Assembly: GCA_016935985.1 (NCBI GenBank)
Contig: JAFGPW010000007.1
Coordinates: 22,956 to 86,955, forward strand
Source: Candidatus Woesearchaeota archaeon
GTDB taxonomy: Archaea; Nanobdellota; Nanobdellia; Woesearchaeales; JAFGPW01
Direction: 5' to 3'
Length of the DNA stretch: 64,000 nucleotides
Part shown: piece by piece, positions 1 to 64,000 of the stretch
How the letters are laid out: every line of letters begins with the position of its first letter
Position numbering within the stretch: the first letter of the stretch is position 1
The notes under the pieces: model-generated
Database searches by the model: none
The model's input: the letters and a program-made list of their open reading frames with translations, nothing else
Told to the model about the DNA's origin: nothing
Program-made: the position numbers and the translations under genes

Positions 1-69
1 ATCCTTAGTGCCCGCCACCAGCGAGGTCACCAATAGCAGTGCGATCAATAGGACGAATAGTCTTTTCAT
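1..69 (-). CDS. Secreted/membrane protein, N-terminal fragment (gene continues beyond left edge)
   Basis: Minus-strand ATG at 67-69 reads MKRLFVLLIALLLVTSLVAGTKD (basic n-region plus hydrophobic core). A purine-rich GGGGGAGAG lies upstream. Only 23 codons are visible. Confidence 0.4.
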   Translation of the reverse strand, partial: MKRLFVLLIALLLVTSLVAGTKD

Positions 70-242
70 GGTCTCTCCCCCAAAAGCATCTCGGTGATGA
101 TAACGCCGGTGGAAACGAAACAGGGTGCGCTGCCCGCATGGCTTGCAGGCATCACCCGCTTCCCCAACGCCCCATCGTATCAGTGATGGAGTGTTCCCTC
201 CCGGATGGTCATTAATATATCTTTCGGTCGTGTCTGCGAGGT

Positions 243-629
243 TCATACCAGGAACAGCGTGACCACGAACACCGCGATCCCGATGACGAGCGCGACGATG
301 CCGCCGACGAGCGCGACGCGACGCGCCTTTCGCTCCTCCTCGGTGAGCGGCCGCAGCTCCTTCGCGTGCTGCCTCTCCCATGCCGTGCCGACCGCGATGC
401 CGATGGCGAGCCCGAACGGGATGCCGAGCGCGATGTTCCCGAGGATGATGCCGAACACGATGCCGAACGGAAGGAAGGCCGCGATGCCGAGTCCCAGGTA
501 GTGGCCCTGCGGGCGCTTGCCGGTCTTCTTGTACAGCTCCTGCTGCTTCCGGTTCGCGAAGAAGGCGAGAACGGCGAGGATGATGATCATCGTGGCGATG
601 CCGACGGCTATGATAGGATAATGCTCCAT
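243..629 (-). CDS. Small multi-pass membrane protein (hypothetical)
   Basis: In-frame ATG at 629 (MEHYPIIAVGIATMIIILAV...). Gly-rich TM helices and GC3-rich codons. The 52 upstream codons of the track ORF are Arg/Pro-rich and implausible. Confidence 0.55.
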   Translation of the reverse strand: MEHYPIIAVGIATMIIILAVLAFFANRKQQELYKKTGKRPQGHYLGLGIAAFLPFGIVFGIILGNIALGIPFGLAIGIAVGTAWERQHAKELRPLTEEERKARRVALVGGIVALVIGIAVFVVTLFLV

Positions 630-717
630 GGGCAGATTCCACGGATCGGGATTATAAAAGCGTTTCGGGCGGGAAGCGGGGCAACGCTTAAATACTTCTA
701 TCCACGGAATTCCCCTT

Positions 718-957
718 ATGGCCAATGTCCCGGCAATCATCCTCGTCGTCGGCGGGCTCATCCTGATCCTCGTCGCCGCCTGCATGGCGCTCTACATCCA
801 CGCGCTCAGGCTCATCCTCAGGAAAGGGCTCGGCGAGGCCTACGTCATCCTCTGGGCGATCGGCTGGATCGTCCCTCCGCTCGCGGTGCTGATCATCGCG
901 TTCGTGATGGAGGGGAAGGCGCCGGCGGGGAAGCGGGGGAAGGCGAAGCGCAGATGA
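718..957 (+). CDS. Small membrane protein (hypothetical)
   Basis: 79-aa ORF with two hydrophobic helices and a basic tail (KRGKAKRR). Its stop overlaps the next ATG (ATGA at 954-957). Confidence 0.5.
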   Translation: MANVPAIILVVGGLILILVAACMALYIHALRLILRKGLGEAYVILWAIGWIVPPLAVLIIAFVMEGKAPAGKRGKAKRR

Positions 958-1040
958 GGTTCACCAAGACCCAGGCGATCGTGCTGATGTGCGTGGCAGC
1001 GGCGGCGCTCCTCTGGATCGTCTACCTGTTCTTCAGATGA
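954..1040 (+). CDS. Very small membrane peptide (28 aa), below the ORF-track cut-off
   Basis: MRFTKTQAIVLMCVAAAALLWIVYLFFR. GC3-rich codons. ATGA overlap with the upstream ORF suggests translational coupling. Confidence 0.35.
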   Translation: MRFTKTQAIVLMCVAAAALLWIVYLFFR

Positions 1041-1078
1041 GGGAAATCTTATTAAGCACCCGCACCCACCCGTCACCC

Positions 1079-1441
1079 ATGGCAGACGAAGTCCCGAAGT
1101 GTATCTACTGGACGCCGCGCGCGCTCGGCATCGTCTTCATCCTGTTCCTCGCGCTGATGTCGCTTGACGTCTTCGACATGGGTCTCGGGTTCTGGGAGAC
1201 CGCGCTCGGGCTCCTCATGCACAACATCCCGGCGCTCGTGCTCCTCGTCGTGCTCGCGGTGTCGTGGAAGCACGAGATCGTCGGCGGGATCGCCTTCATC
1301 CTCGGCGGGCTCCTCTACATCGCGCTCCTCGCCCGCAACCCGTTCGAGTGGTATTACCTAGCCTGGGCTGTGCAGATATCGGGCATCGCCTTCCTCATCG
1401 GGATCCTCTTCCTCGTCGGATGGCGGAAGAAGCGGAAGTGA
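1079..1441 (+). CDS. Membrane protein (hypothetical, about 4 TM)
   Basis: ATG at 1079 (MADEVPKCIYWTPRALGIVFILFL...). Hydrophobic helices and a C-terminal RKKRK. The earlier track start adds an unlikely Arg/Gly-rich leader. Confidence 0.55.
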   Translation: MADEVPKCIYWTPRALGIVFILFLALMSLDVFDMGLGFWETALGLLMHNIPALVLLVVLAVSWKHEIVGGIAFILGGLLYIALLARNPFEWYYLAWAVQISGIAFLIGILFLVGWRKKRK

Positions 1442-1445
1442 GCGC

Positions 1446-1718
1446 TCAGTCCTCGATGGCCCAATGATAGAGCGCGAGCGCTCCCTTGATCGCCGCCGAG
1501 ACGACGACATAGACGAAGAGCGAGAAGCCGACCATGAGCAGGAAAGCCCGCCAGTCGCCGAACCATGCGTAGAGGAAGGTTATCTGCAGGGGGATGTAGC
1601 GCCATACGACGATTCCGCCCTCCTCGAGCTGGACATGCTCCTTGAGGATGGGGAGCGCGAGCACGATGAAGGTCACGAGGACGTTTCCCCGCCGCGGCCG
1701 CAGGAACGAGAGGAGCAT
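1446..1718 (-). CDS. Small membrane protein (hypothetical)
   Basis: 90-aa ORF with three hydrophobic segments and GC3-rich codon usage. Confidence 0.45.
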   Translation of the reverse strand: MLLSFLRPRRGNVLVTFIVLALPILKEHVQLEEGGIVVWRYIPLQITFLYAWFGDWRAFLLMVGFSLFVYVVVSAAIKGALALYHWAIED

Positions 1719-1991
1719 GGGGGGGAGTGAGGTGAATAGGCATAATAATCTTTTTCTTTCCGCATCCTACATGCTCGAATGGAGGGTGATACTGGCCATG
1801 AGATCGTCCGGACGCGGATTGGCGGGGATAGCATCCGTTCCTTCCGGCCGGGATGCCTGAATCCTTCGGGGGGAGGGTCAGGGCGTTCGCGGCAACGCCA
1901 TCAGGGATCCATGCCCTTGAGAGGACGAGGTGTCGTCCCAAGGCCTTTTTCGTATACAAAGGATTAAATCCAATCGAGAGTAAGTCCTTTT

Positions 1992-2765
1992 TTAGAAGGG
2001 GCTGGGCAGTATGCATTCTGTTAATCTCTTGAAGTTATCTTCAACAACCTTCTCTATTTGTCTTGAAGTTTTCTTTTTTATCTGCGCTATTTCTACAACT
2101 ACATTTTTTATTAGAATTGGCATTCCTTTCTTACCCATTATGCTTTCAGGACCACCAGGATTATCTGTTTCCGTCAAAATCCTTTTCAGCGGAATGCTTT
2201 TCACAATTTTCTTACTATGATCTGAAAACATAATCTCTGGACCGACTGAAAAATAATATCCTTCTTTAATCATCTTTTTCAATGTACCCATATCGCCAGA
2301 ATACCAATGAATGATCACTTTTTTATTTCGATGTCTCTTTAACAATCTCAAAGCATCTTTTTCAGCCCCTTTTGTATGCACAGAAATAACTTTGTTCCTT
2401 GTCTCTTTCAAGAAAACTTCAAACACTCTCCTTTGTGCAGCATATTTGCTTTTGTCTTTTACAAAAAAATAATCCAATCCGATTTCTCCAATAATGTAAC
2501 TTTTCTTAATCAATCTCTTCAACGAATCGATCTTGTTTACATATTTGGATGCATTCCATGGATGAACACCAAAAGTTGGAATGATATATTTGGATTTTTT
2601 TGCGATCTTCAAATTTTGCCTGAATGCCGTTTCATCCAAAGATGTGGTTACTGTTAAAATCCTATTTTTTTGTATTTGATTAAGGACGCTATTGATATCT
2701 CTTCCAAATCTTTTATGCAAGTACATATTCAGATGGCAATGTGTATCGATTAACATATATGCCAA
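1992..2765 (-). CDS. TatD-family metal-dependent hydrolase/DNase
   Basis: MAYMLIDTHCHLN (HxH metal site), ...GEIGLDY..., VISVHTKGA, IIHWYSGD, LTETDNPG. All are TatD/YcfH hallmarks. The gene is about one-third G+C, against more than 60% in the flanks. Confidence 0.9.
   Translation of the reverse strand: MAYMLIDTHCHLNMYLHKRFGRDINSVLNQIQKNRILTVTTSLDETAFRQNLKIAKKSKYIIPTFGVHPWNASKYVNKIDSLKRLIKKSYIIGEIGLDYFFVKDKSKYAAQRRVFEVFLKETRNKVISVHTKGAEKDALRLLKRHRNKKVIIHWYSGDMGTLKKMIKEGYYFSVGPEIMFSDHSKKIVKSIPLKRILTETDNPGGPESIMGKKGMPILIKNVVVEIAQIKKKTSRQIEKVVEDNFKRLTECILPSPF
1998..2008. repeat. Left arm of an 11-bp perfect inverted repeat (GGGGCTGGGCA) bounding the AT-rich TatD island
   Basis: GGGGCTGGGCA at 1998-2008 is the exact reverse complement of TGCCCAGCCCC at 2796-2806. 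The G+C drop coincides with these arms. Confidence 0.7.
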
Positions 2766-2795
2766 TCAATAATGGACCTTAATTAATCTTATTAA

Positions 2796-2806
2796 TGCCC
2801 AGCCCC
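2796..2806. repeat. Right arm of the 11-bp inverted repeat (TGCCCAGCCCC)
   Basis: Exact reverse complement of 1998-2008. Confidence 0.7.
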
Positions 2807-2959
2807 TGACTCTTTCGTTTCATGTATCGCATTCGCTCTTTCAAAGACGGACGTATTCTAGACTCTGCGGACGCAGGTTCCCCACGCGTCGTATGGGAAA
2901 AGGATGTAACAGGAATAATACGCACTCCCTTTTTTCGGGACGTATCCTCTCCCGCCCGC

Positions 2960-3955
2960 CTACTCCTGCGGCGGCCGCCCCTCGATCCAGCGAAGCGGCA
3001 GGTACCTGCGCACGTGGCCCTGGTAGAACTCGGTGATGTTGAAGGAGGCGATGATGTCCTTGAACCTCTCGCGCAGCTCCATCGTGAGCCGCCGGACCGC
3101 CGGCGCGTCGAGCGATGCCACGTCCACCTCCAGGTCCCAGTCGCCGATCGTCTTCGACGCGTTGATCACCTCCTTCGCCTCGCGGAAGGCGTCGAAGAGC
3201 CCCTCCTCCCGCTCGGCGGTGAGGTTGTGGAGCGAGAGGAAGATGCGGTACTGGGACGCGCCGATGCCGCCGACGTCCACCGAATACCTGCAGCCGCGCA
3301 CCACCCGCGCCTTCCGCAGGAGCCTCATGATCTTGCGCATCGTCGCCGGGTTGATCTCCGCCTCCTTCGCGAGCCGGGAGACGCCCATCGTCGGGTTGAG
3401 CACCAGGGCACGGAGCGCTGCGCGCTCCTGCGGCGAGAGCGCCTTCGGCTCGCGGTCGCCGCCGATGATGATCTCGGGCTTTATCGACGACAGCGACGGG
3501 AGCTTCCTGACCAGGTACTGGCGCGGATAGAGGTGGGTCACCACGTTGAGCGCGACGGTGTGGTGCCGGAGGGTCGGGTTGTGGTCGACGAGGCGCCGCA
3601 CGACCTTGCCGAACCGGGACGGGTTCTCAGCCATCACCTCGATCACCAGGTCGTACTCGCCGCCGAGCTCGTAGACCGCGACCACGTCCGGGTCCTCGCC
3701 GAGCCGGCGGATCATCGCCGCCTTGTCCTTCTCGCCGACGTAGGCGCCTTTTATATACACCTTGAAGAGCAGCAGCCCGAGATACGCGTAGTCGACGACG
3801 CAGTAGGGGTCGAAGAGCACCCCTCGCCTCAAGAGCGACGAGACCCGGTACTTGACGAGCTGGGAGCTCTTCCGGAGCAGCCGGGCGAGCTCTTTCAGCC
3901 GGCAGCGCGCGTCCTCGGCGCGCAGGAAGACCAAGTCGAAGTCGGGTGCGGCCAT
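2960..3955 (-). CDS. Tandem (double) Lrp/AsnC-family transcriptional regulator
   Basis: Two HTH plus RAM-like halves: CRLKELARLLRKSSQLVKYRVSSLLRRGVL... and GVSRLAKEAEINPATMRKIMRLLRKARVV... A TATA-like box lies at about 3975-3990 on the minus strand. Confidence 0.8.
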   Translation of the reverse strand: MAAPDFDLVFLRAEDARCRLKELARLLRKSSQLVKYRVSSLLRRGVLFDPYCVVDYAYLGLLLFKVYIKGAYVGEKDKAAMIRRLGEDPDVVAVYELGGEYDLVIEVMAENPSRFGKVVRRLVDHNPTLRHHTVALNVVTHLYPRQYLVRKLPSLSSIKPEIIIGGDREPKALSPQERAALRALVLNPTMGVSRLAKEAEINPATMRKIMRLLRKARVVRGCRYSVDVGGIGASQYRIFLSLHNLTAEREEGLFDAFREAKEVINASKTIGDWDLEVDVASLDAPAVRRLTMELRERFKDIIASFNITEFYQGHVRRYLPLRWIEGRPPQE

Positions 3956-4031
3956 ATGCCAATTTTTTCCTTTACTATTATTTATATGTTGCTGTCCGAT
4001 TGACTGAAAATAAAAAATAATAGAGGAATAC

Positions 4032-4040
4032 TTATAAATA
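4032..4040 (+). promoter_or_regulatory. TATA-like box (TTATAAATA) for the 4064 gene
   Basis: 24-32 nt upstream of ATG 4064, consistent with a leaderless archaeal transcript. Confidence 0.45.
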
Positions 4041-4063
4041 GCCGAAAGCGTATACTGTTCTCT

Positions 4064-4891
4064 ATGTCACATGACCCTCTCTTCGGGTGGCTGGTAGATT
4101 TCCACATAGAGAGGAACCTCCCCCGCGCGCTGCGGTTCTTCAGGGAGGGGAGCATCCGGGACGATGACGGGAACCGGTACCGGCTTGACGGCGAGAACGA
4201 GCGCTACTATGGAGCGATCATCATCTCCGACGGCGAGAACATAGCCGACCGGCTGGTGCGGATCGAAGTCATCCACAGTGATGCGATCGACGGCTATACC
4301 GCCATCCCGACGAGAGAGGCGTTCATGGGCTACCTGGGGGAGAACCTGAACAGGGACGGGTCGTTCGTCTACGACTCCGTCAATAGGGGGATCACCCGTG
4401 TCGCGAAGGTGAACAACGAGCCGAAGGCCCTCAACGAGCGCCTGAAGGGCAGCGATCTCAGGTTCGACCGCCGCCTCCCGCCGGACTTCATCGCTGAGGA
4501 CGGGTCGATCGAGGTCAAGCGGACGAACCTGGGCCTGAAGACGCAGCTTGCGGCAGAGCTCACGTACGCCTTCCCCGACATGCGCATCTATCAGATCAAG
4601 AGGACTCCCTATGGCGGGCTCGGCATGGGCAAAGTGACCCAGTTCAGCGGCCAGGGCCTCCTCCAGGAGTTCTTCTTCCGCGCAGTGCCAGAAAAAGAGG
4701 GTTACAGCATCCTGGGCATCCATCGACAGTATGAGCCGCACGAGGACGGGATACGGCAGGCCGGGGGCGACCGGATCATGGGCGAGTACGCTTCCATGCC
4801 CTACACCCCGGACATGACCAAGAGGCCGGGGCTCGCAGACCGGGTACGCATGCTCTTCCGGCCTGCCATCCCTTACGCGGCGACCCTATGA
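4064..4891 (+). CDS. Hypothetical protein (275 aa), no family recognised
   Basis: Uninterrupted GC3-rich ORF with a TATA box upstream. Soluble-looking composition. The antisense track ORFs are Arg/Ala-rich shadows. Confidence 0.6.
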   Translation: MSHDPLFGWLVDFHIERNLPRALRFFREGSIRDDDGNRYRLDGENERYYGAIIISDGENIADRLVRIEVIHSDAIDGYTAIPTREAFMGYLGENLNRDGSFVYDSVNRGITRVAKVNNEPKALNERLKGSDLRFDRRLPPDFIAEDGSIEVKRTNLGLKTQLAAELTYAFPDMRIYQIKRTPYGGLGMGKVTQFSGQGLLQEFFFRAVPEKEGYSILGIHRQYEPHEDGIRQAGGDRIMGEYASMPYTPDMTKRPGLADRVRMLFRPAIPYAATL

Positions 4892-4901
4892 GGCGGTCCC
4901 C

Positions 4902-5528
4902 ATGGACCCGTTCGTCTTCATCGGCAGGTTCATCACCGTCTTCTTCTTCGCGCTCCTCTTCGGCTACGAGCGGCAACGCGCTCACAAGCCGATCGGCTTC
5001 GGGACGTATCTCTTCGTCTCCCTCGGCGCGTGCGCCCTCGCGCTCGCCGCGATAACGCTCAACCACGACAACCCGTTGCCGCTCCTCTCGGCGATCGTCA
5101 CCGGCATCGGCTTCCTCGGCGCGGGCGCCCTCATCCGGAGCGGCGACCGGATCACCGGCTTCACGTCGGCGGCGAGCATCTGGGTCTTCGCGATCATCGG
5201 TCTCGTCATCGGCGTCGGCGACCTGCTCATCGGCATCCTCCTCTACATCGGCGTCTGGACCGTGGTGCTGATCGACCGCCGGCTGAAGGAGCTCGGCATC
5301 GGGTCCTACCAGAAGAACATAGCGATATCATCCAACAAAGCGGTCGACGACGACGAGCTCAGGAAGGCCCTCGGCACCCACAGGTTCAAGGCGGTGCTGA
5401 TGGAGGTCGACAAGGAGAAGAACAGCATCATCATCAAGCTCGTCGTCGAGGGCGGCAAGGAGTTCATCAACCAGCTCCCGACGCGGCTGCTCAAGCGCGA
5501 GTGGGTGACCGGTTTCAAGATAGAGTGA
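4902..5528 (+). CDS. MgtC/SapB-family membrane protein
   Basis: FGYERQRAHKPIGFGTY...GIGFLGAGALIR...AASIWV is a typical MgtC N-domain, followed by a soluble C-terminal domain. Confidence 0.8.
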   Translation: MDPFVFIGRFITVFFFALLFGYERQRAHKPIGFGTYLFVSLGACALALAAITLNHDNPLPLLSAIVTGIGFLGAGALIRSGDRITGFTSAASIWVFAIIGLVIGVGDLLIGILLYIGVWTVVLIDRRLKELGIGSYQKNIAISSNKAVDDDELRKALGTHRFKAVLMEVDKEKNSIIIKLVVEGGKEFINQLPTRLLKREWVTGFKIE

Positions 5529-5798
5529 TCACTTCCCCTCCCAGTACTCCTCCGCCTCTTCTTCCATCCGCTCGAGACGGTCGTAGTAGTCAGGGTACTC
5601 GTTCAGGTGCGCGAGCGCGATCCTGCCGGTCATGAGCGGGTCGTCGTGCGTGACGTCGGTGGAGGCGTCCCTGCTGCCGTGCTCCAGCTCGACGTCCATC
5701 CCCCGCCTGAACTGGTCAACGTCGAACCGGTCCCAGGCGATGCCGAGCCGCTCCCCCACCGCCTTCGCCTCCTTCTCCGAGAACGCCTTCCTCGCCAT
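5529..5798 (-). CDS. Small conserved protein with ELEHG...AHLxEYPDYY motif (DUF5661-like)
   Basis: ATG at 5798 (the track start at 5807 is GTG). Motif GMDVELEHG...IALAHLNEYPDYYDRLERME. Lies 5 nt downstream of the preceding stop. Confidence 0.6.
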   Translation of the reverse strand: MARKAFSEKEAKAVGERLGIAWDRFDVDQFRRGMDVELEHGSRDASTDVTHDDPLMTGRIALAHLNEYPDYYDRLERMEEEAEEYWEGK

Positions 5799-5803
5799 GC
5801 GTC

Positions 5804-6721
5804 TCACCCCACCGACACCGACATGCCGTCCAATGGCGGCAGCGCGATCCAGCCCTCGAGCGTCTTCTCCTTGCAGCCATGACGGAACTCGTCGACCGAG
5901 GCCATGTTGAGCGCGGTCAGGATGTCATAGCAGGAGCAGCCGTAGGTATCGGCGACCGCGTAGGTCTCCAGCGGCTTGTCCTTGTCCTTCTCCTTCTCGT
6001 CCTTGAGCGTGTCGAAGACCAGGTCGTCGTCCACGAGCGCGTATCGGTTCGGCAGCAGCGCATCGAAGATGCCCTCCTCCGGGATGCCGGTGTCCGGGCA
6101 CCGGTCGTCCTCGTCTGGCACGCCGTCGTCATCGTCGTCCGGGTCGCACTCGAGGCTATACTCCTCATCGAGCACCTGGCAGCCGTGGATCGAGGTTATC
6201 ACCCCGTCGACGCAGGTGTCGTAGCCGTCGCCGATGTAGTCGATGTAGACCTCGCCGTAGCAGCCGTCGTCAGGGCAGTCCCTGAACGGGATGTCGATCT
6301 GCGAGCAGGAGCAGCCCTCAGCGTTCACTCCCTCGCCTGCCGGCGTCGCCGGGCAGAGGTCGGACGGGTCGACGACGCCGTCGCTGTCCGAATCCTGGGG
6401 TACGCAGGCGCCGTTGACGCACTCGCACTCCACATACCATGCCTCGGGCTGGTAGGAGCCGCCGACGTAGTTGCAGACCGACTCGTACAGCACGGTAGGG
6501 CCGTCGCACATGTCGAGATGGTAGAGCCCGTCCGCGTTCTCGTTCGCGCCCGCCTTGTAGATGTTGTAGCCGTACCCGCCCACGCCCGGTATCGGATAGA
6601 CGTGCGAAGGGTCGTCGGAGTCCTCGCAGACGTCGATAGCGAAGGCGAGCAGGATCACCGAGCCTGCGGCGACAATGCTTATGCCGCATATGATCCCCAC
6701 CATCGCGAACAAGTGCCTCAT
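5804..6721 (-). CDS. Signal-anchored Cys-rich protein with thrombospondin type-3-like Ca-binding repeats
   Basis: ATG 6721: MRHLFAMVGIICGISIVAAGSVILLAF. Repeats DSDSDGVVDPSDLCP and DPDDDDDGVPDEDDRCPDT. Many Cys. The upstream 449 codons of the track ORF are antisense to 7094-8737. Confidence 0.7.
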   Translation of the reverse strand: MRHLFAMVGIICGISIVAAGSVILLAFAIDVCEDSDDPSHVYPIPGVGGYGYNIYKAGANENADGLYHLDMCDGPTVLYESVCNYVGGSYQPEAWYVECECVNGACVPQDSDSDGVVDPSDLCPATPAGEGVNAEGCSCSQIDIPFRDCPDDGCYGEVYIDYIGDGYDTCVDGVITSIHGCQVLDEEYSLECDPDDDDDGVPDEDDRCPDTGIPEEGIFDALLPNRYALVDDDLVFDTLKDEKEKDKDKPLETYAVADTYGCSCYDILTALNMASVDEFRHGCKEKTLEGWIALPPLDGMSVSVG

Positions 6722-6761
6722 CGAGAAACGCACCTCTTTAGGGGCATCCCAAGAGAGATGA

Positions 6762-6773
6762 CTATTTAAAGAT
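6762..6773 (-). promoter_or_regulatory. TATA-like box (minus strand ATCTTTAAATAG) for the 6721 gene
   Basis: About 40 nt upstream of ATG 6721. Confidence 0.4.
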
Positions 6774-6780
6774 TTTGCCC

Positions 6781-6987
6781 TCAGCAGCCCCTGACGTGCT
6801 GCAGGTGGCCGATGAGGCGGCCGAGGACCACGCCGATGATCACGCCGAGCGCCATGCCGACGACATAGTTGCCGGCCCACTCGCCGATCAGCCCGCCGAG
6901 CATCAGCCCGAGGATGAAGCCGGCGACGGTCATCACCTTGATGCGCTTCGGCATCGACTGCTCCACCGAGGAATCGGCCTCGTTCAT
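6781..6987 (-). CDS. Small glycine-zipper membrane protein (hypothetical)
   Basis: 68 aa with GFILGLMLGGLIGEWAGNYVVGMALGVIIGVVLG. A TATA-like GCTTTTATAGCC lies about 25 nt upstream on the minus strand. Confidence 0.45.
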   Translation of the reverse strand: MNEADSSVEQSMPKRIKVMTVAGFILGLMLGGLIGEWAGNYVVGMALGVIIGVVLGRLIGHLQHVRGC

Positions 6988-7093
6988 GCGGGCAGCGATG
7001 ATTAACGGCTATAAAAGCATTCCCTTTATTATCATAGTAGTAACAGGGGCCACCGACACCTTTATTAACGTCATTCCCCCGGCGACCACCACC

Positions 7094-8737
7094 ATGCGAC
7101 CGCTCATCCTCATCCTGACGCTCATCGCCATCCTTCCCCTCGCCGCAGCCGTCACCTGCGAGGAGTTCGGGCCGGTCGGGCTCGGCACCACGCTCGAGCC
7201 GGAAATCGACAACATCGAGTACGAGGTCGAGTTCGTCGAGCTCGCTGGCTTCCGCGCAGAGTTCGAGGTGGAGGGCGAATCCACCGGCCTTCTCGACATC
7301 GGGGACTCCTTCAGGACCGCTGACGGCCACCTCTTCACCCTCGACGCGCTCGACGACGAGGACACCCAGGCGCTGATCCGCTTCCTCACGGTGGATCCAG
7401 AGGAGACGCTCCTTTCGGATACGGTGGAGGACGGCGCCGCGCTCTCCTACACCCTGGAAGGCGACGAGCACGACCTCGAGGTGCTCGGCCTCTCGGAGAC
7501 CGAGGCCAGGTTCGAGATCGACGGCCACCAGACAGGCGGCATGGAGGAAGGCGACGAGTACGAGTTCGGCGACAACCTGATGCTCAGGCTCACCACGATC
7601 TCCTGGGCCGCGCCGACAGCGGAGTTCACCCTCTGCGCCGCCGAGGGCTACGCCCCCGACCTTGCGGTGCAGAGCTTTTCCATCGAGCCGTCGAGCCCCT
7701 CTGTCGGCGACGAGGTCAGGATCAGCTTCGTAATTGTGAACCAGGGAAAAGCGACGGATATCAGCCCCTCGGCGCGGGTCGAGTGGGACGACAGCGGCAT
7801 ACCGGGCGAGGGCTGGACGCTCGAGGACATGCGCCCCGGCGCCGAGAAGGGGCTCGAGTACACCACCATCATCACGAAGCCCGGTGCCTACATCGCCCAG
7901 CTGCGCCTCAACGACCGCACCTGCTCCGGCTGCCGTGAGGAATCGACCCTCGCCAACAACTATCGGAACCGGTCGGTTGAGGTGGGCTACCGCGACGCGC
8001 CCGAAGGCGAGGCGTTCCTCGCGGCACGGGGATCGTACTGGCGCTTCCCGGACGGCAGCGTCTTCCACCTCCAGACTGTCCTCTCCTCATCCGTCACCTT
8101 CGAGATAACGACGGCAGGCCACACGGTCCAGCGGCTCTTCGCCAAGGGCGAGGAGACGCGCGTCGGCGACGCTCTCCTCCGGGTCGAGGAGATCGACACC
8201 TCGTCGGCGAGCGCCCGCCTGATCATCGATCCGGAGGACACGGACGTCGAGTGGTGCGTGACCGCGGCCGACTGCGACGACGGCTACCGCACGACGATCG
8301 ACAGCTGCGAGGGGAATCCTCCGCGGTGCGTGCATGCCCAGATAACCGCCTGCGCCGGCGGCGACGGCTACTGCCCGTCAGGCTGCACGTATGACGATGA
8401 CACCGACTGCGCCCGGCCGAACGCCTGCCAGACAGCATCAGACTGTGATGACGATGACGCCTGCACCTTCGACCGATGCGAAGGCGACCCCAAGGAGTGC
8501 ACCCACCAGCGCCTGGCCGAGGGCTGCAGCGTGGGCAGGGACTGCTACCAGGTCGGCCAGGTCACGGAGGGCGAGTACTGCGCGACGGACCTCGCGATGG
8601 CGCAGCGGAAGGCCGAGGGCGAGCCGTGCGCCGAGGGCTACGAGTGCGAGAGCGGCGTCTGCGGCGGCGACGCCTGCGTGAGGCCCGGCTTCCTGAAGCG
8701 CATCCTCGCCTGGTTCGCCGGGCTCTTCGGCGGGTAG
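7094..8737 (+). CDS. Secreted, C-terminally anchored protein with a CARDB-like domain and Cys-rich (CxxxDCDD...C) repeats
   Basis: ATG 7094: MRPLILILTLIAILPLAAAV (signal peptide). DLAVQSFSIEPSSPSVGDEVRISFVIVNQG is CARDB-like. CVTAADCDDGYRTTIDSCEGNPPRCVH and CQTASDCDDDDACTFDRCEGDPKECTH are repeats. Hydrophobic C-terminus ILAWFAGLFGG. Confidence 0.75.
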   Translation: MRPLILILTLIAILPLAAAVTCEEFGPVGLGTTLEPEIDNIEYEVEFVELAGFRAEFEVEGESTGLLDIGDSFRTADGHLFTLDALDDEDTQALIRFLTVDPEETLLSDTVEDGAALSYTLEGDEHDLEVLGLSETEARFEIDGHQTGGMEEGDEYEFGDNLMLRLTTISWAAPTAEFTLCAAEGYAPDLAVQSFSIEPSSPSVGDEVRISFVIVNQGKATDISPSARVEWDDSGIPGEGWTLEDMRPGAEKGLEYTTIITKPGAYIAQLRLNDRTCSGCREESTLANNYRNRSVEVGYRDAPEGEAFLAARGSYWRFPDGSVFHLQTVLSSSVTFEITTAGHTVQRLFAKGEETRVGDALLRVEEIDTSSASARLIIDPEDTDVEWCVTAADCDDGYRTTIDSCEGNPPRCVHAQITACAGGDGYCPSGCTYDDDTDCARPNACQTASDCDDDDACTFDRCEGDPKECTHQRLAEGCSVGRDCYQVGQVTEGEYCATDLAMAQRKAEGEPCAEGYECESGVCGGDACVRPGFLKRILAWFAGLFGG

Positions 8738-8823
8738 GCGCACGGTTGCGTTTCGGTTTCCCGGAACTTCTTTTATATGCGCTCATCCTTCTTACAGGCA
8801 TCGACCAATCAAGGTGATACCGC

Positions 8824-10323
8824 ATGAGGAATCTCATCATTGTCGCGGCGCTCATCCTGCTCGCAGCAGCGAGTGCGCAGGCGTTCGAGATAACGAGCCC
8901 CGCAGACCAGGCCTACACCACTACAGACATCCAGTTCGAGGTGACCCACAACGGGACCCTCGACAGCATCTCCTACAGCATCGACAACGGCACCCTGCTC
9001 GATGCGTGCGAAAACTGCTCGGACTATGGGGCGGCGCTCGTCCTCGCCGAGGGCGTTCACACGATCGCCGCCGAGGGCGCGCTCGGGAACGAGAGCTATT
9101 CGGACGACGTGGCGTTCACCATCGACCTGCCTGACGAGCCGCAGCCGGTCGACTTCTCATTCGGCATCGTGAGCCCGGTGCCCGGCACCTACGCGCCGGG
9201 CGACGTCGAGATCGACATCGAGGCGAACGAGACGCTCGACCGCATCGAGTACGACATCGGCGACGGCTGGATGCAGGCGTGCGAGTACTGCGAGGGGTAC
9301 GAGGAGACGCTCGACCTCGACGAGAGCGACTACACGCTCCGCGCGCGGGGCACGCTCGATAACGTCACCAAGGAGGCGCTCGTCCAGTTCACGGTCGAGG
9401 AGGAGCCGACGCTCACGCTCACGGTGGCCAGCCCGAAGGAGAGGACCTACGGGACGACGAGCGTCCATTTCGAGTTCAGGACGAACATGGAGGCCGACAT
9501 CGGCTACGAGCTCGACGGCGGCTACTTCGACGCCTGCGAGGGGTGCAGGGAGTTCGACGACTATGCCACGCTCGCCGAGGGAGGTCACAACCTGACCGTC
9601 TACGCCGAGGCGGGGAACCTCACCGACGTGGCGACGGTCCTGTTCGCGGTCAACGTCACGCCGTACCACGATGACGACGACAACGAGACCGACGGCGAGC
9701 CGCGTTTCACCGTCGGGCTCAACCGGCTGCCCCAAGCGGTCGGGGCCGGCGAGTACACCGACGAGGAGCTCGCCGAGGTCATCAGGAGCGGCGCGCTCCC
9801 GCCGGGCGTCGTCAACCGGCTGATAAAGACGGGGCTCCTGGGGAACGAGTCCATCCAGGCGATCCTCGACACCCAGTTCAACCCGCCGGGCATCTTCAGG
9901 AAGGTGATGGGCTGGTTCGGCTTTCGGACGAACACCTACGCCGAGCAGATCTACGAGACCTATGGGCTCTCCGACAGCGCCGAGCAGGCGCTGCTCGCCC
10001 GCGACGACCTTCCCCGGAAGTACGCGGACCGGCTGAAGCAGCAGGTGAAGGAGAAGACCCAGAACCGGCTGCGGATCCAGGAGCACGAGCCCGACGAGGG
10101 GGAGACGCCGGTCCAGCAGCAGGCCCGGGAACGCGATGAGAACCGCTCGGGCGCGAGCGCCCAGGCGCCTGGCCAGCAGAAGCGCCTCCAGGTCGGTTCG
10201 CAGGAGTCGGGCGAGGGGAAGGTCCCGCCCGGCCAGGCGAAGAAGCTCGGCGAGGGGGGACAGGGCAACGCCGGCAAGGGCAACAGCGGGAGCAACGGCA
10301 ACGGGAATGGCAAGGGCAGGTAG
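8824..10323 (+). CDS. Secreted protein with three ~90-aa Ig-like repeats, each carrying a conserved ACExC Cys pair, plus a low-complexity tail
   Basis: Signal peptide MRNLIIVAALILLAAASAQA with SD AAGGTGA upstream. Repeats contain DACENCSDY, QACEYCEGY and DACEGCREF. The tail is Gly/Asn/Lys-rich. Confidence 0.75.
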   Translation: MRNLIIVAALILLAAASAQAFEITSPADQAYTTTDIQFEVTHNGTLDSISYSIDNGTLLDACENCSDYGAALVLAEGVHTIAAEGALGNESYSDDVAFTIDLPDEPQPVDFSFGIVSPVPGTYAPGDVEIDIEANETLDRIEYDIGDGWMQACEYCEGYEETLDLDESDYTLRARGTLDNVTKEALVQFTVEEEPTLTLTVASPKERTYGTTSVHFEFRTNMEADIGYELDGGYFDACEGCREFDDYATLAEGGHNLTVYAEAGNLTDVATVLFAVNVTPYHDDDDNETDGEPRFTVGLNRLPQAVGAGEYTDEELAEVIRSGALPPGVVNRLIKTGLLGNESIQAILDTQFNPPGIFRKVMGWFGFRTNTYAEQIYETYGLSDSAEQALLARDDLPRKYADRLKQQVKEKTQNRLRIQEHEPDEGETPVQQQARERDENRSGASAQAPGQQKRLQVGSQESGEGKVPPGQAKKLGEGGQGNAGKGNSGSNGNGNGKGR

Positions 10324-10327
10324 CCCT

Positions 10328-11146
10328 TCATATTTTCTTTTTCAGCTTCAGCCGGTTCGTCTTGAAGTGCGGCTCCTTCGCGATGAGCCCCTTCTCCTCG
10401 AGCCGGCGAACCACCTTGCTCATCTTCGACTTGGAGAAGCTGAGGCCCTCTGCGACCTTCTTCTGGATCGGCTCGCCGCCGCGGACCGCGTCGAGCACTC
10501 TCCGCTCGTCCTCTGAGATGACCTCGTCGATCGCCCTCGCCGCGCGGTTGAGGAAGAAGATGTAGACCCATATCGCGATGAGGATGACCGCCGCCACCGC
10601 GGCGAGCAGCCAGAGGAGCGGGCTGTCGGGGCCCTCGTAGAAGACGGCGACGGCAGCGTCGCCGGGGAAGGCCCAGGCGAGCGTGATGCGCCTGCCGTCG
10701 GTCGTGATGGTGTCAGGCGGTGGCGTCGCCGCCGGCCCCTCAGATGAGAGCGTGAAGCCGTCGGGGAGCGTCACCCTGACCGTGGTGGAATCGTAGCCGC
10801 CGGAGAACGCGGTGCGGAAGACGCGCTCTCCCGAGCGCTTGAGCACGAGCCCGTCGAAGAGGAGCGTGAAGCCGACCGTGTTCTCGCCGACGGCGATCGG
10901 CCACATGAACTCGATCTCGTAGCCGCCGTCGGTCGCCGTGACCGCGTAGCCGCCGTCGTAGCCGACCGAGAGCGGCTCGTCGGCGACGGAGAAGATGAAG
11001 CTGTCGTACGCCTCAGGGGAGTCGAAGGTGAGGGAGATATCTTCAGTGACGATGTCATTTCCCGAGATCGAGATGTCGGTGGAGAACTCGGACGCCGCGG
11101 CGAGCGGCAGGGCGAGGACCAGGAGCACGAGCGCCAGTAGCTTCAT
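10328..11146 (-). CDS. Membrane-tethered winged-helix regulator (signal peptide + extracytoplasmic domain + TM + C-terminal wHTH)
   Basis: MKLLALVLLVLALPLAAAS. TM helix LLWLLAAVAAVILIAIWVYIFFL. C-terminus ISEDERRVLDAVRGGEPIQKKVAEGLSFSKSKMSKVVRRLEEKGLI is MarR/TrmB-like. Confidence 0.7.
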   Translation of the reverse strand: MKLLALVLLVLALPLAAASEFSTDISISGNDIVTEDISLTFDSPEAYDSFIFSVADEPLSVGYDGGYAVTATDGGYEIEFMWPIAVGENTVGFTLLFDGLVLKRSGERVFRTAFSGGYDSTTVRVTLPDGFTLSSEGPAATPPPDTITTDGRRITLAWAFPGDAAVAVFYEGPDSPLLWLLAAVAAVILIAIWVYIFFLNRAARAIDEVISEDERRVLDAVRGGEPIQKKVAEGLSFSKSKMSKVVRRLEEKGLIAKEPHFKTNRLKLKKKI

Positions 11147-11260
11147 GGGAAGGCGGTAGGAAGCGGCGTTTAAAAATGTTTTCGTGCCGGCCGGCAGGAA
11201 TATATAGTAGAGGCGCTATGTCGTGCCCAGCGGACGCCTGTCCGCGAGGGGGTGGGACGC

Positions 11261-11449
11261 ATGAAGAAGAACGTCGGGAATGCGGACCAGGTCGTCCGCT
11301 ACATCGTGACAGCGATACTCGTCATCGCCGGCTACCTGTACGGTACCTGGTGGCTTTACCTCATCGCGCTCGTGCCGCTCGTCACCAGCATCACGCGGGT
11401 GTGCCCTCTCTACTCGGCGCTGAGGGTCAGCACGGTCAGGAAGCGGTGA
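11261..11449 (+). CDS. DUF2892 (YgaP C-terminal-like) small membrane protein
   Basis: MKKNVGNADQVVRYIV...LIALVPLVTSITRVCPLYSALRVS matches the DUF2892 pattern. ATG at 11261; the track start is GTG. Confidence 0.65.
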   Translation: MKKNVGNADQVVRYIVTAILVIAGYLYGTWWLYLIALVPLVTSITRVCPLYSALRVSTVRKR

Positions 11450-11549
11450 GGAATTCCCGAACGGCTATGGGTTCTACTGAAGGGATGATTCCCTTCTTCC
11501 TTTCCCTTTTTCAGCAACACTTAAATACTAAGTTTACTCAACAGGCACC

Positions 11550-11765
11550 ATGGACATCATCGACCACCATTTCAGGCGGCTTCCCAAGAAGCGTCAGACC
11601 TTCGTCCTGATGATCGGCGCAGGGTTCTTCGTGGTCGGCGTCTTCGCCTGGTTCGCCGGGATGGCGGACGCGTTCACCGCGTTCCTGATCGTCGTCGTGG
11701 GCGTGCTCTTCGGCGAGCTGATCAAGCTGCACGACCGCGTCGAGAAGCTCGAGACGAGGAAATGA
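11550..11765 (+). CDS. Small membrane protein (hypothetical)
   Basis: 71 aa with two TM helices. Its stop overlaps the next ATG (ATGA at 11762-11765). Confidence 0.45.
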   Translation: MDIIDHHFRRLPKKRQTFVLMIGAGFFVVGVFAWFAGMADAFTAFLIVVVGVLFGELIKLHDRVEKLETRK

Positions 11766-11869
11766 CGAGCAGCATATCGTTCGTCCGCATGCTGAAGATA
11801 GCCCTCTTCTTCCTCATCACGATACTGATGCTCTTCCTCACTGTCCTCATCTGGGACCACTGGCTGTGA
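11762..11869 (+). CDS. 35-aa membrane peptide, below the ORF-track cut-off
   Basis: MTSSISFVRMLKIALFFLITILMLFLTVLIWDHWL. ATGA-coupled to the upstream ORF. Confidence 0.3.
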   Translation: MTSSISFVRMLKIALFFLITILMLFLTVLIWDHWL

Positions 11870-11885
11870 GCGGGCCTCCACAACC

Positions 11886-11896
11886 CATTTAAACAG
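11886..11896 (+). promoter_or_regulatory. TATA-like box (CATTTAAACAG) for the MORN-repeat gene
   Basis: 20-30 nt upstream of ATG 11916. Confidence 0.4.
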
Positions 11897-11915
11897 CCAG
11901 CATCCCTTTCCTGCC

Positions 11916-12230
11916 ATGGACACCTTCAAGGAGACGCTCCCGCCAGAACGCTACCGCGTCCTCCGGGAAGCGGGCACCTGGATCATCTACCACTCCAACG
12001 GCAAGAAGGCGAGCGAGACCGAGTACAAGGACGGCACGCCCACGGGCGTCCGCAAGAAGTGACACACCGACGGCTCGCTCGAGCTCGAGGAATACGGCAC
12101 CATGCGCGAGGACGGCTTCCACGGAACGAGGATCACCTGGGGCTGGCCTACTGCCGACGGCGGCCAGACCGGCACCAAGTGCTTCGTCTCGGGCGGCGCG
12201 TACAGCGACTGCGAGTACGTGAACAGCTGA
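11916..12230 (+). pseudogene. MORN-variant/YwqK-like repeat protein interrupted by an in-frame TGA (12060-12062)
   Basis: MDTFKETLPPERYRVLREAGTWIIYHSNGKKASETEYKDGTPTGVRKK-TGA-HTDGSLELEEYGTMREDGFHGTRITW... The repeat pattern W..Y..NG....E.Y.DG...G continues straight across the stop. Confidence 0.6.
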
Positions 12231-12345
12231 GCGGCGGCAGGGAGCGGAAGGGATAGCCCCGCAGGACGGCTGTGCCGGCCTTTTTTCCCATATTTCTTAA
12301 CATTTAAGGAAAAGATTTTTAAATTAACACTACCCACCAATAAGT

Positions 12346-13029
12346 ATGGGGGCAGCCACTTACCCGAAGGAAGCGAGTACCTTGGCCTATATCGTCAAAG
12401 ACTCGGCTCCGCCCCTCAACCCGGCATCCCTGCTCAATCCCTTCAACAGCAAGGAGTATCATCAGACCGTCATGCTCACCAACGATGACGAAGGGTTCCA
12501 GAACGCGCTCGCGTTCGTCAGCCGCCGGCTCAGGTCGTACGGCATCCCGCCAGATGAGCTCGAGGACCGGCTCCAGGCGGTGGGAGAGGCGGTGCAGAAC
12601 ATCCAGCTGCACACGAACAAGAGGGACAACGCCCATGGCCTGTACGTCGGCGTGCGACGGGTGACCGAAGACTACGTCATCGTGGCGCTCTTCGGCGACG
12701 GGCCCGGGAAGCTCGACATCACGCGGTTCATGGACAACCTCGCGCGGACGACCGACCTGCAGAAGCGCATGAAGGCGGCGGCGACCCCGCAGGAGAAGCT
12801 CAGCCTCCTCACCGAGGCGGAACGGTTCAGGGGTGGGATGGGCGGCTATTTCATGAGCGCGCACAGCGACCTCGTGGGATTCATCCTCTTCCCCGACTCA
12901 GGAGCGCCGGACCCGCATGACATGTATCAGAGCGAGAAGACAAACCCGTTCGGCTTCAGGTTCTACCTCGGGCCCTCCAACCCTGAGACGATACTCGGGT
13001 TCTGCATCAGGAAGGAGTTGCCCAACTAG
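12346..13029 (+). CDS. GHKL ATPase-fold protein resembling SpoIIAB/RsbW-type serine kinases
   Basis: N-box AVGEAVQNIQLH, G1 FGDGPG and G2 RFRGGMGGYFMSAHSD occur in the SpoIIAB order. TATA-like GATTTTTAAATTA lies about 25 nt upstream. Confidence 0.6.
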   Translation: MGAATYPKEASTLAYIVKDSAPPLNPASLLNPFNSKEYHQTVMLTNDDEGFQNALAFVSRRLRSYGIPPDELEDRLQAVGEAVQNIQLHTNKRDNAHGLYVGVRRVTEDYVIVALFGDGPGKLDITRFMDNLARTTDLQKRMKAAATPQEKLSLLTEAERFRGGMGGYFMSAHSDLVGFILFPDSGAPDPHDMYQSEKTNPFGFRFYLGPSNPETILGFCIRKELPN

Positions 13030-13143
13030 ACAGCGCGGTTCTCAGAACAACCGGACGTCAGCGAAAGCTCCGGAGGATTGCCAACAGGTTCCTGTCGCTG
13101 ACACGAGACTCTGGCGATAGTCCAGTGGACATCCGCACGTCAC

Positions 13144-13154
13144 GCATATAAGCC
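13144..13154 (+). promoter_or_regulatory. TATA-like box (GCATATAAGCC) for the 13176 gene
   Basis: 22-32 nt upstream of ATG 13176. Confidence 0.4.
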
Positions 13155-13175
13155 AGGCCTCCCCGCAGCAGGAGC

Positions 13176-13649
13176 ATGGCAAGGCGCATGACGACCATGA
13201 TCCCCACGCGCTCCAGGGACGAGTTCAAGGCGCGCCTCGCGCACGAGATACGCCGGCACGTCATCGGCGGGAGGAAGAGCATCACCTTCATCGACTGCGC
13301 GAACTCGCTCTCGCCCTACCTCTTCAAGAGGAAGGAGCTGCCCCGCATCATGGACCGCGTCTTCTTCGCCCGCATCGAGACCGCGTACGACCTCGCCGAC
13401 CAGCTGAAAGAGCTTCCGGCAGACCCATACTTCAGGAGCTCGGGAGCGCTCTTCGTCTCCGACTGGCGTCACCTGCTCGACGATCTCCCGCGCGACGAGC
13501 AGGAGCGCCTGACCGAAGAGATCGAGGACCGGCTCGAGCTCCTTAGCGAGCGGCACGGGAAGCCGGTGACCGTCCTGGAGGTGGTGCGCAGATCGGCCAT
13601 ACAGTCCCGCCTAAGCGCTACGTCATCTACGACAAGTTGTCAGACATGA
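13176..13649 (+). CDS. Degenerate, shortened family-B DNA polymerase palm-like ORF (inference); a RecA-like core is the alternative reading
   Basis: ITFIDCANSLSPYLF resembles motif A (DxxSLYPS). RIMDRVFFA resembles motif B (KxxxNSxYG). ALFVSDWR sits at the motif C position. Its stop overlaps the next ATG (ATGA 13646-13649). Confidence 0.45.
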   Translation: MARRMTTMIPTRSRDEFKARLAHEIRRHVIGGRKSITFIDCANSLSPYLFKRKELPRIMDRVFFARIETAYDLADQLKELPADPYFRSSGALFVSDWRHLLDDLPRDEQERLTEEIEDRLELLSERHGKPVTVLEVVRRSAIQSRLSATSSTTSCQT

Positions 13650-14173
13650 TGAGGTTCGCGGTACGGCGACGCACCAGCCCGAACGTCATCAAGGCCTTCC
13701 AGGAGGAGGTGATCGCCGGGCTCGGCGAGGTCTACCGGGAGGACGACCTGCGCGTGCTGCTGGCGCGGGGGGTCGGCATCCTGAAGCGGCACCTCGCGAT
13801 GCTCAGGCACGCGACAGCAGAGGACCTCGCGATGACGGTGCGGCTGCAGAGGGTGCAGTACAGGGTCGACTGCCCACAGAAGGCGGTGGCCGAGAGGCTC
13901 CGCGCATCAGGCAAGCAGGTCAACGTCGGCGAGAGCGTGCGCTACGTCATCGAGGACCATGCGGAGAAGCGGTATGTCCCGCTCGAGCACTATCGCGGCG
14001 GGTTCGATGCCGCGCGCTACGCGCTGCTCATGAAGGAGGCGCTCGTGCACGTGTTCCTGCCATTCGCAATCGACACGTCCGATATCGACCGGCTGCTCGC
14101 GCGGGAGCGCCAGCTGACGATCGGTGAGGCGCTCGGGACCGCGCAGAGGATCAGGGTGCTCGTCGCAGCATAA
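13646..14173 (+). CDS. Family-B DNA polymerase thumb-domain-like ORF (gene remnant or split mini-PolB)
   Basis: FAVRRRTSPNVIKAFQEEV...CPQKAVAERLRASGKQVNVGESVRYVIED...DAARYALLMKEALVHVFLPF parallels LEFVRRDWTELAKTFQ...PPHVKAARKL...IDYAHYIEKQLKPIADSVLCFF of the true PolB at 62860-64000. A KRYVIYD (KxY motif) lies in the same frame just upstream of the ATG. Confidence 0.55.
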   Translation: MMRFAVRRRTSPNVIKAFQEEVIAGLGEVYREDDLRVLLARGVGILKRHLAMLRHATAEDLAMTVRLQRVQYRVDCPQKAVAERLRASGKQVNVGESVRYVIEDHAEKRYVPLEHYRGGFDAARYALLMKEALVHVFLPFAIDTSDIDRLLARERQLTIGEALGTAQRIRVLVAA

Positions 14174-14205
14174 CGCTTTTATAGTGGATGTCGTTCACCG
14201 GCATC

Positions 14206-14811
14206 ATGACGATTAAGGCGATCATCTTCGATGTCGGCAATTGTTATCTCACCGGCTCGATCAACGCGTTCTTGACCCGCGCGTTCGACTACCTCGGTAT
14301 CGATGATCGGACGTTCCACAGGGATGAGATAGTGTTTGATCCTGACTACAATAAGGGCCTGACAACGATCAAGGATAGCTTTGAGAAGATGTTTGTGAGG
14401 AGGCTCAGCGATAAGCAGCTGGAGACGTTGACAGGATTCTGGACCACCACCTGGACTCTCGACCCTGGGATGGCGAAGCTTGTCGCTTCGCTCCGTAAAC
14501 GCTACCGGCTCGCGATTCTTTCCGTATCCGATGAGGCCAACTCAACGAAATACAAGGAACGCGGTTGGTATGACGGCTTTGATCCCGTCGTGCTCTCCCA
14601 TGAGGAAGGCATCCTCAAGCCAGACAGGAGGATCTATGAGATTACGCTCGAGCGTCTCGGCCTGCCTGCGCGAGAGTGCCTGTTCATCGATGACCAGAAG
14701 AAGAACGTCAATGCGGCCGAGAGGCTCGGCATGCACGGCATCCTCTATACGACACTCCAGAACCTTATTGAGGACCTCAAGGAGCACGGTATCGAGTTCC
14801 AGGTTCAGTAG
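14206..14811 (+). CDS. HAD-superfamily hydrolase
   Basis: MTIKAIIFDVGN (motif I variant), LSVSD, FIDDQKKNVNAAERLG (motif IV). TATA-like GCTTTTATAG lies about 25 nt upstream of ATG 14206; the track start at 14188 abuts the TATA. G+C is somewhat lower than in neighbouring genes. Confidence 0.8.
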   Translation: MTIKAIIFDVGNCYLTGSINAFLTRAFDYLGIDDRTFHRDEIVFDPDYNKGLTTIKDSFEKMFVRRLSDKQLETLTGFWTTTWTLDPGMAKLVASLRKRYRLAILSVSDEANSTKYKERGWYDGFDPVVLSHEEGILKPDRRIYEITLERLGLPARECLFIDDQKKNVNAAERLGMHGILYTTLQNLIEDLKEHGIEFQVQ

Positions 14812-15383
14812 GGCGTGCCCTTCGCGCGCGCCGCCGCAAACGCGCCGAGGTGCCACTCGAACTCATCAAGGAACCGCTGGACACGCTTCTCGTACGCCTT
14901 CTCGACCGCGTTGCCGTCGTCGTCGAACGCGTCCTGGACCGCCGGGATCGGGAACATCGTCGGGGTCGGCGGGGTCCCGAGCTGGGCGAGGACGGCGCGC
15001 AGGTGCACCGCCGCGCGGACGCCGCCGAACGGCCCGTTCGAGTAGCACGCGATCGCGCTCGGCTTGAAGCGGAACTCCTCGCCGTAGTGGTCGAGCAGGT
15101 TGGTGAGGGCCGGCGGCATGCTGTGGTTGTACTCGCCGGTGACAATGAGGAAGCCGTCGGCTGCCGCGAGGATCCTCGCCACCGCCGCCATCGCCTTCGG
15201 CGCCGTGCCCTTCCCGTACTCGTTGTACTTCCGTTCGAGCAGCGGCAACGGGTGCTCCTTCGGGTCGACGAGCGTCGCGTCGTGGCCGCGCGCCGTGAGC
15301 TTCCTCATGAGGAACCGGGCCGCCTTGATGCCCTGCCTGCCCTCGCGTACCGATCCGTAGATGACCGCTATCTTGTATGCCAT
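14805..15383 (-). CDS. NAD(P)H-dependent FMN reductase
   Basis: MAYKIAVIYGSVREGRQG...FLIVTGEYNHSMPPALTN is the typical flavin reductase signature. Confidence 0.85.
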   Translation of the reverse strand: MAYKIAVIYGSVREGRQGIKAARFLMRKLTARGHDATLVDPKEHPLPLLERKYNEYGKGTAPKAMAAVARILAAADGFLIVTGEYNHSMPPALTNLLDHYGEEFRFKPSAIACYSNGPFGGVRAAVHLRAVLAQLGTPPTPTMFPIPAVQDAFDDDGNAVEKAYEKRVQRFLDEFEWHLGAFAAARAKGTPY

Positions 15384-15502
15384 AAGGAGGGGAAAGGAAA
15401 CGTCCTATATAATGGTGATGGGATTGAGCTCTTCCTCCCCCCCGGAAGGGCGCCCTTCCTCTGACAGAAAGGGTTATAAAGGCGCCATCCAGTAGTCCGT
15501 CC

Positions 15503-15766
15503 ATGGACCTGCGCACGTTGAGCGAACGCCAGATGGCGCAGATGGGGCGCAAAGGGAACCTCCCGAAGAGCACGACCGAGGTCGCCCTCCACCTCGTCGA
15601 GGAGGTGGGCGAGGTCTGCGAGGCGCTGCGTGAGGGAAAGCCGAAGGGGGAGCTCGAGGCAGAGCTCGCCGACGTCCTCTGGCAGCTGAACAAGCTCTGC
15701 TGGACCGAGAAGGTCGATCTCGAGAAGGCGTTCATGGAAAAGCTCGAGAGGAACGAGCGGCGCTAG
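15503..15766 (+). CDS. MazG-like nucleotide pyrophosphohydrolase (small, single domain)
   Basis: LHLVEEVGEVCEALREG...ELADVLWQLNKL contains the EExxE...D MazG motifs. Confidence 0.75.
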   Translation: MDLRTLSERQMAQMGRKGNLPKSTTEVALHLVEEVGEVCEALREGKPKGELEAELADVLWQLNKLCWTEKVDLEKAFMEKLERNERR

Positions 15767-16950
15767 CCGAACAGCCCCTGCTCGTGGTGCCGGCGCGCGA
15801 TCTCGTCGGCGAGCCGGTCGAGCGGCGGGTACATCTGGCTGGGCGCATGCGACTTCACGAGGACCGTCTCGAGGAACTCGGCCTGCAGCTGGCCGAGCGA
15901 TCTCTTCACCTTCTCAGCCATCTGCCCGCCCCAGGAAAACGAGCCGATGACCGCCGCCTGCCGGGCCTTCGGCTTGAGCGCGTCGATGAGCGCGCAGGCG
16001 TAGACGACGTGCGGGTGCGGGCCGGCGAGGACCGTCGGCGATCCTATCACGATCGTCGCCGCGTCGAGGAGCGCCATGGTGAGCTTCCCAGGATCGGTCC
16101 TCTCCAGGTCGACCATCACCACCTTTATGGCGCGTTCGGTCAGCCGCGCGGCGAGATGCCGCGCCATCTCCCGGGTCGTGCCGTGCATGGTGGCATAGCA
16201 GATGAGGACCGTGTTCTCGACCTCGTCGGACGACCACTTCCGATAGGCGTCGAGGATGGGGAGAGGGTGGGAATGCAGCGGCCCGTGCGAGGGCGCGATG
16301 ATGTCGATGTCGAGCCGCTCGACCGTAGCGAGGTGCTTCGCGACGAAGCGCCGGAACGGCGCCATGATCTCGGCATAGTAGCGCTTCGCGTCCTGATAGA
16401 CATTCTCTTCGCCGTCGGAGTACAGGCAGTTCGTCGCGAGATGCGAGCCGAAGAGGTCACAGGAGAAGAGGATCCGGTCCTCGACGAGGTAGGTGAGCAT
16501 GGTCTCCGGCCAGTGGACCCACGGCGCGAAGATGAAGCGGAGCGTCTTCCCGCCGAGCGAGAGCGACTCGCCGTCCTCGACCGTGCGGAACCGCTCCTCG
16601 GGCAGGAGGAAGAGGTCGCGCAGGAATCCCATGCAGGCCTTGTTGCAGACGACGAGCGCGCCGGGGAAGCGCCCGAGCACCGCCGGGACCGATCCCGAGT
16701 GGTCCTGCTCCGCATGGTTCGCGATTATGTAATCGATGCGCTCCACGCCGAGCGAGGCGAGGTTCGCGAGGAGCTCGCCGGCCTTGGAGGGCTCGACCGT
16801 GTCGATGAGGGCCGTCCTCTCGCTCCCCTTGACGAGGAAGGCGTTGTAGCTGGTCCCGTCAGGCGTCGGCAGCAGCAGGTCGAAGAGCCGCCGGTCCCAG
16901 TCGGCCGCGCCGACCGAATGTACCCCGTCGCGTATCTGCTGGCATGCCAT
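15763..16950 (-). CDS. fprA: Flavodiiron protein (FprA-type O2/NO reductase)
   Basis: Metallo-beta-lactamase-like domain with ANHAEQDHSG (HxExDH), plus a C-terminal flavodoxin domain (VLICYATMHGTTREMA). Confidence 0.9.
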   Translation of the reverse strand: MACQQIRDGVHSVGAADWDRRLFDLLLPTPDGTSYNAFLVKGSERTALIDTVEPSKAGELLANLASLGVERIDYIIANHAEQDHSGSVPAVLGRFPGALVVCNKACMGFLRDLFLLPEERFRTVEDGESLSLGGKTLRFIFAPWVHWPETMLTYLVEDRILFSCDLFGSHLATNCLYSDGEENVYQDAKRYYAEIMAPFRRFVAKHLATVERLDIDIIAPSHGPLHSHPLPILDAYRKWSSDEVENTVLICYATMHGTTREMARHLAARLTERAIKVVMVDLERTDPGKLTMALLDAATIVIGSPTVLAGPHPHVVYACALIDALKPKARQAAVIGSFSWGGQMAEKVKRSLGQLQAEFLETVLVKSHAPSQMYPPLDRLADEIARRHHEQGLFG

Positions 16951-17003
16951 GGTCTCCCCATCCGTAGAGGTCTGCAGGAGCTATAAATAGGTTTGTCTTC
17001 ACT

Positions 17004-17816
17004 TCACAGGAAGATGAGGAGCGAGACGGCCATGACGGCCATGCCGGCGACGAGGCCGACGATCGTCAGGTGCTGCTCGCCGAACTCGCTCGCCGCAGGG
17101 AGCAGCTGGTCGAAGGAGATGAAGACCATGATGCCGGCGACCGCCCCGAAGAGCGCCCCGAAGAGCTGGTCGGAGAGGAAGGGCAGGAGCATGAGGTAGG
17201 CGACGACCGCGCCGAGGGGTTCGGCGAAGCCGGTGAGGAAGGAGTACAGCACCGCCTTCTTCCTGCTCTTGGTCGCATAGTGTATCGGCACCGCGACCGC
17301 GATGCCTTCAGGTATGTTGTGGATGGCGATAGCGAACGCTATCGCGACGCCGAGCCGGTGGTCCGAGATGGCGGTCATGAACGTCGCTATCCCTTCAGGG
17401 AAGTTGTGGACCGTCATCACAAGGGCAGTTATCAATCCGATGCGATACAGCTTCCTGAAGCTGCGGGCCTTTATCTTGTCGTCGAGGTCCTCGACGCAGT
17501 GGTAATGATGGGGATTCTCGAACGACGGGACGAGCCGGTCGATCGCCACGGCGATGAGGATGCCTGCGAAGAACGCGAGCACCGAGAGCAGGGGACCCCA
17601 TTCGGTGCCGGCGGCTCCAATGAAGAGCCGTTGCGATTCGCCGAGCAGCTCAGCGAAGGACACATAGACCATGACGCCTGCCGAGAAGCCGAGGACTCCA
17701 GCAAGGAACCGCTTGTTGGTGTGGCGCGTGCAGCAGACGAGGAGCGAGCCTATCCCCGTCGAGAGTCCTGCGAGGAGCGTGAGCGTGAATGCGAACCAGA
17801 CGACGCCGGGATCCAT
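17004..17816 (-). CDS. zupT: ZIP-family zinc transporter ZupT
   Basis: HNFPEGIATF and HNIPEGIAVAVPI motifs with about 8 TM helices. Lies 7 nt downstream of the DtxR-like gene. Confidence 0.9.
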   Translation of the reverse strand: MDPGVVWFAFTLTLLAGLSTGIGSLLVCCTRHTNKRFLAGVLGFSAGVMVYVSFAELLGESQRLFIGAAGTEWGPLLSVLAFFAGILIAVAIDRLVPSFENPHHYHCVEDLDDKIKARSFRKLYRIGLITALVMTVHNFPEGIATFMTAISDHRLGVAIAFAIAIHNIPEGIAVAVPIHYATKSRKKAVLYSFLTGFAEPLGAVVAYLMLLPFLSDQLFGALFGAVAGIMVFISFDQLLPAASEFGEQHLTIVGLVAGMAVMAVSLLIFL

Positions 17817-17822
17817 GGCGCA

Positions 17823-18254
17823 TCAGTGCTCCTTGCCGCCGTCCGGATGGGGGATGTCTTTTCCGAAGGGGCTTGTCGTCGGGTTGCCGAGGAACGCATC
17901 GAGCTTCCTGACCGTGCCGTCCGAGAACGCGTGCTCGAGCCGATGCGCCTCGGCATGCACGGACCTGAGGTCGCATCCCAGAAAGTCCTTCAGGAAGTAC
18001 TCGATCACCCGGTGCTTCCACTTGATCGCCTTCGCGCGCCGCATGCCTTTCGCCGTCAGGAAGACCGGCCCGTAGCGTTCGCTGCGCACCAGGCCTTCCC
18101 GCTCGAGCTTCCTGAGCATCTGGCAGACGCTCGGCTTCGATATCCCCAGGCGATTCGCTATCTCGGTCGTGTGGATGCCTTCGGCAGGATCCTCGAGCAG
18201 CTCATAGAATTCGTAGAGGGTACCGAGGTAGTCCTCCGTCGCTCGTGCGTCCAT
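17823..18254 (-). CDS. DtxR/MntR-family metal-dependent transcriptional regulator
   Basis: EDYLGTLYEF...TTEIANRLGISKPSVCQMLRKLEREGLV...HRVIEYFL...AHRLEHAFS. Confidence 0.85.
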   Translation of the reverse strand: MDARATEDYLGTLYEFYELLEDPAEGIHTTEIANRLGISKPSVCQMLRKLEREGLVRSERYGPVFLTAKGMRRAKAIKWKHRVIEYFLKDFLGCDLRSVHAEAHRLEHAFSDGTVRKLDAFLGNPTTSPFGKDIPHPDGGKEH

Positions 18255-18260
18255 GACGAG

Positions 18261-18278
18261 TTAGGTTTGGTTAACTTA
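18261..18278. promoter_or_regulatory. DtxR-operator-like half-site sequence (TTAGGTTTGGTTAACTTA) between the TATA box and the start of the DtxR-like gene
   Basis: TTAGGTT resembles the DtxR box half-site TTAGGTTAG. It sits between the TATA-like TTATATATAAATATA (18277-18291) and ATG 18254. The palindrome is imperfect. Confidence 0.3.
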
Positions 18279-18290
18279 TATATAAATATA

Positions 18291-18304
18291 GCGGCCATGG
18301 CCGC
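18291..18304. other. Perfect 14-bp palindrome GCGGCCATGGCCGC immediately downstream of nrdG
   Basis: Self-complementary sequence 3 nt after the nrdG stop (18307). Confidence 0.5.
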
Positions 18305-18306
18305 GT

Positions 18307-19008
18307 TCAGTAGTAGGTGACGAGCCGGACATCCTTGAAATGGGGCGCGAGCGCTTTCCTGAAGCCCTCGAACTCCTCCTTCGAGTAGCTGCCTTCCCCC
18401 TTCAGCTCGTTGTCCAGCATGTCGGCTGACGAGCGGAACTGCTGGAGCGTGTAGCGCTCGGCGCCGTGCAGCCATCTCCCGATCGAGAGGATGTCGTTTC
18501 CGTCGAGGAACTGAGGGACGACGGTCGTCCTGAACTCGTGCTCGATGCCGCTCTCCTTGAGGAGACGTATCGATTCCTCGACCTTCGCCATGTCGACGGC
18601 GGCGCCGGCGACGAGCGGGTACTTCTCCTTCGGCGCCTTGATGTCCATCGCCACGTAGTCGACGACCTTGCGCTCGATCATCTCCTTCAGGAGCGCCGGG
18701 TTGGTGCCGTTGGTGTCGACCTTGACGAGCAGGCCGAACCCCTTCAGCCGAGCGGCGAAGTCGGGGAGGTCCGGATTCAGCGTCGGCTCGCCGCCGGTGA
18801 TGACCACGCCGTCGATCCACTTCTTCTGCGCCACCAGCTGGTCGACGACCTCGTCCTCGTCGAGCGTCGGTAACTTGTGATACCCGACGACGAGCTCGGG
18901 GTTGTGGCAGAACGGGCAGCGCATGTTGCAGCCGGCGAGGAAGAGCACCGAGACCACCTTGTCAGGGTAGTTGTTCAGCGACGTCTTCTGGAAGCCCTTG
19001 ATCTCCAT
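18307..19008 (-). CDS. nrdG: Anaerobic ribonucleoside-triphosphate reductase activating protein (radical SAM)
   Basis: FLAGCNMRCPFCHNPELV (CxxxCxxC). About 230 aa. Adjacent to nrdD. Confidence 0.9.
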   Translation of the reverse strand: MEIKGFQKTSLNNYPDKVVSVLFLAGCNMRCPFCHNPELVVGYHKLPTLDEDEVVDQLVAQKKWIDGVVITGGEPTLNPDLPDFAARLKGFGLLVKVDTNGTNPALLKEMIERKVVDYVAMDIKAPKEKYPLVAGAAVDMAKVEESIRLLKESGIEHEFRTTVVPQFLDGNDILSIGRWLHGAERYTLQQFRSSADMLDNELKGEGSYSKEEFEGFRKALAPHFKDVRLVTYY

Positions 19009-19104
19009 GATACCACCTATCCACCCATCTCTTTTTCGAGAAACGATGAAGGGAAAAAAACGGAATGGGAAAAATGGAAACAGGGAACGGGAACAGAGGC
19101 GTGC

Positions 19105-21714
19105 TCACGCATGCTGGACCGCCTTCGCGCCCTTCTGCACATGGGAATCGGCCTCGCACGAGAACTTCGCCTCGTGCATCCGCTTCTCGAGGTACTCGGC
19201 GCGGTGCTTGTACTCCTCGCGCTTGCCCGCGTTCCAGTTCTGGACCGGCCGGTAGTAGCCGACGACCCTGCTGTAGACCTCGGTCTCCTTGCCGCACTCC
19301 GGACAGGTGGGCCGCTCGCCCTTGAGGTAGCCGTGCGTCCGGCACACCGAGAAGGTCGGGGTGAGCGAGAAGTACGGCAGGCGCGTGTTGTGCGCGATCC
19401 TCTTTACCATCAGCTTCGCCGCCTCTCCGCTCGAGACCGCCTCCCCGAGGAAGGTGTGGAACATCGTGCCGCCGGTATAGAGAGGCTGGATGTCGTTCTG
19501 GTGCTCGAGCGCGAGGATCGCGTCCTCGGTGTAGTCGACCGGCAGGTAGGTCGAGTTGGTGAGGAAGGGCTCCTCATCGCCCGCGGTGATGATGTCCGGG
19601 TACATCTCCTTGTCCTTCCTCGCGAAGCGGTAGCTCGCGCTCTCCGCCGGCGACGCCTCGAGGTTGTAGAGGTTCCCCGTCTCCTGCTGGTACTTCCTGA
19701 TGCGCTCGCGCATGTGGTTGAGCGTGTCGATCGCGAACTGCTTGCCCTCCTTTGACGCGATGTCCTTCCCCAGGAAGTTCAGGCACGCCTCGTTCATGCC
19801 GCAGAGGCCTATCGTCGAGAAGTGGTTCTTGAAGGTCCCGAGATACGTCTTGGTGTAGGGCATGAGCCCGTTCTTGAGGTTGCGTTCGACGATGAGCCGC
19901 TTTATCTCGAGCGACTGCTTCGCCCGGTCCATGTAGTAGTCGAGCCGCTTGTAGAAGTCCTCCTTCGTCTCCGCCTCGTAGCCGAGCCGGTTGACGTTGA
20001 GGGTGACGACGCCGAGCGAGCCGGTGCTGTCGCCGGGGCCCCACATGCAGCCGGGCCTGTTCATGAGCTCGTTGGTGTTGAGGTTGAGCCGGCAGCACAT
20101 CGCCCTGATCGACTTCGGGTCGAGGTCGGATCCGACGTAGTTCTGGAAGTAGGGGGTTCCGTATTTCGCGGTGAGCTCGAAGAGCAGCTTCGCGTTCTCG
20201 GTGTCCCAGTTGAAGTCCTTGGTCACGTTGTAGGTGGGGATCGGGAAGGTGAAGATCCTGCCGTTCGCGTCGCCTTTCAGCATCACCTCGATGAACGCCT
20301 TGTTGATCATGTCCATCTCGGCCTGGCAGTCAGCGTAGGTGAAATCCTGCGGCACGCCTCCGACGATCGCCTTCTCGTCCCTCATGTCCTCGGGGACCAC
20401 CCAGTCGAAGGTCAGGTTGGAGAAGGGGTACTGGCTGCCCCACCGCGAGGGGATGTTGAGCGAGAATATCAGCGTCTGCATCTCCTGCTTGACCTGCGTG
20501 TAGGTGAGGCTCTCGTTCTTCACGAACGGGGCGAGCAGGGTGTCGACAGAGCTGAACGCCTGCGCTCCCGCGAACTCCATCTGCAGGCAGCCGATGAAAT
20601 TGACCATGTGCTGGACCGCGACCGAGAGGTGCTTCGCGGGCTTCGCGTCGACCTTGTTCGGGACGTTGCCGAAGCCCATGGTCAGCAGGTTCTTGAGCGA
20701 CCAGCCGGCGCAGTAGCCGATGAAGCCGCCGGAGAGGTCATGGATGTGGACATAGCCCTTGTTGTGGGCCTCGGCGATCTCCGAGGTGTAGACCTCGTTG
20801 AGCGCGTAGTGGGCGATCATCTTGCCTGCCGCGTGCAGCATCAGGCCGGAGAAGGAGTAGTCGGTGTTCGAGTTCTCCTTCGTGCGCCAGCTCGTCTGGT
20901 TGAGGTATTCGGAGATGGTCGACTCGACGTCGATCACCATGTCATTCGTCTCGCGCAGCTTCTTGTGCTCCTGGCGGTAGAGGATGAAGGCCTTCGCGGT
21001 CTTCGCGTGCTCCTCCTCGATGAGCGTCTTCTCGACCTGGTCCTGGATGTCCTCGACGCTCGGGACGTGCTTGGTGTCGAACCGCTCCTCGAGGTTCCCG
21101 ACGATGATGTTGGTGATGTGGACCGCCATGTCGCGGTCCTCGCCGCCGACCGCTTTTGCCGCCGCGAAGATCGCGTTCGTGATCTTGCCGGGGTCGAAGT
21201 CGACGATAGTGCCGTCGCGCTTCTTGATCTTCGCGATATGGCTCTGCCGGGGCTGCTTGACCTTCGCCCGCTCGAGCTTCTTCAGCTCCTTCTCGAACTG
21301 GGAGGGGTCGGAGAATTTCTTGTAGACCGAGGTGAACCGCAGGTAGGCGACGTCGTCGAGTCCCTTGAGCTTGGCGATCACGAGGTCGCCGATCCTCTTT
21401 GAGGATATCTCGGTCGTGTCGTGCTTGTAGAGCTCTGATTCGATCTCATTGACGGTCTGATCGACCTGCTCTTCGGTTATCGGCCTCTTTTCGCATGCCG
21501 TGAGGATGCCTGCCTTCAGCTTCGCACGGTCGAAGTCCTGCTTGCTCCCGTCGCGCTTGAGGACGGTCAGCCGGACCTCTTCGATCTTCTCATAGGTGGT
21601 GAAGCGCTTATGGCAGGAGAGGCACTCCCTCCGGCGCCGGTTCGAGCCCGTCGCCTCGCTCTCGCGCTTATCGATGACCTTCGTGTTGTTCTCGTTGCAG
21701 TATGGACACTTCAT
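19105..21714 (-). CDS. nrdD: NrdR (Zn-ribbon + ATP-cone) fused in frame to class III anaerobic ribonucleotide reductase NrdD
   Basis: ATG 21714: MKCPYCNENNTKVIDKRE...RRRRECLSCHKRFTTYEKIE plus an ATP-cone, then a second ATP-cone (IKKRDGTIVDFDPGKI), the NrdD body, a C-terminal CxxC...CPECG and glycyl-radical RVVGYYRPV. There is no intervening stop. Confidence 0.9.
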   Translation of the reverse strand: MKCPYCNENNTKVIDKRESEATGSNRRRRECLSCHKRFTTYEKIEEVRLTVLKRDGSKQDFDRAKLKAGILTACEKRPITEEQVDQTVNEIESELYKHDTTEISSKRIGDLVIAKLKGLDDVAYLRFTSVYKKFSDPSQFEKELKKLERAKVKQPRQSHIAKIKKRDGTIVDFDPGKITNAIFAAAKAVGGEDRDMAVHITNIIVGNLEERFDTKHVPSVEDIQDQVEKTLIEEEHAKTAKAFILYRQEHKKLRETNDMVIDVESTISEYLNQTSWRTKENSNTDYSFSGLMLHAAGKMIAHYALNEVYTSEIAEAHNKGYVHIHDLSGGFIGYCAGWSLKNLLTMGFGNVPNKVDAKPAKHLSVAVQHMVNFIGCLQMEFAGAQAFSSVDTLLAPFVKNESLTYTQVKQEMQTLIFSLNIPSRWGSQYPFSNLTFDWVVPEDMRDEKAIVGGVPQDFTYADCQAEMDMINKAFIEVMLKGDANGRIFTFPIPTYNVTKDFNWDTENAKLLFELTAKYGTPYFQNYVGSDLDPKSIRAMCCRLNLNTNELMNRPGCMWGPGDSTGSLGVVTLNVNRLGYEAETKEDFYKRLDYYMDRAKQSLEIKRLIVERNLKNGLMPYTKTYLGTFKNHFSTIGLCGMNEACLNFLGKDIASKEGKQFAIDTLNHMRERIRKYQQETGNLYNLEASPAESASYRFARKDKEMYPDIITAGDEEPFLTNSTYLPVDYTEDAILALEHQNDIQPLYTGGTMFHTFLGEAVSSGEAAKLMVKRIAHNTRLPYFSLTPTFSVCRTHGYLKGERPTCPECGKETEVYSRVVGYYRPVQNWNAGKREEYKHRAEYLEKRMHEAKFSCEADSHVQKGAKAVQHA

Positions 21715-21720
21715 TGCCAC

Positions 21721-21736
21721 CACCTATATATGGTTG
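21721..21736 (-). promoter_or_regulatory. NrdR-box-like palindrome (proximal): CAACCATATATAGGTG
   Basis: 9/10 match to the core CwAtATaTwG of the NrdR-box consensus. Lies 7 nt upstream of ATG 21714. Confidence 0.5.
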
Positions 21737-21752
21737 TTGATGTTGATGCTGG

Positions 21753-21768
21753 ATACAATATCTAGTGG
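21753..21768 (-). promoter_or_regulatory. NrdR-box-like palindrome (distal): CCACTAGATATTGTAT
   Basis: 13/16 match to acaCwAtATaTwGtgt. Its centre is 32 bp from the proximal box. Confidence 0.55.
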
Positions 21769-21783
21769 TCTAATCGGCAAGCT

Positions 21784-21794
21784 CATATTTAAGC
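21784..21794 (-). promoter_or_regulatory. TATA-like box (minus strand GCTTAAATATG) for nrdR-nrdD
   Basis: AT-rich element about 16 nt upstream of the distal NrdR box. A start about 25 nt downstream would fall inside the boxes. Confidence 0.4.
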
Positions 21795-22057
21795 TTTTAT
21801 GAAATATAACACTGTAATTATATGGTATATGTTCTGACAATGCATGTTACATTTGCTGAAAACAAATGCGGTTCTGGCAGGAGAGGCCTTGGGATGCCCG
21901 GAACAGCCCTTCGCTGCCACCAGGAAATGACAGACATAGCGCCAGCAAGTTTTTGTCACGATTGAGTAGGTATTTCCACAAGTTTTTTAAACGCGTCCGC
22001 ATATCCGCCTGGAAACCCCCGGATTGGGGCCCTCAAACCGTACGACACGTGAAAGCC

Positions 22058-23710
22058 ATGTTCGACCAGAAGAACAAGCTCCCCGACCACCTGATCGGCC
22101 TAGGGAGCAAGGCGAGGCATATCCCGGTGATCCCTGAGACGAACCAGGGGCGCGAGCCGGATGTCAACACGCGCATCGTCGGCCTGTTCGGCGGCCGCGG
22201 GACCCGGATGTATGTCTATGTCCAGGCACGGTTCCCTGATACGGCCATCTACCTGGACAAGGAGAAGACGAAGCGGCGGAAGGTGAAGGCGGGGACTGCC
22301 GCAGTCTTCCTCGACGACCTCCTCGACATGCACCAGTTCAGGAACGAGGGGTTCATACGCTCGAAGCCCGCGGTGCCGGTGCTCGGGGAGGACAGCCGGT
22401 TCGTGGATTTCATCATGACCCAGGCATACTATGCGAAGGATGTCTTCAGGACCGATTCCTTCCTCGCCATCCATCAGCACGAGCCCTTCTCGTTCAAGAT
22501 CCACCTGCACGACGCGTTCGGCAAGTCCCGGGGACGGTTCGATCTCGTGAACACCCAGCCCCATTCCGAGGGCTCCTGGTACCAGGGAACTGGCCATGCC
22601 CTCCTGATGAACTGGGACAAGATCTTCAGGAACAACCCGAAATACATCATCAAGCTCAACGGCGACGCCGCGACCAACCGCGACCTCGGCGACATGATGA
22701 CCTATTTCCTCGACGGTGACAAGGATGCGGTGCTCGGCGTCCGGAGGATCGGGGACCGTGCGGCCCTTGCCGAGTTCGGCACCGTCCAGACGATCGCCGG
22801 GAACCGCATCGTCAAGTTCTCCGAGAAGCTCCCGGATCCCCCATCGAATCTCGTGAATGAGGATATCTACATCATCAAGTCAGACGTCCTTAAGGATATC
22901 CTGCTTGAGATGGAGGCATCGAACGCCGCTGAAGGGAAGCAGAACTGGGACCTCTCGCGGTTCCTCGAGAAGCACATCGGAGACTACCGCTTCTATGCCC
23001 ATGAGGACACCCGGAAGCGTACCGGGAACGTGCTGCCGTTCTGGGACGACGTCGGCAAGGTCTCGACCATGCGGAGCGTCCATGACAAGTGGCTTTCCGC
23101 ATTCCATCTGTATTACCATGAGAAGGACCGTCCGCTGCTCGGCCTCACGAACGCCATCCCAAAGCACGAGATCAGCAGGGGGGTGCCGAGCGACTACCTC
23201 GAGCAGGGCAGGTACTTCCCCGGCCTCTCCGCAGAGGAGGCCGAGCGGCTCCATACGGTGCTCACCTTCAACCTCACCTCGCACAGCTCATGCCTGTATT
23301 CGGAGCAGGTGCTGGGCTCGGTCCTCTTCCCTGGGGTATCGATCGACGCCGGTTCCTCGGTCGTCTATTCCATCCTCATGCACAACGCGAACGTCTCCGG
23401 CAGCACGGTCGCGAACACCCTCACCGACAAGAACGTCGTCTTCGATGGCGAGAACCAGGTGGGCATCGCGCTCGAGAGCACGCGCATCAACCAGTACTTC
23501 CCCGACATCGGCGGCCTGACCCTCCTCGGCAGGCAGGTGCGAGTGCCGAAGGGATACACGATCGGCAGGTCGGTGCTCATCTTCCCCGAGGCGAAGGGCG
23601 ACGACTTCGACCATTACCTGCTCGACGACAGGATCCGCCGGACGAAGGACAGGACGATCCCCGACGGCGCTGTCGTCATGCACGGGCTGAAGAACGAGTT
23701 CCGGATCTGA
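22058..23710 (+). CDS. GlgC-like sugar-1-phosphate nucleotidyltransferase with left-handed beta-helix C-terminus (divergent, with insertions)
   Basis: VGLFGGRGTRM (GGxGxR), KPAVPVLG, WYQGTGHAL, and a C-terminal hexapeptide-repeat-like region. ATG 22058, with TTTTTAAA about 70 nt upstream. Confidence 0.7.
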   Translation: MFDQKNKLPDHLIGLGSKARHIPVIPETNQGREPDVNTRIVGLFGGRGTRMYVYVQARFPDTAIYLDKEKTKRRKVKAGTAAVFLDDLLDMHQFRNEGFIRSKPAVPVLGEDSRFVDFIMTQAYYAKDVFRTDSFLAIHQHEPFSFKIHLHDAFGKSRGRFDLVNTQPHSEGSWYQGTGHALLMNWDKIFRNNPKYIIKLNGDAATNRDLGDMMTYFLDGDKDAVLGVRRIGDRAALAEFGTVQTIAGNRIVKFSEKLPDPPSNLVNEDIYIIKSDVLKDILLEMEASNAAEGKQNWDLSRFLEKHIGDYRFYAHEDTRKRTGNVLPFWDDVGKVSTMRSVHDKWLSAFHLYYHEKDRPLLGLTNAIPKHEISRGVPSDYLEQGRYFPGLSAEEAERLHTVLTFNLTSHSSCLYSEQVLGSVLFPGVSIDAGSSVVYSILMHNANVSGSTVANTLTDKNVVFDGENQVGIALESTRINQYFPDIGGLTLLGRQVRVPKGYTIGRSVLIFPEAKGDDFDHYLLDDRIRRTKDRTIPDGAVVMHGLKNEFRI

Positions 23711-23722
23711 TGACGGCGAAGT

Positions 23723-24655
23723 CTAGGCGGCGCCGCACTGCCTCTTGATCCACGCCCACTGCGAATCGACCTTCTGCTGGAGCGCGTCCACGATGTGCCT
23801 GTTCTCCGGCACCATCAGGTGGGCGAACCTGCGCTGCATCTTGAGCCATTCGACGACCGGCTTCTTGTTGTCCTTGGGGTCGTAGTTGAGCTTCCAGACG
23901 TCGTCCTCGATCTCGAAGAGGGGCCAGAAACAGGTATCGGTCGCCATCTTCGCGACCGCGATCGTCTGGTCGGAATTATACTTCCAGCCGGGCACGCACG
24001 GCGAGAGCACGTTGATGAAGGCAGGGCCCTTCTTCTCGAAGGCCTTCTTCGCCTTCATGAATAGGTCGTTCCAGTTGTGGGGCGATCCTTGCGCGACGTA
24101 CGGGATGTGGTGGCCCGCGACGACAGCGGTGAGATCCTTCTTGAACTGCTCTTTCCCCTTGTGGACCTTGCCCACCTGGCTCGTGTTCGTCCACGCGCCG
24201 TACGGGGTCGATGAGGAGCGCTGGATGCCGGTGTGCATGTAGCCTTCGTTGTCGAGACAGACGTAGACTATGTCGTGGCCGCGCTCGAGCATGCCGGAGA
24301 GCGACTGCAGGCCGATGTCGTACGTGCCGCCGTCGCCGCCCATCGCGAGGAACTTCACTTCCTTGTCCCCGCCGGGGAGCCTCCCCTTCCGCTTGAGCGC
24401 CTTGTAGGCCGCCTCCACGCCTGACATCGTCGCCGCCACGTTCTCGAACGCGTTGTGGATCCACGGGACCTTCCATGAGGTGTAGGGGTAGATGGTCGTC
24501 GAGACCTCGAGGCAGCCGGTGGCGGTCCCGACGACGATCGGATGGTCGGTCGCGCGGGTCACGATGCGCGTGATGATCGGGAGGCCGCAGCCGGGGCAGA
24601 GCCGGTGGCCTGACGCGATGCGGTCCTCGCCCGTGCTCATCTCCTTGAGGTTCAT
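23723..24655 (-). CDS. porB: Pyruvate:ferredoxin oxidoreductase, beta subunit
   Basis: ATG 24655: MNLKEMSTGEDRIASGHRLCPGCG...AMGGDGGTYDIG (TPP site). ATGA overlap with the porA stop. The longer track ORF is an Arg-rich artefact. Confidence 0.9.
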   Translation of the reverse strand: MNLKEMSTGEDRIASGHRLCPGCGLPIITRIVTRATDHPIVVGTATGCLEVSTTIYPYTSWKVPWIHNAFENVAATMSGVEAAYKALKRKGRLPGGDKEVKFLAMGGDGGTYDIGLQSLSGMLERGHDIVYVCLDNEGYMHTGIQRSSSTPYGAWTNTSQVGKVHKGKEQFKKDLTAVVAGHHIPYVAQGSPHNWNDLFMKAKKAFEKKGPAFINVLSPCVPGWKYNSDQTIAVAKMATDTCFWPLFEIEDDVWKLNYDPKDNKKPVVEWLKMQRRFAHLMVPENRHIVDALQQKVDSQWAWIKRQCGAA

Positions 24656-25836
24656 CGGCGCACCCCCGACAGCCTGACAAGCGCGCCGGTCTCGCCCCCC
24701 TTCACCTTCTCGAGGTCGTCGTACATCTGATATATCTGGTTGAGGTCGAGCTCGCGGCCGCCGAGGCCGTAGAGGTAGTCGATGATGCGCGGCGTATCCC
24801 TCGACTCGTGGAAGGCGGACCTGACTTCGGTGAAGACCGGGCCGCCGAGGGCGCCGAAGGAGGCCGAGCGGTCGAGGACCGCGACCGCCTTCGTCTTCCC
24901 GAGGTGCCTTGTCACCTCGTCCGCCATGAACGGCCGGAAGACGCGCATCTTGAGGAGGCCGACCTTCCTCCCTTTCGCGCGCAGGTCGTCCACCACCACC
25001 TTGATGGTGCCGCACGACGAGCCGGCGGCGACGAGGCACATCTCAGCGTCCTCCATGCGGTAAGGCTCGAAGTAGTCGTACTGCCTGCCGCTGATGCCGG
25101 AGAACTCCGAGAAGACCCTCCTGATCACGCCTTTCGCGCTCTCCATCGCGTCGAGCTGCTGCGCCTTGTGCTCGAAGTAGTAGTCGAACAGGTCGAGAGG
25201 GCCGCTCGTCACCGGATGGGCGGTGTCAAGCAGCGGATGGTGCCCCTGGTGCTCGCCCACGAACGCCTTCGCGCTTCGGTCATCGATGGCCTCCATGGTC
25301 TCGACCGAATGCGAGGTGATGAAGCCGTCCTGGCAGACCATCACCGGCAGGAAGACGCCCTCGTCCTCGGCGATCCTCATCGCCATCAGCGTGTTGTCAT
25401 AGACGTCCTGCGCGTTCTCCGAGAAGAGCTGTATCCAGCCCGTGTCGCGGCAGCCCATGCTGTCGGAGTGGTCGCAGTGGATGTTGATCGGCCCCGAGAG
25501 CGCGCGGTTCACCACGTTCATGACGATCGGCAACCGGTTCGACGCGGCGATGTAGACGATCTCCCACATGAGCGCGAGCCCGTTCGCGGCGGTCGCCGTC
25601 ATCGCGCGGGCGCCCGCGGCGGATGCCCCGACGCACGCGCTCATCGCCGAGTGCTCGGACTCGACCGTGATGAGCTCGGTGCCGACGTCGCCGTCGGCGA
25701 CGTACTGCGAGAACTCGTGCATTATCTCGGTCTGCGGCGTGATCGGATACGCGGCGACGACATCAGGGTCGATCTGCCGCATCGCCTCTGCCGCCGCCGT
25801 CGCGCCGGTGTATGCCACGCGTTTCTTCTCTGCCAT
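24652..25836 (-). CDS. porA: Pyruvate:ferredoxin oxidoreductase, alpha subunit
   Basis: ATG 25836: MAEKKRVAYTGATAAAEAMRQIDPDVVAAYPITPQTEIM... Confidence 0.9.
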   Translation of the reverse strand: MAEKKRVAYTGATAAAEAMRQIDPDVVAAYPITPQTEIMHEFSQYVADGDVGTELITVESEHSAMSACVGASAAGARAMTATAANGLALMWEIVYIAASNRLPIVMNVVNRALSGPINIHCDHSDSMGCRDTGWIQLFSENAQDVYDNTLMAMRIAEDEGVFLPVMVCQDGFITSHSVETMEAIDDRSAKAFVGEHQGHHPLLDTAHPVTSGPLDLFDYYFEHKAQQLDAMESAKGVIRRVFSEFSGISGRQYDYFEPYRMEDAEMCLVAAGSSCGTIKVVVDDLRAKGRKVGLLKMRVFRPFMADEVTRHLGKTKAVAVLDRSASFGALGGPVFTEVRSAFHESRDTPRIIDYLYGLGGRELDLNQIYQMYDDLEKVKGGETGALVRLSGVRR

Positions 25837-25865
25837 GGTGATCATCGGTCCTTGGAGCGTAACCC

Positions 25866-26171
25866 TCAGTCCTTGAACTCGGATTCGGGCTTCATCACGA
25901 TCGCTTTCGTCGGGCAGTTCGCGGCGCACAGGCCGCAGCCCTTGCAGTGGGAGTAATCGAAATGGCTGAAGTTGCCGTCCTTGCCCTTGACGCAGCAGTC
26001 AGGGCAGACGACCCAGCAGATCATGCAGTTGATGCATTTCTCAGGGATGTGCACCGGCCGCATCGCGCGCCAGCCGCCGGTGAGATACTCCTCCGAGTTC
26101 CCGGCCTTCTCGATGATGCCGCCTATCGGGATCTCGGAATATTTCTTCAGGCGGGAGGTGTCGTCAGCCAT
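25866..26171 (-). CDS. porD: Pyruvate:ferredoxin oxidoreductase, delta subunit (2x[4Fe-4S])
   Basis: CINCMICWVVCPD and CKGCGLCAANCPT. Confidence 0.9.
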   Translation of the reverse strand: MADDTSRLKKYSEIPIGGIIEKAGNSEEYLTGGWRAMRPVHIPEKCINCMICWVVCPDCCVKGKDGNFSHFDYSHCKGCGLCAANCPTKAIVMKPESEFKD

Positions 26172-26172
26172 G

Positions 26173-26742
26173 TCAGCACCTCCTCGTCTCGGCGTACGCC
26201 CGATTGAACGCGCGGATGTTGCGGTTGGTGAGGTCTTCCCCCATCTTATGGATGAACCTCTCGCGCAGGTTCCCCTTCAGCGTCTCGGGAGGCACGAACT
26301 CCTTCGCCTTGATGATCGCCCCGAGCATCGCGGTGTTGGTGATCGCCTTCCCTATCTCCTCGAGCGCGATCCTCGTCGCGTCGATGAGATAGAGCTCGCC
26401 GCGATAGCCCAGGCGCTCGCGGACCGCCTGCTCGGGCTCGGAGGTGTTGATCAGGAGGATTCCTCCTTGCTTCAGGCCTTCGGCCACCGGGATCGCCTTC
26501 ACGAGCGTCGGGTCGATCACGACCACCATGTCAGGGCTCTTCACTCCCGAATGGATGGTGATAGGCCTGTCGGAGAAGCGGGTGAATGCCTGGATCGGCG
26601 CCCCCTGGCGCTCGGGTCCGTACTCGGAGAATCCCTGGATGAACTTGCCGGTCTCCTGGATGGTCTCGGCAAGGAGCATCGCCGCGGTCTTCGCGCCCTG
26701 TCCGCCACGGCCGTGGAAGCGTATCTCGTAGATGTCCTGCAC
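26173..26742 (-). CDS. porG: Pyruvate:ferredoxin oxidoreductase, gamma subunit
   Basis: GTG start preceded by SD GAGGTGA (26747-26753). MQDIYEIRFHGRGGQGAKTAA. Confidence 0.9.
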   Translation of the reverse strand: MQDIYEIRFHGRGGQGAKTAAMLLAETIQETGKFIQGFSEYGPERQGAPIQAFTRFSDRPITIHSGVKSPDMVVVIDPTLVKAIPVAEGLKQGGILLINTSEPEQAVRERLGYRGELYLIDATRIALEEIGKAITNTAMLGAIIKAKEFVPPETLKGNLRERFIHKMGEDLTNRNIRAFNRAYAETRRC

Positions 26743-26802
26743 TCGTTCACCTCTTTTGCTATGATGATGGGAACAGTGATATAAAAAACTTTGCCGATGC
26801 GG

Positions 26803-27018
26803 TCAGCCGGCGTTCTCGGTGACCTTGATCGCGCCGTTCGGGCAGGAGTCGGCCGCCTCCTTCTGGCAGGAGACGGAATCGATGTCAGGATGCGTGCACT
26901 TCGCCTTCGGCATGCCGTTCGGGTCGTCGTACATCTCGAAATGGTCTGCGCAGACCGCCGGGCAGACGCCGCAGCCGGTGCAGAGGTTCGGATCGACCTC
27001 GATATGATATTTCGCCAT
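26803..27018 (-). CDS. Single-cluster ferredoxin
   Basis: MAKYHIEVDPNLCTGCGVCPAVCADHF...SCQKEAADSCPNGAI. SD GAGGTG lies about 9 nt upstream of ATG 27018. Confidence 0.8.
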   Translation of the reverse strand: MAKYHIEVDPNLCTGCGVCPAVCADHFEMYDDPNGMPKAKCTHPDIDSVSCQKEAADSCPNGAIKVTENAG

Positions 27019-27250
27019 TGTCATTGCCACCTCATCGTGTGTCAGAAGATGGATACGCCGTTACGGGCATCCTATATTAAGTTTATGATTTTCGTCGAGC
27101 ATTGCCAGTTCTTCGCTATTGTTATGGTGTCCTTCTTTTGTTGTAGTAACACAGAACCGCCGTCTTCGGCACGCTCCGCATCACGCCGAAGCACGGCTAC
27201 GACGGCTTCCCGAAGGTGGTCGACACGCTCGACGTCTGAACCCTCAAAAG

Positions 27251-27260
27251 TATTAAATAC
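27251..27260 (+). promoter_or_regulatory. TATA-like box (TATTAAATAC) for the 27286 transporter gene
   Basis: 26-35 nt upstream of ATG 27286. Confidence 0.4.
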
Positions 27261-27285
27261 TCGCCTTCCGGCTGAGGGGTATACG

Positions 27286-28155
27286 ATGGAATGGCAGCTC
27301 CTCTCGTTCCTGAGCGCGGCGACGGTCGGCTTCTATGCCATCGCCACGAAGCGCGCCCTCTCAGAACGCAGCCCGCTCGAGTTCGCGGCGATCTTCGCCA
27401 CAGGCACCGCGCTCCTCTCGCTCGTCGGCGCATCCCGGATCTCGTTCGCGTTCTCCGGCTGGTTCTGGTTCCTCGTGCTCCTGAAGGCGGCGCTCTCGTA
27501 CTGCGGCAACCTGCTCTGGCTCACCGCGTTCCGAAAACGGGAGATATCGCTCCTGCAGCCGCTCGAGAACCTGCTGCCGCTCTTCGTCGCGCTCTTCGCG
27601 CTCGTGTCCCTCGGCGAGCGCATCACGACGCTCCAGCTCGCCGGCGTCATCGTCTCCATCGCCGGCGTCTACCTGCTGCAGGCGGAGGGAGGCCTTACGG
27701 ACGGGAAGAAGACGCTCGCCCGGATGAGCGACCGGTACGTCCTCGCCTATCTCGGCGGGGTCGCGATCTTCGGCATGTGCGCGGTGGTCGACCGGCAGGG
27801 GCTTTCCGGCGTGACGGTGGAGAGCTGGCTCCTTCTGACATATGGCATATCCGCGGTCTTCTATATCATTACCCTCCTCGCGCGCGGCGGCGCGAAACGG
27901 CTTTCCGCGACGGCAGGGGGAAGCTTCACCTGGGCTGTCGGGCTCGCGCTCGCGTTCTGGTTCGTCTCCGAATGGAGCTACGCGGCGGCGGCCGCGATTC
28001 CCGTGGCGGCGATCACGCTTGTGATATCGCTGCGGCGCTTCGGCTCGCTCGTCGCGACTATCGTCGGCGGGTCGTTCTTCAGCGAGAAGGGGCTCGTGAG
28101 GAAGGGCATCGCCTGCCTCATCCTCATCGGGGCAGGGGTGCTGATCGCGCTCTAG
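27286..28155 (+). CDS. EamA/DMT-family transporter
   Basis: ATG 27286 (MEWQLLSFLSAATVGFYAIATKRAL). 10-TM duplicated EamA-like pattern. Confidence 0.75.
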   Translation: MEWQLLSFLSAATVGFYAIATKRALSERSPLEFAAIFATGTALLSLVGASRISFAFSGWFWFLVLLKAALSYCGNLLWLTAFRKREISLLQPLENLLPLFVALFALVSLGERITTLQLAGVIVSIAGVYLLQAEGGLTDGKKTLARMSDRYVLAYLGGVAIFGMCAVVDRQGLSGVTVESWLLLTYGISAVFYIITLLARGGAKRLSATAGGSFTWAVGLALAFWFVSEWSYAAAAAIPVAAITLVISLRRFGSLVATIVGGSFFSEKGLVRKGIACLILIGAGVLIAL

Positions 28156-28720
28156 GCCCGCTCCGCCGAAGGACTGCTGCCCGGCTGAACAGCACCAAAG
28201 GCCGTTTCACGACCACGAAGCCCGCACCCCCAGCGAGCGATAGCGTCTTCTGGAAGCGGTCAGCTGACACCCGATGCGCCGGCTCGGCGAGGTAGAGCGT
28301 CCCTCCCGGCTTCAGGATTCGATGGAACTCCCACAGCACCTTTCCCTGGTCCGGCACCTCGTGCATGAGGTAGAACGCGAGTATCAGGTCGGCGTTCTCC
28401 GAGACGCCGGAGGAACCGGCGCCTGACCGGTGCAGGAGTATCCTTCCGGCAACGCCCGCTGCTTCCGCTTTCACGGCGAGCCGGTCGAGCATCGCCTGCT
28501 GCAGGTCGACCGCGAGGACCCTGCCCTTCGGACCGACCATCCTCGCGAGCTCGATGGTGAAGAAACCAGGACCGCAGCCGCAGTCGAGGACGGTCATGCC
28601 GGGCCTGACATATTTCCTGAGGAGCAGCCGGGGATGCTGCAGCGCCTTGCGCCATGCGCCATCCAGCGTGTGCGCACGGTGGGACGGGAACACCGCATCA
28701 TCGCTTGGATCCGCCCGCAT
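28124..28720 (-). CDS. Class I SAM-dependent methyltransferase
   Basis: VLDCGCGPGFFTIELA (motif I), VLAVDL, ILKPGGTLYL. Confidence 0.85.
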   Translation of the reverse strand: MRADPSDDAVFPSHRAHTLDGAWRKALQHPRLLLRKYVRPGMTVLDCGCGPGFFTIELARMVGPKGRVLAVDLQQAMLDRLAVKAEAAGVAGRILLHRSGAGSSGVSENADLILAFYLMHEVPDQGKVLWEFHRILKPGGTLYLAEPAHRVSADRFQKTLSLAGGAGFVVVKRPLVLFSRAAVLRRSGPRARSAPLPR

Positions 28721-28982
28721 CCTTCGCGCCTTCCATCTGGCGGGCGATCCGGTTCATCTCATCGAGCATCTCGCCGATCTCCTTATCGGAGAGGCCGTGG
28801 GCGAGCGCGCCCTGCCCGACGGTCTCGTACGCCGCCACATGGCAGCCGATGCAATGCAGCCCGAACTGCATCATGACCATCGCGGCGTCGGGGTAGTTCC
28901 TGACCACCTCGCCGAGGGTCATCTCTTCAGTTATCAGCCGGTCCTTGGTCACGGTCTCGGGTGCTGATGTGGCGCTTGCCAT
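28698..28982 (-). CDS. DUF1858 / hybrid-cluster-protein-associated redox disulfide domain protein
   Basis: ITEEMTLGEVVRNYPDAAMVMMQFGLHCIGCHVAAYETVGQGALAHG. Confidence 0.7.
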   Translation of the reverse strand: MASATSAPETVTKDRLITEEMTLGEVVRNYPDAAMVMMQFGLHCIGCHVAAYETVGQGALAHGLSDKEIGEMLDEMNRIARQMEGAKDAGGSKR

Positions 28983-29089
28983 GGTGCGCTTGACGACAGT
29001 TGGACCGTTTAAATAGTTTGCGCATGAACGCTCAATAACGGATAAAAAGATTTATATATTAGTATGGACAATCGTATACTGACTGGAAG

Positions 29090-29908
29090 ATGGTGCTCGG
29101 CGACCTCCTCGACATCCCCCGGATACGGCAGCGGCCGTGGGAGCTCTTCTTCATCGGGCTCCTCTATAGCTCGGTCGCGATCATGATAGCCCTCGCCGTC
29201 TTCAAGGACCACGCGAGCCTGGTGATGATCTTCCTGACCGTGCTCGCCTCCATCCATATCATCTATAACCTGATCAAGATCGAGGAGGAGAAGGATGTGG
29301 CCAACGCGAAGGAGTCCTTGCTCCTGAAGGAGCACGCGAAGACCCTCTCCGCGTTCGTGATGCTGTTCGCGGGCTTCGCCGTCTCGTTCTCGCTCTGGTA
29401 CGTGTTCCTCCCCGATGCCGTCGCCCAGGCGCTCTTCACGACACAGATATCGGCGATCCAGCAGATCAACACCGCGACGACCGGAAGCTTCATCAACGCC
29501 GGCGACACGCTCGCCCGGATCTTCTTCAACAACCTGCGGGTGCTCGCTTTCTGCCTGCTCTTCGCGTTCTTCTATGGCTTCGGCGCGATCTTCATCCTCG
29601 CCTGGAACGCCTCTGTGGTCGGCGCCGCGATCGGCGGCTTCATCAAGTCGGGGCTGAATCAGGGGTTCCTCTCCGCCTTCTCGATGGGCATCATGCGCTA
29701 CTTCACCCATGGAATCCCGGAGATCCTCGCCTACTTCACCGCAGGCCTTGCCGGCGGGATCATCAGCATCGCGATCATCAGGCACCAGGCGGGGACGCTG
29801 GAATTCAGGAAGGTGCTCATCGATTCGGCCGACCTCACGCTCCTCTCGGTCGCGCTCCTCGGCATCGCGGCCCTGATAGAGGTTTTCGTGACGCCTCTGT
29901 TCTTCTAG
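29090..29908 (+). CDS. SpoIIM-like (DUF95) integral membrane protein
   Basis: FFNNLRVLAFCLL...WNASVVG...HGIPEILAYF. TATA-like GATTTATATATTAG lies about 30 nt upstream. Confidence 0.7.
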   Translation: MVLGDLLDIPRIRQRPWELFFIGLLYSSVAIMIALAVFKDHASLVMIFLTVLASIHIIYNLIKIEEEKDVANAKESLLLKEHAKTLSAFVMLFAGFAVSFSLWYVFLPDAVAQALFTTQISAIQQINTATTGSFINAGDTLARIFFNNLRVLAFCLLFAFFYGFGAIFILAWNASVVGAAIGGFIKSGLNQGFLSAFSMGIMRYFTHGIPEILAYFTAGLAGGIISIAIIRHQAGTLEFRKVLIDSADLTLLSVALLGIAALIEVFVTPLFF

Positions 29909-29913
29909 AGGGG

Positions 29914-30978
29914 TTAGAGAAGCCCCAGCCGCTCGGCCGCGAGCACGAGCATCGCGTGCGACCAGGCGAGCGGACACACGCCCTCCTGCACGTCGTTGCC
30001 GAACACCTGCTCCGGCAAGTAGGGCGAGCCCTTAGCGTCGCGCAGCACCGTGGTGAAGTACCGCATCGCCTTCTTCCGGTCGCCGGCCTCCTGCCAGTAT
30101 GTCGCCATCAGCAGAGTGAGCAGCGGCCAGGACCCTGCCCCCTTCTTCCGGTCCGTCGCCTTCCGGTGCATCCATCCGTCGTAGCTGTCGCCCTCGTAGC
30201 GCATGATGCCGCCTCCCTTCCTGAGCCGCTCCTCGATCATCGAGACCGTGCGCCGCATGCGCGGGTCCTTCGCGCCGACGATGCCGAACGGCCAGACGAG
30301 CGCGAGGGCTGAGGCGTCGATGCGGGCGTCGCCGAAGCGTCCGACCGAGCGGGGGAAATAGCCCTTCACGCGCAGCAGCCGCTGCTCCATCTGGCGCGCC
30401 GCCGTCAGCCACTGCCGCTCCTTGAGAAGGTCATACGCGCAGTAGAGCCCGCACGCGCACGCGGCGAGCGAGTAGACGAAGGATTCCTTCTGGTCAGGGA
30501 ACGCGAGGCGCTCCTCCCAGAGGTCCTGCGTGGCGACCGGGAAATGGTCAGTTCCCCAGACGCGACAGAGCCCGTCGGCGGACTTCCGGACCAGCCGCGC
30601 GAACGGCGCGAACCCCTCGGGGTCTCCCGAGAAACGGTCGTGGAGCGTTATCAGCACCGAGCCGGTCTGGTCAGGCTGGAAGTGCGCGCGCGCCTTCCTG
30701 CCGTCGACATGGTAGTTCTCGTAGAAGAGCCCGGTCTTCTCCCACCCTTCCGCCTTCATGAGCCAGCGGAAGTACTTCTCGTGGATATCCATGCCGAGCC
30801 GGCGCGCGGCGAGGCAGACATACATCGCGTCGCGCGGCCAGACGAAGCGGTAGTCCTTCGCCTCAGTCGGGTAGTAGGGCTTATGCGAGTTCGCGGCGAC
30901 GATTGCGCCGTTTCGGAGCGCGCAGTCGGCGAGCACGCGCCGCGTGCTCGCAATCAGTCTCTGAAGCTGCCTGTCCAT
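29914..30978 (-). CDS. Glycoside hydrolase family 15 (glucoamylase-type catalytic domain)
   Basis: ATG 30978: MDRQLQRLIASTRRVLADCALRNGAIVAA...YRFVWPRDAMYV...QPDQTGSVL...WEERL. Confidence 0.8.
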   Translation of the reverse strand: MDRQLQRLIASTRRVLADCALRNGAIVAANSHKPYYPTEAKDYRFVWPRDAMYVCLAARRLGMDIHEKYFRWLMKAEGWEKTGLFYENYHVDGRKARAHFQPDQTGSVLITLHDRFSGDPEGFAPFARLVRKSADGLCRVWGTDHFPVATQDLWEERLAFPDQKESFVYSLAACACGLYCAYDLLKERQWLTAARQMEQRLLRVKGYFPRSVGRFGDARIDASALALVWPFGIVGAKDPRMRRTVSMIEERLRKGGGIMRYEGDSYDGWMHRKATDRKKGAGSWPLLTLLMATYWQEAGDRKKAMRYFTTVLRDAKGSPYLPEQVFGNDVQEGVCPLAWSHAMLVLAAERLGLL

Positions 30979-31031
30979 GCATTCAATCAAGGAAAATAGG
31001 TATAAAAACTTTTGTAGGGAGAGTATGACCC

Positions 31032-32294
31032 TTATGGCTGGCGAAGACAGTAGGGATCCATCCCATCCACTCGCCCGGTCTTGATCCAGCCGACGACCCA
31101 GCAGCCGCCCCAGCAGCCCTTGCCATAGTCGGTGCAGGCGTTGCATTCCGCGGACTTGCCCGCTGCCCGCACGTTCCTCAGGACGTCGCTGTTCAGCCAG
31201 ATATCGGTAAGGCTCGTGCTATCTGAGATGACACCGGCCCTGAAGGTAGTTCCTTTGTCCACCTCCTGCGCGAACCCACATGGGTAGACCTCACCGAGAT
31301 GGGTCACCTGTACGCCCCAGAGCGGAGCGCCGCAGGAGACAGGGTTGTGCAGGTCGAAGATCGGCACCTGCCGACCTCCCTCGTAGATGTCAAAGTTGAA
31401 CGATAGGGGGACGCCCGTCTCCTGCCTGAGCCGTGTCGCATGCTGGGTGTAGTCGATCAGCTGCTTTTTCGTCGGAATTTCATCCAACATGTCTGCGCCC
31501 CGTCCGATCGGACGCAGCGGTATTGGCTGGAAGCCCGCACGGTACCGCTTCGCGAGCCCGACGAGATGCTCGAGCTGCTCGAGATTACATGACGACCTGA
31601 TAATCGTCGTGCTGATCCGCGGGTTGAGGCCGTACTCGGCGAGCTTCGCGAGCGTGTCGACCGTCGGCGCATAGGTCCCCTTGCCGCGGATCGACTCGTG
31701 CATCTCCTCCGTCCCGTCGATGCTGATCTTTGACTGGATGATGTTGCCGCATGAGGCGAGCTCCTCGAGGAAGGCGTCCTTGCGATCGATGCATCTCCAG
31801 ACGCCGTTGGTCGAGAGGATGACCGCGAGCCCGAGCTCCCGCGTCAATTCCATCGTCCTGAGCAGGTCGAAGCCGCGGACGCCGATCTCCCCGCCGGTGA
31901 GCTGCAGCTGGAAGGCGCCGGCGTCCGCGATCTGCGTGATGAGATAGCGCTCCTGCTCTTCGGTCGCCGGCCGTAGGCTGTCATGGAGGTCCCGCGGCCC
32001 GCATATGGTGCAGGCGAGGTCGCACCGCGGCTCGATTCCGTAGTAGATGCGCAGCGGCCGGTTGAGGCCGTCGTAGGGCTCGTCGATGATGTCGAGGCGG
32101 GCGACGAGGTCGCCGGCAGCGTCGAAGAACGGGGCGCTCCCGCCATGCGTATCGAGGATACCTTTCAGACGGACGGCTCCGTCGGCGATAATCGCGTCGA
32201 TGTCGTCACGGCCGAGCGCGATCCGCCGCATCATGCCGCGTTGGTCCTGGGTCAGCAGGCCGTCGGGATCGACCCGGATGCGCCTGAGGTTCAT
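31032..32294 (-). CDS. Radical SAM/SPASM-domain protein (rSAM-B) with a ~90-aa N-terminal extension
   Basis: EPRCDLACTICG (CxxxCxxC). C-terminal Cys cluster CNACTDYGKGCWGGCW...DPYC. The start ATG overlaps the upstream stop (ATGA). Confidence 0.85.
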   Translation of the reverse strand: MNLRRIRVDPDGLLTQDQRGMMRRIALGRDDIDAIIADGAVRLKGILDTHGGSAPFFDAAGDLVARLDIIDEPYDGLNRPLRIYYGIEPRCDLACTICGPRDLHDSLRPATEEQERYLITQIADAGAFQLQLTGGEIGVRGFDLLRTMELTRELGLAVILSTNGVWRCIDRKDAFLEELASCGNIIQSKISIDGTEEMHESIRGKGTYAPTVDTLAKLAEYGLNPRISTTIIRSSCNLEQLEHLVGLAKRYRAGFQPIPLRPIGRGADMLDEIPTKKQLIDYTQHATRLRQETGVPLSFNFDIYEGGRQVPIFDLHNPVSCGAPLWGVQVTHLGEVYPCGFAQEVDKGTTFRAGVISDSTSLTDIWLNSDVLRNVRAAGKSAECNACTDYGKGCWGGCWVVGWIKTGRVDGMDPYCLRQP

Positions 32295-32311
32295 CTGAGC
32301 AGCCTCCCGAT
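32256..32311. repeat. 56-bp junction repeat, copy 1 (end of the inserted ORF plus the first 13 codons of rSAM-B)
   Basis: 55/56 identical to 32925-32980. Encodes ...IGRLLR-stop overlapping MNLRRIRVDPDG. Confidence 0.85.
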
Positions 32312-32839
32312 ACCCGCAGAGAGCCAGGCGTCTCTTGTTGGCTGTACTTTCCTCATGAAATAGACCAACAGGACATCTGCCGGGTCATCGAAGAAGATGG
32401 TCACGTCGTCCTTCCTTCGCGTATCCCAATAGTCATCCTTATCGTCGTTGGCCATATAGGCATTGAATCGTGGATACAGCGCGCCTTCTGCTGGCGTATA
32501 CGGCACCCCATCAGCGACGGGCCGCGCGGTCTTCGCCGTGAAGATGTAGCCCTTCCTGCCGAGCCACAGATGATAAGTATCGGCGCCACTCGCCCTCAGA
32601 ACGTTCGCATATCTCTCATCACAGAAATCAATAAGGGGATGGATGGGATGGTGCAGTCCGAGGAGTTCTAGGTCTTTGCCCGAAATCTTCTGATGTTCCA
32701 CGACCCATTCCTCATATAAGTAACCAATCCGGTCAATAGCCGAAAGAAGCTCATCAGAGGGGTACTCCTCATGATGGCCTATGAAGCTGATTGTATTGAG
32801 GGCATCTTCCAGTCGTGTCCTAAAGGATATCATGGGCAT
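32291..32839 (-). CDS. Hypothetical protein (182 aa), slot ORF 2 of the rSAM locus
   Basis: MPMISFRTRLEDALNTISF...AGIGRLLR. No family recognised. Its stop overlaps the rSAM-B ATG. Confidence 0.6.
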   Translation of the reverse strand: MPMISFRTRLEDALNTISFIGHHEEYPSDELLSAIDRIGYLYEEWVVEHQKISGKDLELLGLHHPIHPLIDFCDERYANVLRASGADTYHLWLGRKGYIFTAKTARPVADGVPYTPAEGALYPRFNAYMANDDKDDYWDTRRKDDVTIFFDDPADVLLVYFMRKVQPTRDAWLSAGIGRLLR

Positions 32840-32840
32840 C

Positions 32841-32928
32841 ACCTAGATGTATCGGAACAGGTAGTGGTCCTTCACGATGAAGTCGATGACAGGATCGTAC
32901 CGAAGCATCGGGCAGTTCGGGACGCAGG
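32841..32928. repeat. 88-bp junction repeat, copy 2 (rSAM-A-like 3' end)
   Basis: 79/88 identical to 33960-34047. Encodes CVPNCPMLRYDPVIDFIVKDHYLFRYI-TAG. Confidence 0.85.
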
Positions 32929-32963
32929 CCGTCAGGATCGACCCGGATGCGCCTGAGGTTCAT
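32844..32963 (-). pseudogene. Chimeric radical-SAM remnant (rSAM-B-type first 13 codons joined out of frame to the rSAM-A-type last 28 codons)
   Basis: ATGAACCTCAGGCGCATCCGGGTCGATCCTGACGGCCTG then CGTCCCGAACTGCCCGATG... The C-terminal reading frame is +1 relative to the ATG. Confidence 0.75.
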
Positions 32964-32980
32964 CTGAGCAGCCTCCCGAT
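32925..32980. repeat. 56-bp junction repeat, copy 2
   Basis: See 32256-32311. Confidence 0.85.
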
Positions 32981-33952
32981 GCGCTCATAGAGCCGGGGCG
33001 TGACCTTGAGGAGCTGGACGACGCCGTCCAGCACGATGTCCCGGCCGTCCCAGTTCGTGCCTTCCAGTATCGTGTAGCTCTCAGCCAGGTTCGCGATGCG
33101 CCGATCGGCCATCGTCTCATGGAGATTGCCGCGGGCATCGCCGTCATAGAGCGTTCCGTCGAGCGACTCTATCGAGAGGATCTCCCGATCGCACTCATGG
33201 TCAGGCAGAATCCGGTCTGTCGAATAGAGCCTGGTCAGCACAGAGCCTGCGTTCCTGACCGTCCCCCACGCATAGGTAGTATGATTACCTTTGACGAGAT
33301 ACCGCATTTCTGCAGGCAGCGACTCCTCCTCATCGACCGTGCCGTCCTTATCCATGACGCAATAGAGAGTGCGGGGATCGTGGTTGCCGGAGCCCGTGCG
33401 GTCGGGCTTGACGAGTATATGGAGCAGGCCGCCGGATGCGCGCATATCGAGCACGTCCCCATCCATATCGGCGATCCGCTCCTTTGTTGGGGTATGATAT
33501 ATACCCTTATTATATGCATGATAGAGCGTGCCGTGGAGCGCGGCGATGGACGTTCCGACCGGACGTATCGCGGCCTTCCTGTGGTTGGTCGCATCATAGA
33601 GGCCGATGTCGCTTCCCGCGACATACAGCACATCATTAACGGAGATGAGCATGTGGTTTCTGCGATCGCCTGGCACCGGCACCGAGATATGTTTCTTGAA
33701 GACCGCGGTGACATTGTCCGTACCCCCATAGGGGACGTAATGCTGGTAGAAGATGTTGTCCTTATGTACGCAGAAGACGTTGCGGTTGTCTTCCATGTAT
33801 TGTGTCCAGGATGTTGCTGAAGGTAGCAGTACCGCCTCTTGGCCCTTCATGAAGAGGAAGAAGTCGTAGACCTGACAGTCATAAGGTATCACGGGTAGAG
33901 GGTGCGTCGCCCGCACCACAGCGATGAGCCCAATATCTGCTTTCGTTTTCAT
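32960..33952 (-). CDS. Hypothetical protein (330 aa) with beta-propeller-like G-x-LY repeats, slot ORF 1 of the rSAM locus
   Basis: Recurrent blades: VLYVAGSDIGLYD, LHGTLYHAYNKGIYH, SGGLLHILV, LDGTLYDGDARGNLHE. Ends ERIGRLLR. Confidence 0.6.
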   Translation of the reverse strand: MKTKADIGLIAVVRATHPLPVIPYDCQVYDFFLFMKGQEAVLLPSATSWTQYMEDNRNVFCVHKDNIFYQHYVPYGGTDNVTAVFKKHISVPVPGDRRNHMLISVNDVLYVAGSDIGLYDATNHRKAAIRPVGTSIAALHGTLYHAYNKGIYHTPTKERIADMDGDVLDMRASGGLLHILVKPDRTGSGNHDPRTLYCVMDKDGTVDEEESLPAEMRYLVKGNHTTYAWGTVRNAGSVLTRLYSTDRILPDHECDREILSIESLDGTLYDGDARGNLHETMADRRIANLAESYTILEGTNWDGRDIVLDGVVQLLKVTPRLYERIGRLLR

Positions 33953-33959
33953 TCGGATT

Positions 33960-34047
33960 ACCTAGATGTATCGGAACCGGTAATGGTCCTTCGCGATATA
34001 GTCGATGACCGGATTGTAGCGCAGCATCGGGCAGTTCGGGACGCAGG
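33960..34047. repeat. 88-bp junction repeat, copy 1 (3' end of rSAM-A)
   Basis: See 32841-32928. Confidence 0.85.
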
Positions 34048-35035
34048 TCGCCGGATCGATCGCGCCGAAGACCTCGAGATGCCGCTCGGAGAACCAATGC
34101 CTGAGGAAGCCGCCGTCGTGGATGTTGCCGATAGAATGCCTCTTCTTGCGATGCTCGAAGAACGCGCACACGTATATCTCGCCGTCCCAGTCGACCACCG
34201 GATGGAGGAAGGTCATCAGGCACTTCTCCTGCCGCATCACCACGCCCTTGTAGGCGGGCACGAGCTCTGCGACGAGCGGAGGGGGGGCACCCCTGATCTG
34301 GTCTTGTATCTGTTCCGAGAGCCGGACGGTCGCATCCTCATCGAGAACGAGGCGCTCGGGAAAGCCGAGGAACTTGTACTGGAGGTAATCGACGCCCATC
34401 TCGAGCGCCTCACCGAGCGCGAGAAGCGCGTCGTCGGCGTTGAGCCGGGAGATGAGGATCTTCACCCCGACCTTCGTCGTCCCGTCGGCGCGGGCGGCGA
34501 TGGATGCGATCATGGCCTTCAGGTCCTGGTAACTGATGTCCTTTCTCCCATGGACCCGCCGATAGGTCGGTTCGGTGAAGCCGTCGACAGAGAAGCGCAC
34601 CCAATCGCCGTACGCCAACACGCGGTCGACGAGCTCAGGAGACTTGACGAGCCGGTCGCCGTTGGTGATGATGCCAGTCCTGAAGGAATGGGAAGCCATG
34701 CTATCGAATATCGCCCCGATGTCAGGATGGTCCATCGATTCCCCTCCGCCAGACAGCTCGATTGCCTTGACGTCCTTCCCGGCGAGCTCCGCGAGCAGGG
34801 CATCGATCGTTGGGGCAGGAAGGAAATCAGAGGTGCTGCCATGCGTGCCCTGGAACCTGCAATGCGGGCAGTCATAGGCGCAGAAATTCGTCGGGAACAG
34901 CTCGATGACCTCAGGAACCGGAATCTCCCGCTTGAGGACCTGGAGGACTTTCGGTCAGGCGGCGATGAGCTGGGCTACAGAAGAATCGAGAGGGCGATAG
35001 ATTCCTTTTGTGTCAAGGCGGTCAGTATTACCCAT
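33962..35035 (-). pseudogene. Radical SAM protein (rSAM-A) interrupted by an in-frame TGA at 34955-34957
   Basis: ATG 35035 MGNTDRLDTKGIYRPLDSSVAQLIAA-TGA-PKVLQVLKREIPVPEVIELFPTNFCAYDCPHCRF (CxxxCxxC). No ATG/GTG/TTG lies between the TGA and the first in-frame ATG at 34735 (MDHPD), which is downstream of the cluster motif. Confidence 0.7.
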
Positions 35036-35060
35036 CAATCCGAAGGAGAGGCGTATGATA

Positions 35061-35073
35061 CTATAAATATTTT
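35061..35073 (-). promoter_or_regulatory. TATA-like box (minus strand AAAATATTTATAG) for the rSAM operon
   Basis: 26-38 nt upstream of ATG 35035. Confidence 0.45.
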
Positions 35074-35106
35074 GTTAATTTCATCCCTGAATAGTGAAGA
35101 ATATTT

Positions 35107-35997
35107 TCAATAATCGTCGAGGAGGGCCTGGCCGGGCTCGCGCTCGACGATCGGCTGGGCGTCGATCCCGGCCCGCCGCAGTTCGCCCGCGAACTCTTCG
35201 GCGAAGCCGTGGAAGGTGTAGACCTTCTCGGGCCTGCACTGCAGGATGAAGTCGACGAGCTGGGGATAGTCGCAGTGGTTGGATATCGGGAACGCGGCAT
35301 CCGCGCCGATGCGGTACCGGTAGCGCGGGTCGACCGCCCATCCCGAGACCCCGACCGAAGTGTAGCCGGGGAGCGCGTAGTTGCCCACCAGCACGTCGGT
35401 CGCCTTCGGGTCGTAGTAGAGGTGCCGGAGCCCCAGCGCCCGGTTGACCCGCTCGACCTGCGGCGAGACGTTGAAGGGGATCTTCGCGGCGGAGAGCAGG
35501 TGGCAGACCTCCTGGGCCTTGCCGAAGGTGTAGGCCTTGACGATGACTGTCCCCTTGTCCTTGACGAAGTCGATGAGCTCCTTCGCCGTCTCGCCGTAGT
35601 CGGGGAAGATGTAGTCGGCCTTCCCGAAGGTCGCCTCGACGATGAGCGTCCCGCACCTCTTCGGCCGCGCCTTCCCGCAGTACTTGCCGGTGGTGCAGAA
35701 GTCGCCGGTGTAGAGCACCTTCTCGTCCTTCCAGTAGAACATGTTCGAGCCGATGGTATGGCCCGCGTCGAGCGAGAGGATGTTGCTGTCATGGAGCGGC
35801 TCGATCGTCTTGCGCCTGGTCCGGAGGCGGAGGATCCTCCTCGTCGGATCGGAGCAGAGGACCCGCTTGCCGTTGAACCGGCTCGGGATGTGGTCGTAGT
35901 GGGCGTGCGAGACGAGAATCCGGTCGGTCTCGCGGTCCTTTCTGAATATACGCATCGCCGCCGGGTCGAGGGTGAAGATGTTGTCGACGAGGAACAT
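35107..35997 (-). CDS. MBL-fold metallo-hydrolase (beta-CASP-like)
   Basis: ILVSHAHYDH (HxHxDH), ...DAGHTIGS..., ...TFHGF. Confidence 0.75.
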   Translation of the reverse strand: MFLVDNIFTLDPAAMRIFRKDRETDRILVSHAHYDHIPSRFNGKRVLCSDPTRRILRLRTRRKTIEPLHDSNILSLDAGHTIGSNMFYWKDEKVLYTGDFCTTGKYCGKARPKRCGTLIVEATFGKADYIFPDYGETAKELIDFVKDKGTVIVKAYTFGKAQEVCHLLSAAKIPFNVSPQVERVNRALGLRHLYYDPKATDVLVGNYALPGYTSVGVSGWAVDPRYRYRIGADAAFPISNHCDYPQLVDFILQCRPEKVYTFHGFAEEFAGELRRAGIDAQPIVEREPGQALLDDY

Positions 35998-36033
35998 ACC
36001 CCCTCCTGAACCGCTGTCGCTTAATAAAGCTTT

Positions 36034-36747
36034 TCATCCGCCCGAGAGAATGTCGATGCGCTCGATGACCTGCGACAGTCCGCCGATGCAATGGAAAGGG
36101 CCGTACGTCTTGAGGAGCGGCTGGAGCTCGCTCCAGAGGTACTGCCTGCCGGGACCGCGGTAGAGCACCTTCTCCGCTCCCACCAGATCGCCGATCCGCA
36201 TGTTCTCCGGCCGGTCATCGACGATCATCAGCATGCTGCCCCTGCTCCGCGCGTGCCCGGCGATCCGGTTCGCCTTGTAGTCGACGATCGAGAAGCCGTT
36301 GCCCGCGCTCTCCGAAGGAACGCCGATGCGGTGGTCGATGAAGTCGCCGAGCCCGACGAGATCGATGAAGCGATCGAGATTCGCGGGGTTCGTGTTCGAG
36401 ACGACGATGTTCGTGCCGCCGCGGGAGCGGACGCCTTTGAGGGTCTCTCGCGCGCCGTCGTTCGGCTTGATGTGCTTCGCCGCGGCCGCCATGCCGATCT
36501 CCGAGGCGTAGACGGCCATCCGGGTCGCGATCACACCGTGGTCGATGCTGTCGTAGCCGCTGATGAGGTTGTAGAAGTAGTCGTGCCAGTTGAGGCCGTA
36601 CCAGTCAAGCACCTCCTGAGGGGTGATGCGGCGTTCTAACCCGAACTCGCCCATGACCCGGTCCGCGACCTCTTTCACCGCATGCTCGTTGTCCTTCTCG
36701 AGCACGCCGTGGAAGTCCCAGTAGACGTCGAAAGGTTCCCCTGCCAT
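36034..36747 (-). CDS. HAD-like hydrolase (variant motif I)
   Basis: VYWDFHGVL, IVVSNT, MIVDDRPEN. Confidence 0.6.
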   Translation of the reverse strand: MAGEPFDVYWDFHGVLEKDNEHAVKEVADRVMGEFGLERRITPQEVLDWYGLNWHDYFYNLISGYDSIDHGVIATRMAVYASEIGMAAAAKHIKPNDGARETLKGVRSRGGTNIVVSNTNPANLDRFIDLVGLGDFIDHRIGVPSESAGNGFSIVDYKANRIAGHARSRGSMLMIVDDRPENMRIGDLVGAEKVLYRGPGRQYLWSELQPLLKTYGPFHCIGGLSQVIERIDILSGG

Positions 36748-36778
36748 AATGAAAAGATCTCCCAGCTGACCCTCGTGC

Positions 36779-36808
36779 GGAAAAAAAGGAAGAAAAAAAG
36801 GAAGAAGG
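36779..36808 (-). terminator. Oligo-T-rich tract (polypurine on the + strand) downstream of the 36810 gene
   Basis: The minus strand reads CCTTCTTCCTTTTTTTCTTCCTTTTTTTCC immediately after the stop. Archaeal terminators are T-runs. Confidence 0.5.
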
Positions 36809-36809
36809 T

Positions 36810-38057
36810 TCAGCCGAAGCTGAACACCGGCGGCCTGTTCACCGTGACCGTCACGGTCTGCTTGGCCTCGAGCTCGCCGTCGGACGCGACAACCGTCACC
36901 GTATGCTCGCCGCCGTCACCCTCCCTCGTCGTGTAGGACGAGGAGGTCATCCAGCCGCCGTAGGTGACGGTCACATCGTCGCCGTCGGGGTCGGAGACCG
37001 TCGGCGTGAAGGTCACCGTGTCGCCGAGGTCGACCGTGAAGTCATCGATTTCCTGCATCACGGGCGCCTTGTTGGCGGACTCGACCGTGATGTCGAAGGT
37101 CTCGGTGTCCTCGAGCTCGCTGTCGCTCGCGGTGACTGTCACCTTGTACGTGCCGGCATCGCCCTTCGCGGTCTTCCACTCGCCCTTCTCGTCGAGCGGC
37201 TCGCTGTAGGTGATCGCGGGCACGTCGCCGTCAGGGTCAGAGGCCTTCGCCGTCACCGTGACGGTCTCGCCCTCGATGACCGTTATGTCGTCGATCGAGT
37301 CGAGCTTGGGCTTGCGGTCGACGTTCTCGACCGTCACCGTTACCGTCTTCCTGACGGTGTCGGTGCCGTCGCTCGCGGTGACCGTCACTGTATGGACGCC
37401 CGCGTCGTCGTAGCCGGTCTTCTTCTCGGCGGAGGCCATCCAATCGGAGAAGGTGACGGTGACCGCGTCGTCGTCAGCGTCGGTCGCGGTCGCGTCGATC
37501 CTCACGGTCTCGCCCTCCTTCACCGTGAGCTCTGCAGGGACCGTCAGCACGGGCTCGTTGTTGAGCTTGTTCACGATGATGAGCAGCTTCTGCGAACTCG
37601 TGAGCCTGCCGTCGCTCGCGGTGACGGTGATGAGGTACCTGCCCGCGTCACCCTTCTTTGTCTGCCATTCTCCCAGGGCGTTGAGCGGCTTTGAGAAGGT
37701 GTAGGTGAGCGGATCGCCGTCAGGGTCGGTCGCCGTCAGGTCGAGCGTGACCTTCTCGCCCTCGTCGACGATCTTGGTGATATAGGTGCCCTCCTCGAGC
37801 CCCTTCTCCTCGGTCGCAGGCGTCTCAATCGCCTCTGGGGTCTCTGCCGGCATCTCCGGCACCTCGGTCGGCGTCTCCTCGACCGGGATGGTCGGTATCT
37901 CGATTGGGACCTCTTCGGCCGGCTCGCCGATCGGGATTATGTCATAGCCGCCCTCCGCGGGAGCGCGCTCCCAGATGAAGGTCGGGCGCTCGCAACCCTG
38001 TCCGGTCGCGAGGATAAGTGTCAGAACGATCACCAAACCCACCAGTTTACTGTTCAT
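36810..38057 (-). CDS. Secreted protein with four tandem ~90-aa cadherin/dystroglycan-like (CADG-type) Ig repeats
   Basis: MNSKLVGLVIVLTLILATGQGC. Repeats such as NEPVLTVPAELTVKEGETVRIDATATDADDDAVTVTF and KAPVMQEIDDFTVDLGDTVTFTPTVSDPDGDDVTVTY. Confidence 0.8.
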   Translation of the reverse strand: MNSKLVGLVIVLTLILATGQGCERPTFIWERAPAEGGYDIIPIGEPAEEVPIEIPTIPVEETPTEVPEMPAETPEAIETPATEEKGLEEGTYITKIVDEGEKVTLDLTATDPDGDPLTYTFSKPLNALGEWQTKKGDAGRYLITVTASDGRLTSSQKLLIIVNKLNNEPVLTVPAELTVKEGETVRIDATATDADDDAVTVTFSDWMASAEKKTGYDDAGVHTVTVTASDGTDTVRKTVTVTVENVDRKPKLDSIDDITVIEGETVTVTAKASDPDGDVPAITYSEPLDEKGEWKTAKGDAGTYKVTVTASDSELEDTETFDITVESANKAPVMQEIDDFTVDLGDTVTFTPTVSDPDGDDVTVTYGGWMTSSSYTTREGDGGEHTVTVVASDGELEAKQTVTVTVNRPPVFSFG

Positions 38058-38296
38058 TGATCCACACCTCATTCGTTTCAACGAAAACCCATTAGACAGT
38101 AATAAAATTATGTTACTATATTTTTATTGTATACAACTATATAAACTTTACGGTAGTTATTCTTTTGTAATAGAGGGCAAAGAGCTTCCCGAGAAGGAAT
38201 GTAGGCACAATATAATGGTTCCGAAGGCTTCAATTGAGCACTGGACGATGAGAAAAAGCCGTAAGGTATTTAAACCCAACCGGGTTCTCCGGCAGC

Positions 38297-38965
38297 ATGA
38301 TATCGCTCTGGACTGATCTGGAGAATGAGAGTTTCAATGCCGAACAGGGAGGCAAAGACCCCACGAAGCTCGTGCTGAACTACGCCAACCTGCTGTACGC
38401 GTATGTGGTGACCGCGGAGCACAGGCCCGACCTCAGGCTCGAGACTATCCCCGAGCGCCCTGACGCCGACCACTTCCATCAGGTCGACCGTGCGCTCAAG
38501 AAGGTCGCCCGGAACTACCCCACCTTCTACGGGTCGCCGATCGTCTACCAGTTCTATGAGCCCAACATGTATCCCGACCGCATGCATCAGGTGCTCGGTT
38601 TCGTCCGCGGCCCGACAGTCCAGGATGGCGGTTCTCCATCAGAGGACATCGCGGGGAGGATCAGGACGAACATCAGGTTCCTCTACCGGCCTAGGAAGGG
38701 AGAAGGGACAATCGTGGTCTCGGCGATGGGGCTCGACCGGGACATGCCGCTCCTCTTCATCGAGGATTTCGTTGAGAAAGCGAGAATCGTCCCGCTCGAC
38801 ATCCCCGCCTCGCTCCGAGAGGCGTACGAATTGGAGTTCAGGTACAAGTTCGTCGAACCGCTCAGGCATTACCAGGCGATGGACGCAGCGGAGATGCATC
38901 GGATCATTGGCAAGACACCGGCCGAGCTCTTCGCCGACACCTATCTCGGCGTACCCAAACTTTAG
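38297..38965 (+). CDS. Hypothetical protein (222 aa), no family recognised
   Basis: GC3-rich ORF after an AT-rich 215-bp intergenic region. Soluble composition. Confidence 0.55.
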   Translation: MISLWTDLENESFNAEQGGKDPTKLVLNYANLLYAYVVTAEHRPDLRLETIPERPDADHFHQVDRALKKVARNYPTFYGSPIVYQFYEPNMYPDRMHQVLGFVRGPTVQDGGSPSEDIAGRIRTNIRFLYRPRKGEGTIVVSAMGLDRDMPLLFIEDFVEKARIVPLDIPASLREAYELEFRYKFVEPLRHYQAMDAAEMHRIIGKTPAELFADTYLGVPKL

Positions 38966-39008
38966 TACCGCAACATTTTTATGTACTTATCCATTCTCTG
39001 CTCGGATA

Positions 39009-39650
39009 ATGCTCTCGAGAATCGATCTCCTCCTCTGCATCGCCAAGAGGGCGGGACTGAAGTCCTGCGACATAAGCACGATCAGAATCGCCAAGCTGTT
39101 CCGGATAAGCCAGCAGACGATATCGCGCAGGCTCATCGAGTACGACAAGGAGGGCCTCATCACCAGGCAGATTTTGCCGAAAGGCATCCGCCTCTCCCTG
39201 ACCAAGAAGGGCTTCGACCTGCTGCAGGAGCACTACCTGGAGCTCCGCGCCATCTTCGAGAAGCGCATCAACACGATGGCAGGCACGATCGAGAGCGGCC
39301 TCGGCGAGGGCAAGTTCTACATCGAGCAGCAGGGATACCAGGAGCAGTTCAGGAAGAGGCTCGGCTTCAAGGCGTATCCGGGCACGCTCAACCTCAGGGT
39401 CGACCTGCAGGAGTTCAGGAATTTCCTATCGGCGATCCCGCCGGTGGCGATCGCCGGCTTCAAGACAGACAAGCGGACCTTCGGCAGCATCACCGCGTAC
39501 CCGGTGACGTTCAGGGGGATGAAGGGCGCGATCATCGTGCCTGAACGCACCATCCACGACCAATCGACGATGGAGATTATCGCGCCCGACGATCTCAGGC
39601 AGCGGTTCAGGCTGAAGGACGGCGGGCGCTTCGAGGTCGAGCACGCATGA
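39009..39650 (+). CDS. ribK: RbkR-type bifunctional wHTH regulator / CTP-dependent archaeal riboflavin kinase
   Basis: N-terminal HTH (IAKLFRISQQTISRRLIEYDKEGLI) plus a kinase domain (GLGEGKFYIE...YPGTLNLRV...GSITAYP). TATA-like ACATTTTTATGTAC lies upstream. Confidence 0.85.
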   Translation: MLSRIDLLLCIAKRAGLKSCDISTIRIAKLFRISQQTISRRLIEYDKEGLITRQILPKGIRLSLTKKGFDLLQEHYLELRAIFEKRINTMAGTIESGLGEGKFYIEQQGYQEQFRKRLGFKAYPGTLNLRVDLQEFRNFLSAIPPVAIAGFKTDKRTFGSITAYPVTFRGMKGAIIVPERTIHDQSTMEIIAPDDLRQRFRLKDGGRFEVEHA

Positions 39651-40579
39651 ATCCGCTCGGCCTCAGCATGCTCGCGATCGTCGCCGCGGCGTTCCTCTGG
39701 GCGCTCGAGGGCGTCATCCTCACTCCGAACCTCTTCACGCTCGATGTCGGGTTTGTGGTGTTCGGCATCCATCTCGCGACCTTCGTCATCCTCGCCGCGC
39801 TCTTCCCGAAGGAGATCCGGCACCTGAAGCGGTTCTCGCAGACCGATCTCCTCTACCTCGGGCTGATCGCGCTCTTCGGCGGGGCGATAGGGACGATCGC
39901 GATCGTGAAAGCGCTCTTCCTCGTCAACTTCGACCACCTCTCGGTGATCGTGCTGCTCCAGCAGCTCCAGCCGATCTTCGCGATCGCGCTCGCGATGCTG
40001 CTCCTCAAGGAGAGGGCGCGGCCGCGGTTCTTCGTGTGGGCCGCCCTCGCGCTCGTCGCCGCGTATCTCCTCGTCTTCGGCCTCTCGCTCCCGCACATGG
40101 GCACCGGCACGGACATGATGCTCGCAGCAGGCCTCGCTCTCGTCGCCGCCGCGTCCTGGGGGAGCGCGACCGTTTTCGGCCGGAAGGTCGCGACACGGAT
40201 GGACTTCTCGACCGCGGCGTTCTACCGCGCCGGTTTCACGACGCTCATCATGGTCCTGTATCTCTTCGTCTTCCGACGGTACGGCCAGTTCGCCGTCGCC
40301 GGCCCGCGCGAGTGGCTCTTCATGACCGTCATCGGCCTAAGCTCAGGCGTCGTCGCCATGCTGCTCTACTACTATGGGCTCAGGCGGGTGAAGGCCATGG
40401 TCGCGACTATCTGCGAGCTCGCGATGCCGGTCTCGGCGGTGGCGCTCGATTACCTCATCCACGGCACCGTGCTCTCTGCCTGGCAAGGGGTGGGAGCTGT
40501 CGCCCTCACGCTCTCGATCCTGCGTATCACCACGTACCAGCTCGAGCAGCAGGTGGCGCAGGCCGAGAAACATTTATAA
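39647..40579 (+). CDS. EamA/DMT-family transporter, translationally coupled to ribK/rbkR
   Basis: ATGA overlap at 39647-39650. 10 TM helices in two EamA-like halves. Confidence 0.75.
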   Translation: MNPLGLSMLAIVAAAFLWALEGVILTPNLFTLDVGFVVFGIHLATFVILAALFPKEIRHLKRFSQTDLLYLGLIALFGGAIGTIAIVKALFLVNFDHLSVIVLLQQLQPIFAIALAMLLLKERARPRFFVWAALALVAAYLLVFGLSLPHMGTGTDMMLAAGLALVAAASWGSATVFGRKVATRMDFSTAAFYRAGFTTLIMVLYLFVFRRYGQFAVAGPREWLFMTVIGLSSGVVAMLLYYYGLRRVKAMVATICELAMPVSAVALDYLIHGTVLSAWQGVGAVALTLSILRITTYQLEQQVAQAEKHL

Positions 40580-40582
40580 AAG
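40571..40582 (+). promoter_or_regulatory. TATA-like box (CATTTATAAAAG) for tRNA-Pro
   Basis: 24-35 nt upstream of tRNA position 1 (40606). Confidence 0.45.
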
Positions 40583-40605
40583 AGACCTCATTCTCCCGAC
40601 TAAAA

Positions 40606-40679
40606 GGGGCTGTAATGTAACTTGGTTATCATGCGAGGTTCGGGGCCTCGTAATCGGGGTTCGAATCCCCGCAGCCCCA
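40606..40679 (+). tRNA. tRNA-Pro (anticodon CGG)
   Basis: Acceptor GGGGCTG/CAGCCCC. Anticodon arm CGAGG-TTCGGGG-CCTCG. T-arm CGGGG-TTCGAAT-CCCCG. 74 nt, no encoded CCA. Confidence 0.85.
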
Positions 40680-40690
40680 GTTCCTTCTCT

Positions 40691-41095
40691 TCATCCGAGC
40701 GATGCGGGATCGACGCCGAGCAGGAATAGATTTGCATTGATCGCATCGCGCAGGCTCTGATACACCGGCAGCAGCAGGTCATAGCCTATTGATTCCATCC
40801 CCATCCTTATCACCGGCTGCACCCTGTAGAGCGAGATCTCTCCTCCTGCCATGTTGAAGCCGGTGCGCGCCAGGACGAAAGCGTGCCATCCTGATGGACT
40901 GACATGGTAGGCTCTCTCCATGTCGATGATCAGGTGGACGTGCTTACATTTGAGAAGGTTTTTCAGCGTCTCCTCAATCGTCGGCACCGTCGAGCTGGTG
41001 ACATATCCCTCGAGGGAGAGCCGGTGGATGCGCGGCTCCTTCTTGTGGACGCCGTACGTGAAGATGAGATCAGGCCTCATGGTCATGCTCCTCAA
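40691..41095 (-). CDS. STAS-domain protein (SpoIIAA-like anti-sigma antagonist fold)
   Basis: LSLEGYVTSSTVPTIEETLKNLLKCKHVHLIIDMERAYHVSPSGWHAFVLA...GGEISLYRVQPVIRMGMESIG. The start codon is uncertain (M1/M4/M6). Confidence 0.65.
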   Translation of the reverse strand: MRSMTMRPDLIFTYGVHKKEPRIHRLSLEGYVTSSTVPTIEETLKNLLKCKHVHLIIDMERAYHVSPSGWHAFVLARTGFNMAGGEISLYRVQPVIRMGMESIGYDLLLPVYQSLRDAINANLFLLGVDPASLG

Positions 41096-41307
41096 TGAAG
41101 ATCGGAAATGTCATTACTACATGATAGTATATATATTTTGTGGTGGCCGTCTCGGGCGATTGGCATGCCGCGACCAACCGTTTCTCGTCAAAAATACCCA
41201 CTTCCGAGTGGTCGCCGCAAACCAAAAGGTATATTAAGGAAACCATCGAGAAAAGGAGGTGCAGCTAGCCGTATCGCTACCGGTAGTCTGGAAAAGAGGT
41301 GCCTTTC

Positions 41308-41952
41308 ATGGCAGACGAAGAACCGAAGAAGCAGCACGTCGCATCGCCCTATGATGATTATGAGATCCTCCCGCGCAAGAAGCTCTCCGAGCTCCACCAG
41401 CAGATTGAGGAGGTGAAGAAGTTCCCGCTCGGCAAGAACACGACGACCATGGGCCTCCTCGACGCGATCGAGCGGCTGACCGAATCGATCAACAATCTCA
41501 ATGGTATGTTCCAGGCGGCGAGCCAGGAGATGCGGCTCGAGGACCGGGAGAATACTGACATCCACCAGCGCATCGACCCGCTCATCAAGAAGGTGGAGGA
41601 GCTCGGCGAGCAGAACAAGAAGATCGCGCGCGGCCTCGTCTCGATAGCCGAGATGGTGTCTGACCTCAAGAAGGAGCGCAAGAAGGATAAGGAGGAGCCA
41701 AAGCAGGAGCCGTTGCCGCAACGGCCTGGGCCGCAGCAGCAGCCCGGCGGGCTTCCGCCGTTCGGCGCGCCGTCGATGGGCGACCTAGGGATGGGCATGC
41801 CGGGAGGCCAGCCGCAGGCGCCAGGCTTCGAGCCGTTCGGACCAGGAAGTATAGGGCCAATGGGAGGCCCAGGCGGGATGCAGGGCATGGGCATGCCGCC
41901 GCCACCTGAGGAGGAGAGGAAGAGGAAAGGGCTCTTCGGCTTCGGCAAGTGA
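41308..41952 (+). CDS. Coiled-coil protein with a Gly/Pro/Met-rich low-complexity C-terminus (hypothetical)
   Basis: SD AGAGGTG lies 6 nt upstream of ATG 41308. Heptad-like region followed by PGGLPPFGAPSMGDLGMGMPGGQPQAPGFEPFGPG. Confidence 0.6.
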   Translation: MADEEPKKQHVASPYDDYEILPRKKLSELHQQIEEVKKFPLGKNTTTMGLLDAIERLTESINNLNGMFQAASQEMRLEDRENTDIHQRIDPLIKKVEELGEQNKKIARGLVSIAEMVSDLKKERKKDKEEPKQEPLPQRPGPQQQPGGLPPFGAPSMGDLGMGMPGGQPQAPGFEPFGPGSIGPMGGPGGMQGMGMPPPPEEERKRKGLFGFGK

Positions 41953-41965
41953 GCATGGGGTGACC

Positions 41966-42592
41966 ATGTTTATTTCTGACAGGGAGCGGACGAGGAAGGT
42001 CCGTCAGTTCGCGAAGACGCTGCTGCGCGTCTACCGCACCAGGACCGAGCGCGACGACGCGCGCACCGCGGTCTCCGGCCAACTCGACAGGATCAAGAGG
42101 CTCGCGTTCCGCAAGACCACGAGGAGGGCGACGCTCGAGCGCGAGATCGTCATACTCGAGAGGCAGATCGAGCGCCTGGTGGGAAAGGAAAGGGAGCTCG
42201 CGAAGACCCAGCACGCGAACCTCGAGACCATCCGGCTCCTGAAGCATCAGGTGAAGGAGCTGCAGCAGCGGCTCGGCGTGAAGACAGAGGAGAGCCCTGC
42301 GAAGACAGCGCCGAAGCGGCAGCCGGCTGATGCCATCAGGCCGCGCCGAACGCCGGGCAGGGAGCGCGAGATCGAAGCCCTCGAGAGGGACCTAAAAGGG
42401 CTCTCAGCGCAGTATGCCACTATCAGGAGGACCAAGGGCGCGACGAGAGAGCTCCTCGACAAGGCGAAGGGGCGCATCGATTCCTACCGCACGCGCATAG
42501 CTGCCCTGAAGCGGCAGCATGCGCCGGCGGCGAAGAGGAAGGAGAAGGGATCGGAGAAGAAGGCCGGTTCTCATATAAGGAAAAAGAAATGA
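41966..42592 (+). CDS. Highly basic coiled-coil protein (hypothetical)
   Basis: Arg/Lys/Glu-rich heptads, e.g. REIVILERQIERLVGKERELAKTQ. Either ATG 41966 or GTG 41960 is a possible start. Confidence 0.5.
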   Translation: MFISDRERTRKVRQFAKTLLRVYRTRTERDDARTAVSGQLDRIKRLAFRKTTRRATLEREIVILERQIERLVGKERELAKTQHANLETIRLLKHQVKELQQRLGVKTEESPAKTAPKRQPADAIRPRRTPGREREIEALERDLKGLSAQYATIRRTKGATRELLDKAKGRIDSYRTRIAALKRQHAPAAKRKEKGSEKKAGSHIRKKK

Positions 42593-42601
42593 GGGAAGGG
42601 C

Positions 42602-42772
42602 TCAGAGGTCCTTCGCCATCACGGTCTTCCTGCCGTTCGCCTCAGCCCGCTCCTTCGCGTCCTTGATGAGCGCCCTGACTTTTGCGTCCAGAGCCTCCGC
42701 GAAGTCGCCCGCCAGGTTCGCGCCCGGAGCCGCTTCCTTGAGCTTTGCCTTGACAACGAGTAGATCTGCCAT
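42602..42772 (-). CDS. DUF1931-like histone-fold small protein (56 aa, below the ORF-track cut-off)
   Basis: MADLLVVKAKLKEAAPGANLAGDFAEALDAKVRALIKDAKERAEANGRKTVMAKDL. The ...A.ANGRKT....DL ending parallels the histone HAGRKTV motif. Confidence 0.6.
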   Translation of the reverse strand: MADLLVVKAKLKEAAPGANLAGDFAEALDAKVRALIKDAKERAEANGRKTVMAKDL

Positions 42773-42963
42773 TCGAGTTCACCCCTCGGTTTTCTTTTTT
42801 ACCCTATCGTACGTGTCGTCGATCGCTGTATCCGGTTGATGCCACATGATACTGATCGATCGTGAACAGGGCAATGGTACGGCCGAACCCCCAGTATTAT
42901 TTAAATTTTTCGCATGATACGGCCTGACATGGCGGAATTCGGCGCTTTTAGCAAGGCAGCACG

Positions 42964-42998
42964 AAAAAAAGGAAAAAGGAAAAAGGAAAAAAAGGGGG
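42964..42998 (-). terminator. (GGAAAAA)n polypurine tract, giving T-runs on the minus strand downstream of gltX
   Basis: AAAAAAAGGAAAAAGGAAAAAGGAAAAAAAGGGGG lies 19 nt beyond the gltX stop. Confidence 0.5.
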
Positions 42999-43016
42999 AC
43001 AGGGGATGGCCCGGGT

Positions 43017-44708
43017 TCACCTGTGCGAGAAGATGAAGACCGGCACCTGCCTGCCGTCCTCGAGCGCCATGTGCGAGTCCAGGCGCACGAAACCGAAGCG
43101 CTCGAACTGGACCTGGTCGCCAACGCTGAGATTCGCGACCCCCGGCTCGGCGATTCCCTGCACGGTCGTGCGGTCGGGCATGAGCACGCGCACCGGGACC
43201 GCGCTGCCATCGTCAGGGAGGAAGTGCATGATGCGCTCGCCCTTCGCCTTATAGGTGGCGACGTCGAGCGAGTCGAACACGAGGCGCTCCCCCTCCTTCC
43301 TGAAGTTGAGGCATTCCATGAGCCGGTAGATCCTGCCCGAGACGAGACCGTCGTAGTCGTGCTTGGTGAGGAAGAAGCCGGTATGGCAAAGGAAGACGCG
43401 CTCGCCCTTCTTCGGGTCGTCGGGATGCCGCTTTATGCGGACCTCCTGCTCGGGCGCGCCGTCGATCCCGACCCGCACCGGATCCCAGACGAAGAAGCAC
43501 CGGTCGGCGATCGCGTCGAGCAGGCGCTTGTTGTGGACGATGAGGTCGTCCCAGGTGAGCGTAGACTCCGATTTCGTGATGCCCGTCGCGAGCACGAACT
43601 CCCTGATGGCCTTCGGCAGGAACCCGCGCCTGCGCAGCGCGACGAGCGTCGCGAGCGAGGGGTCGTCCCAACCCATGAGTTCGCCTGACTGGATGCGCTC
43701 GCGGATCATCCTGCCTGAGGTCTCGACGCCGGAGAGCGTGAACCGCGCGACCTCGAATATCCTCGTCTCCTTGAGGCCGAGTCGCTTCTGGATGTGGCGC
43801 TGGAGCTCGTTGCGCAGCTCGAACTCCTTGCTGCGGATGCGGTGCGTGACCTGCAGCCCGTCCATCACCGCGCTCTCGAAGTCGTAGTTCGGCCAGACGC
43901 GGTACTTCGTGCCGGCACGGGGGTGCGGGTCGTCGATGATCCGGAAGATAGTGGGGTCGCGCATCGCGGTGTTCTGGTGCATGAGGTCGATCCGAGCCCT
44001 GAGCACGGCGAGCCCCTCGTCCTGGTTCTGCATCCTGCGCCAGGCATCGAGGTTCTCAGCGACCGAGGCCTTCCTGCACGCGCAGGCCTTGCCGGTCATC
44101 CGCGAGCGCCGGACCGCTTCCTGCGAGCAGGAGCAGACATAGGCGTCGCCCTGCTCGATGAGCTTCTTCGCGCAGTCGTAGAACCTGATCATGAAATCAG
44201 AGGCATGGACCACCTTGTCCGGCTCGATGCCGAGCCAGGCGAGGTTCTCGAGGATGATGTCGTAGAACTCCTGCTTCGCGAGCTGGGGGTTGGTGTCCTC
44301 GAACCTGAGGATGAAGGTCCCCGAGTGCCGCTTCGCGAGCTCGTAGTTGAGAAGGGCCGCTTTCGCATGCCCGATGTGCGGATACTTCGACGGCTCGGGC
44401 GGGAAGGCGGTCACCACCTTCTCGCCGTCGGGGATACGCAGGAACGCGAAGAGGTCGTGGGCCTTCCCCTCCGCCTTGCGCCCGAGCGCGTCGGGGTCGA
44501 GCGCGAGCAGCCGGTCCTTCCGCTTGCGCGGGGAGAGCTTCACGACCTCGGAGATCACCTCATCAGCGAGGCGGGCGAGCTCCCGCATGTGCCCCTTCAG
44601 CAGCGGGTCCTCGGCGAGCACCTTACCGATCACCGCGCCCTTGGAGGGCGCGCCGAACTTCAGCGCGTTCGCGAGCGCATGGCGCTCGATGAGGTTCCGG
44701 TCAATCAT
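43017..44708 (-). CDS. gltX: Glutamyl-tRNA synthetase (archaeal GlxRS type)
   Basis: FPPEPSKYPHIGHAKAALLN (HIGH). About 560 aa with class Ic architecture. TATA-like CATTAAAATAC lies about 25 nt upstream. Confidence 0.9.
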   Translation of the reverse strand: MIDRNLIERHALANALKFGAPSKGAVIGKVLAEDPLLKGHMRELARLADEVISEVVKLSPRKRKDRLLALDPDALGRKAEGKAHDLFAFLRIPDGEKVVTAFPPEPSKYPHIGHAKAALLNYELAKRHSGTFILRFEDTNPQLAKQEFYDIILENLAWLGIEPDKVVHASDFMIRFYDCAKKLIEQGDAYVCSCSQEAVRRSRMTGKACACRKASVAENLDAWRRMQNQDEGLAVLRARIDLMHQNTAMRDPTIFRIIDDPHPRAGTKYRVWPNYDFESAVMDGLQVTHRIRSKEFELRNELQRHIQKRLGLKETRIFEVARFTLSGVETSGRMIRERIQSGELMGWDDPSLATLVALRRRGFLPKAIREFVLATGITKSESTLTWDDLIVHNKRLLDAIADRCFFVWDPVRVGIDGAPEQEVRIKRHPDDPKKGERVFLCHTGFFLTKHDYDGLVSGRIYRLMECLNFRKEGERLVFDSLDVATYKAKGERIMHFLPDDGSAVPVRVLMPDRTTVQGIAEPGVANLSVGDQVQFERFGFVRLDSHMALEDGRQVPVFIFSHR

Positions 44709-45030
44709 GGCCTTCCCGATTGCCCGGGTCGTATTTTAATGTTTCCCTCGGCTGGCGAGGATGATGCTTCCGGCCAGCGGATGGCGCTGCCGCCTCCTCC
44801 CCTAGAAAGGGGTTTCCATATTGAAAAGAAATGAGAACAGGGTGAGGAACAACCTTTTTCCGACGGAAGAAGCGTATTCCGGCTGCTGTTCGGCGAACCG
44901 GGAATGGAATCGAAAACTTTATTAACAACCTTGTTTATAAATAATCACACGTGCCGATTCGGCGCGTTCACACACAAAGACTAGAGGTGGGATTCCACAT
45001 CCCATTTTCTTTTTTTAGGGGCAATCGATC

Positions 45031-45246
45031 ATGGCCAAACGTACCAGTGTGCTACCTAAGGCGCCGCTGGGAAGGATTCTCTTGAACGCGGGCGCGAAAC
45101 GGGTTTCGCAGGAGTCTGTCGACGCGTTCGCCGACGTGCTCGAGGAGATTCTCGAAGACATCGCGACGCAGGCCTCGAAAATCGCGCGGCACGCGGGGCG
45201 CAAGACCGTGCAGGAGTCTGACATCAGACTCGCGGCGAAGCAGTAG
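45031..45246 (+). CDS. Archaeal histone (HMf family)
   Basis: LPKAPLGRILLNAGAKRVSQESVDAFADVLEEILEDIATQASKIARHAGRKTVQESDIRLAAK. Confidence 0.9.
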   Translation: MAKRTSVLPKAPLGRILLNAGAKRVSQESVDAFADVLEEILEDIATQASKIARHAGRKTVQESDIRLAAKQ

Positions 45247-45256
45247 GAGCCCCGGA

Positions 45257-45586
45257 TCATCGGGCGTTCTTCCTCCTCTTCTCTATCTCTTTCCTGAATG
45301 CGACGACACCCTCCCTGCCGATGGTCGGGAACAGGTCCAGGTAGCCGCAGCCGTTGCATACGTACCGGTCGGGGAGCACTCCAGTGAGCGAGGCGCCCCC
45401 GGATCCGGGAGACCGCGGAGAGATATCGGTGCTGCCGCACCGCGGGCAGATCCTGACGCCAGGGAGATAGGCGGCCCGTCCGCTGAGCCTGCGCAGCAGA
45501 CGGATGAGCAGACAGATGGCAAGAAAGGTGATGATGAGCGTGATCGCATACGCGAGCCAGGCAGCCACGCGCTCACCTGAGTTCAC
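45257..45586 (-). CDS. Membrane-anchored zinc-ribbon protein (hypothetical)
   Basis: N-terminal TM helix (WLAYAITLIITFLAICLLI) followed by CPRCG...CNGCG. Confidence 0.5.
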   Translation of the reverse strand: MNSGERVAAWLAYAITLIITFLAICLLIRLLRRLSGRAAYLPGVRICPRCGSTDISPRSPGSGGASLTGVLPDRYVCNGCGYLDLFPTIGREGVVAFRKEIEKRRKNAR

Positions 45587-45965
45587 GAAGCCACATCAGC
45601 CCTACCTTGATCATCGCCTTGTTGAACTTGTCGCTGATGCGGTAGGTCTTCTTGTAGAGGTCATAGTCGATGAGGCCCATCGCCTTCATCGGGGTGAGGA
45701 TGCGGTCGTAGAACTGGCGCTTGTTGTAGGATATCTTGACCTTCTTGCCCTTGTACTGCGGAGTGTCGAGCACGGTGATGAGGTTGCCTTCATGGAGCGC
45801 GGTCGCGAACATGCTCATCTCGGTCTTGCCCATCTCGCCCTCGTGACGCTTGAGTTCGTCGATGAGGAGCTTTCCCACGATCCGCTGCTGCTCGGTCGCG
45901 AAGATGATCTCATAGATGTCTTCAGGCAGGTTGAACCGGTCGAACAGTATGACCACACTATACAC
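45573..45965 (-). CDS. Hypothetical protein (130 aa)
   Basis: GTG at 45965 lies about 30 nt downstream of TATA-like CATTTATATATCAG. The upstream part of the track ORF is Arg/Ser/Cys-rich and crosses tRNA-Ala on the opposite strand. Confidence 0.5.
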   Translation of the reverse strand: MYSVVILFDRFNLPEDIYEIIFATEQQRIVGKLLIDELKRHEGEMGKTEMSMFATALHEGNLITVLDTPQYKGKKVKISYNKRQFYDRILTPMKAMGLIDYDLYKKTYRISDKFNKAMIKVGLMWLRELR

Positions 45966-46087
45966 CCCCAGATATGCGGGTAAGCCACACTGATATATAA
46001 ATGTTCCTTTTTCTATAGTGGTGGCGGTGAATCGTCGAATACTATAACGATGCGGGCACCGGGATAGAAGACGCGGTCTCGAGGAAA

Positions 46088-46100
46088 AATTTTTATAGCC
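46088..46100 (+). promoter_or_regulatory. TATA-like box (AATTTTTATAGCC) for tRNA-Ala
   Basis: 25-37 nt upstream of 46125. Confidence 0.45.
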
Positions 46101-46124
46101 GTTGGGTATCCTGCAGCTGCATAC

Positions 46125-46241
46125 GGGCTTGTAGCTCAGTCTGGTAGAGCGCCTGGTTGGCATACGGAAGACAGGGTCTCCCGATCCTGTCCTTCCAGTC
46201 CAGAAATCAGGAGGCCTCGGGTTCGAATCCCGACAAGTCCA
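46125..46241 (+). tRNA. tRNA-Ala (anticodon GGC) with a 43-nt intron at the canonical 37/38 position (46163-46205)
   Basis: Acceptor GGGCTTG/CAAGTCC with the G3:U70 Ala identity pair. D-arm GCTC-AGTCTGGTA-GAGC. Anticodon stem CCTGG/TCAGG. T-arm TCGGG-TTCGAAT-CCCGA. The intron forms a GGAAGACAGG/CCTGTCCTTCC hairpin. Confidence 0.85.
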
Positions 46242-46358
46242 TTCCGAAGGGATGGAATTGGCGGTCCAACAGCATAGCTGTTGTTTACCGACAAGTCCAC
46301 TTCGGAGAAGGGGGTTGTCGGCTCAGCAACGGATGTCGCGGCATGCCGACAATTCCAC
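46230..46358 (+). repeat. Three direct copies of the tRNA-Ala 3' end (CCGACAAGTCCA / CCGACAAGTCCA / CCGACAATTCCA) at an exact 58-bp period
   Basis: Copies start at 46230 (inside the tRNA), 46288 and 46346. The intervening units are loosely similar to each other. Confidence 0.75.
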
Positions 46359-46385
46359 TCATGTTTTTCGTAGGGGGTGACGCGC

Positions 46386-46796
46386 ATGACCGATTGCATC
46401 TTCTGCAGGATCGCGAAGGGCGAGATCCCGTCGGCGAAGGTCTTCGAGGACGCGGAGCACATCGCGTTCCTCGACATCAGCCCGGTGAACAAGGGGCATA
46501 CGCTCGTGGTGCCGAAGGCGCACGTGGAGACCATGCTCGACATGGATTCCCGCGCCTGGATGCGGCTGATGGGGCGCTCGCGCGCGATCGCGAAGGCGAT
46601 CGTCAAGGCGACCGGCTGCGACGGCTACAACGTCTTCATGAACAACCGGCCGTCGGCAGGGCAGGAGGTGCCGCATGCGCACATCCACATCATCCCGCGC
46701 TTTTCCGGCGACGGCAGGACCAAGCGGTGGGACAAGGTCGCGTACGCCGAAGGCGAACTGCAGTCGACCGCTGCTGCGATCAAGCACAACCTTTAA
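46386..46796 (+). CDS. HIT-family nucleotide hydrolase (canonical histidine triad)
   Basis: MTDCIFCRIAKGEIPS...GQEVPHAHIHIIPR (HxHxHxx). Confidence 0.9.
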   Translation: MTDCIFCRIAKGEIPSAKVFEDAEHIAFLDISPVNKGHTLVVPKAHVETMLDMDSRAWMRLMGRSRAIAKAIVKATGCDGYNVFMNNRPSAGQEVPHAHIHIIPRFSGDGRTKRWDKVAYAEGELQSTAAAIKHNL

Positions 46797-46800
46797 ATAC
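46791..46800 (+). promoter_or_regulatory. TATA-like box (CTTTAAATAC) for tRNA-CAU
   Basis: 35-44 nt upstream of 46835. Overlaps the HIT stop codon. Confidence 0.35.
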
Positions 46801-46834
46801 GGTCGAGGATTCTTCCGGGCTGCTGGGCGACTGT

Positions 46835-46967
46835 GCCGCCCTAGCTCAGTCGGTTAGAGCGCTACGCTCATAAGCTGTATGAGCGATGAGGAGGGCATCC
46901 CCTCCGATGAACGAGACCATGTAGCGCGGAAACGTAGAGGTCCGGGGTTCAAGTCCCCGGGGCGGCA
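46835..46967 (+). tRNA. tRNA with CAU anticodon (elongator Met or Ile2) carrying a 59-nt intron at 37/38 (46873-46931)
   Basis: Acceptor GCCGCCC/GGGCGGC. D-arm GCTC-AGTCGGTTA-GAGC. Anticodon stem CTACG/CGTAG with loop CTCATA|A. T-arm CGGGG-TTCAAGT-CCCCG. Confidence 0.85.
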
Positions 46968-47001
46968 CTTTTTTCTATAATATTCTTTTTTCTATAATAT
47001 T
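46968..47001 (+). repeat. Perfect 17-bp tandem duplication (CTTTTTTCTATAATATT x2) immediately 3' of the tRNA
   Basis: 46968-46984 equals 46985-47001. T-runs may also serve as the tRNA terminator. Confidence 0.8.
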
Positions 47002-47210
47002 TATTTCTTTTTCCGACTCTTTCGTGTCGAGATTAGGGTGACAAGGCCTAATAGTAGATAGCACATTAGACCAGCTCCAAATCGCTTCCAAAACCCAGTA
47101 ACGCCCATAAAGTTAGAAAAAGTATCACTAAACCAGAAAAGAATTCCTGTAATACCCAAGACTACATCAACAATAATAGTGGTACTAATATTGAAGTCAA
47201 ACATAGACAC
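47001..47210 (-). CDS. Small membrane protein (hypothetical) inside an AT-rich islet
   Basis: 69 aa with two TM helices and an RKSRKKK tail. AT-rich codons, unlike the rest of the window. Confidence 0.4.
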   Translation of the reverse strand: MSMFDFNISTTIIVDVVLGITGILFWFSDTFSNFMGVTGFWKRFGAGLMCYLLLGLVTLISTRKSRKKK

Positions 47211-47258
47211 AGGGGAGGAAGTGTAGGTAGATAAGGATTATTGTTATGAAGAAGAGAA

Positions 47259-47570
47259 TCAGACGTCGATCATCTCGATCTCGATGTTGAGGCCCTCGGG
47301 CACCGGCACGCGCATGACGAGGCGCAGCGCGCGCTCGTCGATCCCGAGGTCGATCAGCCTTTTATGGATGCGCATCTCGTAGCGCTCCCACGACGCCTTC
47401 CCCTCGCCTGAGGGAGACTTCCTCGTGGTCACGCGCAGCTTCTTGGTAGGAAGAGGGATGGGCCCGCGCATCTCGACGCCGGTCTTCTCCGCGATGTCGC
47501 AGATGTACTGGCAGGTCTTGTTGATCTTGTCGATATCCGTGCTCGCGAGCTTGATCCTTGCTTTCTGCAT
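47259..47570 (-). CDS. rps10: 30S ribosomal protein S10 (uS10)
   Basis: [56 protein letters not shown]...[14 protein letters not shown]. Confidence 0.95.
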
Positions 47571-47591
47571 CGTCTCCTCGGGAATCTCAGG

Positions 47592-47606
47592 GTCTTTTTA
47601 AATCTT
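47592..47606 (-). promoter_or_regulatory. TATA-like box (minus strand AAGATTTAAAAAGAC) for rps10
   Basis: 22-36 nt upstream of ATG 47570. Preceded by a T-run after the tuf stop. Confidence 0.4.
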
Positions 47607-47704
47607 TGGGTGGCTCACCGAGCCCGGATGTGCGTCATGATAAGCGTCCGGTTCACCATGATGGGGAATCCCTTCAAAGGGAAAAAAGGGTGAGGATTAG
47701 GTCC

Positions 47705-48985
47705 TCACTTCTTGACCAGGTCGGTGCACATGCCTGCAGCCACGGTCTGGCCGGAGTCGCGGATCGCGAAGCGCGACATCTGGGGGATGTCCTTCTGCTT
47801 CTCGATCACGAGCGGCTGGATCGGCTTGATCGTCACGATCGCGGCGTCCCCGTTCTTGATGAAGTCCGGGTTCTCCTGGAGCACCTCGCCCGTCGCCGGG
47901 TTGAGCTTCTTCTTGATCGCGGTGATCTGGCAGGCGACCTGCGCGGTGTGGATGTGGAACACCGGCGTGTAGCCCACCGTCATGACGGACGGATGGTTCA
48001 GGACCACGATCTGCGCGGTGAACTCGGTCGCCACCGTCGGCGGGTTGTCGGCAGGGCCGATCACGTCGCCGCGCGCGATGTCCTTCTTGCCGAAGCCGCG
48101 CACGTTGAAGCCGATGTTGTCGCCTGGCTCGGCGGACTGCATCTGCTCGTGGTGCATCTCGATCGACTTGACCTCGCCGGGGACTCCCTTGCCCTCGCGG
48201 CCGGGCATCGCGATGACCTTGTCGCCGATCTTGACGACGCCGGTCTCGACGCGGCCGACCGGGACGACCCCGATGCCGGTGATGTTGTAGACGTCCTGGA
48301 TCGGCAGCCGCAGCGGCAGCTGCGTCGGCTTCTCCGGCTCCTTGAGGTTGTCGATCGCCTCGTAGAGCGTGGGACCCGCGTACCAGGCCATCTTCTGCGT
48401 CTTCTTGAAGACGTTGTCGCCGGGAAGCGATGCGAGCGGCACGAACTGGATCTCCGCCGGGTTGTAGCCGACGGTCTTGAGGAGCGTCGAGACGTCCGAC
48501 TTTATCTTGTCGAAGACCGCTTGGGAATAGTCCTTCATGTCCATCTTGTTGATCGCGACGATGAGCTGGTTGACGCCGAGCGTCCTCGAGAGGAAGACGT
48601 GCTCCTTCGTCTGCGCCATCACGCCGTCGTTCGCGGCGACGACGAGCACTCCCGCGTCCGCCTGGGACGCGCCGGTGATCATGTTCTTGATGAAGTCCCG
48701 GTGGCCGGGAGCGTCGATGATCGTCAGGTAGTACTTCGGCGTGTCGAAGCGCTTGTGCGCGAGGTCGATGGTGACGCCGCGTTCCCGCTCCTCCTTGAGG
48801 TTGTCCATGACGAACGCGAACTCGAACCCGCCCTTGCCGAGCTCCTCCGCCTTCTCCTTGAGCTTGCGCATCTGCTGCTCATCGATGTTGCCGGAATCGA
48901 ACAGCAGGCGGCCCACCGTGGTGGATTTGCCGTGGTCGACATGCCCGACGAACACCAGGTTTATGTGCGTCTTGTCCTTTGCCAT
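47705..48985 (-). CDS. tuf: Translation elongation factor aEF-1alpha
   Basis: [28 protein letters not shown]...DAPGHRDF...NKMD. Ends in TGA. SD GGAGGGGT lies upstream. Confidence 0.97.
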
Positions 48986-49047
48986 TTGCGTAACCCCTCC
49001 AAATTCCTTTTTGGGATAATGCTGATCACCCTGCGGATTCCGCCGCA

Positions 49048-49060
49048 GTATTTAAATGTT
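49048..49060 (-). promoter_or_regulatory. TATA-like box (minus strand AACATTTAAATAC) for tuf
   Basis: About 65-75 nt upstream of ATG 48985. The leader contains the hairpin CTGCGG-CGGAAT-CCGCAG and an SD. Confidence 0.4.
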
Positions 49061-49076
49061 TCTGTTGCTCTCCCGT

Positions 49077-51236
49077 CTATTCCTCGACCTTCAGTCCCTT
49101 CCTGTCGCGGATCTGCCTGACTATCTTCCCCTGCATCTCGTCAGGCAGGCGCTCGAAGGTCTGGTCGACGAGCGAGAACGACCCGCGTCCGCCGGTGGCG
49201 CTCCGGAGCTCGCTCGAGAACCCGAACATCTCGCCGACCGGGATCTTCCCGATCACGACCACCAACTCGCCTTCCTGGTTCATCTCCAGCAGCATGCCGC
49301 GCTTGTTCGAGATGAGCTTGGAGAGCTCGCCCATGTACTCGTTCGGCGCCTCGAAGCGGAGCGTCTGCAGCGGCTCGAGCAGGACCGGGTTCGCGGTGCC
49401 CATCGTGCCCCTGATGCCCTCGCGGATCGCCGGGTAGACCTGCGCCGGCCCGCGGTGGATAGCGTCCTCGTGGAGCTTGGTGTCCTCCAGGTAGATCATC
49501 ACGTTGTGGCACGGCTCGCGCGCCACCGGCCCCGCGTTCATCACGTCCTCGAACATGTCGAGCACCATCTCGAGCACCTCGCCGATATGGACGACGCCGC
49601 GCGTGTTCTCGATGAACATGTTGCCGTTGAAGATGTCCTTCACCTTCAGGGCCATCTTCGAGTCCAGGCCGAGCTCGACGAGCTTGTCGCGCAGCTCCAG
49701 GTCCTTCTTCTTGATCCGCATCTCGGGGAGGTCCCCTGCCTTGATCGCCTCCTGGATGTTCTTCGGCATGGGCTTCACCGTGAAGTAGAACTTGTTGTGC
49801 TTGTTCGGGGACTTCCCCTCGAACTCCTGGCCTTCCCGCGTTATCGTCTCACGGTAGACCACGATCGGCGACGAGGTCTTGACGTCGAGGCCCTTCTCGG
49901 TCCTGATGCGGTTCTCGATGACCTCCAGGTGGAGCTCGCCCATGCCGCTGATCAGGTACTCGCCGGTCTCCTCGTTGATCTCGATCTTGAGCGTCGGGTC
50001 CTCCTTTCCCACCCTCTTCAGGATCTCGATGAGCTTGGGGAGGTCCGCCGGCTTCGTCGCCTCGATCGCCTTCGTCATCACCGGCTCGAAGATGTGCTTG
50101 ATCTGCTCGAACGGCTCGATGTTCACGCTCGCGACTGTCTCGCCGGGCATGCCCTTGAGGCCCGCGACGCCGATGATGTTCCCGGCAGGCACGTTGTCGA
50201 CGATCTCGCGCTTGGCGCCGTTGTAGACGAAGACCTGCTGCACGCGCAGCTGCTGCTTCTGGCGGGTCAGGAAGACGTCCATTCCCTTGCGGATCGTTCC
50301 GGAGAAGAGCCTGCCGGCGGAGATCTCGCCCGCCTGCGGGTCGACCACGATCTTGGTGATGACGAATGTCATCGGCCCCTTCGGGTCGCAGGTGACGAGC
50401 GCCTTCCCTTCGGCCGACTCCAGGTCGCCGTGCCAGAGCTTGGGCACGCGGTACCCTTGCGCCTGCACCGGATCGGGCAGGTGCCGGATGACGGCGTTGA
50501 GAATGACCTCGTGGAGCGGCGCCTTCTTGCCGAGATCCTTCCAGGTGTCGTTCATGTAGGCGTCGATGATCTCCTTGAACGAGATCCCCTTCCGCTGCAT
50601 GTACGGCACCGACATCGCCCAGTTGTGGAAGGCGCTGCCGAAGCAGACGCTCCCGTCCTGGACGTTCACCTGCCACTTCTCGCCGTACTCCCCCGGCGCG
50701 ATCTTCCTGATGAGCTTGTTGACGTCGCCGATGATCCTGATGAACCGCTCCTGCATCTTCTCGGGCGTCAGCTGGATCTCTTTTATCAGCCGGTCCACCT
50801 TGTTGATGAAGAGGAGGGGCTTGACGCGCTCTTTGAGCGCCTGGCGCAACACCGTCTCGGTCTGGGGCATGATGCCTTCCACCGCGCAGCAGAGCACGAC
50901 CGCGCCGTCGACCGCGCGCATCGCGCGCGTCACGTCGCCGCCGAAGTCAACGTGGCCAGGAGTGTCGATGAGGTTGATGAGATAATCCTCGCCCTCGAGC
51001 TTGTGCACCATCGATACCGACGCCGAGTCGATCGTGATGCCGCGCTGCTGCTCGTCCTCATGGAAGTCGAGCACGAGCTGCTTTCCCGCGAGCTCCTCAG
51101 AGATCATCCCCGCGCCTGCGAGGAGGTTGTCCGAGAACGTGGTCTTCCCATGGTCGATGTGCGCCGCGATGCCGATGTTCCTGATGTGGGTCGGGTTGCC
51201 CACGAGTCCCATCACCCGTTCGACCATCTTCGCCAT
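49077..51236 (-). CDS. fusA: Translation elongation factor aEF-2
   Basis: ATG 51236: MAKMVERVMGLVGNPTHIRNIGIAAHIDHGKTT...DTPGHVDF. Diphthamide-site context HEDAIHRGPAQ. The start overlaps the ndk stop (TGATG). Confidence 0.97.
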   Translation of the reverse strand: MAKMVERVMGLVGNPTHIRNIGIAAHIDHGKTTFSDNLLAGAGMISEELAGKQLVLDFHEDEQQRGITIDSASVSMVHKLEGEDYLINLIDTPGHVDFGGDVTRAMRAVDGAVVLCCAVEGIMPQTETVLRQALKERVKPLLFINKVDRLIKEIQLTPEKMQERFIRIIGDVNKLIRKIAPGEYGEKWQVNVQDGSVCFGSAFHNWAMSVPYMQRKGISFKEIIDAYMNDTWKDLGKKAPLHEVILNAVIRHLPDPVQAQGYRVPKLWHGDLESAEGKALVTCDPKGPMTFVITKIVVDPQAGEISAGRLFSGTIRKGMDVFLTRQKQQLRVQQVFVYNGAKREIVDNVPAGNIIGVAGLKGMPGETVASVNIEPFEQIKHIFEPVMTKAIEATKPADLPKLIEILKRVGKEDPTLKIEINEETGEYLISGMGELHLEVIENRIRTEKGLDVKTSSPIVVYRETITREGQEFEGKSPNKHNKFYFTVKPMPKNIQEAIKAGDLPEMRIKKKDLELRDKLVELGLDSKMALKVKDIFNGNMFIENTRGVVHIGEVLEMVLDMFEDVMNAGPVAREPCHNVMIYLEDTKLHEDAIHRGPAQVYPAIREGIRGTMGTANPVLLEPLQTLRFEAPNEYMGELSKLISNKRGMLLEMNQEGELVVVIGKIPVGEMFGFSSELRSATGGRGSFSLVDQTFERLPDEMQGKIVRQIRDRKGLKVEE

Positions 51237-51814
51237 CACTGACCACCCATCCGGTAGATGAGATCCTCGTCGACGCGCTTGTAGGCATGGAGCTCCTTGT
51301 CGGTGAACCATACCTTGATCTCGCGCGCGGCCTCCGTCGGGTCGCCTGACGCGTGGATGAGGTTCTGGATCGGACGGCCCGAGCTGTCGGAGAGCTGGTA
51401 GGAGTCAGGCGAATAGTCGCCGCGTATGGTGCCGGGCTCGGCGTGGTGCGGGCTGGTGCCGCCCACGATCTTCCGGACGAGCCGCACCGCGGCGTGGCCC
51501 TCGACCACGAGCGCGACGGTCGGCGACATGGTGATGTAGTCCATGAGCTGGCGCCGGACGCGCTGGCCGATCTGCATCGGCGTCTCCTTGACCGCGTGGC
51601 CGTCGGCCTCCTGGCTCTTCTTCGCCTTCTCGCCGACCGAGAGCAGCCACGCCTCGTCGTCGGCGTAGTGCCTGCCGGCGATATCCTTATCGGCGTAGAC
51701 CATCTTCATCGCGATGATCTTGAGGGTCGCGCGCTCGAACCGGGAGATGATCTCGCCGACGAGTCCGCGCTGGACCCCATCAGGCTTGATGAGCACGAGC
51801 GTCTTCTCTATCAT
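51236..51814 (-). CDS. ndk: Nucleoside diphosphate kinase (long form with an internal ~40-aa insertion)
   Basis: ATG 51814: MIEKTLVLIKPDGVQRGLVGEIISRFE...GTIRGDY...NLIHASGD (catalytic His). Confidence 0.9.
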   Translation of the reverse strand: MIEKTLVLIKPDGVQRGLVGEIISRFERATLKIIAMKMVYADKDIAGRHYADDEAWLLSVGEKAKKSQEADGHAVKETPMQIGQRVRRQLMDYITMSPTVALVVEGHAAVRLVRKIVGGTSPHHAEPGTIRGDYSPDSYQLSDSSGRPIQNLIHASGDPTEAAREIKVWFTDKELHAYKRVDEDLIYRMGGQ

Positions 51815-51996
51815 TGGGTACCCCTCTTGAGGCTCTGCGCCTCGGCGGTCCACGCGACGGTGCGGGGTTTCCGCTTCAGCTTGAGCATGTTCTTCTCGCA
51901 TTTCGATGAGCAGAAATGGATGATCTTGCCGTCCGTCTTCGCGTAGAGCGTGCCGGTTCCGGGCTCGATGTCGTTCCCGCAGAAGGTGCATCTCAT
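51811..51996 (-). CDS. rpl24e: 50S ribosomal protein L24e
   Basis: MRCTFCGNDIEPGTGTLYAKTDGKIIHFCSSKCEKN. ATG 51996; the track start at 52005 is GTG. Confidence 0.9.
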   Translation of the reverse strand: MRCTFCGNDIEPGTGTLYAKTDGKIIHFCSSKCEKNMLKLKRKPRTVAWTAEAQSLKRGTQ

Positions 51997-52007
51997 CGCG
52001 TTCACCC

Positions 52008-52319
52008 CTACGAGCTGCCGCGGCCGCCGCGCGAGAGCTGGCGGGCCTCGATCTCGGTCTCACGGAGCATCAGGATGTCGCCCACCTGCACCGGGCCCCT
52101 GACGTTGCGCCTGATGATCTTGTTCTCGTCGCGGCCCTCGAGGACCTTGCAGCGGACCTGGGTGACCTCGCCGCGGCTGCCGGTCCTGCCGATGACCTCC
52201 TCGACATTCGCGGCGAACGCAGGCGAGAAGCTCACCTGGCCCTTTATCGGCTCGCTCGCCGCTGCTGCGGCGGGGGCCTTGCCCCTGGTCTGGGGCTTGG
52301 TGTCGGTCGGTTCGGCCAT
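52008..52319 (-). CDS. rps28e: 30S ribosomal protein S28e with an Ala/Pro-rich N-terminal extension
   Basis: Core [55 protein letters not shown], preceded by about 35 extra residues. Confidence 0.9.
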
Positions 52320-52324
52320 CGCGA

Positions 52325-52780
52325 TCACTCCGTCTTCCCTTCGGTATCGTCAGCCGCCGGCTCTTCAGCAGGCTCCCCTGCCTGCTTGTCGGGCGTATCC
52401 CCCGGCGTCTCCTCCACCTTTTCCTCTTCGGGCTCCGCCTCTGCCGCCGCCTCCTTCGCGAGCTCCTTGATGAGCGGCTTCGCCTCGCCCTCCTGGACGA
52501 TGACGACCGCGATCGTCGCGATGTCGAGGCCCGCGGCCGCCCCGAGCTCGTCCTTCGAGCCGGTCACATAGCAGGGGACACCCTTCTCCTTGCAGAGCAG
52601 GGGGACGTGCATGGTTATCTCGGGAGGGTTCACGTCGCTCGCGAGCGCGACGAGCTTCGCCTCGCCCCGCTCGATCATCTTCGTGACCTCGTTGGTGCCT
52701 TTCTTGAGCTTACCGGTGGCCTTCGCGACCTCGATCGCCTCGAGGACCTTCTCAGCGGTTTCCTTGGATGCTTGTTCCAT
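52325..52780 (-). CDS. rpl7ae: 50S ribosomal protein L7Ae (K-turn binding) with an acidic C-terminal extension
   Basis: [48 protein letters not shown], plus a ~45-aa Glu/Ala/Pro tail. Confidence 0.95.
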
Positions 52781-52889
52781 GTTGATACAACTCCGTCATG
52801 TCGCTTGACTTGAGGTAAGAATGACCTACCTCGCTCGGGCCCGGGTCCCGGACCGTCATCAGTCATAGGTATGCTCCGGAAACGAAGGG

Positions 52890-52902
52890 GTATTTATAAA
52901 GG
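52890..52902 (-). promoter_or_regulatory. TATA-like box (minus strand CCTTTATAAATAC) for the rpl7ae operon
   Basis: About 110-120 nt upstream of ATG 52780, implying an unusually long leader of about 85 nt. Confidence 0.4.
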
Positions 52903-52959
52903 TTGCGGTGGGGCGGCGGGCAAAGTATTTATATCCGTGCGCCAGGAAGGGAGATTACC

Positions 52960-54018
52960 ATGGCCTTCCTCACAGAGACCTATTTCGGCAACACCGTCAT
53001 GCAGTACCTCGTGTTCCTGCTCATCCTCGCCGGCGGCATCCTCGCCGGCCGGGCAGCCCATTGGGTGGCGACGACCATCCTCGCCCAGGCGGCGAAGAAG
53101 ACCAAGACGAACCTGGACGACATCCTCATCAAGGAGCTGAAACGGCCGATCGTCTTCCTCCTCTTCATCCTCTCCGCCTACTACGGCATCACCTTCCTCG
53201 CCCTCTCCGAGCGCGCGGCCGAGATCTTCAGCAACGTGCTCCAGATGCTCATCATCCTGGACATCACCTGGTTCCTCATCGCGTTCGTCGACTCCATCCT
53301 CATCCACTACGTCCAGCCGCTGACCGAGAAGACAAAGAGCGACCTCGACGAGCACCTGCTGCCGATCCTGCGCAAGCTCGTCAAGATCATCCTGATCGTG
53401 ATCGCGCTCATCATGATCATCTCCGAGTTCGGCTACGACGTGACATCCCTCCTCGCCGGCCTCGGCCTCGGCGGCCTCGCGTTCGCCCTCGCCGCCCAGG
53501 ACCTGCTCAAGAACCTCTTCGGCGGCGTCGCCATCCTCACCGACAAGCCCTTCAAGCTCGGCCAGCGCATCAAGGTCGACGAGAAGTATGACGGCTTCGT
53601 GCGCGAGATAGGCATGCGCACGACGAGGATCGAGACTTTCGACGGCACCCAGCTGATCCTCCCCAACTCCAAGATCGCCGACTCGATCGTCGAGAACATC
53701 TCTGCCGAACGGGCGCGCCGCGTCAAGCTCGTTCTCGGCGTGACGTACGGCACGTCGTCGGCGAAGCTCGAGAGGGCGCAGAGGATCCTCGCCGACATCG
53801 TCAAGAGAAACAGGAACACCGAGGACGAGAGCAGGGTGTGGTTCAGCGGCTTCGGCGATTTCGCGCTCCAGCTGACGCTCATCTACTGGATCAGGGACCT
53901 CGACAACATCATCACCGCCCAGGGCGAGATCAACACCGCGATCAAGAAGGGGTTCGAGAAGGCGCGAATCGATTTCGCTTTCCCGACGCAGACGATCGAG
54001 CTCGTCCGCAAGGGATGA
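52960..54018 (+). CDS. MscS-family mechanosensitive channel
   Basis: ATG 52960, with TATA-like GTATTTATATCC about 30 nt upstream. GLGLGGLAFALAAQDLLKNLFGGVAILTDKPFKLGQRIKV. Confidence 0.9.
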   Translation: MAFLTETYFGNTVMQYLVFLLILAGGILAGRAAHWVATTILAQAAKKTKTNLDDILIKELKRPIVFLLFILSAYYGITFLALSERAAEIFSNVLQMLIILDITWFLIAFVDSILIHYVQPLTEKTKSDLDEHLLPILRKLVKIILIVIALIMIISEFGYDVTSLLAGLGLGGLAFALAAQDLLKNLFGGVAILTDKPFKLGQRIKVDEKYDGFVREIGMRTTRIETFDGTQLILPNSKIADSIVENISAERARRVKLVLGVTYGTSSAKLERAQRILADIVKRNRNTEDESRVWFSGFGDFALQLTLIYWIRDLDNIITAQGEINTAIKKGFEKARIDFAFPTQTIELVRKG

Positions 54019-54042
54019 GAGGGGACGCAGTGAGAAGGGGCC

Positions 54043-54231
54043 TCACTTCGGGACGATCCGTATCTTCTTCCTCGTGCCGTCCTTGAGGAATACGAGCGAA
54101 TAGGCCCTGATGCCCTGCGCCTCCGCGTAGGCCTGCGCCGCCTTCTCGCTCTGGAAGGTCTTCGGGCGTGGCGAGCGGTTCCTGCCGCGGGTATGCAGTC
54201 GCTTCCGTTTCTTCTGGGGGATGATGCTCAT
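54043..54231 (-). CDS. Small basic protein (62 aa, hypothetical)
   Basis: MSIIPQKKRKRLHTRGRNRSPRPKTFQSEKAAQAYAEAQGIRAYSLVFLKDGTRKKIRIVPK. Last gene of a same-strand string of small ORFs. Confidence 0.45.
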   Translation of the reverse strand: MSIIPQKKRKRLHTRGRNRSPRPKTFQSEKAAQAYAEAQGIRAYSLVFLKDGTRKKIRIVPK

Positions 54232-54317
54232 GCTGGTCGACCTTGTGCGTAAGGGATTAGGGAAGAAAGAGTGAAGGGTATAAAAAAGTTTGTGTGCGAT
54301 GGAAGGATGGAGAAGGC

Positions 54318-54572
54318 CTAGCGCTTCTTCTTCTTCCTTCCGCGGACCATCTTGGTGCGGGCGACGTCGCCGTCCTTGTCGATGAAGTAGAGATAGCCGT
54401 CAGCGCGCTTGACGCCTGTCTGGGCGACGACCTGCTGCTTCTGTTTCCCTTTCTGGTTCCTGCCGCGCGCCATGACGCTCCTCGCGACATTGCCGTTCTT
54501 GTCGAGGAAATAGAGATACCCCTTCTCCCGCTTGACGCCGGCTTTCGCCACCTTTTCTGCCATTGTGCTCAT
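54318..54572 (-). CDS. Small basic protein made of two tandem GVKRxxGYLYF(L/I)DK(N/D)G(N/D)VAR repeats
   Basis: ATG 54572 (or 54563): AGVKREKGYLYFLDKNGNVARSVMARGRN / TGVKRADGYLYFIDKDGDVARTKMVRGRK. Confidence 0.55.
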   Translation of the reverse strand: MSTMAEKVAKAGVKREKGYLYFLDKNGNVARSVMARGRNQKGKQKQQVVAQTGVKRADGYLYFIDKDGDVARTKMVRGRKKKKR

Positions 54573-54699
54573 CCTCCGGGGAGCCCGGCCCCGCGCCCGC
54601 TCCCGCTGCGTTCGCTGGAACGGAAGGGGGACCGTATCCACCCCATGGAGGTGTCATAGGATGAGGATGTATATATATTTTGTGGCGTTTTCCGAGTAT

Positions 54700-54885
54700 T
54701 CATGGCTTGCCTGCCATCCGCTTTACCAGCGGGACATACCCGAACCACAGGACCGCGGCGATGAGAAGGAAGGCGAACCAGGGCATGATGCCGAGGGCCA
54801 TCGTGAGGAAAGAGCCGATGATGATGAGCACGCCGACGATGCCGAGCGCGCGCGTGAGACGGTGAGACGGCGGTGCGGCGGCCAT
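54700..54885 (-). CDS. Small two-TM membrane protein (hypothetical)
   Basis: 61 aa. Starts 3 nt after the stop of the HIT-like gene. Confidence 0.45.
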   Translation of the reverse strand: MAAAPPSHRLTRALGIVGVLIIIGSFLTMALGIMPWFAFLLIAAVLWFGYVPLVKRMAGKP

Positions 54886-54888
54886 CGT

Positions 54889-55419
54889 CTAGGGGATCCG
54901 CCGGATCTGGCGGATGAGGTAGTTCTCCTCGCCCTCCCCCTCGCCGACCTGGTCAGGCTCCTGGGGCTGCGCGACCGGCCCCTTCTTCTCCTCGGCGAGG
55001 CCGATCACCGGCTGGTGCTCCTTGATCTGCAGCTCGACGGTGGACATCTCTTCCTCGGAGAGCTTCTTCGTCTTCCAGGAGAAGTCGAGCCCGTCGCCGT
55101 TGAAGCGGGGGATCAGGTTGAGCATCGCGTGCGGCGCCTTCTGGCCGGCGGCAGGGCCGTTCATCAGGAGCAGGTTCGTGCCGTGCGCGCCGAGGGTCTC
55201 GAAGACCGCGGTCGACAGCCGGTTCGCGACGCTGAAGAGCTCGCCCACGATGTCGTCGGGGATCTGCTCGAGGATGGGGAAGTGCTCTTTCGGCATGACG
55301 ATGATATGGCCTGCGCCGACAGGGTTCTGGTCGAGGAACGCGAATATGCGCTCGTCCTCGTAGACGACGTCGGCCGGGATCTCGCCCTTCGCCGCCCTGC
55401 AGAAGACGCACTCGCTCAT
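54889..55419 (-). CDS. HIT-fold protein with a degenerate triad (HAMLNL)
   Basis: MSECVFCRAAKGEIPADVVYEDE...GQKAPHAMLNLIPR. The second and third His of HxHxH are replaced. Acidic C-terminal extension. Confidence 0.8.
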   Translation of the reverse strand: MSECVFCRAAKGEIPADVVYEDERIFAFLDQNPVGAGHIIVMPKEHFPILEQIPDDIVGELFSVANRLSTAVFETLGAHGTNLLLMNGPAAGQKAPHAMLNLIPRFNGDGLDFSWKTKKLSEEEMSTVELQIKEHQPVIGLAEEKKGPVAQPQEPDQVGEGEGEENYLIRQIRRIP

Positions 55420-56090
55420 CTGAACAGCACCTTCGCTATGTCGTCGAGGCCGACCGTGGCGTCGTCGCCCTTCCCGTCCTTCCTATCCTTCCCATCCATC
55501 CCGTCGGAGGTGTCCTTCTCCTCGGTGAATTCGGCATCCATGGTCGTCGGCTGCGGCGGGACCGGCGAGGCAGCCTCCCCAAGCGCCTTCTCGGCCGGCG
55601 GCTCTTTCCCCATCATCCGGTAGGCGTGCGGCCGCAGCCGCGCGGCTATCGCCGCGAGCTCGGCGGGCGCCGCCTTCTTGGGCTTGGCGTCGAACGCGGC
55701 GATGCCGTCGCCCTTCTTGCGCGGGATGATGTGGATCATGACATGCGGCGCCTTCTGCCCCGCGGTGGTGCCGTTCGCGACGAAGATGTCGGTCCCCTCA
55801 GCCCCGAGCGCCTTGAGGAGTGAGGCGGATATCGCCTTCGCCGCGACAAAGAGGTGGCGCACGTCGGGGTCGGCCATCTGGGGCATGATCGCGTGATGCT
55901 CGCGCGGCAGCAGCAGGACATGGCCAGGGTTCGCCGGATTGATGTCGAGGATGCCGACGCAGGACTCGTCCTCATAGATCCTCTTCGACTGCACCTGGCC
56001 GCTGATGATATGGCAGAATATGCAGTTCTTCCTCTGCGCTTCCGCCTCCTCCTCAGGAGAGGGCTGCATGCCGCTTCCGTCGCCTTCCAT
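55416..56090 (-). CDS. HIT-fold protein with a degenerate triad (HVMIHI), paralogue of the downstream gene
   Basis: NCIFCHIISGQVQSKRIYEDE...GQKAPHVMIHIIPR. ATGA overlap with the next gene. Start ATG 56090 lies about 25 nt from TATA-like TGTTTATATACAA (ATG 56069 is also possible). Confidence 0.8.
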   Translation of the reverse strand: MEGDGSGMQPSPEEEAEAQRKNCIFCHIISGQVQSKRIYEDESCVGILDINPANPGHVLLLPREHHAIMPQMADPDVRHLFVAAKAISASLLKALGAEGTDIFVANGTTAGQKAPHVMIHIIPRKKGDGIAAFDAKPKKAAPAELAAIAARLRPHAYRMMGKEPPAEKALGEAASPVPPQPTTMDAEFTEEKDTSDGMDGKDRKDGKGDDATVGLDDIAKVLFR

Positions 56091-56181
56091 GAAGCACGAG
56101 GCCGGGAGGATTGTATATAAACATTGTGGTGATGCCGCCCGGTCCAAAGGTTTTTTATAATACCGGGCATGATGCGGTCGC

Positions 56182-56616
56182 ATGGCAGACGGCAGGATGA
56201 CGGTCCTCGTTTTCGGCACCTTCGACGGCCTGCACCCTGGCCACCTGCACTTCCTCCACCAGGCGCGCGAGAGGGGGGACCGGCTGCACGTCCTCGTCGC
56301 GCGCGACGCGACCGTGCTGGAGGTGAAAGGGAGAGCCCCCGAATTCGACGAGAACGAGCGGCTGCTGGCGGTTCGGGATCTCCTGATGGTCGACGAGGCC
56401 TCGCTCGGCGATCCTGTCGACCGGTACGCGGCGCTCGACCGCGTGCGGCCAGACGTCATCTGCCTGGGCTATGACCAGCAGGCCTTCGTCGGCGGCCTCA
56501 AGGCAGGGCTCAGGAAGCGTGGGCTGAGGACCGCGATCGTCAGGCTCGACGCCTTCCATGACGATGTCTTCAAGAGCTCGAAACTGCGCAGAGGCGCGGC
56601 GGCTCAGAGGGACTGA
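56182..56616 (+). CDS. ribL: Archaeal FAD synthetase (RibL-type cytidylyltransferase-fold FMN adenylyltransferase)
   Basis: VLVFGTFDGLHPGHLHFLHQARERGDRLHVLVARDATV...DVICLGYDQ. TATA-like GTTTTTTATAATA lies about 25 nt upstream. Confidence 0.75.
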   Translation: MADGRMTVLVFGTFDGLHPGHLHFLHQARERGDRLHVLVARDATVLEVKGRAPEFDENERLLAVRDLLMVDEASLGDPVDRYAALDRVRPDVICLGYDQQAFVGGLKAGLRKRGLRTAIVRLDAFHDDVFKSSKLRRGAAAQRD

Positions 56617-57320
56617 AGGTCTCCGGGCGCGAGCGCGAGGAAGCTCTTCTCCGTGAATGCTATCCGCGCCTCGCTCGCGTCCCAGAGCAGGAAACCGCCG
56701 AGGCTCCGCTCGCCGCCGGTCACGATGATGCCGCTCGGCGGCAGGAAGTAGGAGCTGTAGAGCGCGTCCTTCACCTGCTCCTTGGTGATGCCGTCGATCC
56801 CCAGCCGCTCGGCCTGCACCTTGCGCGCGAGGATCCGGCAGGCGTCGACGATCTCCTCCTGGCCGTCGTAGTTGATGCAGAAGTTGCAGAAGAAGCGGTC
56901 GTAGTCCTTGGTCGCGTCGACCGCGCGCTTGATCGGCTCGATCACCTTCGAGGGCATGCCGTACCACTTGCCGAGCACGGTGATCCTGACCTGGTTGTCG
57001 TGAAACAGGGGTTCCTTGGGAACGGCCTCGAAGAAGTCCTTCATCGGCCCGATGATCGCCTCGAAGAGCGGGTCGCGAAGGGAGCGAGCCGGGACCAGGC
57101 TGAAGGTAATGATGGGGATGTCCTGCCTGACCGCCGCCTGCACGAGCTCGCGCACCTTGTCGAAGATGAGCCGGTACGCCTCCGCCACCTCGACCTTCTC
57201 GCGCTTGGCGTGCGACGAGATGCCTGCCACCGTGATAGCGATGTGCTTCGGCGCAGGGCCGTCTATCGCGGAGACCGGCTTTTTCGGAAGCAACCGCGTG
57301 AGAGGTATCTTGTCGAGCAT
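56604..57320 (-). CDS. cis-Prenyltransferase (UPPS)-fold protein lacking the canonical catalytic motifs
   Basis: PKHIAITVAGISSHAK replaces HVAIIMDGNxRWA. VTGGERSLGGFLLWDASEA replaces RTGGExRxSNFLLWQ. ATG 57320. Confidence 0.65.
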   Translation of the reverse strand: MLDKIPLTRLLPKKPVSAIDGPAPKHIAITVAGISSHAKREKVEVAEAYRLIFDKVRELVQAAVRQDIPIITFSLVPARSLRDPLFEAIIGPMKDFFEAVPKEPLFHDNQVRITVLGKWYGMPSKVIEPIKRAVDATKDYDRFFCNFCINYDGQEEIVDACRILARKVQAERLGIDGITKEQVKDALYSSYFLPPSGIIVTGGERSLGGFLLWDASEARIAFTEKSFLALAPGDLQSL

Positions 57321-57351
57321 TCCGCACCCCCGGTGAGGAGGGGATGGCAAA

Positions 57352-57362
57352 GTTTATAAAAG
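57352..57362. promoter_or_regulatory. Shared bidirectional TATA-like element (GTTTATAAAAG) for the 57320(-) and 57383(+) genes
   Basis: About 32-42 nt from ATG 57320 on the minus strand and about 21-31 nt from ATG 57383 on the plus strand. Confidence 0.4.
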
Positions 57363-57382
57363 TTGTTGTTCAGGCGATCGCC

Positions 57383-58252
57383 ATGGTTTTCTCTACCATC
57401 GCCCTCGGGGCCTGCCTCCTCGCGCTGGCGGCGGGGTCCTACACCGACATCAGGACCAGGGAGGTGCCCGACTGGGTGAACTTCGCCCTGATCCTCTTCG
57501 GGATCGGGACCGCGGCGATCGCATCGGCGGTGCTCGGAAGCTATGTGCCGCTCTGGCGGAGCGCGCTCGGCTTCGGGGTTTTCCTCATCGCGGCGCTCGT
57601 GATGTTCTACGCCGGCCAATGGGGAGGCGGGGACTCCAAGATGCTGATGGGCCTCGGCGCGGCGATAGGCCTCGACCTCGCGCTCGACTCGTTCCTCGTC
57701 GGCTTCTTCATCAACACGCTTTTCGCGGGCTCGCTCTACGGGCTCGTGTATAGCCTCGTCCTCGCGGCGCGGCGCCGCGAGGAGTTCTGGCGACACGCGA
57801 GATCGATCAACGCGCGCCGGGACGCGACGATCGTTCGGAGGATCCTGTTCGCAACATGCGCGCTGCTCCTAATCATCTCGGTCTTCCTCGCGCTTCCGCT
57901 CCAGAAGCTGCTCGTCGCGATCGTCGCGCTCATCGTCCTCCTCGCCTACTACCTCTTTGTCTTCGTCAAGGCGGTCGAGCTCGCCTGCATGTACCGCGAG
58001 GTCGCTCCCGAGCGCCTGACCGAAGGCGACTGGATAGCGGACGACGTCGTCGTCGACGGCGCGGTGGTGGCTGGGCCCGGCGACCTGGGCATCGGGAAAG
58101 GGCAGATCGCGAGGCTCGTCTCGCTCAAGAAGGCGAAGAAGGTGACCGTTGTCCGCATCAAGGAGGGCATCCCCTTCGTGCCGAGCTTCTTGATCGGCTT
58201 CGTTGCGACAGTGCTCTTCGGGAACATCCTCTTCCTGCTCATCCCGCTCTAA
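57383..58252 (+). CDS. A24-family type IV prepilin/preflagellin peptidase (PibD/FlaK-like) with a C-terminal extension
   Basis: GSYTDIRTREVPDW and QWGGGDSKML are the two catalytic Asp motifs. ATG 57383 is favoured over track ATG 57344 because of the TATA position. Confidence 0.8.
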   Translation: MVFSTIALGACLLALAAGSYTDIRTREVPDWVNFALILFGIGTAAIASAVLGSYVPLWRSALGFGVFLIAALVMFYAGQWGGGDSKMLMGLGAAIGLDLALDSFLVGFFINTLFAGSLYGLVYSLVLAARRREEFWRHARSINARRDATIVRRILFATCALLLIISVFLALPLQKLLVAIVALIVLLAYYLFVFVKAVELACMYREVAPERLTEGDWIADDVVVDGAVVAGPGDLGIGKGQIARLVSLKKAKKVTVVRIKEGIPFVPSFLIGFVATVLFGNILFLLIPL

Positions 58253-58266
58253 TCGTACGCCCGCGC

Positions 58267-58872
58267 TCACGCGGTGATGACCACGAACACGATACCGAGA
58301 GAGATTATCGCGAGCGTCGCGTAGAACGCCTTGTTCCAGGCGAGGATCTTCGACCCGTCGAACCCGAAGAAGGGGATGAGGTTGAAGAGCGCGAGCCAGC
58401 CGTTGATCATCATGCCCATCATCGATATGATGCCGACGATCGGGCCGGTCCCGAACGGCGAGAAGAGCGCCATCATGAAGAGGAGAGCGAGCGCGAGGTT
58501 CGCGACCGGACCTGAGGAAGAGATCATGCCGTTGATCCGCCGGTCGATCCGGCCACGGATCATGACCGCGCCGGGGGCGGCGAAGAGCACGCCCATGAAC
58601 GAGATGATGATCGCGAGGATGAGCATCCGGTTGTCGGCCCTGAACTCGGCCCAGCAGCCGAACCGCTGCGCGACGACCTTGTGGGCCACCTCATGGACCA
58701 CGAAGCCGAGGCCGACCGTCACCGCGGAGACCAGCAGGTAGAAGAGGAACGACCGCGAGGCGAGGGAGGGAGATATCACGATCGCGAACGCGAATGTGAC
58801 CGCCGCCCAGGCGCGCAGCAGGTGCAGTATCTCGGTGCGCGAGAAGGCGTCCCAGAAGGTGCGCGTCTGCAT
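58267..58872 (-). CDS. M50-family (site-2 protease-like) membrane metalloprotease
   Basis: ATG 58872. FVVHEVAHKVVAQRFG (HExxH). Multi-TM. TATA-like TCTATTTATACTA lies about 25 nt upstream. Confidence 0.8.
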   Translation of the reverse strand: MQTRTFWDAFSRTEILHLLRAWAAVTFAFAIVISPSLASRSFLFYLLVSAVTVGLGFVVHEVAHKVVAQRFGCWAEFRADNRMLILAIIISFMGVLFAAPGAVMIRGRIDRRINGMISSSGPVANLALALLFMMALFSPFGTGPIVGIISMMGMMINGWLALFNLIPFFGFDGSKILAWNKAFYATLAIISLGIVFVVITA

Positions 58873-59131
58873 GAGGCATCGCTGTCGCAGATAGTATAAA
58901 TAGATTCTGGTCAGGCCGCGCTTGGGCACGCGTGAGAAAAAAGAAAGGGACTCATGAAAGTCCCCCTCTAAGTGATATATAACCACCCCCCGAAGTAATG
59001 ATGATTAGGGGCTGCGTCGTATATAAACATTCCGTTCTTTTTTGCTGACATTCGTATACTGAGATAATGGTGATATACTAATCCGTATAGGGGACGTTTT
59101 TTTTCAGTATCAGGCTTCGCCTCACCCAAAA

Positions 59132-59142
59132 GATTTTTAACC
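59132..59142 (+). promoter_or_regulatory. TATA-like box (GATTTTTAACC) upstream of tRNA-Leu
   Basis: 32-42 nt upstream of 59174. Confidence 0.3.
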
Positions 59143-59173
59143 ACCCCTGCATTCTTTAGAGGATATTCCCCAG

Positions 59174-59257
59174 GCGGGGGTGCCGGAGCGGTCAAACGGG
59201 CATGGTTCAGGGCCATGTGGCTTAGCGCCTTCGAGGGTTCGAATCCCTTCCCCCGCA
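59174..59257 (+). tRNA. tRNA-Leu (anticodon CAG), long variable arm
   Basis: Acceptor GCGGGGG/CCCCCGC. Anticodon arm CATGG-TTCAGGG-CCATG. 15-nt variable arm. T-arm GAGGG-TTCGAAT-CCCTT. Confidence 0.85.
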
Positions 59258-59303
59258 GCAGGCGCCAGGAGGCGCACGAGAGTGGTCGTCTGGTGGCATA
59301 CTG

Positions 59304-61247
59304 ATGGCTGAAGGGACCCCTTTACAGGAGATGATGACGAAGCCGTTCACACTCTTCTCCCACGAGGCGAAGCGCTGGCACCGCATCATGACACAGGTGT
59401 CGCTGCCCTCGGCGATCAGGCGACGCCGGCGGCCGAGCGAACGGCGTGTCCGGCTGACGTTCAGCAACAAGCGACGCAGCATCCAGGAGAAACTCATCTA
59501 CCTCTATGGGAAGGATTCCGGCGCCGCGGCCTTCGGGAAGGTCGAGCGGAAGATGGCGGCCTTCGCCCGCAAGAAGCCGAGGAAGCTGCGCTATCGCGAC
59601 GCCCATTTCAGCCCGCAGGACCGGTTCACGCAGAAGGACGCTATCCTCATCGCCTACCCCGATTCCCTGGTCAAGGAGGGCGAGCGGCCGCTCGCGACGC
59701 TGAAGCGTTTCGCCGACTCGCAGCTCGCCGGCGCGGCCAGCGCCATCCACATCCTCCCGTTCTACCCCTCGTCCTCAGACCGCGGGTTCTCGGTCATCAA
59801 CTACAAGAAGGTCGACCGGGCCTTCGGGGACTGGGAGGATATCATCGGACTCTCCGAGCGCTTCGACCTCATGCTCGACGGCGTCTTCAACCACATCTCC
59901 GCGAAGAGCAGGTGGTTCCGGCAGTTCCTGCGCGGCAACCCGCTCTACGACAACCATTTCATCGCCTACACGGCGCGCGACGCGATCGCGGCGGAGGACC
60001 TGAAGAGGATCGTGCGGCCGCGGACGAGCCCGCTCCTCTCGGAGTTCGCGGCGAAGGAGGGGACCCGCTATGTCTGGACGACCTTCTCGCGCGACCAGCC
60101 GGACCTCAACTTCAAGGAGCCTCGCGTCCTGCTGCGCATCCTCGACGTCCTGTTCCGCTACGTCCGCTACGGCGCCGCCGTGATCAGGCTCGATGCGGTC
60201 AACTACCTCTGGAAGGAGACAGGGACCGGGTGCTCGAACCTCAAGCAGACCCATGTCATCGTCCAGCTGCTGCGGGATATCCTCGACCTCGTCGCGCCGT
60301 CGGTCTCGCTCCTCACCGAGACGAACGTCCCGCATGCCTACAACATCCGATATCTAGGCAACGGCAGGAACGAGGCGCAGATGGTGTACAACTTCAGCCT
60401 GCCGCCGCTCGTGCTCTACACGATGTACAAGGGGGACGCGAGGCATATCAGCAGGTGGGCCGACCGGCTCGAGCGCGTCTCGCCCTACTGCACCTACTTC
60501 AACTTCCTCGCCTCGCATGACGGGATCGGGCTCACGCCGGCGCAGCGCATCCTGCCCCAGCGCGAGGTTCGATTCCTGGTCCGGGAGGCGAAGCGGCGGG
60601 GCAGCCTCGTCCAGGACAAGGCCCTCGGGTCAGGCAAGGTCACGCCGTATGAGCTCAACATCACCTGGTGGAGCGCGCTCGACGACGGGACCGCCGACGA
60701 GGCGCGCACGGTCGACCGGTACATCGCCTCGCGGGCGATCGCGCTCTCGCTCAAGGGCGTGCCTGGCATCTACATCCACAGCCTCTTCGGGACAGCGAAC
60801 GACACCGCTGCCGTCGCGAGGACGAAGGTCGGCCGCGACATCAACCGCGCGAGGCTCGCCTATGACACCATCCAGCGCGAGCTCGGGAAGGCGTCGCGCA
60901 CTGCCGCGGTCTTCTCGCGGTTCTCGGACCTGCTCAGGGCTCGCGCATCGTGCAAGGCTTTCCATCCGAGCGCGCCGCAGCGTATGCTCAGCGACGACCC
61001 GGGCGTGTTCTCGCTCCTGCGGACGAGCCTCGACGGCTCGGAGAAGGTGCTCGTCCTCGTCAACGTGACCGGCGATGATCGTCAGTGCACGATCGACTGC
61101 GGGCGGCTGGGCGTCGCCTGCCACTCGCTCTACGACCTCGTCGGGAAGAGGCGGATCCTCGCGAAGACGGAAGGCATCACGGTGCGCTCCTTCGACATCG
61201 CGCTCGCCCCCTACCAGGTCATGTGGCTGCGCAACCACGCCGAGTGA
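59304..61247 (+). CDS. GH13_18 sucrose-phosphorylase-family sugar phosphorylase
   Basis: HILPFYPSSSDRGFSV, VIRLDAVNYLWKE (nucleophile Asp), LLTETNVPH (acid/base Glu), FLASHDGIGL. The start is uncertain (ATG 59304, 59331 or 59388). Confidence 0.85.
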   Translation: MAEGTPLQEMMTKPFTLFSHEAKRWHRIMTQVSLPSAIRRRRRPSERRVRLTFSNKRRSIQEKLIYLYGKDSGAAAFGKVERKMAAFARKKPRKLRYRDAHFSPQDRFTQKDAILIAYPDSLVKEGERPLATLKRFADSQLAGAASAIHILPFYPSSSDRGFSVINYKKVDRAFGDWEDIIGLSERFDLMLDGVFNHISAKSRWFRQFLRGNPLYDNHFIAYTARDAIAAEDLKRIVRPRTSPLLSEFAAKEGTRYVWTTFSRDQPDLNFKEPRVLLRILDVLFRYVRYGAAVIRLDAVNYLWKETGTGCSNLKQTHVIVQLLRDILDLVAPSVSLLTETNVPHAYNIRYLGNGRNEAQMVYNFSLPPLVLYTMYKGDARHISRWADRLERVSPYCTYFNFLASHDGIGLTPAQRILPQREVRFLVREAKRRGSLVQDKALGSGKVTPYELNITWWSALDDGTADEARTVDRYIASRAIALSLKGVPGIYIHSLFGTANDTAAVARTKVGRDINRARLAYDTIQRELGKASRTAAVFSRFSDLLRARASCKAFHPSAPQRMLSDDPGVFSLLRTSLDGSEKVLVLVNVTGDDRQCTIDCGRLGVACHSLYDLVGKRRILAKTEGITVRSFDIALAPYQVMWLRNHAE

Positions 61248-61323
61248 GCCGCCTGCGATAACAACATTGACCCCACCCTCATCCATGAATAAGTATTAAT
61301 ATCGGAAGTGATGCCTTCTCCTG

Positions 61324-62856
61324 ATGAAGCAGGCAACAGCCATAGCGGTGCTCGTCCTGATCTTCCTGTCAACAGCGGTCCCTCTCGTGCTGTGGATACA
61401 CGAGGATACCGCGCCCCCAGCATGGGACCAGTCATGGCACGCGATGATCAGCGGCGACATGTACCGGCAGCTCACGTGGCGATCCGTTGCCTCGACGGAG
61501 ATGCTGGAAGAACGGTATCCCATCTTCAACCTGAAGAGGGGGATGTACCCCCCATTCGTCTATGCAGCAACCGTTCCATCCTATACACTATTCGGGATGG
61601 GGTATGACGCCGCTCTGCTGACGAACCTCCTCTTCCTCGCGATCCTCATCGGGAGCGCGTTCCTGATCGGCCGGTCGCTTCACAGCGACGAGGCGGGCCT
61701 GATCATCGCCTTCATACTGGGAAGCGCTCCGGGGCTGATCGCGCTCACGCGCGAGTATCTCCTTGATTTCCCTCTCGTCGCGATGGTGGCGCTCGGATAC
61801 GCGATGCTCCTGATGTCCGATTCATTCGAGGACCGCCGCTATGCGCTCCTCTTCGGGATCGCCTTCGGGCTCGGCATGCTCACGAAATGGACGTATGCAG
61901 TCTATATCATCATCCCGACAGCATACGCAGCGGTGGTGTTCCTGAGACGGCATCTGGGGAGGAAGACGGACTATCCTGCCTTCTGGAATCTTGCCATGCC
62001 GCTCGTGGTCATCATCGGCCTCATGCTCCTCTGGTACACGCCATCCCACCTCAAGGAGGTTGTGCCCATCCTCAGCTTCTATTCAGGGACCGGGGGGCTT
62101 GAGGGTTACCCCTCTTCCGCCACGCTCGCTGGATGGACCCACTACGGCTCCGTGATCATCAGCGACTACTCATTCCTCTTCTTCCTGCTCTTCATCGCGG
62201 GGATTATGCATTTCATCCTCACTGACCGCAGGAACAGCGTCCTCTGGACAGCCCTCTGCCAGATACTTGTCGCGTACATCTTCTTCTCGTCCGTCTCGGT
62301 CAAGGATCCCCGGTATATCATGCCGGTCATGGTCTTCCTCGCGGTATTCTCAGGGATCTGGATCATCAGGTTGCGTTGGAAGAAGACCCGGCTCGCGCTC
62401 ATAGCAGTGGTCGTCATCCTCGGCTGTATGCTCTCCGGGGCGACTCAGCACCCTTCAATCTCCACGCGATACTCGGCCGGAGGCGTTCCGTTGCTCGACC
62501 TTGCGGGTAGGTATCCGCACCAAGGGACCATTGACTTCCCGTCGATACTCCGGTCGATACAGCAATCGAGCGGAGGAATCCCATCCACGGTCTGCATCAT
62601 CGCTGAGTCGGCATCCCTTAACGATGTGAACATACCTTACTTTGCGATCATGGGTGATTATCCGATCAGGTTCATGCTGGGAAACGGATGCAATCCTAAG
62701 GCGTTCGACTTCTCGGTGGTGGGTCCGATAGAGGAAAGCTGGCGGTCAGACACCATCAAGCGGTCACGCACCATGCTCAATCTGAATCTCGACTCTTTCC
62801 GCGAGGTGTACACCTCTGCTGACGGGTCTATCATCGTCTATAAGCGTGCCGGATGA
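61324..62856 (+). CDS. GT-C fold glycosyltransferase (ArnT/PMT-like, GT39/83 type)
   Basis: About 12 TM helices. N-terminal loop DQSWHAM. 510 aa. TATA-like AGTATTAATATC lies about 25 nt upstream. Confidence 0.7.
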   Translation: MKQATAIAVLVLIFLSTAVPLVLWIHEDTAPPAWDQSWHAMISGDMYRQLTWRSVASTEMLEERYPIFNLKRGMYPPFVYAATVPSYTLFGMGYDAALLTNLLFLAILIGSAFLIGRSLHSDEAGLIIAFILGSAPGLIALTREYLLDFPLVAMVALGYAMLLMSDSFEDRRYALLFGIAFGLGMLTKWTYAVYIIIPTAYAAVVFLRRHLGRKTDYPAFWNLAMPLVVIIGLMLLWYTPSHLKEVVPILSFYSGTGGLEGYPSSATLAGWTHYGSVIISDYSFLFFLLFIAGIMHFILTDRRNSVLWTALCQILVAYIFFSSVSVKDPRYIMPVMVFLAVFSGIWIIRLRWKKTRLALIAVVVILGCMLSGATQHPSISTRYSAGGVPLLDLAGRYPHQGTIDFPSILRSIQQSSGGIPSTVCIIAESASLNDVNIPYFAIMGDYPIRFMLGNGCNPKAFDFSVVGPIEESWRSDTIKRSRTMLNLNLDSFREVYTSADGSIIVYKRAG

Positions 62857-62859
62857 CCC

Positions 62860-64000
62860 TCAGAACTCGAACAGGCTCTTCTGGTCATGGTTCCTGACCA
62901 GGCTGTCGAAGTCGGTGCCGAAGAAGCAGAGCACCGAGTCGGCGATGGGCTTGAGCTGCTTCTCGATGTAATGCGCGTAGTCGATCCTGCTCGTGAGCAT
63001 CTCGACCGGCTCCGGCCCGTTCTCAGTCATGTAGTACTCGATGATGCTCGAGCTGAGCTTCTTGAGCTTTCTCGCCGCCTTCACGTGGGGCGGCGTCGTC
63101 TTGACGTACTCGTCCAGGCTCTTCCTGATCGCCTTGCGGTAGACGAGCTGGTCGTCGTACTTGCCGGATCGGACGTCCCCGACAAACTTCCGGACGTAGT
63201 CCTTGACCTCCTTCTTGTGGAAGATGCGGTCGAGGATCGCGAGCTGGAAGGTCTTGGCAAGCTCTGTCCAGTCCCTGCGCACGAACTCCAGGCCCGTGAA
63301 GTCGATCTCCTCTTTCCCGTCCTTCTCGAGGATGCCCGCGTAGCGCTTCTTCGCGCCCTGGTCGGAGCCGCGCAGCTTCGGCATCAGGAAGCGGATAAAG
63401 GTCTTCTCGAACTCGAGCTCGAGGAAGTTGTCGCGCTTGTACTCCCTCTTCACGAGGTCCTTGTAGTAGGTATTGATGTAGTCCTGTATCTCCCTGCCGA
63501 TCGCCTCCGCTTTCCTGCTGGTGTCGACGCCGGTCTTCACGAACACCGAATCGGTGTCACCGTAGATGACCTCGTAGCCGAGCTCGCGTATCTTCTCGGA
63601 TGTGAGCTTGATGAAGTGCTGGCCGAAGTGGGTGATCGCGTTCGCCATGTCGACCGAGTAGAACCTGCAGGCGGGGTTCGCGAGCACGCCGAAGAAGGAG
63701 TTCATGGTGATCTTGATGGCGTAGGATGCTGCCCGGTCCTTGCGCCGCTTCGCCGCGTCGCGGCTCTCCCAGAGGGACTGGATGAGCCCAGGCAGGATCC
63801 CGTCCTCGTTCCTGAAGCGCGTGCCGTTCGGCGCCGTGATCTCGCCCTCGGGATCGAATGAGAGGGGATCGATGTTGAAGGTCCGGATGATGGAGGGGTA
63901 CAGGCTCTTGAAATCGCACACGATGATGTAGTCGTAGATGCCGGGCTTCGACTCCATCACGAAGCCTCCCTTGATCCGCTCGTCACGCTCGCTGTAGGAG
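62860..64000 (-). CDS. polB: Family-B DNA polymerase, C-terminal half (gene continues beyond the right edge)
   Basis: DFKSLYPSII (motif A), KITMNSFFG (motif B), IYGDTDSVFV (motif C), KKRYAG (KxY). The frame stays open to position 64000. Confidence 0.93.
   Translation of the reverse strand, partial: SYSERDERIKGGFVMESKPGIYDYIIVCDFKSLYPSIIRTFNIDPLSFDPEGEITAPNGTRFRNEDGILPGLIQSLWESRDAAKRRKDRAASYAIKITMNSFFGVLANPACRFYSVDMANAITHFGQHFIKLTSEKIRELGYEVIYGDTDSVFVKTGVDTSRKAEAIGREIQDYINTYYKDLVKREYKRDNFLELEFEKTFIRFLMPKLRGSDQGAKKRYAGILEKDGKEEIDFTGLEFVRRDWTELAKTFQLAILDRIFHKKEVKDYVRKFVGDVRSGKYDDQLVYRKAIRKSLDEYVKTTPPHVKAARKLKKLSSSIIEYYMTENGPEPVEMLTSRIDYAHYIEKQLKPIADSVLCFFGTDFDSLVRNHDQKSLFEF

Follow-up and report, generated by a model that had tools for sequence, protein, structure and literature searches.

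The PolB2 operon and the locus in the window

PolB2 is encoded in an operon together with arCOG07300 and an inactivated RadA (Makarova, Krupovic & Koonin 2014, PMC4104785). The products, iRadA (the inactivated RadA), PPB2 (arCOG07300) and PolB2, are predicted to form a translesion "mutasome" (Timinskas, Timinskas & Venclovas 2025, PMC11791011). PPB2 carries an N-terminal "MGRT" arm, a SRAP gene lies nearby, and AlphaFold models place the parts of PolB2 that would bind iRadA and the PPB2 arm around amino acids 240-254 of the S. islandicus protein (PMC11791011). Some haloarchaea carry extra pairs of iRadA and PPB2 without PolB2 (PMC4104785).

The locus described here lies in what we call the window, the whole 64-kb stretch of DNA that was analyzed. 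We read it, with a probability of about 0.8, as a degraded copy of the known archaeal and bacterial PolB2 (Dpo2-type) translesion operon iRadA-PPB2-PolB2. A sequence-only reading of the same DNA had proposed instead a miniaturized family-B polymerase, split into two translationally coupled ORFs. Both plus-strand ORFs, and the ATGA at which they overlap, are present as that reading described them (Table 1). The TGA stop codon of ORF1 occupies 13647-13649 and the ATG of ORF2 13646-13648, and a TTG at 13637, in frame with this ATG, provides an alternative ORF2 start. Stop/start overlaps of this form are the classic layout for translational coupling, a point that speaks against regarding ORF2 as a remnant.

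Table 1. Features of the locus, with positions numbered along the window
Feature	Position	Strand	Description
TATA-like box "catataag"	13145-13152	+	-31 to -24 from the ORF1 ATG; putative iRadA promoter, leaderless-type spacing
ORF1	13176-13649	+	157 aa; iRadA gene, apparently intact
PPB2 remnant, codons 1-23 (N-terminal arm IGHTVPPKRYVIYDKLSDMMRFA)	13592-13660	+	ATG start replaced by ATC, 13592-13594
Out-of-frame overlap, iRadA 3' end / PPB2 5' end	13592-13649	+	58 nt
ORF2	13646-14173	+	175 aa from ATG, as callable today
Approximate deletion junction	13661-13666	+	PPB2 codon ~23 fused in frame to PolB2 codon ~545
PolB2 thumb remnant, including stop codon	13661-14173	+	~aa 545-716 of a ~720-aa PolB2

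The GC content at third codon positions (GC3) is 0.91 in ORF1 (up to 13546) and 0.90 in ORF2; it ranges from 0.73 to 0.94 in neighboring genes, and the window as a whole has 62% GC. The codon-position GC signature of both ORFs is that of genuine genes of this genome. The TATA box that had been reported ahead of ORF1 is indeed found, and its sequence and spacing suggest that it may serve as the iRadA promoter; TATA-like boxes at the same distance also precede the GHKL-like gene and the HAD ATG at 14206. Inspection of the sequence upstream of ORF2 revealed neither a TATA box nor a Shine-Dalgarno sequence of its own. PADLOC and PHROGs returned no matches for the locus, and there is no Pfam match on record for either ORF. 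The 64-kb window contains no SRAP gene, no second PolB2 and no second PPB2. The HAD neighbor has only distant DPANN and bacterial matches, at 50% identity or less.

The iRadA gene and its family

To find relatives of the two ORFs, an ORF1+ORF2 fusion was used as the phmmer query in an exhaustive search of 1.84 billion representative proteins, and the 107 hits were of two kinds. About 28 are stand-alone proteins of 105-205 aa that align with ORF1 end to end, with E values down to 9e-20 (P0006); full-length family-B polymerases of ~690-730 aa match the thumb part (P0003, E=1e-33; P0005, E=3e-26). Word-indexed protein searches with ORF1 and ORF2 recovered only the query itself, a tblastn-confirmed scan of GTDB genomes with ORF2 yielded nothing, and no relative exceeding 41% identity appeared in any collection searched. 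That value is the identity between ORF1 and the iRadA encoded at locus L044 (E=4e-32), which serves below as the reference operon. Scored with a leave-one-out family HMM, ORF1 obtains 149 bits against a family median of 130. ORF1 is therefore a complete, separate gene and a full-length member of a protein family of ~145 aa.

This family is hard to recognize by sequence. ORF1 has no match in Pfam, NCBIfam or PDB sequence searches, the profile of its family finds nothing relevant in the PDB, and Pfam searches with all 25 family members return scattered chance matches only; distant homologues that occupy the same operon position show Rad51/KaiC matches below the Pfam threshold. The structure model is more informative. 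Built by AF2 with the family alignment, it reaches a pLDDT of 90.6 and a pTM of 0.81, and the top 50 Foldseek matches in the PDB are nearly all RadA, Rad51, Dmc1 or paralogues of these; a single RecA and a single DnaC are also among them (E from 6.5e-7; TMq 0.52-0.72; ~146-175 aligned columns for the 157-aa protein). As modeled, the fold of ORF1 is that of the RadA/Rad51 ATPase core without the N-terminal helical domain. The Walker A motif ([AG]xxxxGK[ST]) is absent from ORF1 and from 25 of 25 family members. The DPANN-type iRadA family thus escapes Pfam, NCBIfam and PDB sequence searches, and it is recognized only through gene context and structure prediction.

The sequence-only reading had placed polymerase motifs A, B and C in ORF1 and had listed a RecA-like core among the outcomes that would speak against it; a RecA-like core is what the Foldseek comparison returned. 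Some signs of a polymerase can be found by eye or in pairwise alignments: "GALFVSDW" in ORF1 can be aligned with the PolB2 motif C region "HAIVDSLW", and a few of the phmmer alignments to full-length PolBs cross the junction into ORF1 (P0053, query 79-307). Profile comparison contradicts them. By hhalign, the ORF1 family matches PolB2 with a probability of 0.18% (E=0.33), over a segment that lies outside the palm. Joining ORF1 to ORF2 adds at most 1 bit to the NCBIfam PolB score and improves no PolB profile score.

Gene order in relatives provides the context. L044 encodes the ORF1 homologue at 1395-1844, followed by a 90-aa ORF at 1796-2068 and a PolB of 716-721 aa at 2087/2102-4252, and in L043 all three genes lie within 7 kb. 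A PolB alignment scan of GTDB genomes produced 80 loci, from DPANN archaea, loci labeled "Methanosarcinales" and many bacteria. With the ORF1-family HMM, the gene is found immediately upstream of PolB2 in L047-L052, and several bacterial loci give weak matches. The PPB2 HMM locates the small gene between iRadA and PolB2 in these archaeal loci, again with weak matches in many of the bacterial ones. The order iRadA, PPB2, PolB2, with all genes in the same orientation, is found in L044, L047 and L048-L052; in the window, iRadA is followed by remnants of the other two. The relatives' operons encode an iRadA of ~145-170 aa, a helical PPB2 of ~90-110 aa whose arm starts MGHT, and a PolB2 of ~720 aa, and PPB2 often begins before iRadA ends. 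In L048-L052 and L109 the operon has SRAP genes beside it. We found no other truncated operon of the window's kind. The iRadA of the window may be an orphan that is being lost, or it may be the partner of another copy elsewhere in the genome.

The PolB2 thumb, the PPB2 arm and the junction between them

The assignment of ORF2 to a polymerase thumb, made earlier from the sequence by eye, is borne out. ORF2 matches positions 515-647 of 665 of the NCBIfam model NF004416 (E=6.7e-16) and positions 546-708 of a PolB2 HMM (E=5.5e-50). The Pfam model DNA_pol_B reaches no better than E=0.05, and a PDB sequence search with ORF2 found no relevant match. Aligned to amino acids 526-706 of the L044 PolB2, the thumb is 40% identical over 181 aa (E=8e-42). 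The AF2 model of 13592-14170 (pLDDT 83.8, with the first 11 residues disordered) matches in Foldseek the thumb of archaeal PolBs in the PDB, such as the 9N, KOD and Pab polymerases.

The thumb had been identified through parallels with the window's own PolB, and these do not hold up: BLASTP finds no significant similarity between either ORF and that protein (E=1.2-3.7 for ORF2). The resident PolB (62863-64000, minus strand) retains intact DFKSLYPS, KITMNSFFG, YGDTDS and KKRYAG motifs, and its identity to Woesearchaeota PolBs is 61-64%. The family-B thumb encoded by ORF2 belongs to the PolB2 clade and is not a copy of the resident enzyme.

Nothing else of the polymerase is present. The palm, with the aspartates of motifs A and C, is absent, since the PolB2 HMM covers only the positions given above. 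Nothing in 13029-14173 matches PolB2 positions 1-545, which leaves no fingers (motif B), N-terminal or exonuclease(-like) domain, and the same HMM detects no N-terminal part of PolB2 elsewhere in the 64-kb window. With palm, fingers, N-terminal and exonuclease-like parts all lost, a polymerase cannot be made.

The thumb itself shows no visible decay: it stands in a 208-codon open frame, and with a thumb-only HMM it scores 175 bits, like the intact relatives (162-179 bits). This indicates either that the deletion is recent or that the fragment has been retained. An old pseudogene would look worse, which is an argument against a remnant. Two short database hits, P0004 and P0009, were checked as possible members of a family of stand-alone thumb proteins and did not support one. 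Both are thumb-only hits on short contigs: P0004 is located at a contig edge, and P0009 lies on a contig of 771 nt, too short to judge, where upstream stops cut its PolB-like frame.

The DNA that leads into the thumb derives from PPB2. Read in the ORF2 frame upstream of its ATG, it encodes Q-IGHTVPPKRYVIYDKLSDMMRFA-VRRRTSPNVIKAFQ, and 15 of the 23 residues of the arm are identical to amino acids 1-23 of the L044 PPB2 (MGHTLPPKRNIIYGKLNDLKRFA; E=5e-10). The PPB2 HMM matches the window at positions 1-27 only, of ~105 (E=4.4e-5), after which thumb sequence follows. The conserved N-terminal arm (MG[RH]T...) is thus present, with ATC at the Met codon, and the trimerizing three-helix body of ~70 aa is missing from the window by the same HMM. 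The stretch PPKRYVIYD, previously interpreted as the KxY motif of a polymerase, belongs to this arm. In PolB2 the equivalent of KxY is "PVPSSYYGV" (L044 aa ~525-533), a stretch that precedes the HMM match and falls in the deleted part. Following the stop at 13544-13546, the first start codon in the PPB2 frame is the TTG at 13637; with the PPB2 start now ATC, this TTG and the ATG at 13646 are therefore the only usable starts.

Per-frame GC3 changes frame near 13590-13605, because iRadA and PPB2 overlap there out of frame. The same arrangement is seen in L044, with an overlap of 49 nt (1796-1844). A -1 frameshift in a single ancestral ORF, by mutation or programmed slippage, was considered and dropped once the switch was recognized as this conserved overlap; there is no slippery heptamer or homopolymer at the site.

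Similarity to PPB2 stops at "RFA" and the PolB2 thumb begins at "VRRR", with the PolB2 HMM match starting at amino acids 38-39 of the ORF that opens at 13547. The junction base is known only approximately, because the comparison rests on 40% protein identity. Relative to L044, about 1.87 kb (~1.9 kb) is missing: PPB2 from codon ~24 to its end, the spacer, and PolB2 codons 1 to ~544, or roughly 75% of PolB2. In our reading, a deletion of this size removed most of PPB2 and the N-terminal, exonuclease-like, palm and fingers domains of PolB2, along with the KxY region and the aspartates of motifs A and C. It left the PPB2 arm continuous with the thumb in one reading frame. Since then the ATG that started PPB2 has changed to ATC, and the first ATG left in frame, at 13646, overlaps the iRadA stop by chance.

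We infer that the fusion ORF is a non-functional remnant, its frame kept open by the recency of the deletion and the high GC content of the DNA, and that the locus can probably no longer make a PolB2 mutasome. The split between the ORFs, which had been thought to be maintained rather than the result of random decay, is read here as what is left of an operon, with the ATGA overlap incidental. The further proposal of a relic of a PolB-carrying element survives in part. A relic of a PolB gene is present; the element is replaced by decay of a chromosomal operon, there being no mobile-element genes on record in the 16-kb neighborhood.

Other readings and comparison with known systems

The thumb-only ORF might be a functional gene that has been retained, its product made by termination-reinitiation at the ATGA and working with iRadA. 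The thumb is a DNA-duplex-binding domain, here with a degenerate C-terminal PIP-like tail, and one possible role of such a protein is that of an accessory that binds DNA or the clamp, another that of a competitor. The open frame with its normal codon-position GC signature would be expected of a retained gene, as would the HMM score within the range of intact relatives, the confidence of the structure model, and an ATGA that overlaps the stop of an intact iRadA with its own TATA-like box. We nevertheless consider this unlikely. The search of 1.84 billion representative proteins yielded no second thumb-only example, ORF2 has neither its own promoter nor its own Shine-Dalgarno sequence, and losing the PPB2 start resembles decay rather than redesign. 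Moreover, the parts around amino acids 240-254 of the S. islandicus PolB2, which bind iRadA and the PPB2 arm in the published models, correspond to the region deleted in the window (PMC11791011). Somewhat more doubtful still is a thumb kept as a small protein coupled to iRadA through the ATGA, which would create a new non-catalytic DNA- or clamp-binding pair from an exapted polymerase domain.

It is quite improbable that the deletion arose in assembly or represents a minority variant, and that the genome itself carries an intact iRadA-PPB2-PolB2 operon at this place. A 20.6-kb Logan contig agrees with the window over the 16 kb compared, with 0 mismatches. Only one sample carries the sequence, and this contig and the window's own 163.6-kb contig possibly derive from the same reads, which leaves some room for an artefact. 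However, the junction has no repeat or homopolymer that could invite assembly collapse, and the PPB2 start, changed independently from ATG to ATC, is in keeping with a locus that is truly decaying.

Divided family-B polymerases exist: Methanothermobacter has a split, two-subunit enzyme of which both halves are kept and assemble into an active polymerase, and in one archaeal lineage thumb-only subunits work in trans. By analogy, and given how undecayed the thumb looks, a complete PPB2 and the first three quarters of PolB2 could be encoded elsewhere in the genome, with the thumb supplied in trans. We regard this as very improbable, as an in-frame fusion to 23 PPB2 codons marks a deletion rather than a clean split, the 64-kb window has no N-terminal part of PolB2 and no PPB2 beyond the arm, and no such split occurs among the PolB2 loci examined. 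The original proposal, a non-catalytic mini-PolB of two coupled ORFs with degenerate palm motifs, KxY and thumb, is refuted: besides the hhalign result and the negligible gain from concatenation, ORF1 has a RadA/Rad51 fold, its homologues coexist with complete PolB2 in relatives, and the supposed KxY stretch is the PPB2 arm.

Gene callers would list two "hypothetical proteins" here; our analysis identifies them as an iRadA gene followed by a ppb2'-'polB2 fusion remnant. Motif matching by eye can turn a gene wreck of this kind into a seeming "mini-polymerase". The locus indicates that Woesearchaeota-like DPANN archaea have PolB2 operons and can lose them by internal deletion, a mode of loss that fits the published view of the PolB2 system as dispensable, and it offers a natural example of an iRadA that has outlived its polymerase.

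Among known systems, the split polymerase of Methanothermobacter resembles the locus in having a separate ORF for the C-terminal part of a PolB alone; it differs in that the window shows no N-terminal half, and its fragment bears a deletion scar running through the neighboring gene. The haloarchaeal pairs share with the window an iRadA that persists without a functional PolB2 adjoining, but they keep a complete PPB2, whereas here PPB2 is reduced to 23 codons without a start, followed by a polymerase thumb fragment. The PolB2 (Dpo2) mutasome operon is matched in gene order, orientation, an iRadA core without ATPase motifs, the PPB2 arm and a PolB2-type thumb, and full operons of the same three families, often with SRAP adjacent, occur in DPANN relatives (L044, L047-L052). 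Compared with that operon, the window has lost ~1.9 kb comprising most of PPB2, ~75% of PolB2 and all catalytic parts; its PPB2 arm, now without a start codon, runs into the thumb and reads (M)GHT rather than the MGRT of the published family, and there is no SRAP, Orc1/Cdc6 or DUF72 neighbor. Only iRadA, one gene of the three, is complete. Set beside these systems, the locus adds one more example of a known operon, here in a broken state in a Woesearchaeota-like DPANN genome, and is a case of ordinary gene decay.

Overlapping iRadA and PPB2 reading frames

The gene for the inactivated RadA (iRadA) overlaps the remnant of that for the small helical protein PPB2 out of frame by 58 nt in the window, and in the related locus L044 the corresponding overlap is 49 nt. 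Many members of the iRadA family share a conserved C-terminal tail, W-A-T-x-Y/F-x-L, which we found to be the conserved PPB2 arm, MGHTxPxKR, read in the alternate frame. The iRadA tail may thus have been conserved as a side effect of selection acting on PPB2.

Coordinates of features in the window and related loci
Feature	Location	Strand	Remarks
Canonical family-B polymerase, C-terminal 379 aa	window 62863-64000	minus	DFKSLYPS, KITMNSFFG, YGDTDS, KKRYAG
HAD hydrolase, start region	window 14176-14208		start probably ATG 14206 (MTIKAIIFD...) rather than 14188
ORF upstream of iRadA	window 12346-13029		HATPase_c_2 match below threshold
iRadA/PPB2 overlap	window 13592-13649; L044 1796-1844		out of frame
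PIP-like site, thumb remnant	window 14101-14130		QLTIGEAL
PPB2 starts	L043 3314; L044 1796; L048 ~9688; L050 ~9700; L051 ~6460		
SRAP genes	L048 8008-8769; L049 6211-7002; L050 12160-12837; L051 5167-5832; L052 5049-5741; L109 7590-8255		MCGR...
PolB2 3' part	L128 1-771		771-nt metagenome contig

Features of the PolB2 clade

Alignment of PolB2 from L043, L044 and the homologous proteins P0003, P0005, P0007 and P0012 revealed a cluster of cysteines, CxCC...C, that immediately follows motif A and is invariant in this clade. Most of these proteins also carry a C-terminal PIP-like sequence, Q-x-x-[LM]-x-E-Y-[FVC]. Neither the thumb remnant in the window nor the PolB2 of L044 (QRLMLAPL) has the aromatic pair at this site. 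On contig L128, the PolB-like frame is broken by stop codons ~100 nt before its predicted start; this could be another truncated PolB2 or, in a contig of only 771 nt, an assembly end.

Resident polymerase, lineage and flanking genes

The resident family-B polymerase, apparently active to judge from its sequence, is 61-64% identical to PolBs of Woesearchaeota, a similarity that assigns the window to a Woesearchaeota-like DPANN archaeon. GC content in the window is 62%, unusually high for Woesearchaeota-like DPANN. PolB and PolB2 operons that most closely resemble those of Woesearchaeota also occur in several MAGs from GTDB that bear the title 'uncultured Methanosarcinales archaeon' (including L049, L050, L131, L134 and L136); these titles may be wrong.

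Downstream of the broken operon, the favored HAD hydrolase ATG is preceded at a distance of 22-30 nt by the TATA-like sequence cttttatag. The ORF upstream of iRadA matches HATPase_c_2 (anti-sigma-factor-type GHKL) with E=1.5e-5 and 25.4 bits, the cut-off being 27.4 bits; in flanks read by eye, no counterpart was seen beside the operons of L043, L044, L048, L050 and L051.

Comparison with published operons

No SRAP gene is present within the window. In six relatives (L048-L052 and L109), SRAP genes adjoin the PolB2 operon, as they lie near PolB2 operons in published examples. A distinction concerns the PPB2 N terminus, which is MGHT in the DPANN-type operons L043, L044, L048, L050 and L051, whereas the motif reported for the family is MGRT (PMC11791011).

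Follow-up and report, generated by a model that had tools for sequence, protein, structure and literature searches.

The 64-kb stretch of DNA that we analyzed (hereafter, the window) comes from a DPANN archaeon and carries, on its minus strand, a single gene in which the repressor NrdR is joined to the reductase NrdD. This nrdR-nrdD fusion gene spans 19105..21714 (−) and encodes 869 amino acids plus a stop codon. The frame is free of stops over 19105..21723 (−), and an upstream GTG at 21723 is also a possible start; we took ATG 21714 as the start codon because all homologues begin with M-K/R-C-P at the equivalent methionine, which gives the 869-residue product. Upstream lie two NrdR boxes and an archaeal promoter core. 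Downstream, after 96 nt and on the same strand, lies nrdG (18307..19008 (−)), which encodes the radical-SAM activase of NrdD (TIGR02495 (NrdG2): 200.7 bits, cutoff 131.15; Radical_SAM and Fer4_12 domains). An Rfam scan of the 64-kb window returned tRNAs only, and therefore no RNA element is involved at this locus.

Domain layout of the NrdR-NrdD polypeptide

Profile searches divided the protein into two complete halves. At the N-terminus, the NrdR zinc-ribbon (aa 1–42; 21589..21714 (−)) matched PF22811 over its full length (1–42/42, 62.5 bits, cutoff 27.2), with its cysteines arranged as two CxxC pairs, C3-x2-C6 and C31-x2-C34. It is followed by an NrdR-type ATP-cone (aa 48–147; 21274..21573 (−)), the predicted ATP/dATP sensor, which falls within a full-length match to the NCBIfam NrdR equivalog TIGR00244 (1–147/147; 180.6 bits in the whole protein and 186.6 bits with aa 1–156 alone, cutoff 124.65). 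A basic linker of ~13 aa, ERAKVKQPRQSHI (aa 148–160; 21235..21273 (−)), leads into the RNR-type ATP-cone of NrdD (aa 161–252; 20959..21234 (−)), where the second PF03477 stretch (162–252) lies and the NrdD equivalog NF006126 begins (aa 161–841, 1043.3 bits, cutoff 548). The NrdD catalytic core (aa 280–841; 19192..20877 (−)) matched all of PF13597 (NRDD; 1–562/562, 618.6 bits), and TIGR02487 scored 544.3 bits against the NrdD part (cutoff 326). The core contains the C-terminal Zn site of NrdD (C791-x2-H794 and C804-x2-C807) and the glycyl-radical motif RVVGYYRPV at aa 816–824 (nt 19243–19269). An initial annotation had described, in an archaeal context, an open frame running without a stop from ATG 21714 through a complete NrdR, a basic linker of ~15 aa and a second ATP-cone into a full NrdD; the profile matches, the shared start and the host agree with it on each point, with the linker slightly shorter.

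Solved structures match the NrdR part and the NrdD part as separate modules, and the NrdD part shares its fold with solved NrdD structures. AlphaFold assigned pLDDT values below 50 to aa 150–155, and the junction is predicted to be a flexible hinge. Typical NrdR proteins are free-standing and 140–220 residues long, so the N-terminal module of this 869-aa protein is better called an NrdR domain. A catalytic domain and a sequence-specific DNA-binding domain are present on one polypeptide.

We then compared functional residues of the NrdR module with those of S. coelicolor NrdR, which contacts DNA through R12, D15, R17, R26–29 and R37 (PMC9110341). Mapped onto that protein, the predicted DNA-contact residues of the window protein are K12, D15, R17, R26–29 and R37. 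No variation was seen across 54 fusion proteins at C3, C6, D15, R17, R27–29, C31, C34 and R37, and conservation is at least 90% at K12 and R26. We infer that the fused zinc-ribbons keep their DNA-binding function. At the nucleotide site (V48, K50, R51, E56, F58, K62, K69, Q72, F124, V127 and Y128 in S. coelicolor NrdR), eight of the eleven residues are identical; the window protein differs by E56 to Q, K69 to T and Q72 to E, the last of these also being E in E. coli NrdR. The NrdR-type cone region aligns to the E. coli NrdR structures without gaps.

Tandem NrdR boxes over an archaeal promoter

We searched for NrdR boxes with a position weight matrix trained on relatives only, leaving out the window's own boxes. 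Among 127,970 window positions, the distal box CCACTAGATATTGTAT (21753..21768 (−)) ranked first with 20.5 bits, and the proximal box CAACCATATATAGGTG (21721..21736 (−)) ranked third to fifth with 9.1 bits, a weak score relative to the training median of 19.4 and 10th percentile of 12.8. The proximal box ends 6 nt before the ATG and overlaps a Shine-Dalgarno-like GGTGGTGG (21717–21724); distances of 4–8 nt between this box and the start codon also occur in 8 relatives. The two boxes lie between the TATA box and the start codon, with centers 32 bp, or about three helical turns, apart and a 16-bp spacer, within the 14–17 bp that tight NrdR binding needs (PMC12051234).

As a pair, the boxes are the best in the window by about 29 bits, and no AT-rich tile elsewhere in the window came near their score. 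When the 151-bp intergenic region was dinucleotide-shuffled 20,000 times, only 1 shuffle reached this score (p ~5e-5). The best consensus pair fell at a spacing of 31–33 bp in 53 of 76 related loci (70%), compared with 6.8% of shuffles and 6.0% of flank controls. Box pairs before fused genes are not weaker than those before unfused operons (median 38.8 versus 34.7 bits). Judged by sequence comparison, the two palindromes are real NrdR boxes. Tandem palindromes had been placed at these positions and this spacing in the initial annotation, together with a TATA-like box at 21784–21794; the coordinates and spacing hold, the palindromes rise above the AT-rich background and are conserved in relatives, and the TATA box that we identified lies inside that span.

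The archaeal promoter core (21786..21799 (−)) consists of the TATA box CTTAAATA (21786–21793) and a purine-rich, BRE-like TAAAAG (21794–21799). The TATA box is 17 nt upstream of the distal box, and a best-match search in relatives gave two modes for this gap, the main one at 17 nt. Because the TATA offset varies among relatives, no sharp TATA peak appeared in the per-position information content upstream of the distal box in these sequences. The TATA position alone predicts that transcription starts at about 21763, within the distal box. The arrangement of boxes and promoter is conserved in DPANN archaea both with the fused gene and with a separate nrdR immediately before nrdD.

A recurrent fusion of operon neighbors

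The NrdR and NrdD halves are both intact and joined in frame. Across aa 125–180 there is no in-frame stop, and a search of the same segment for an internal start from which a separate NrdD could be made found no ATG, GTG or TTG in any frame. Linker coding sequence has a GC3 of 0.93–1.0 and continues the gene's codon bias unbroken, with intergenic GC at 0.33–0.47. The architecture of zinc-ribbon, ATP-cone and NRDD appeared in 104 of the 120 best database matches, and the same fusion was found in at least 103 other protein clusters and in 36 non-redundant GTDB species-representative genomes, in both cases all archaeal and mostly DPANN. The database search for this architecture thus showed a fusion that is widespread in DPANN archaea and not a one-off. 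These fusions take two forms. Class A fusions have linkers similar in length to that of the window protein; in class B fusions the zinc-ribbon is joined directly to the RNR-type ATP-cone of NrdD, so that the NrdR cone has been lost and the boxes have been kept.

We gathered related loci with a clade alignment, as exact 8-mers of the window protein alone gave only ~5 fusion loci. In 41 of these loci, representing about half of the related genomes, a free-standing nrdR sits beside a separate nrdD. Sequence inspection found a true stop after nrdR in the unfused loci, and the distance from this stop to the nrdD start was −4 to 99 nt in the 35 of 41 in which the nrdD start was located. Since 41 related genomes keep the two genes separate, with gaps this short where the nrdD start was located, comparison of these loci indicates that the fusion arose by merger of adjacent nrdR and nrdD operon genes through loss of the short gap. 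On a rough neighbor-joining tree of NrdD, the window's NrdD branches among unfused relatives, and neither half of the window protein is clearly closer to fused than to unfused relatives. The earliest-branching clade on this tree is entirely fused; for this reason, and more speculatively, NrdR might instead have originated by splitting off from a protein composed of zinc-ribbon, ATP-cone and reductase.

The short gaps in about half of related genomes, and the position of the window among unfused relatives on the rough tree, are also what one might expect if a sequencing or assembly error had joined adjacent nrdR and nrdD genes in this contig. We rejected this explanation, which we regard as highly improbable, on the junction sequence and on recurrence in other genomes: aa 125–180 offers neither an in-frame stop nor a start in any frame, codon bias runs continuously through a linker of the length seen in other class A fusions, and the architecture occurs in more than 100 independent sequences.

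A different possibility is that one chain is made and then gives rise to free NrdR and NrdD, by cleavage of the linker or by internal initiation, with the behavior of an ordinary two-protein system. In its favor, the predicted structure has a flexible, exposed linker; against it, there is no start codon near the junction, and the GC-rich coding sequence of the linker contains no promoter-like AT-rich stretch. In class B fusions the zinc-ribbon and the NrdD cone have hardly any linker between them, and these proteins are therefore not separable into two working proteins. We consider separation of the chain improbable.

A reductase as candidate repressor of its own operon

We judge it probable that one polypeptide combines an anaerobic (class III) ribonucleotide reductase with its own NrdR repressor, derived from a merged nrdR-nrdD operon. 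Because NrdR is joined to the enzyme and NrdR boxes lie on the enzyme's own promoter, a build-up of dATP probably leads the reductase to repress its own synthesis. The most likely reading is an enzyme that senses dATP/ATP and represses itself, with DNA binding suggested by comparative evidence; binding of its own operator in response to a metabolite is what the conserved boxes and contact residues point to.

The initial annotation had offered two suggestions, an enzyme that represses its own gene or a new allosteric module, and sequence comparison supports the former better than a purely allosteric extra module. Under the latter, the fused NrdR would no longer act on DNA and would serve as an additional allosteric or oligomerization module, a role that extra ATP-cones play in some class I reductases, with the boxes bound by another NrdR encoded elsewhere in the genome. 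ATP-cones are indeed mobile and often duplicated at RNR N-termini (PMC11226230; PMC9110341), the proximal box of the window is weak, and our search for a second nrdR covered the 64-kb window of the genome. Against this, the zinc-ribbon is without a known role besides DNA binding, and its contact residues vary little or not at all among 54 diverged fusions. Class B fusions have kept the zinc-ribbon and boxes and lost the NrdR cone, whereas a purely allosteric role would predict the reverse. Within the window we saw neither a second NrdR-like ORF nor a further box pair. DPANN genomes are small, which makes a redundant nrdR copy less likely. We regard loss of the DNA-binding role as unlikely, and self-repression as the preferred reading.

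How self-repression might work can be outlined by taking the NrdR structures of S. coelicolor and E. coli as models. Dimerization of NrdD would bring two NrdR modules together, and as dATP rises relative to ATP, the NrdR-type ATP-cones would take up dATP/ATP. Two dimers would then offer two zinc-ribbon pairs to the two boxes, with the distal box covering the predicted transcription start and the proximal box the ribosome-binding site. Occupied boxes would block RNA polymerase and shut off nrdRD-nrdG; with ATP only, the modules would adopt a non-DNA-binding form and the operon would be expressed. The second, RNR-type cone presumably keeps its usual role in allosteric inhibition of the enzyme. 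As repressor and enzyme are made at a 1:1 ratio, this feedback would report both the dATP/ATP ratio and the amount of enzyme. A repressor is not usually present in the quantities of an abundant enzyme. With an ~80-kDa enzyme attached, steric hindrance may prevent the octamers and dodecamers that free NrdR forms, and the switch may therefore work differently. On balance we lean towards a reductase that acts as dATP-sensing repressor of its own operon, one molecule serving for both allosteric and transcriptional shut-down; in class B proteins a single ATP-cone would serve both.

We found no published account of an NrdR-NrdD fusion in open-access PMC and bioRxiv full texts, and one may exist elsewhere; both halves already carry labels from automated annotation (JGI product names, Pfam architectures). 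Specialist literature up to 2025 treats NrdR as a regulator of bacteria, missing from or uncommon in archaea (PMC9110341; PMC12051234). This distribution is revised by the many DPANN lineages that have nrdR-nrdD operons or fusions with canonical boxes, and boxes identified by comparison place NrdR, putatively, at TATA/BRE promoters. The fusion also constitutes a natural experiment in which repressor dose is tied to enzyme dose and the transcriptional and allosteric ATP-cones share one chain, a two-cone design that class B relatives reduce to one cone. Free NrdR is notoriously unstable on purification, and a naturally enzyme-anchored NrdR might make it easier to study how nucleotide sensing in the cone is coupled to DNA binding. 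In the context of DPANN genome streamlining, the locus is an example of a regulator merged with its target.

Compared with free-standing bacterial NrdR, the window NrdR has the same zinc-ribbon, NrdR-type ATP-cone and DNA-contact residues, and is 45% identical to E. coli NrdR over a gapless 148-aa alignment. As in the bacterial operons S. coelicolor nrdR-nrdJ and E. coli nrdDG, tandem 16-bp palindromes with a 15–16 bp spacer lie over the promoter and transcription start, and, as in S. coelicolor nrdRJ, the reductase and its putative repressor are co-expressed. Unlike in bacteria, repressor and enzyme form a single covalent chain and are made in a fixed 1:1 ratio, an archaeal TATA/BRE promoter replaces the −35/−10 elements, and the archaeal box consensus is slightly shifted towards ACACAAtATrTTGTGk. 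With class III NrdD proteins that carry an N-terminal ATP-cone (P. copri, S. thermophilus, T. maritima, phage T4), the window protein shares the catalytic fold, glycyl-radical motif, C-terminal Zn site, RNR-type ATP-cone and adjacent NrdG; it differs from them by an extra 160-residue N-terminal NrdR module, which in our structure comparison was absent from solved NrdD structures.

Other fusions, namely glutaredoxin-NrdB, the multiple ATP-cones of P. aeruginosa NrdA and the eukaryotic NrdD-NrdG (PMC3019208), demonstrate how readily operon partners and accessory domains become fused to RNR genes. The partners joined in these cases are catalytic, redox or allosteric, and in none is a transcription factor. 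Proteins that are both enzyme and repressor, such as PutA and BirA, are known as trigger enzymes. Like them, the window protein appears to unite catalysis and sequence-specific repression of its own pathway genes on one polypeptide, putatively switched by a metabolite; unlike them, it has unrelated folds, and its DNA-binding module is a recognizable, otherwise independent repressor recently merged from a neighboring gene.

The fused gene and its junction

The fusion gene occupies an uninterrupted minus-strand reading frame (19105..21723, −), and its start at ATG 21714, as proposed in the initial annotation, gives a protein of 869 aa; all homologues share the equivalent methionine and open with M-K/R-C-P. 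Profile searches fixed the domain borders and upheld the reading of NrdR joined to NrdD, with both halves clearing curated NCBIfam equivalog cutoffs: TIGR00244 (NrdR) matches aa 1–147 over its whole model length (180.6 bits, cutoff 124.65) and NF006126 (NrdD) matches aa 161–841 (1043 bits, cutoff 548). Pfam places Zn_ribbon_NrdR at aa 1–42, two ATP-cones, and NRDD at aa 280–841 (profile 1–562/562), and the glycyl-radical motif RVVGYYRPV lies at aa 816–824. Residues 1–148 give gapless alignments with E. coli NrdR structures (E ~1e-36, 45% identity) and with S. coelicolor NrdR, while the remainder matches solved NrdD structures; we found no PDB chain spanning both parts. AlphaFold with a 54-sequence alignment gave confident domains (mean pLDDT 81) and low-confidence hinges at aa 43–46 and 150–155, because of which the modeled NrdR module looks tethered through a flexible linker. 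The next gene on the strand encodes the NrdG activase (18307–19008, −; TIGR02495, 200.7 bits, cutoff 131.15), after which the same strand carries a DtxR-type metal-dependent repressor (17823–18254, −) and a ZIP-family metal transporter (17004–17816, −). A divergent ORF (21866–23710, +) encodes NTP_transferase and hexapeptide repeats, with ~165 aa preceding its first Pfam domain; its true start may be farther downstream, in which case the intergenic region between the two genes would exceed 151 bp.

That the fusion is a sequencing or assembly artefact is very improbable, being contradicted by both the junction and the recurrence of the architecture. Across aa 125–180 there is no in-frame stop and, in all three frames, no ATG, GTG or TTG; GC3 here is 0.93–1.00, compared with 0.94 for the entire gene, and the adjoining intergenic DNA is 33–47% GC. 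Since the junction lacks stops and starts and has coding-level GC3, an error at one base of an operon gap could not have produced the fusion. The Zn-ribbon, ATP-cone and NRDD combination recurs in 104 of the best 120 matches from a 5.8-billion-protein database, whose named carriers are Woese-, Nano-, Aenigm- and related DPANN archaea, and among non-redundant GTDB species representatives 36 genomes, every one archaeal, have a fused ORF. Three forms were seen: class A, to which the window's protein belongs (~855–885 aa; full NrdR, NrdD cone and core), class C (~810–830 aa), with the same architecture and a shorter C-terminus, and class B (~750–790 aa), in which the Zn-ribbon is attached straight to NrdD's own cone. 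Several fused relatives of 1100–1280 aa carry intein domains (PF14890, PF14528), and close unfused NrdD relatives bear a C-terminal glutaredoxin domain; the database proteins with one or other of these additions are P0044, P0056 and P0096, and P0025, P0047, P0100 and P0116.

Host and operon origin

The host is a DPANN archaeon. The window encodes aEF-1alpha, aEF-2, S10, L7Ae and an archaeal histone, together with intron-containing tRNA genes, and its EF-2 is 66–75% identical to those of Woesearchaeota/Nanoarchaeota MAGs, with no close species representative by EF-2. GC content (61.5%) is unusual for DPANN, related DPANN loci being AT-rich; window-wide GC3 is ~0.9 and intergenic GC ~0.33, and because of the high GC there are many long spurious antisense ORFs. 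Rfam detected two long tRNA genes missed by ARAGORN (46125–46241, +, 117 nt; 46835–46967, +, 133 nt), both presumably containing introns, while a tRNA-Leu found by ARAGORN (59174–59257, +) is absent from the Rfam list at the gathering threshold. Many contigs labelled 'uncultured Methanosarcinales' group with Woesearchaeota/Nanoarchaeota by EF-2 and NrdD, so this label is probably wrong.

The same search returned 41 other loci in which a separate nrdR of 144–161 aa, with its own stop, lies directly upstream of nrdD. In the 35 of these with a located nrdD start, the two genes lie −4 to 99 nt apart, mostly <30 nt, from which we conclude that the fusion joined two adjacent operon genes. In a rough NJ tree built on the NrdD core, fused and unfused states interleave, indicating several fusion or fission events. 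Fused and unfused relatives stand at about the same distance from the window's protein, both in its NrdR half (53–58% identity) and in its NrdD half (68–73%). About half of the DPANN relatives (loci L081–L160) carry nrdR as a gene of its own immediately ahead of nrdD, with canonical boxes, which makes NrdR common in DPANN archaea, contrary to recent specialist papers that call it rare or absent in archaea (including PMC9110341 and PMC12051234). Boxed nrdR-nrdD operons, 56–70% identical to the window's protein, also occur in bacteria-labelled MAGs (Muiribacteriota, Caldatribacterium, Aminicenantes; loci L104, L138, L159, L136, L137, L123), which could reflect horizontal transfer or mis-binning.

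Tandem NrdR boxes over the promoter

The two palindromes reported upstream of the gene, a distal box (21753..21768, −) and a proximal box (21721..21736, −), were borne out with a 16-bp spacer, within the 14–17 bp needed for tight NrdR binding (PMC12051234). For every related nrdR or fusion gene, we scored the 250 bp preceding its start against the bacterial consensus as published, chosen beforehand, and kept the best box pair with a separation of 16–60 bp. The best pair fell at 31–33 bp in 70% of 76 related loci (53 loci, mode 32; median pair score 26), compared with 6.8% of 760 dinucleotide shuffles (median 20) and 6.0% of 199 flanking control regions (median 19). A PWM built from 106 sites of relatives, leaving the window out, was then run across both strands of the entire window: of 127,970 positions, the distal box scores highest (20.5 bits; training median 19.4) and the proximal box, a weak site at 9.1 bits, comes 3rd–5th. 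Together the two boxes score 29.6 bits, compared with ~0.6 for the next independent pair, and they stand clear of AT-rich background: of 20,000 dinucleotide shuffles made from the 151-bp intergenic region of the window, one attained this score, and the top pair score among 36 other AT-rich tiles of the window was −3.8. Pairs preceding fused genes (median 38.8 bits) are not weaker than those preceding unfused operons (median 34.7 bits).

A BRE/TATA element (cgaaa..TTTAWATA) precedes the first box in nearly all related loci, with gaps clustering at 7–10 nt and 14–21 nt (peak 17); the window's element, TAAAAG-CTTAAATA (21799–21786, −), lies 17 nt from the distal box. Archaeal transcription usually begins ~23 nt after the TATA box, so from the TATA position the start is predicted at ~21763, within the distal box. 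The proximal box shares bases with a Shine-Dalgarno-like GGTGGTGG and stops 6 nt short of the ATG, and 8 relatives share this layout with a box by the start codon. These would be the kind of sites from which a typical archaeal repressor prevents polymerase recruitment.

Probable self-repression and known systems

C3, C6, D15, R17, R27–29, C31, C34 and R37 do not vary among 54 fusion proteins, in which K12 and R26 are at least 90% conserved; the equivalent residues make the DNA contacts in the structure of S. coelicolor NrdR on DNA, with D15 and R17 giving sequence specificity (PMC9110341). The window's protein retains 8 of the 11 residues named for the nucleotide sites, the changes being E56 to Q, K69 to T and Q72 to E (E also in E. 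coli). From the 64-kb window, the part of the genome covered here, we consider it unlikely that the NrdR module is purely allosteric and the boxes are bound by another NrdR. Class B proteins (~755 aa; P0041, P0045, P0064; loci L113, L115, L126, L128, L130, L135, L141, L155) have lost the NrdR cone and carry the zinc-ribbon on NrdD's RNR-type ATP-cone, because of which their N-termini score 64–67 bits, below the 124.65 cutoff; their loci nevertheless keep tandem boxes at 30–32 bp, which speaks for a zinc-ribbon kept because it binds DNA and not as an accessory of an allosteric cone. Splitting of the fusion after translation into two proteins is more doubtful still, as there is no internal start and class B could not be split.

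The best-supported reading, and probably the correct one, is that the fusion is a self-repressing enzyme. Each NrdD dimer would carry two NrdR modules; loading with dATP/ATP would let two dimers place four zinc-ribbons on both boxes, closing the nrdRD-nrdG promoter, and ATP alone would free it.

We found no description of an NrdR-RNR fusion, or of NrdR boxes in DPANN archaea, in the searched open-access literature, and automated pipelines had already labelled both halves. For NrdR/RNR specialists the fusion should be a moderate surprise and a testable natural system. Both halves belong to the NrdR and NrdD families by their family tests, but the fused protein departs from NrdR in one defining feature, since a typical NrdR is free-standing, at 140–220 residues. 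The parts and logic are familiar, the function being one we infer from sequence: by analogy, the fusion would work like the known NrdR system, above all autoregulated nrdR-RNR operons, and in concept it resembles the enzyme-repressors PutA and BirA.

What the first reader, a model, noticed from the sequence alone, without database searches (positions are those of the whole stretch)
31032..35035. Cassette-like slots: two unrelated ORFs bounded by the same 88-bp upstream and 56-bp downstream junctions between radical-SAM genes
The minus-strand order is rSAM-A (35035-33962), a 330-aa propeller-like ORF (33952-32960), a 120-bp rSAM remnant, a 182-aa ORF (32839-32291), then rSAM-B/SPASM (32294-31032). 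The 88 bp that end an rSAM-A-type frame (33960-34047 and 32841-32928) are 79/88 identical. They encode CVPNCPMLRY(N/D)PVID(Y/F)I(A/V)KDHY(R/L)FRYI-TAG. The 56 bp spanning the last six codons of each inserted ORF plus the first 13 codons of an rSAM-B-type gene (32256-32311 and 32925-32980) are 55/56 identical. They encode IGRLLR-stop overlapping MNLRRIRVDPDG. The 0.55-kb and 1.0-kb ORFs between these junctions are otherwise unrelated. This pattern fits alternative gene cassettes swapped or stacked by recombination at conserved flanks, not a simple duplication. Both inserted proteins share the IGRLLR tail and an ATGA overlap with a radical-SAM start, so they could be partners or substrates of those enzymes. 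I cannot place any of the four proteins in a characterised pathway.
Basis: seen in the sequence. Interest (0 to 1): 0.8.

Follow-up and report, generated by a model that had tools for sequence, protein, structure and literature searches.

The report
Two orphan genes stacked between radical-SAM genes
In one uncultured archaeon, a pair of radical-SAM enzyme genes that sit side by side in every relative has been split by two unrelated genes of unknown function, and a recombination scar shows they were stacked by joining two diverged copies of the same locus; this is a real but one-off rearrangement, not a demonstrated cassette system.

Summary
The repeats are 79/88 and 55/56 identical, each far beyond chance, and the two ORFs between them are unrelated. 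Four points change the picture.

1. In 10 distinct related loci (46-68% identity), rSAM-A and rSAM-B are directly adjacent, about 1-40 nt apart. The "slot" is empty everywhere else.
2. The 120-bp "remnant" is a B-start/A-end hybrid. The two parts are joined at a 5-bp CCTGC inside an 18-nt imperfect microhomology, which is the mark of illegitimate recombination. An assembler could not have made this join.
3. The two A-end copies differ mostly at synonymous sites (pS 0.29, pN 0.06, p≈0.02). This suggests two diverged alleles were joined, rather than a duplication in place.
4. The shared IGRLLR tail is simply rSAM-B's Shine-Dalgarno sequence (GGAGG) plus its start codon.

Both inserted ORFs look foreign (GC3 0.71 and 0.60, against 0.77-0.94 in neighbouring genes). 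X1 has no homologue in two very large protein collections; X2 has none in the one word-indexed collection searched. Their functions remain unknown. The organism appears in only one public sample, so cassette exchange cannot be surveyed. Interest is modest.

The parts
35061..35073 (-). AT-rich TATA-like box (TTTATA at 35066-35061), about 25-30 nt upstream of the rSAM-A ATG. Putative archaeal promoter of the whole gene string.
   Evidence: Read directly from the sequence. Not tested.
33962..35035 (-). rSAM-A: a radical SAM enzyme gene with a truncated (4-Cys, Twitch-like) SPASM domain, 357 codons, interrupted by one nonsense codon.
   Evidence: Pfam Radical_SAM 1.9e-15 and SPASM 9.8e-6. CAYDCPHC motif. 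46-61% identical to the gene directly upstream of rSAM-B in 10 related loci.
34955..34957 (-). In-frame TGA at codon 27 of rSAM-A, at a conserved Trp position (QLIxAWPKVLQ).
   Evidence: Translation. Of the 10 distinct homologues showing this motif, 8 have W, one Y and one F. Also present in the Logan contig of SRR13394437. No general TGA recoding in the window.
33949..34059 (-). Left-flank repeat, copy 1: the last ~30 codons of rSAM-A (CVPNCPMLRYNPVIDYIAKDHYRFRYI), TAG, a 9-nt SD-like spacer, and ATGA of X1.
32960..33952 (-). X1: a 330-aa ORFan. GC3 is 0.71. Its start codon is at the position held by the rSAM-B start in several relatives. Its stop overlaps a B-type ATG (ATGA).
   Evidence: No homologue. 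No family hit.
32924..32997 (-). Right-flank repeat, copy 1: the X1 tail with SD GGAGG, followed by the first 13 codons of an rSAM-B-type gene.
32924..32941 (-). Hybrid junction. TCGATCCTGACGGCCTGC matches rSAM-B up to CCTGC and rSAM-A from CCTGC onward. The crossover lies in the 5-bp CCTGC (32928-32924), inside an 18-nt stretch where A and B match at 15/18 positions.
   Evidence: Alignment of the three sequences.
32830..32941 (-). Left-flank repeat, copy 2 (remnant): A-end' (CVPNCPMLRYDPVIDFIVKDHYLFRYI), TAG, a 9-nt spacer (AGGTGAT, SD-like), and ATGA of X2.
   Evidence: Against copy 1 there are 5 synonymous and 4 nonsynonymous differences.
32820..32963 (-). 47-codon hybrid ORF. It starts at the B-type ATG, reads the A-end' in another frame, and ends 11-19 nt inside X2 depending on which X2 start is used. 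It may carry ribosomes from X1 toward X2.
   Evidence: Inference only.
32291..32839 (-). X2: a 182-aa ORFan (alternative starts are GTG 32842 and ATG 32833). GC3 is 0.60. Its stop overlaps the rSAM-B ATG.
   Evidence: No homologue. No family hit.
32255..32328 (-). Right-flank repeat, copy 2: the X2 tail with SD GGAGG, followed by the true 5' end of rSAM-B.
31032..32294 (-). rSAM-B: an intact 420-aa radical SAM/SPASM enzyme (full 7-Cys SPASM) with an ~85-aa N-terminal extension.
   Evidence: Pfam. Nearest NCBIfam family is MftC, 130.9 bits against a cut-off of 265. Nearest PDB entries are PqqE 6c8v, SkfB, SuiB and YydG. 82 homologous clusters, best 68% identity.
30993..31008 (-). T-runs (T5, T4) just after the rSAM-B stop. 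Plausible archaeal terminator and/or promoter of the next gene (GH15).
   Evidence: Read directly from the sequence. Not tested.

Best explanation
An uncultured archaeon carries a conserved two-gene radical SAM/SPASM module. In relatives, rSAM-A is followed directly by rSAM-B, typically as stop codon, ~9-12 nt with a Shine-Dalgarno-like sequence, then ATG. In this lineage, foreign genes of unknown function were inserted exactly at that junction.

Each insert uses the old downstream-gene start position. Each also ends in a ~45-nt tail that supplies a new ribosome-binding site (GGAGG) and restores the rSAM-B start by an ATGA overlap.

Two diverged versions of the locus existed, A-X1-B and A'-X2-B'. 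They were joined out of register by illegitimate recombination at a 5-bp CCTGC, which lies inside an 18-nt imperfect match between the 5' end of B and the 3' end of A. The most likely route was import of a related strain's DNA, anchored by homology on one side (homology-facilitated illegitimate recombination), or an unequal crossover between chromosome copies. The product is A - X1 - [13 codons of B fused to the last 28 codons of A'] - X2 - B.

The gene string is tightly packed, so it is probably one transcript with translational coupling. rSAM-A has since acquired, or carries, a TGG-to-TGA nonsense mutation, so the enzyme pair may no longer work.

**Shown:** the anatomy, the junction, the empty slot in relatives, the ORFan status and the foreign composition. 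**Inferred:** the two-allele history, co-transcription, and any function of X1 or X2.
For: - **Repeats.** They are real and exactly as described.
- **Hybrid junction.** The crossover lies in CCTGC inside TCGATCC(-/C)GRCGRCCTGC.
- **Empty slot in relatives.** A and B abut in L001-3, L007-12 and L014-19. The junction is usually stop + ~9-12 nt + ATG, with outliers of 1 and 40 nt. The X1 and X2 ATGs sit 9 nt after the A-type stop, as the B start does in L001, L008/9 and L011/12.
- **Two-allele history.** In the A reading frame, A-end and A-end' differ by 5 synonymous and 4 nonsynonymous changes (pS 0.29, pN 0.063, Fisher p=0.017). The remnant is not now read in that frame.
- **Foreign composition.** GC3 is 0.71 for X1 and 0.60 for X2. 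It is 0.82-0.84 for A and B, and 0.77-0.94 for neighbouring genes, most at 0.89 or above.
- **Real coding sequences.** X1 and X2 score best in their own frame.
- **Tail explained.** GGAGG(TG)-type ribosome-binding sites are common before genes of this genome, which accounts for the conserved tail.
- **Independent assembly.** Logan contigs of SRR13394437 are 100% identical to the window and break exactly at the 46-nt perfect repeat block, as a k=31 graph must.
- **Nonsense codon.** The TGA aligns with Trp in homologues.
- **Precedent.** Stacking of variable genes behind remnants of a conserved upstream gene, with this mechanism proposed, is described in PMC5361080.
Against: - No intact A-X1-B or A'-X2-B' allele, and no X homologue, has been seen anywhere. 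The two-allele step rests on 9 substitutions in 81 nt.
- The B-start block is 46/46 identical, while the rest of the repeats differ by 14.6% (P≈7e-4). That needs an extra assumption: nucleotide-level constraint on the translation start region, or later gene conversion.
- How the original inserts arrived, and why two unrelated genes share the same ~45-nt 3' end, is unexplained.
- No reads were available to confirm the junction.
Confidence: 0.6

Rival explanations
1. Duplication in place. One possibility is that a ~150-bp A-end/spacer/B-start segment was tandemly duplicated by microhomology, and two different genes then inserted independently at the same point of each copy. The other is that an A-end-X-B-start unit was duplicated and one X was later replaced.
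For: The B-start/A-end hybrid junction is what a tandem duplication produces. The remnant carries two changes at otherwise conserved residues (N to D in RYNP, R to L in YRF). This is consistent with decay after duplication.
Against: It needs two independent, base-precise insertions or a base-precise replacement, yet no recombinase, inverted repeats or hairpin are present. The divergence of the A-end copies is biased toward synonymous sites in a frame the remnant no longer uses. X1 and X2 share nothing but the tail.
Confidence: 0.2
2. Artefact. Two strain haplotypes (A-X1-B and A'-X2-B) were joined by the assembler, or by a chimeric molecule made during amplification or library preparation.
For: This is a metagenome-derived sequence from a single sample. 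Logan unitigs break at the repeat. No read-level check was possible.
Against: At the join, the B start and the A' end share only 5 exact bases, far below any assembler k-mer. The sequence across 32924-32941 must therefore exist in reads. The two B-start copies differ by a SNP, so they are distinct sequences. No second variant of rSAM-B is in the protein collection: its cluster has one member.
Confidence: 0.07
3. A functional, exchangeable cassette slot. X1 and X2 are members of a polymorphic set of partner, substrate or selfish (homing-type) genes that target the A|B junction and are swapped between strains through the conserved flanks.
For: The two unrelated genes have identical boundaries and a shared ~45-nt 3' end that re-creates the downstream start. 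There is inferred existence of two alleles with different inserts. The organisation resembles orphan-module arrays of polymorphic toxin loci.
Against: The slot is empty in all 10 distinct related loci. No X homologue exists anywhere. There is no nuclease, toxin, immunity or defence signature and no recombinase nearby. rSAM-A carries a nonsense codon, which argues against a selected enzyme-partner unit.
Confidence: 0.12

Closest known systems
Orphan-module arrays formed by displacement in polymorphic toxin loci (V. cholerae T6SS effector-immunity arrays; Rhs C-terminal displacement; CDI orphan cdiA-CT/cdiI). See PMC5361080.
   Same: Unrelated variable genes are stacked one after another, each preceded by a remnant of the 3' end of a conserved upstream gene. 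The proposed mechanism is a homologous anchor on one side and an illegitimate join on the other. Plain duplication cannot explain heterogeneous arrays.
   Different: The conserved flanking genes here are radical SAM/SPASM enzymes, not toxins. No toxin or immunity domain is detectable. There are only two units. The scar also contains the 5' end of the downstream gene. No other strain carrying either unit is known.
Microhomology-mediated tandem duplication or unequal crossover
   Same: The novel joint fuses a downstream sequence (B start) to an upstream one (A end) at a 5-bp identity inside an 18-nt imperfect match.
   Different: The two repeat units contain unrelated central genes, and their flanks are 8-14% diverged. 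The partners were therefore not sister copies.
Integron gene-cassette arrays
   Same: Promoterless ORFs are stacked in one orientation at one site and expressed from an upstream promoter.
   Different: There is no integrase, no attI/attC, no imperfect hairpin at the cassette ends, and no further cassettes.
Free-standing homing endonuclease genes inserted between conserved co-transcribed genes (for example, phage T4 mobE between nrdA and nrdB; from general knowledge)
   Same: A precise intergenic insertion between two conserved adjacent genes. It is absent from relatives, has foreign composition, and has diverged flanks that could reflect co-conversion.
   Different: No nuclease motif or family hit in X1 or X2. 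No evidence of mobility.
Peptide-modifying radical SAM/SPASM maturases (PqqE, MftC, SkfB, SuiB, YydG)
   Same: rSAM-B has the CxxxCxxC motif, a full 7-Cys SPASM domain and an N-terminal extension. These enzymes are its best NCBIfam and PDB matches.
   Different: All scores fall far below the family cut-offs (MftC 130.9 against 265). No conserved precursor-peptide ORF lies next to the A-B pair in any locus. The pair belongs to an unnamed family.

Membership tests
Radical SAM superfamily (rSAM-A, rSAM-B) | CxxxCxxC cluster motif and a Radical_SAM domain above the Pfam threshold | tested here: met
   A has CAYDCPHC, PF04055 57.9 bits (cut-off 29.5). B has CDLACTIC, 44.7 bits.
SPASM/Twitch subfamily | C-terminal auxiliary-cluster Cys motif (Cx9-15Gx4C ... 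Cx2Cx5Cx3C ... C) | tested here: met
   B has all 7 Cys, PF13186 29.4 bits. A has Cx12Gx4C plus CVPNC only (4 Cys, Twitch-like), 26.2 bits.
RiPP maturase system (MftC/PqqE/SkfB type) | Score above the curated family cut-off | tested here: not met
   The best hit is MftC, 130.9 bits against 265. All other families fall further below their cut-offs.
RiPP maturase system (MftC/PqqE/SkfB type) | Adjacent, conserved precursor-peptide gene | tested here: not met
   No shared small ORF within 500 nt of A or B in 8 loci.
RiPP maturase system (MftC/PqqE/SkfB type) | RiPP recognition element (PqqD-like) in the enzyme or a partner | tested here: inconclusive
   B has a conserved ~85-aa N-terminal extension. 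Pfam finds no PqqD domain. No structure-based test was run.
Integron cassette array | Integron integrase next to the array | tested here: not met
   Precomputed Pfam families of all genes called between window positions ~25.6 kb and ~42 kb show no integrase or transposase.
Integron cassette array | attC-like imperfect inverted repeat at each cassette end | tested here: not met
   No terminal inverted repeats above shuffles. Folding z-scores are -1.26, 0.22 and -0.08.
Orphan-module arrays of polymorphic toxin loci (HFIR displacement) | Variable genes each preceded by a remnant of the conserved upstream gene, joined at microhomology | tested here: met
   An A-end' remnant precedes X2. The junction is at CCTGC.
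Orphan-module arrays of polymorphic toxin loci (HFIR displacement) | Toxin/immunity (or other polymorphic-toxin) domains in the variable part | tested here: not met
   No hit for X1 or X2 in Pfam, NCBIfam, PHROGs, PADLOC or PDB.
Orphan-module arrays of polymorphic toxin loci (HFIR displacement) | The same modules present as the main module in other strains | not testable with these tools
   The organism occurs in only one sample. The closest B homologue is 68% identical.
Simple tandem duplication | The two repeat units are homologous along their whole length | tested here: not met
   X1 against X2: only the 6-residue tail aligns, E=0.61. DNA self-BLAST finds only the two flank repeats.
Free-standing homing endonuclease gene | Recognisable nuclease domain (LAGLIDADG, GIY-YIG, HNH, etc.) | tested here: not met
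   No Pfam family even at E≤10, and no PDB match. An HH...N...H spacing seen by eye in X2 has no statistical support.
Prokaryotic viperin (pVip) defence | Score above the NCBIfam viperin cut-off | tested here: not met
   A scores 48.8 bits against 180. The PADLOC pVip hits (6e-15) cover only the generic rSAM core.
GMGT synthase Gms (AhbD-like rSAM with N-terminal lipid-binding extension; PMC11214058) | Strong AhbD similarity plus the COG4001-type ~100-aa N-terminal domain | tested here: inconclusive
   B matches AhbD at only 76.9 bits (cut-off 500) and has an unclassified ~85-aa extension. No Gms sequence was available for comparison.

The most novel reading that the evidence does not exclude
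In this archaeal lineage, the junction between two translationally coupled radical SAM/SPASM genes has become a recombination-exchangeable slot. Strains carry different, fast-evolving genes there. Each insert brings a conserved 3' end that rebuilds the downstream gene's start, and inserts are swapped or stacked through the conserved enzyme-gene flanks, as in polymorphic toxin/immunity loci. The inserted proteins, which share the C-terminal IGRLLR, might then be protein substrates or specificity partners of the enzymes.
Probability: 0.12. Interest if true: 0.6.

Novelty: new member of a known kind. Interest (0 to 1): 0.3.

Why it matters
If the reading is right, this is a clean archaeal example of a known process. 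Illegitimate recombination between diverged alleles can stack lineage-specific orphan genes inside an operon, and the recombination scar is still readable base by base.

It also defines an unnamed but widespread two-gene radical SAM/SPASM module. That module has about 80 protein clusters across archaea and several bacterial phyla, and the two genes are adjacent in every locus examined.

It does not establish a new kind of genetic system. The inserted genes have no relatives, one of the two enzyme genes carries a nonsense codon, and the organism is known from a single sample. Follow-up is therefore difficult for now.

Tried and rejected
- **Homologues of X1.** The word-indexed search of 5.8 billion clusters and full phmmer against 1.84 billion representatives found only X1 itself.
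- **Homologues of X2.** The word-indexed search found only X2 itself.
- **Other collections.** IMG/VR scans and PDB searches at E≤10 gave nothing.
- **Family libraries.** Pfam at E≤10, NCBIfam, PHROGs and PADLOC for X1 and X2 gave nothing usable.
- **Structure prediction.** AlphaFold2 without an alignment gave pLDDT 32 (X1) and 39 (X2). The models are too poor for fold search, so none was run.
- **"Propeller-like" X1.** Only one weak internal repeat was found, no better than the best of 60 shuffles.
- **Transposon or integron ends.** No terminal inverted repeats and no stable hairpin.
- **X heads or tails as degenerate copies of the B 5' end (a long target-site duplication).** Alignment scores were no better than shuffles.
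- **TGA recoding or selenocysteine to rescue rSAM-A.** A screen for further in-frame TGAs flanked by coding-like sequence returned only two sites, both of which look like ordinary gene ends. X1 and X2 themselves end in TGA. The codon aligns with Trp, not Cys.
- **Paralogues of A, B, X1 or X2 elsewhere in the window.** None.
- **Population survey.** Exact-protein look-ups of X1, B, the A fragment and the upstream MBL-fold gene all lead to a single sample, SRR13394437. X2 is not on record as a called gene.
- **HNH-like spacing (HH-15-N-11-H) seen by eye in X2.** No database support, so it was dropped.

Full report
**1. The observation**

On the minus strand the region reads as follows:
- rSAM-A, 35035-33962
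- a 330-aa ORF, here called X1, 33952-32960
- a ~120-bp remnant
- a 182-aa ORF, here called X2, 32839-32291
- rSAM-B, 32294-31032

Sensitive self-BLAST of 30900-35200 finds just these two repeats. In extended form they are 34059-33949 vs 32941-32830 (85.7% over 112 columns, E=7.5e-32) and 32997-32924 vs 32328-32255 (91.9% over 74 nt, E=7e-26). A 26-nt core occurs twice in the window, against 0.00 expected.

X1 and X2 are unrelated by BLASTP apart from the six-residue tail (E=0.61). rSAM-A and rSAM-B are not close paralogues.

**2.

rSAM-A is not an intact ORF. Codon 27 (34957-34955) is TGA. No ATG, GTG or TTG lies between it and the CAYDCPHC cluster motif.

In homologues this position sits in the conserved motif QLI(S/A)AWPKVLQ. 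It is Trp in 8 of 10 distinct loci, Tyr in one and Phe in one. The TGA is also present in an independent Logan assembly of SRR13394437 that is 100% identical to the window.

A screen for other in-frame TGAs flanked by coding-like sequence returned only two sites, both of which look like ordinary gene ends. X1 and X2 themselves end in TGA. The simplest reading is a recent TGG-to-TGA nonsense mutation. rSAM-A is probably inactive unless the stop is leaky.

**3. The genes**

- *rSAM-A.* It has a Radical_SAM domain and a truncated, 4-Cys SPASM/Twitch domain.
- *rSAM-B.* It has a Radical_SAM domain, a full 7-Cys SPASM domain and an ~85-aa N-terminal extension.
- *Nearest known relatives of B.* These are peptide-modifying enzymes: MftC (130.9 bits against a cut-off of 265), and in the PDB PqqE 6c8v, SkfB, SuiB and YydG. 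All fall far below membership thresholds.
- *Viperin.* The PADLOC viperin hits cover only the generic rSAM core.
- *Family size.* B belongs to an unnamed family of about 80 clusters. The best is 68% identical.
- *X1.* No hit in Pfam (even at E≤10), NCBIfam, PHROGs, PADLOC, PDB or IMG/VR. No homologue in 5.8 billion protein clusters, nor by full HMMER against 1.84 billion representatives.
- *X2.* No hit in the same family libraries, PDB or IMG/VR, and no homologue in the 5.8 billion clusters.
- *Structure models.* Single-sequence AlphaFold2 models are unusable, with pLDDT 32 and 39.
- *Coding potential.* Both ORFs show a proper coding-frame signal but atypical composition. GC3 is 0.71 (X1) and 0.60 (X2), against 0.82-0.84 for A and B and 0.77-0.94 for neighbouring genes, most at 0.89 or above. 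They look like real, recently acquired foreign genes.
- *Host.* It is an archaeon. The evidence is two intron-containing tRNA genes, a CTP-dependent riboflavin kinase gene nearby, and TATA-like boxes. GC content is about 62%.

**4. What occupies the slot elsewhere**

I collected A-B loci from GTDB genomes (L001-L004), JGI/ENA metagenomes (L007-L012) and Logan/JGI contigs (L014-L019).

In all 10 distinct intact pairs (B 50-68% and A 45-61% identical to the window), the A stop and the B start are close together. The gap is usually 9-12 nt, and 1 and 40 nt in two loci. Nothing lies between them.

In L004 the pair was destroyed by an IS3-family insertion. No gene flanking the pair is conserved, and no shared small ORF (candidate precursor peptide) lies beside it.

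The "slot" is therefore empty everywhere it can be examined. No closer relative exists in any collection, and the organism itself appears in only one sample.

**5. Anatomy of the boundaries**

In several relatives the junction is stop codon, 9 nt containing a Shine-Dalgarno-like sequence, then ATG. Examples are TAGGTGCAACCTATG in L008 and TAGGAGGTATATATG in L011.

In the window, the X1 and X2 start codons sit at exactly that position: TAGGTAATCCGAATG and TAGGTGATGCCCATG.

At the other end, both inserts finish with a shared ~45-nt tail: ...CCnGGCTCTnTGnGnGnATCGGGAGGCTGCTCAG|ATGA. It contains GGAGG 8 nt before the rSAM-B ATG.

GGAGG(TG)-type sites precede many genes of this genome. The conserved IGRLLR tail and the ATGA overlap are thus accounted for by rSAM-B's translation initiation region. 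They are not evidence for recognition of the proteins by the enzymes.

No terminal inverted repeats, hairpins or recombinase genes are present. The tails are not degenerate copies of the B 5' end.

**6. The scar**

The three sequences around the join are:
- Remnant: ...GGGTCGATCCTGACGGCCTGCGTCCCGAACTGCCCG...
- rSAM-B: GGGTCGATCCCGACGGCCTGCTGACCC
- rSAM-A: GCGATCGATCC-GGCGACCTGCGTCCCGAAC

The remnant follows B up to CCTGC and follows A from CCTGC onward. The crossover therefore lies in a 5-bp identity (32928-32924), inside an 18-nt stretch where A and B match at 15/18 positions.

A joint of downstream sequence to upstream sequence at microhomology is the signature of an out-of-register illegitimate recombination, that is, a tandem duplication or unequal exchange.

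Only 5 exact bases are shared at the join, and the two B-start copies differ by a SNP. A k-mer assembler therefore could not have invented this join from two strain haplotypes.

The Logan unitigs end at 32951 and begin at 32295, at the edges of the 46-nt perfect block. This is expected for any k=31 graph containing this repeat. It does not distinguish a tandem arrangement from separate alleles.

**7. History**

In the rSAM-A reading frame, the intact A end and the remnant differ by 5 synonymous and 4 nonsynonymous substitutions in 27 codons (pS 0.29, pN 0.063; Fisher p=0.017, binomial p=0.026). The remnant is no longer read in that frame.

Most of this divergence therefore accrued while both copies were parts of working A genes, meaning in two separate lineages or alleles. 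That favours a join between A-X1-B and a diverged A'-X2-B' over a duplication in place followed by decay.

Two mechanisms fit:
- Import of related DNA anchored by homology on one side and joined illegitimately on the other. This is homology-facilitated illegitimate recombination, as proposed for orphan immunity-gene arrays in V. cholerae T6SS loci and for Rhs C-terminal displacement (PMC5361080).
- An unequal crossover between chromosome copies.

Caveats:
- The test rests on only nine substitutions.
- The remnant also carries two changes at conserved residues (N to D, R to L), which suggests some later decay.
- The 46-nt block around the B start is perfectly identical, whereas the rest of the repeats differ by 14.6% (P≈7e-4). 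That requires nucleotide-level constraint on the initiation region, or a later short gene conversion.

**8. Verdict**

The stacking by recombination at conserved flanks is real. The data even imply that two alleles with different inserts existed.

Nothing, however, shows a general cassette system or a functional link between the inserts and the enzymes. The slot is empty in all relatives, the inserts are ORFans with foreign composition, and rSAM-A carries a nonsense codon.

The most likely picture is a lineage-specific, possibly decaying accessory operon that trapped foreign genes and was rearranged by illegitimate recombination. This is a known kind of event in a new gene context.

What X1 and X2 do remains unknown. 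My working guess is that they are hitch-hiking or selfish acquisitions, expressed through the operon's promoter and translational coupling. I give about 12% to the more interesting reading that they are exchangeable partners or substrates of the enzymes.

Noticed in passing
L004:2607-4443: In a Syntrophobacterales MAG, the same A-B pair is destroyed. rSAM-A stops after ~122 residues at an IS3-family insertion sequence (orfA 92 aa, orfB 280 aa). Only the last ~64 residues of rSAM-B follow. The module is therefore dispensable and decays in other lineages too.
   Followed up: partly
L017:3514-7897: In one Logan contig, rSAM-B (446 aa) is followed, with overlapping stop and start, by an AAA-family ATPase gene (283 aa) and a 731-aa gene with no Pfam domain. 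This could be an extended version of the module and a clue to its function.
   Followed up: no
window:1992-2765: A lysine-rich 257-aa ORF that looks by eye like a TatD-type hydrolase lies in the window's lowest-GC stretch (0.51, against ~0.62 elsewhere). It is probably another foreign gene in this genome.
   Followed up: no
window:46125-46241 and 46835-46967: Two tRNA genes of 117 and 133 nt were found by Rfam but not by ARAGORN. They probably contain introns, which supports an archaeal origin for the window.
   Followed up: no
L003:6138-6731: A 197-aa ORF that looks like a LAGLIDADG-type homing endonuclease (…GVFDTDGG…) lies about 190 nt upstream of rSAM-A in a 985-kb archaeal MAG contig. A tRNA-like sequence may lie between them.
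   Followed up: no
window:33950-33964; also the A/B junctions of L001, L007, L008/L009, L011/L012: The rSAM-A stop codon is in frame with the next gene's ATG (spacer of 9 or 12 nt) in the window and in several relatives. Stop-codon readthrough would fuse the two proteins. The spacing is not conserved in L002, L003, L010 or L014-19, so this is probably incidental.
   Followed up: partly
window:36810-38081: A 415-423-aa protein built of tandem PKD/cadherin-like repeats (repeated TVTASDG... units) is encoded two genes upstream of the operon. It is probably a surface protein.
   Followed up: no
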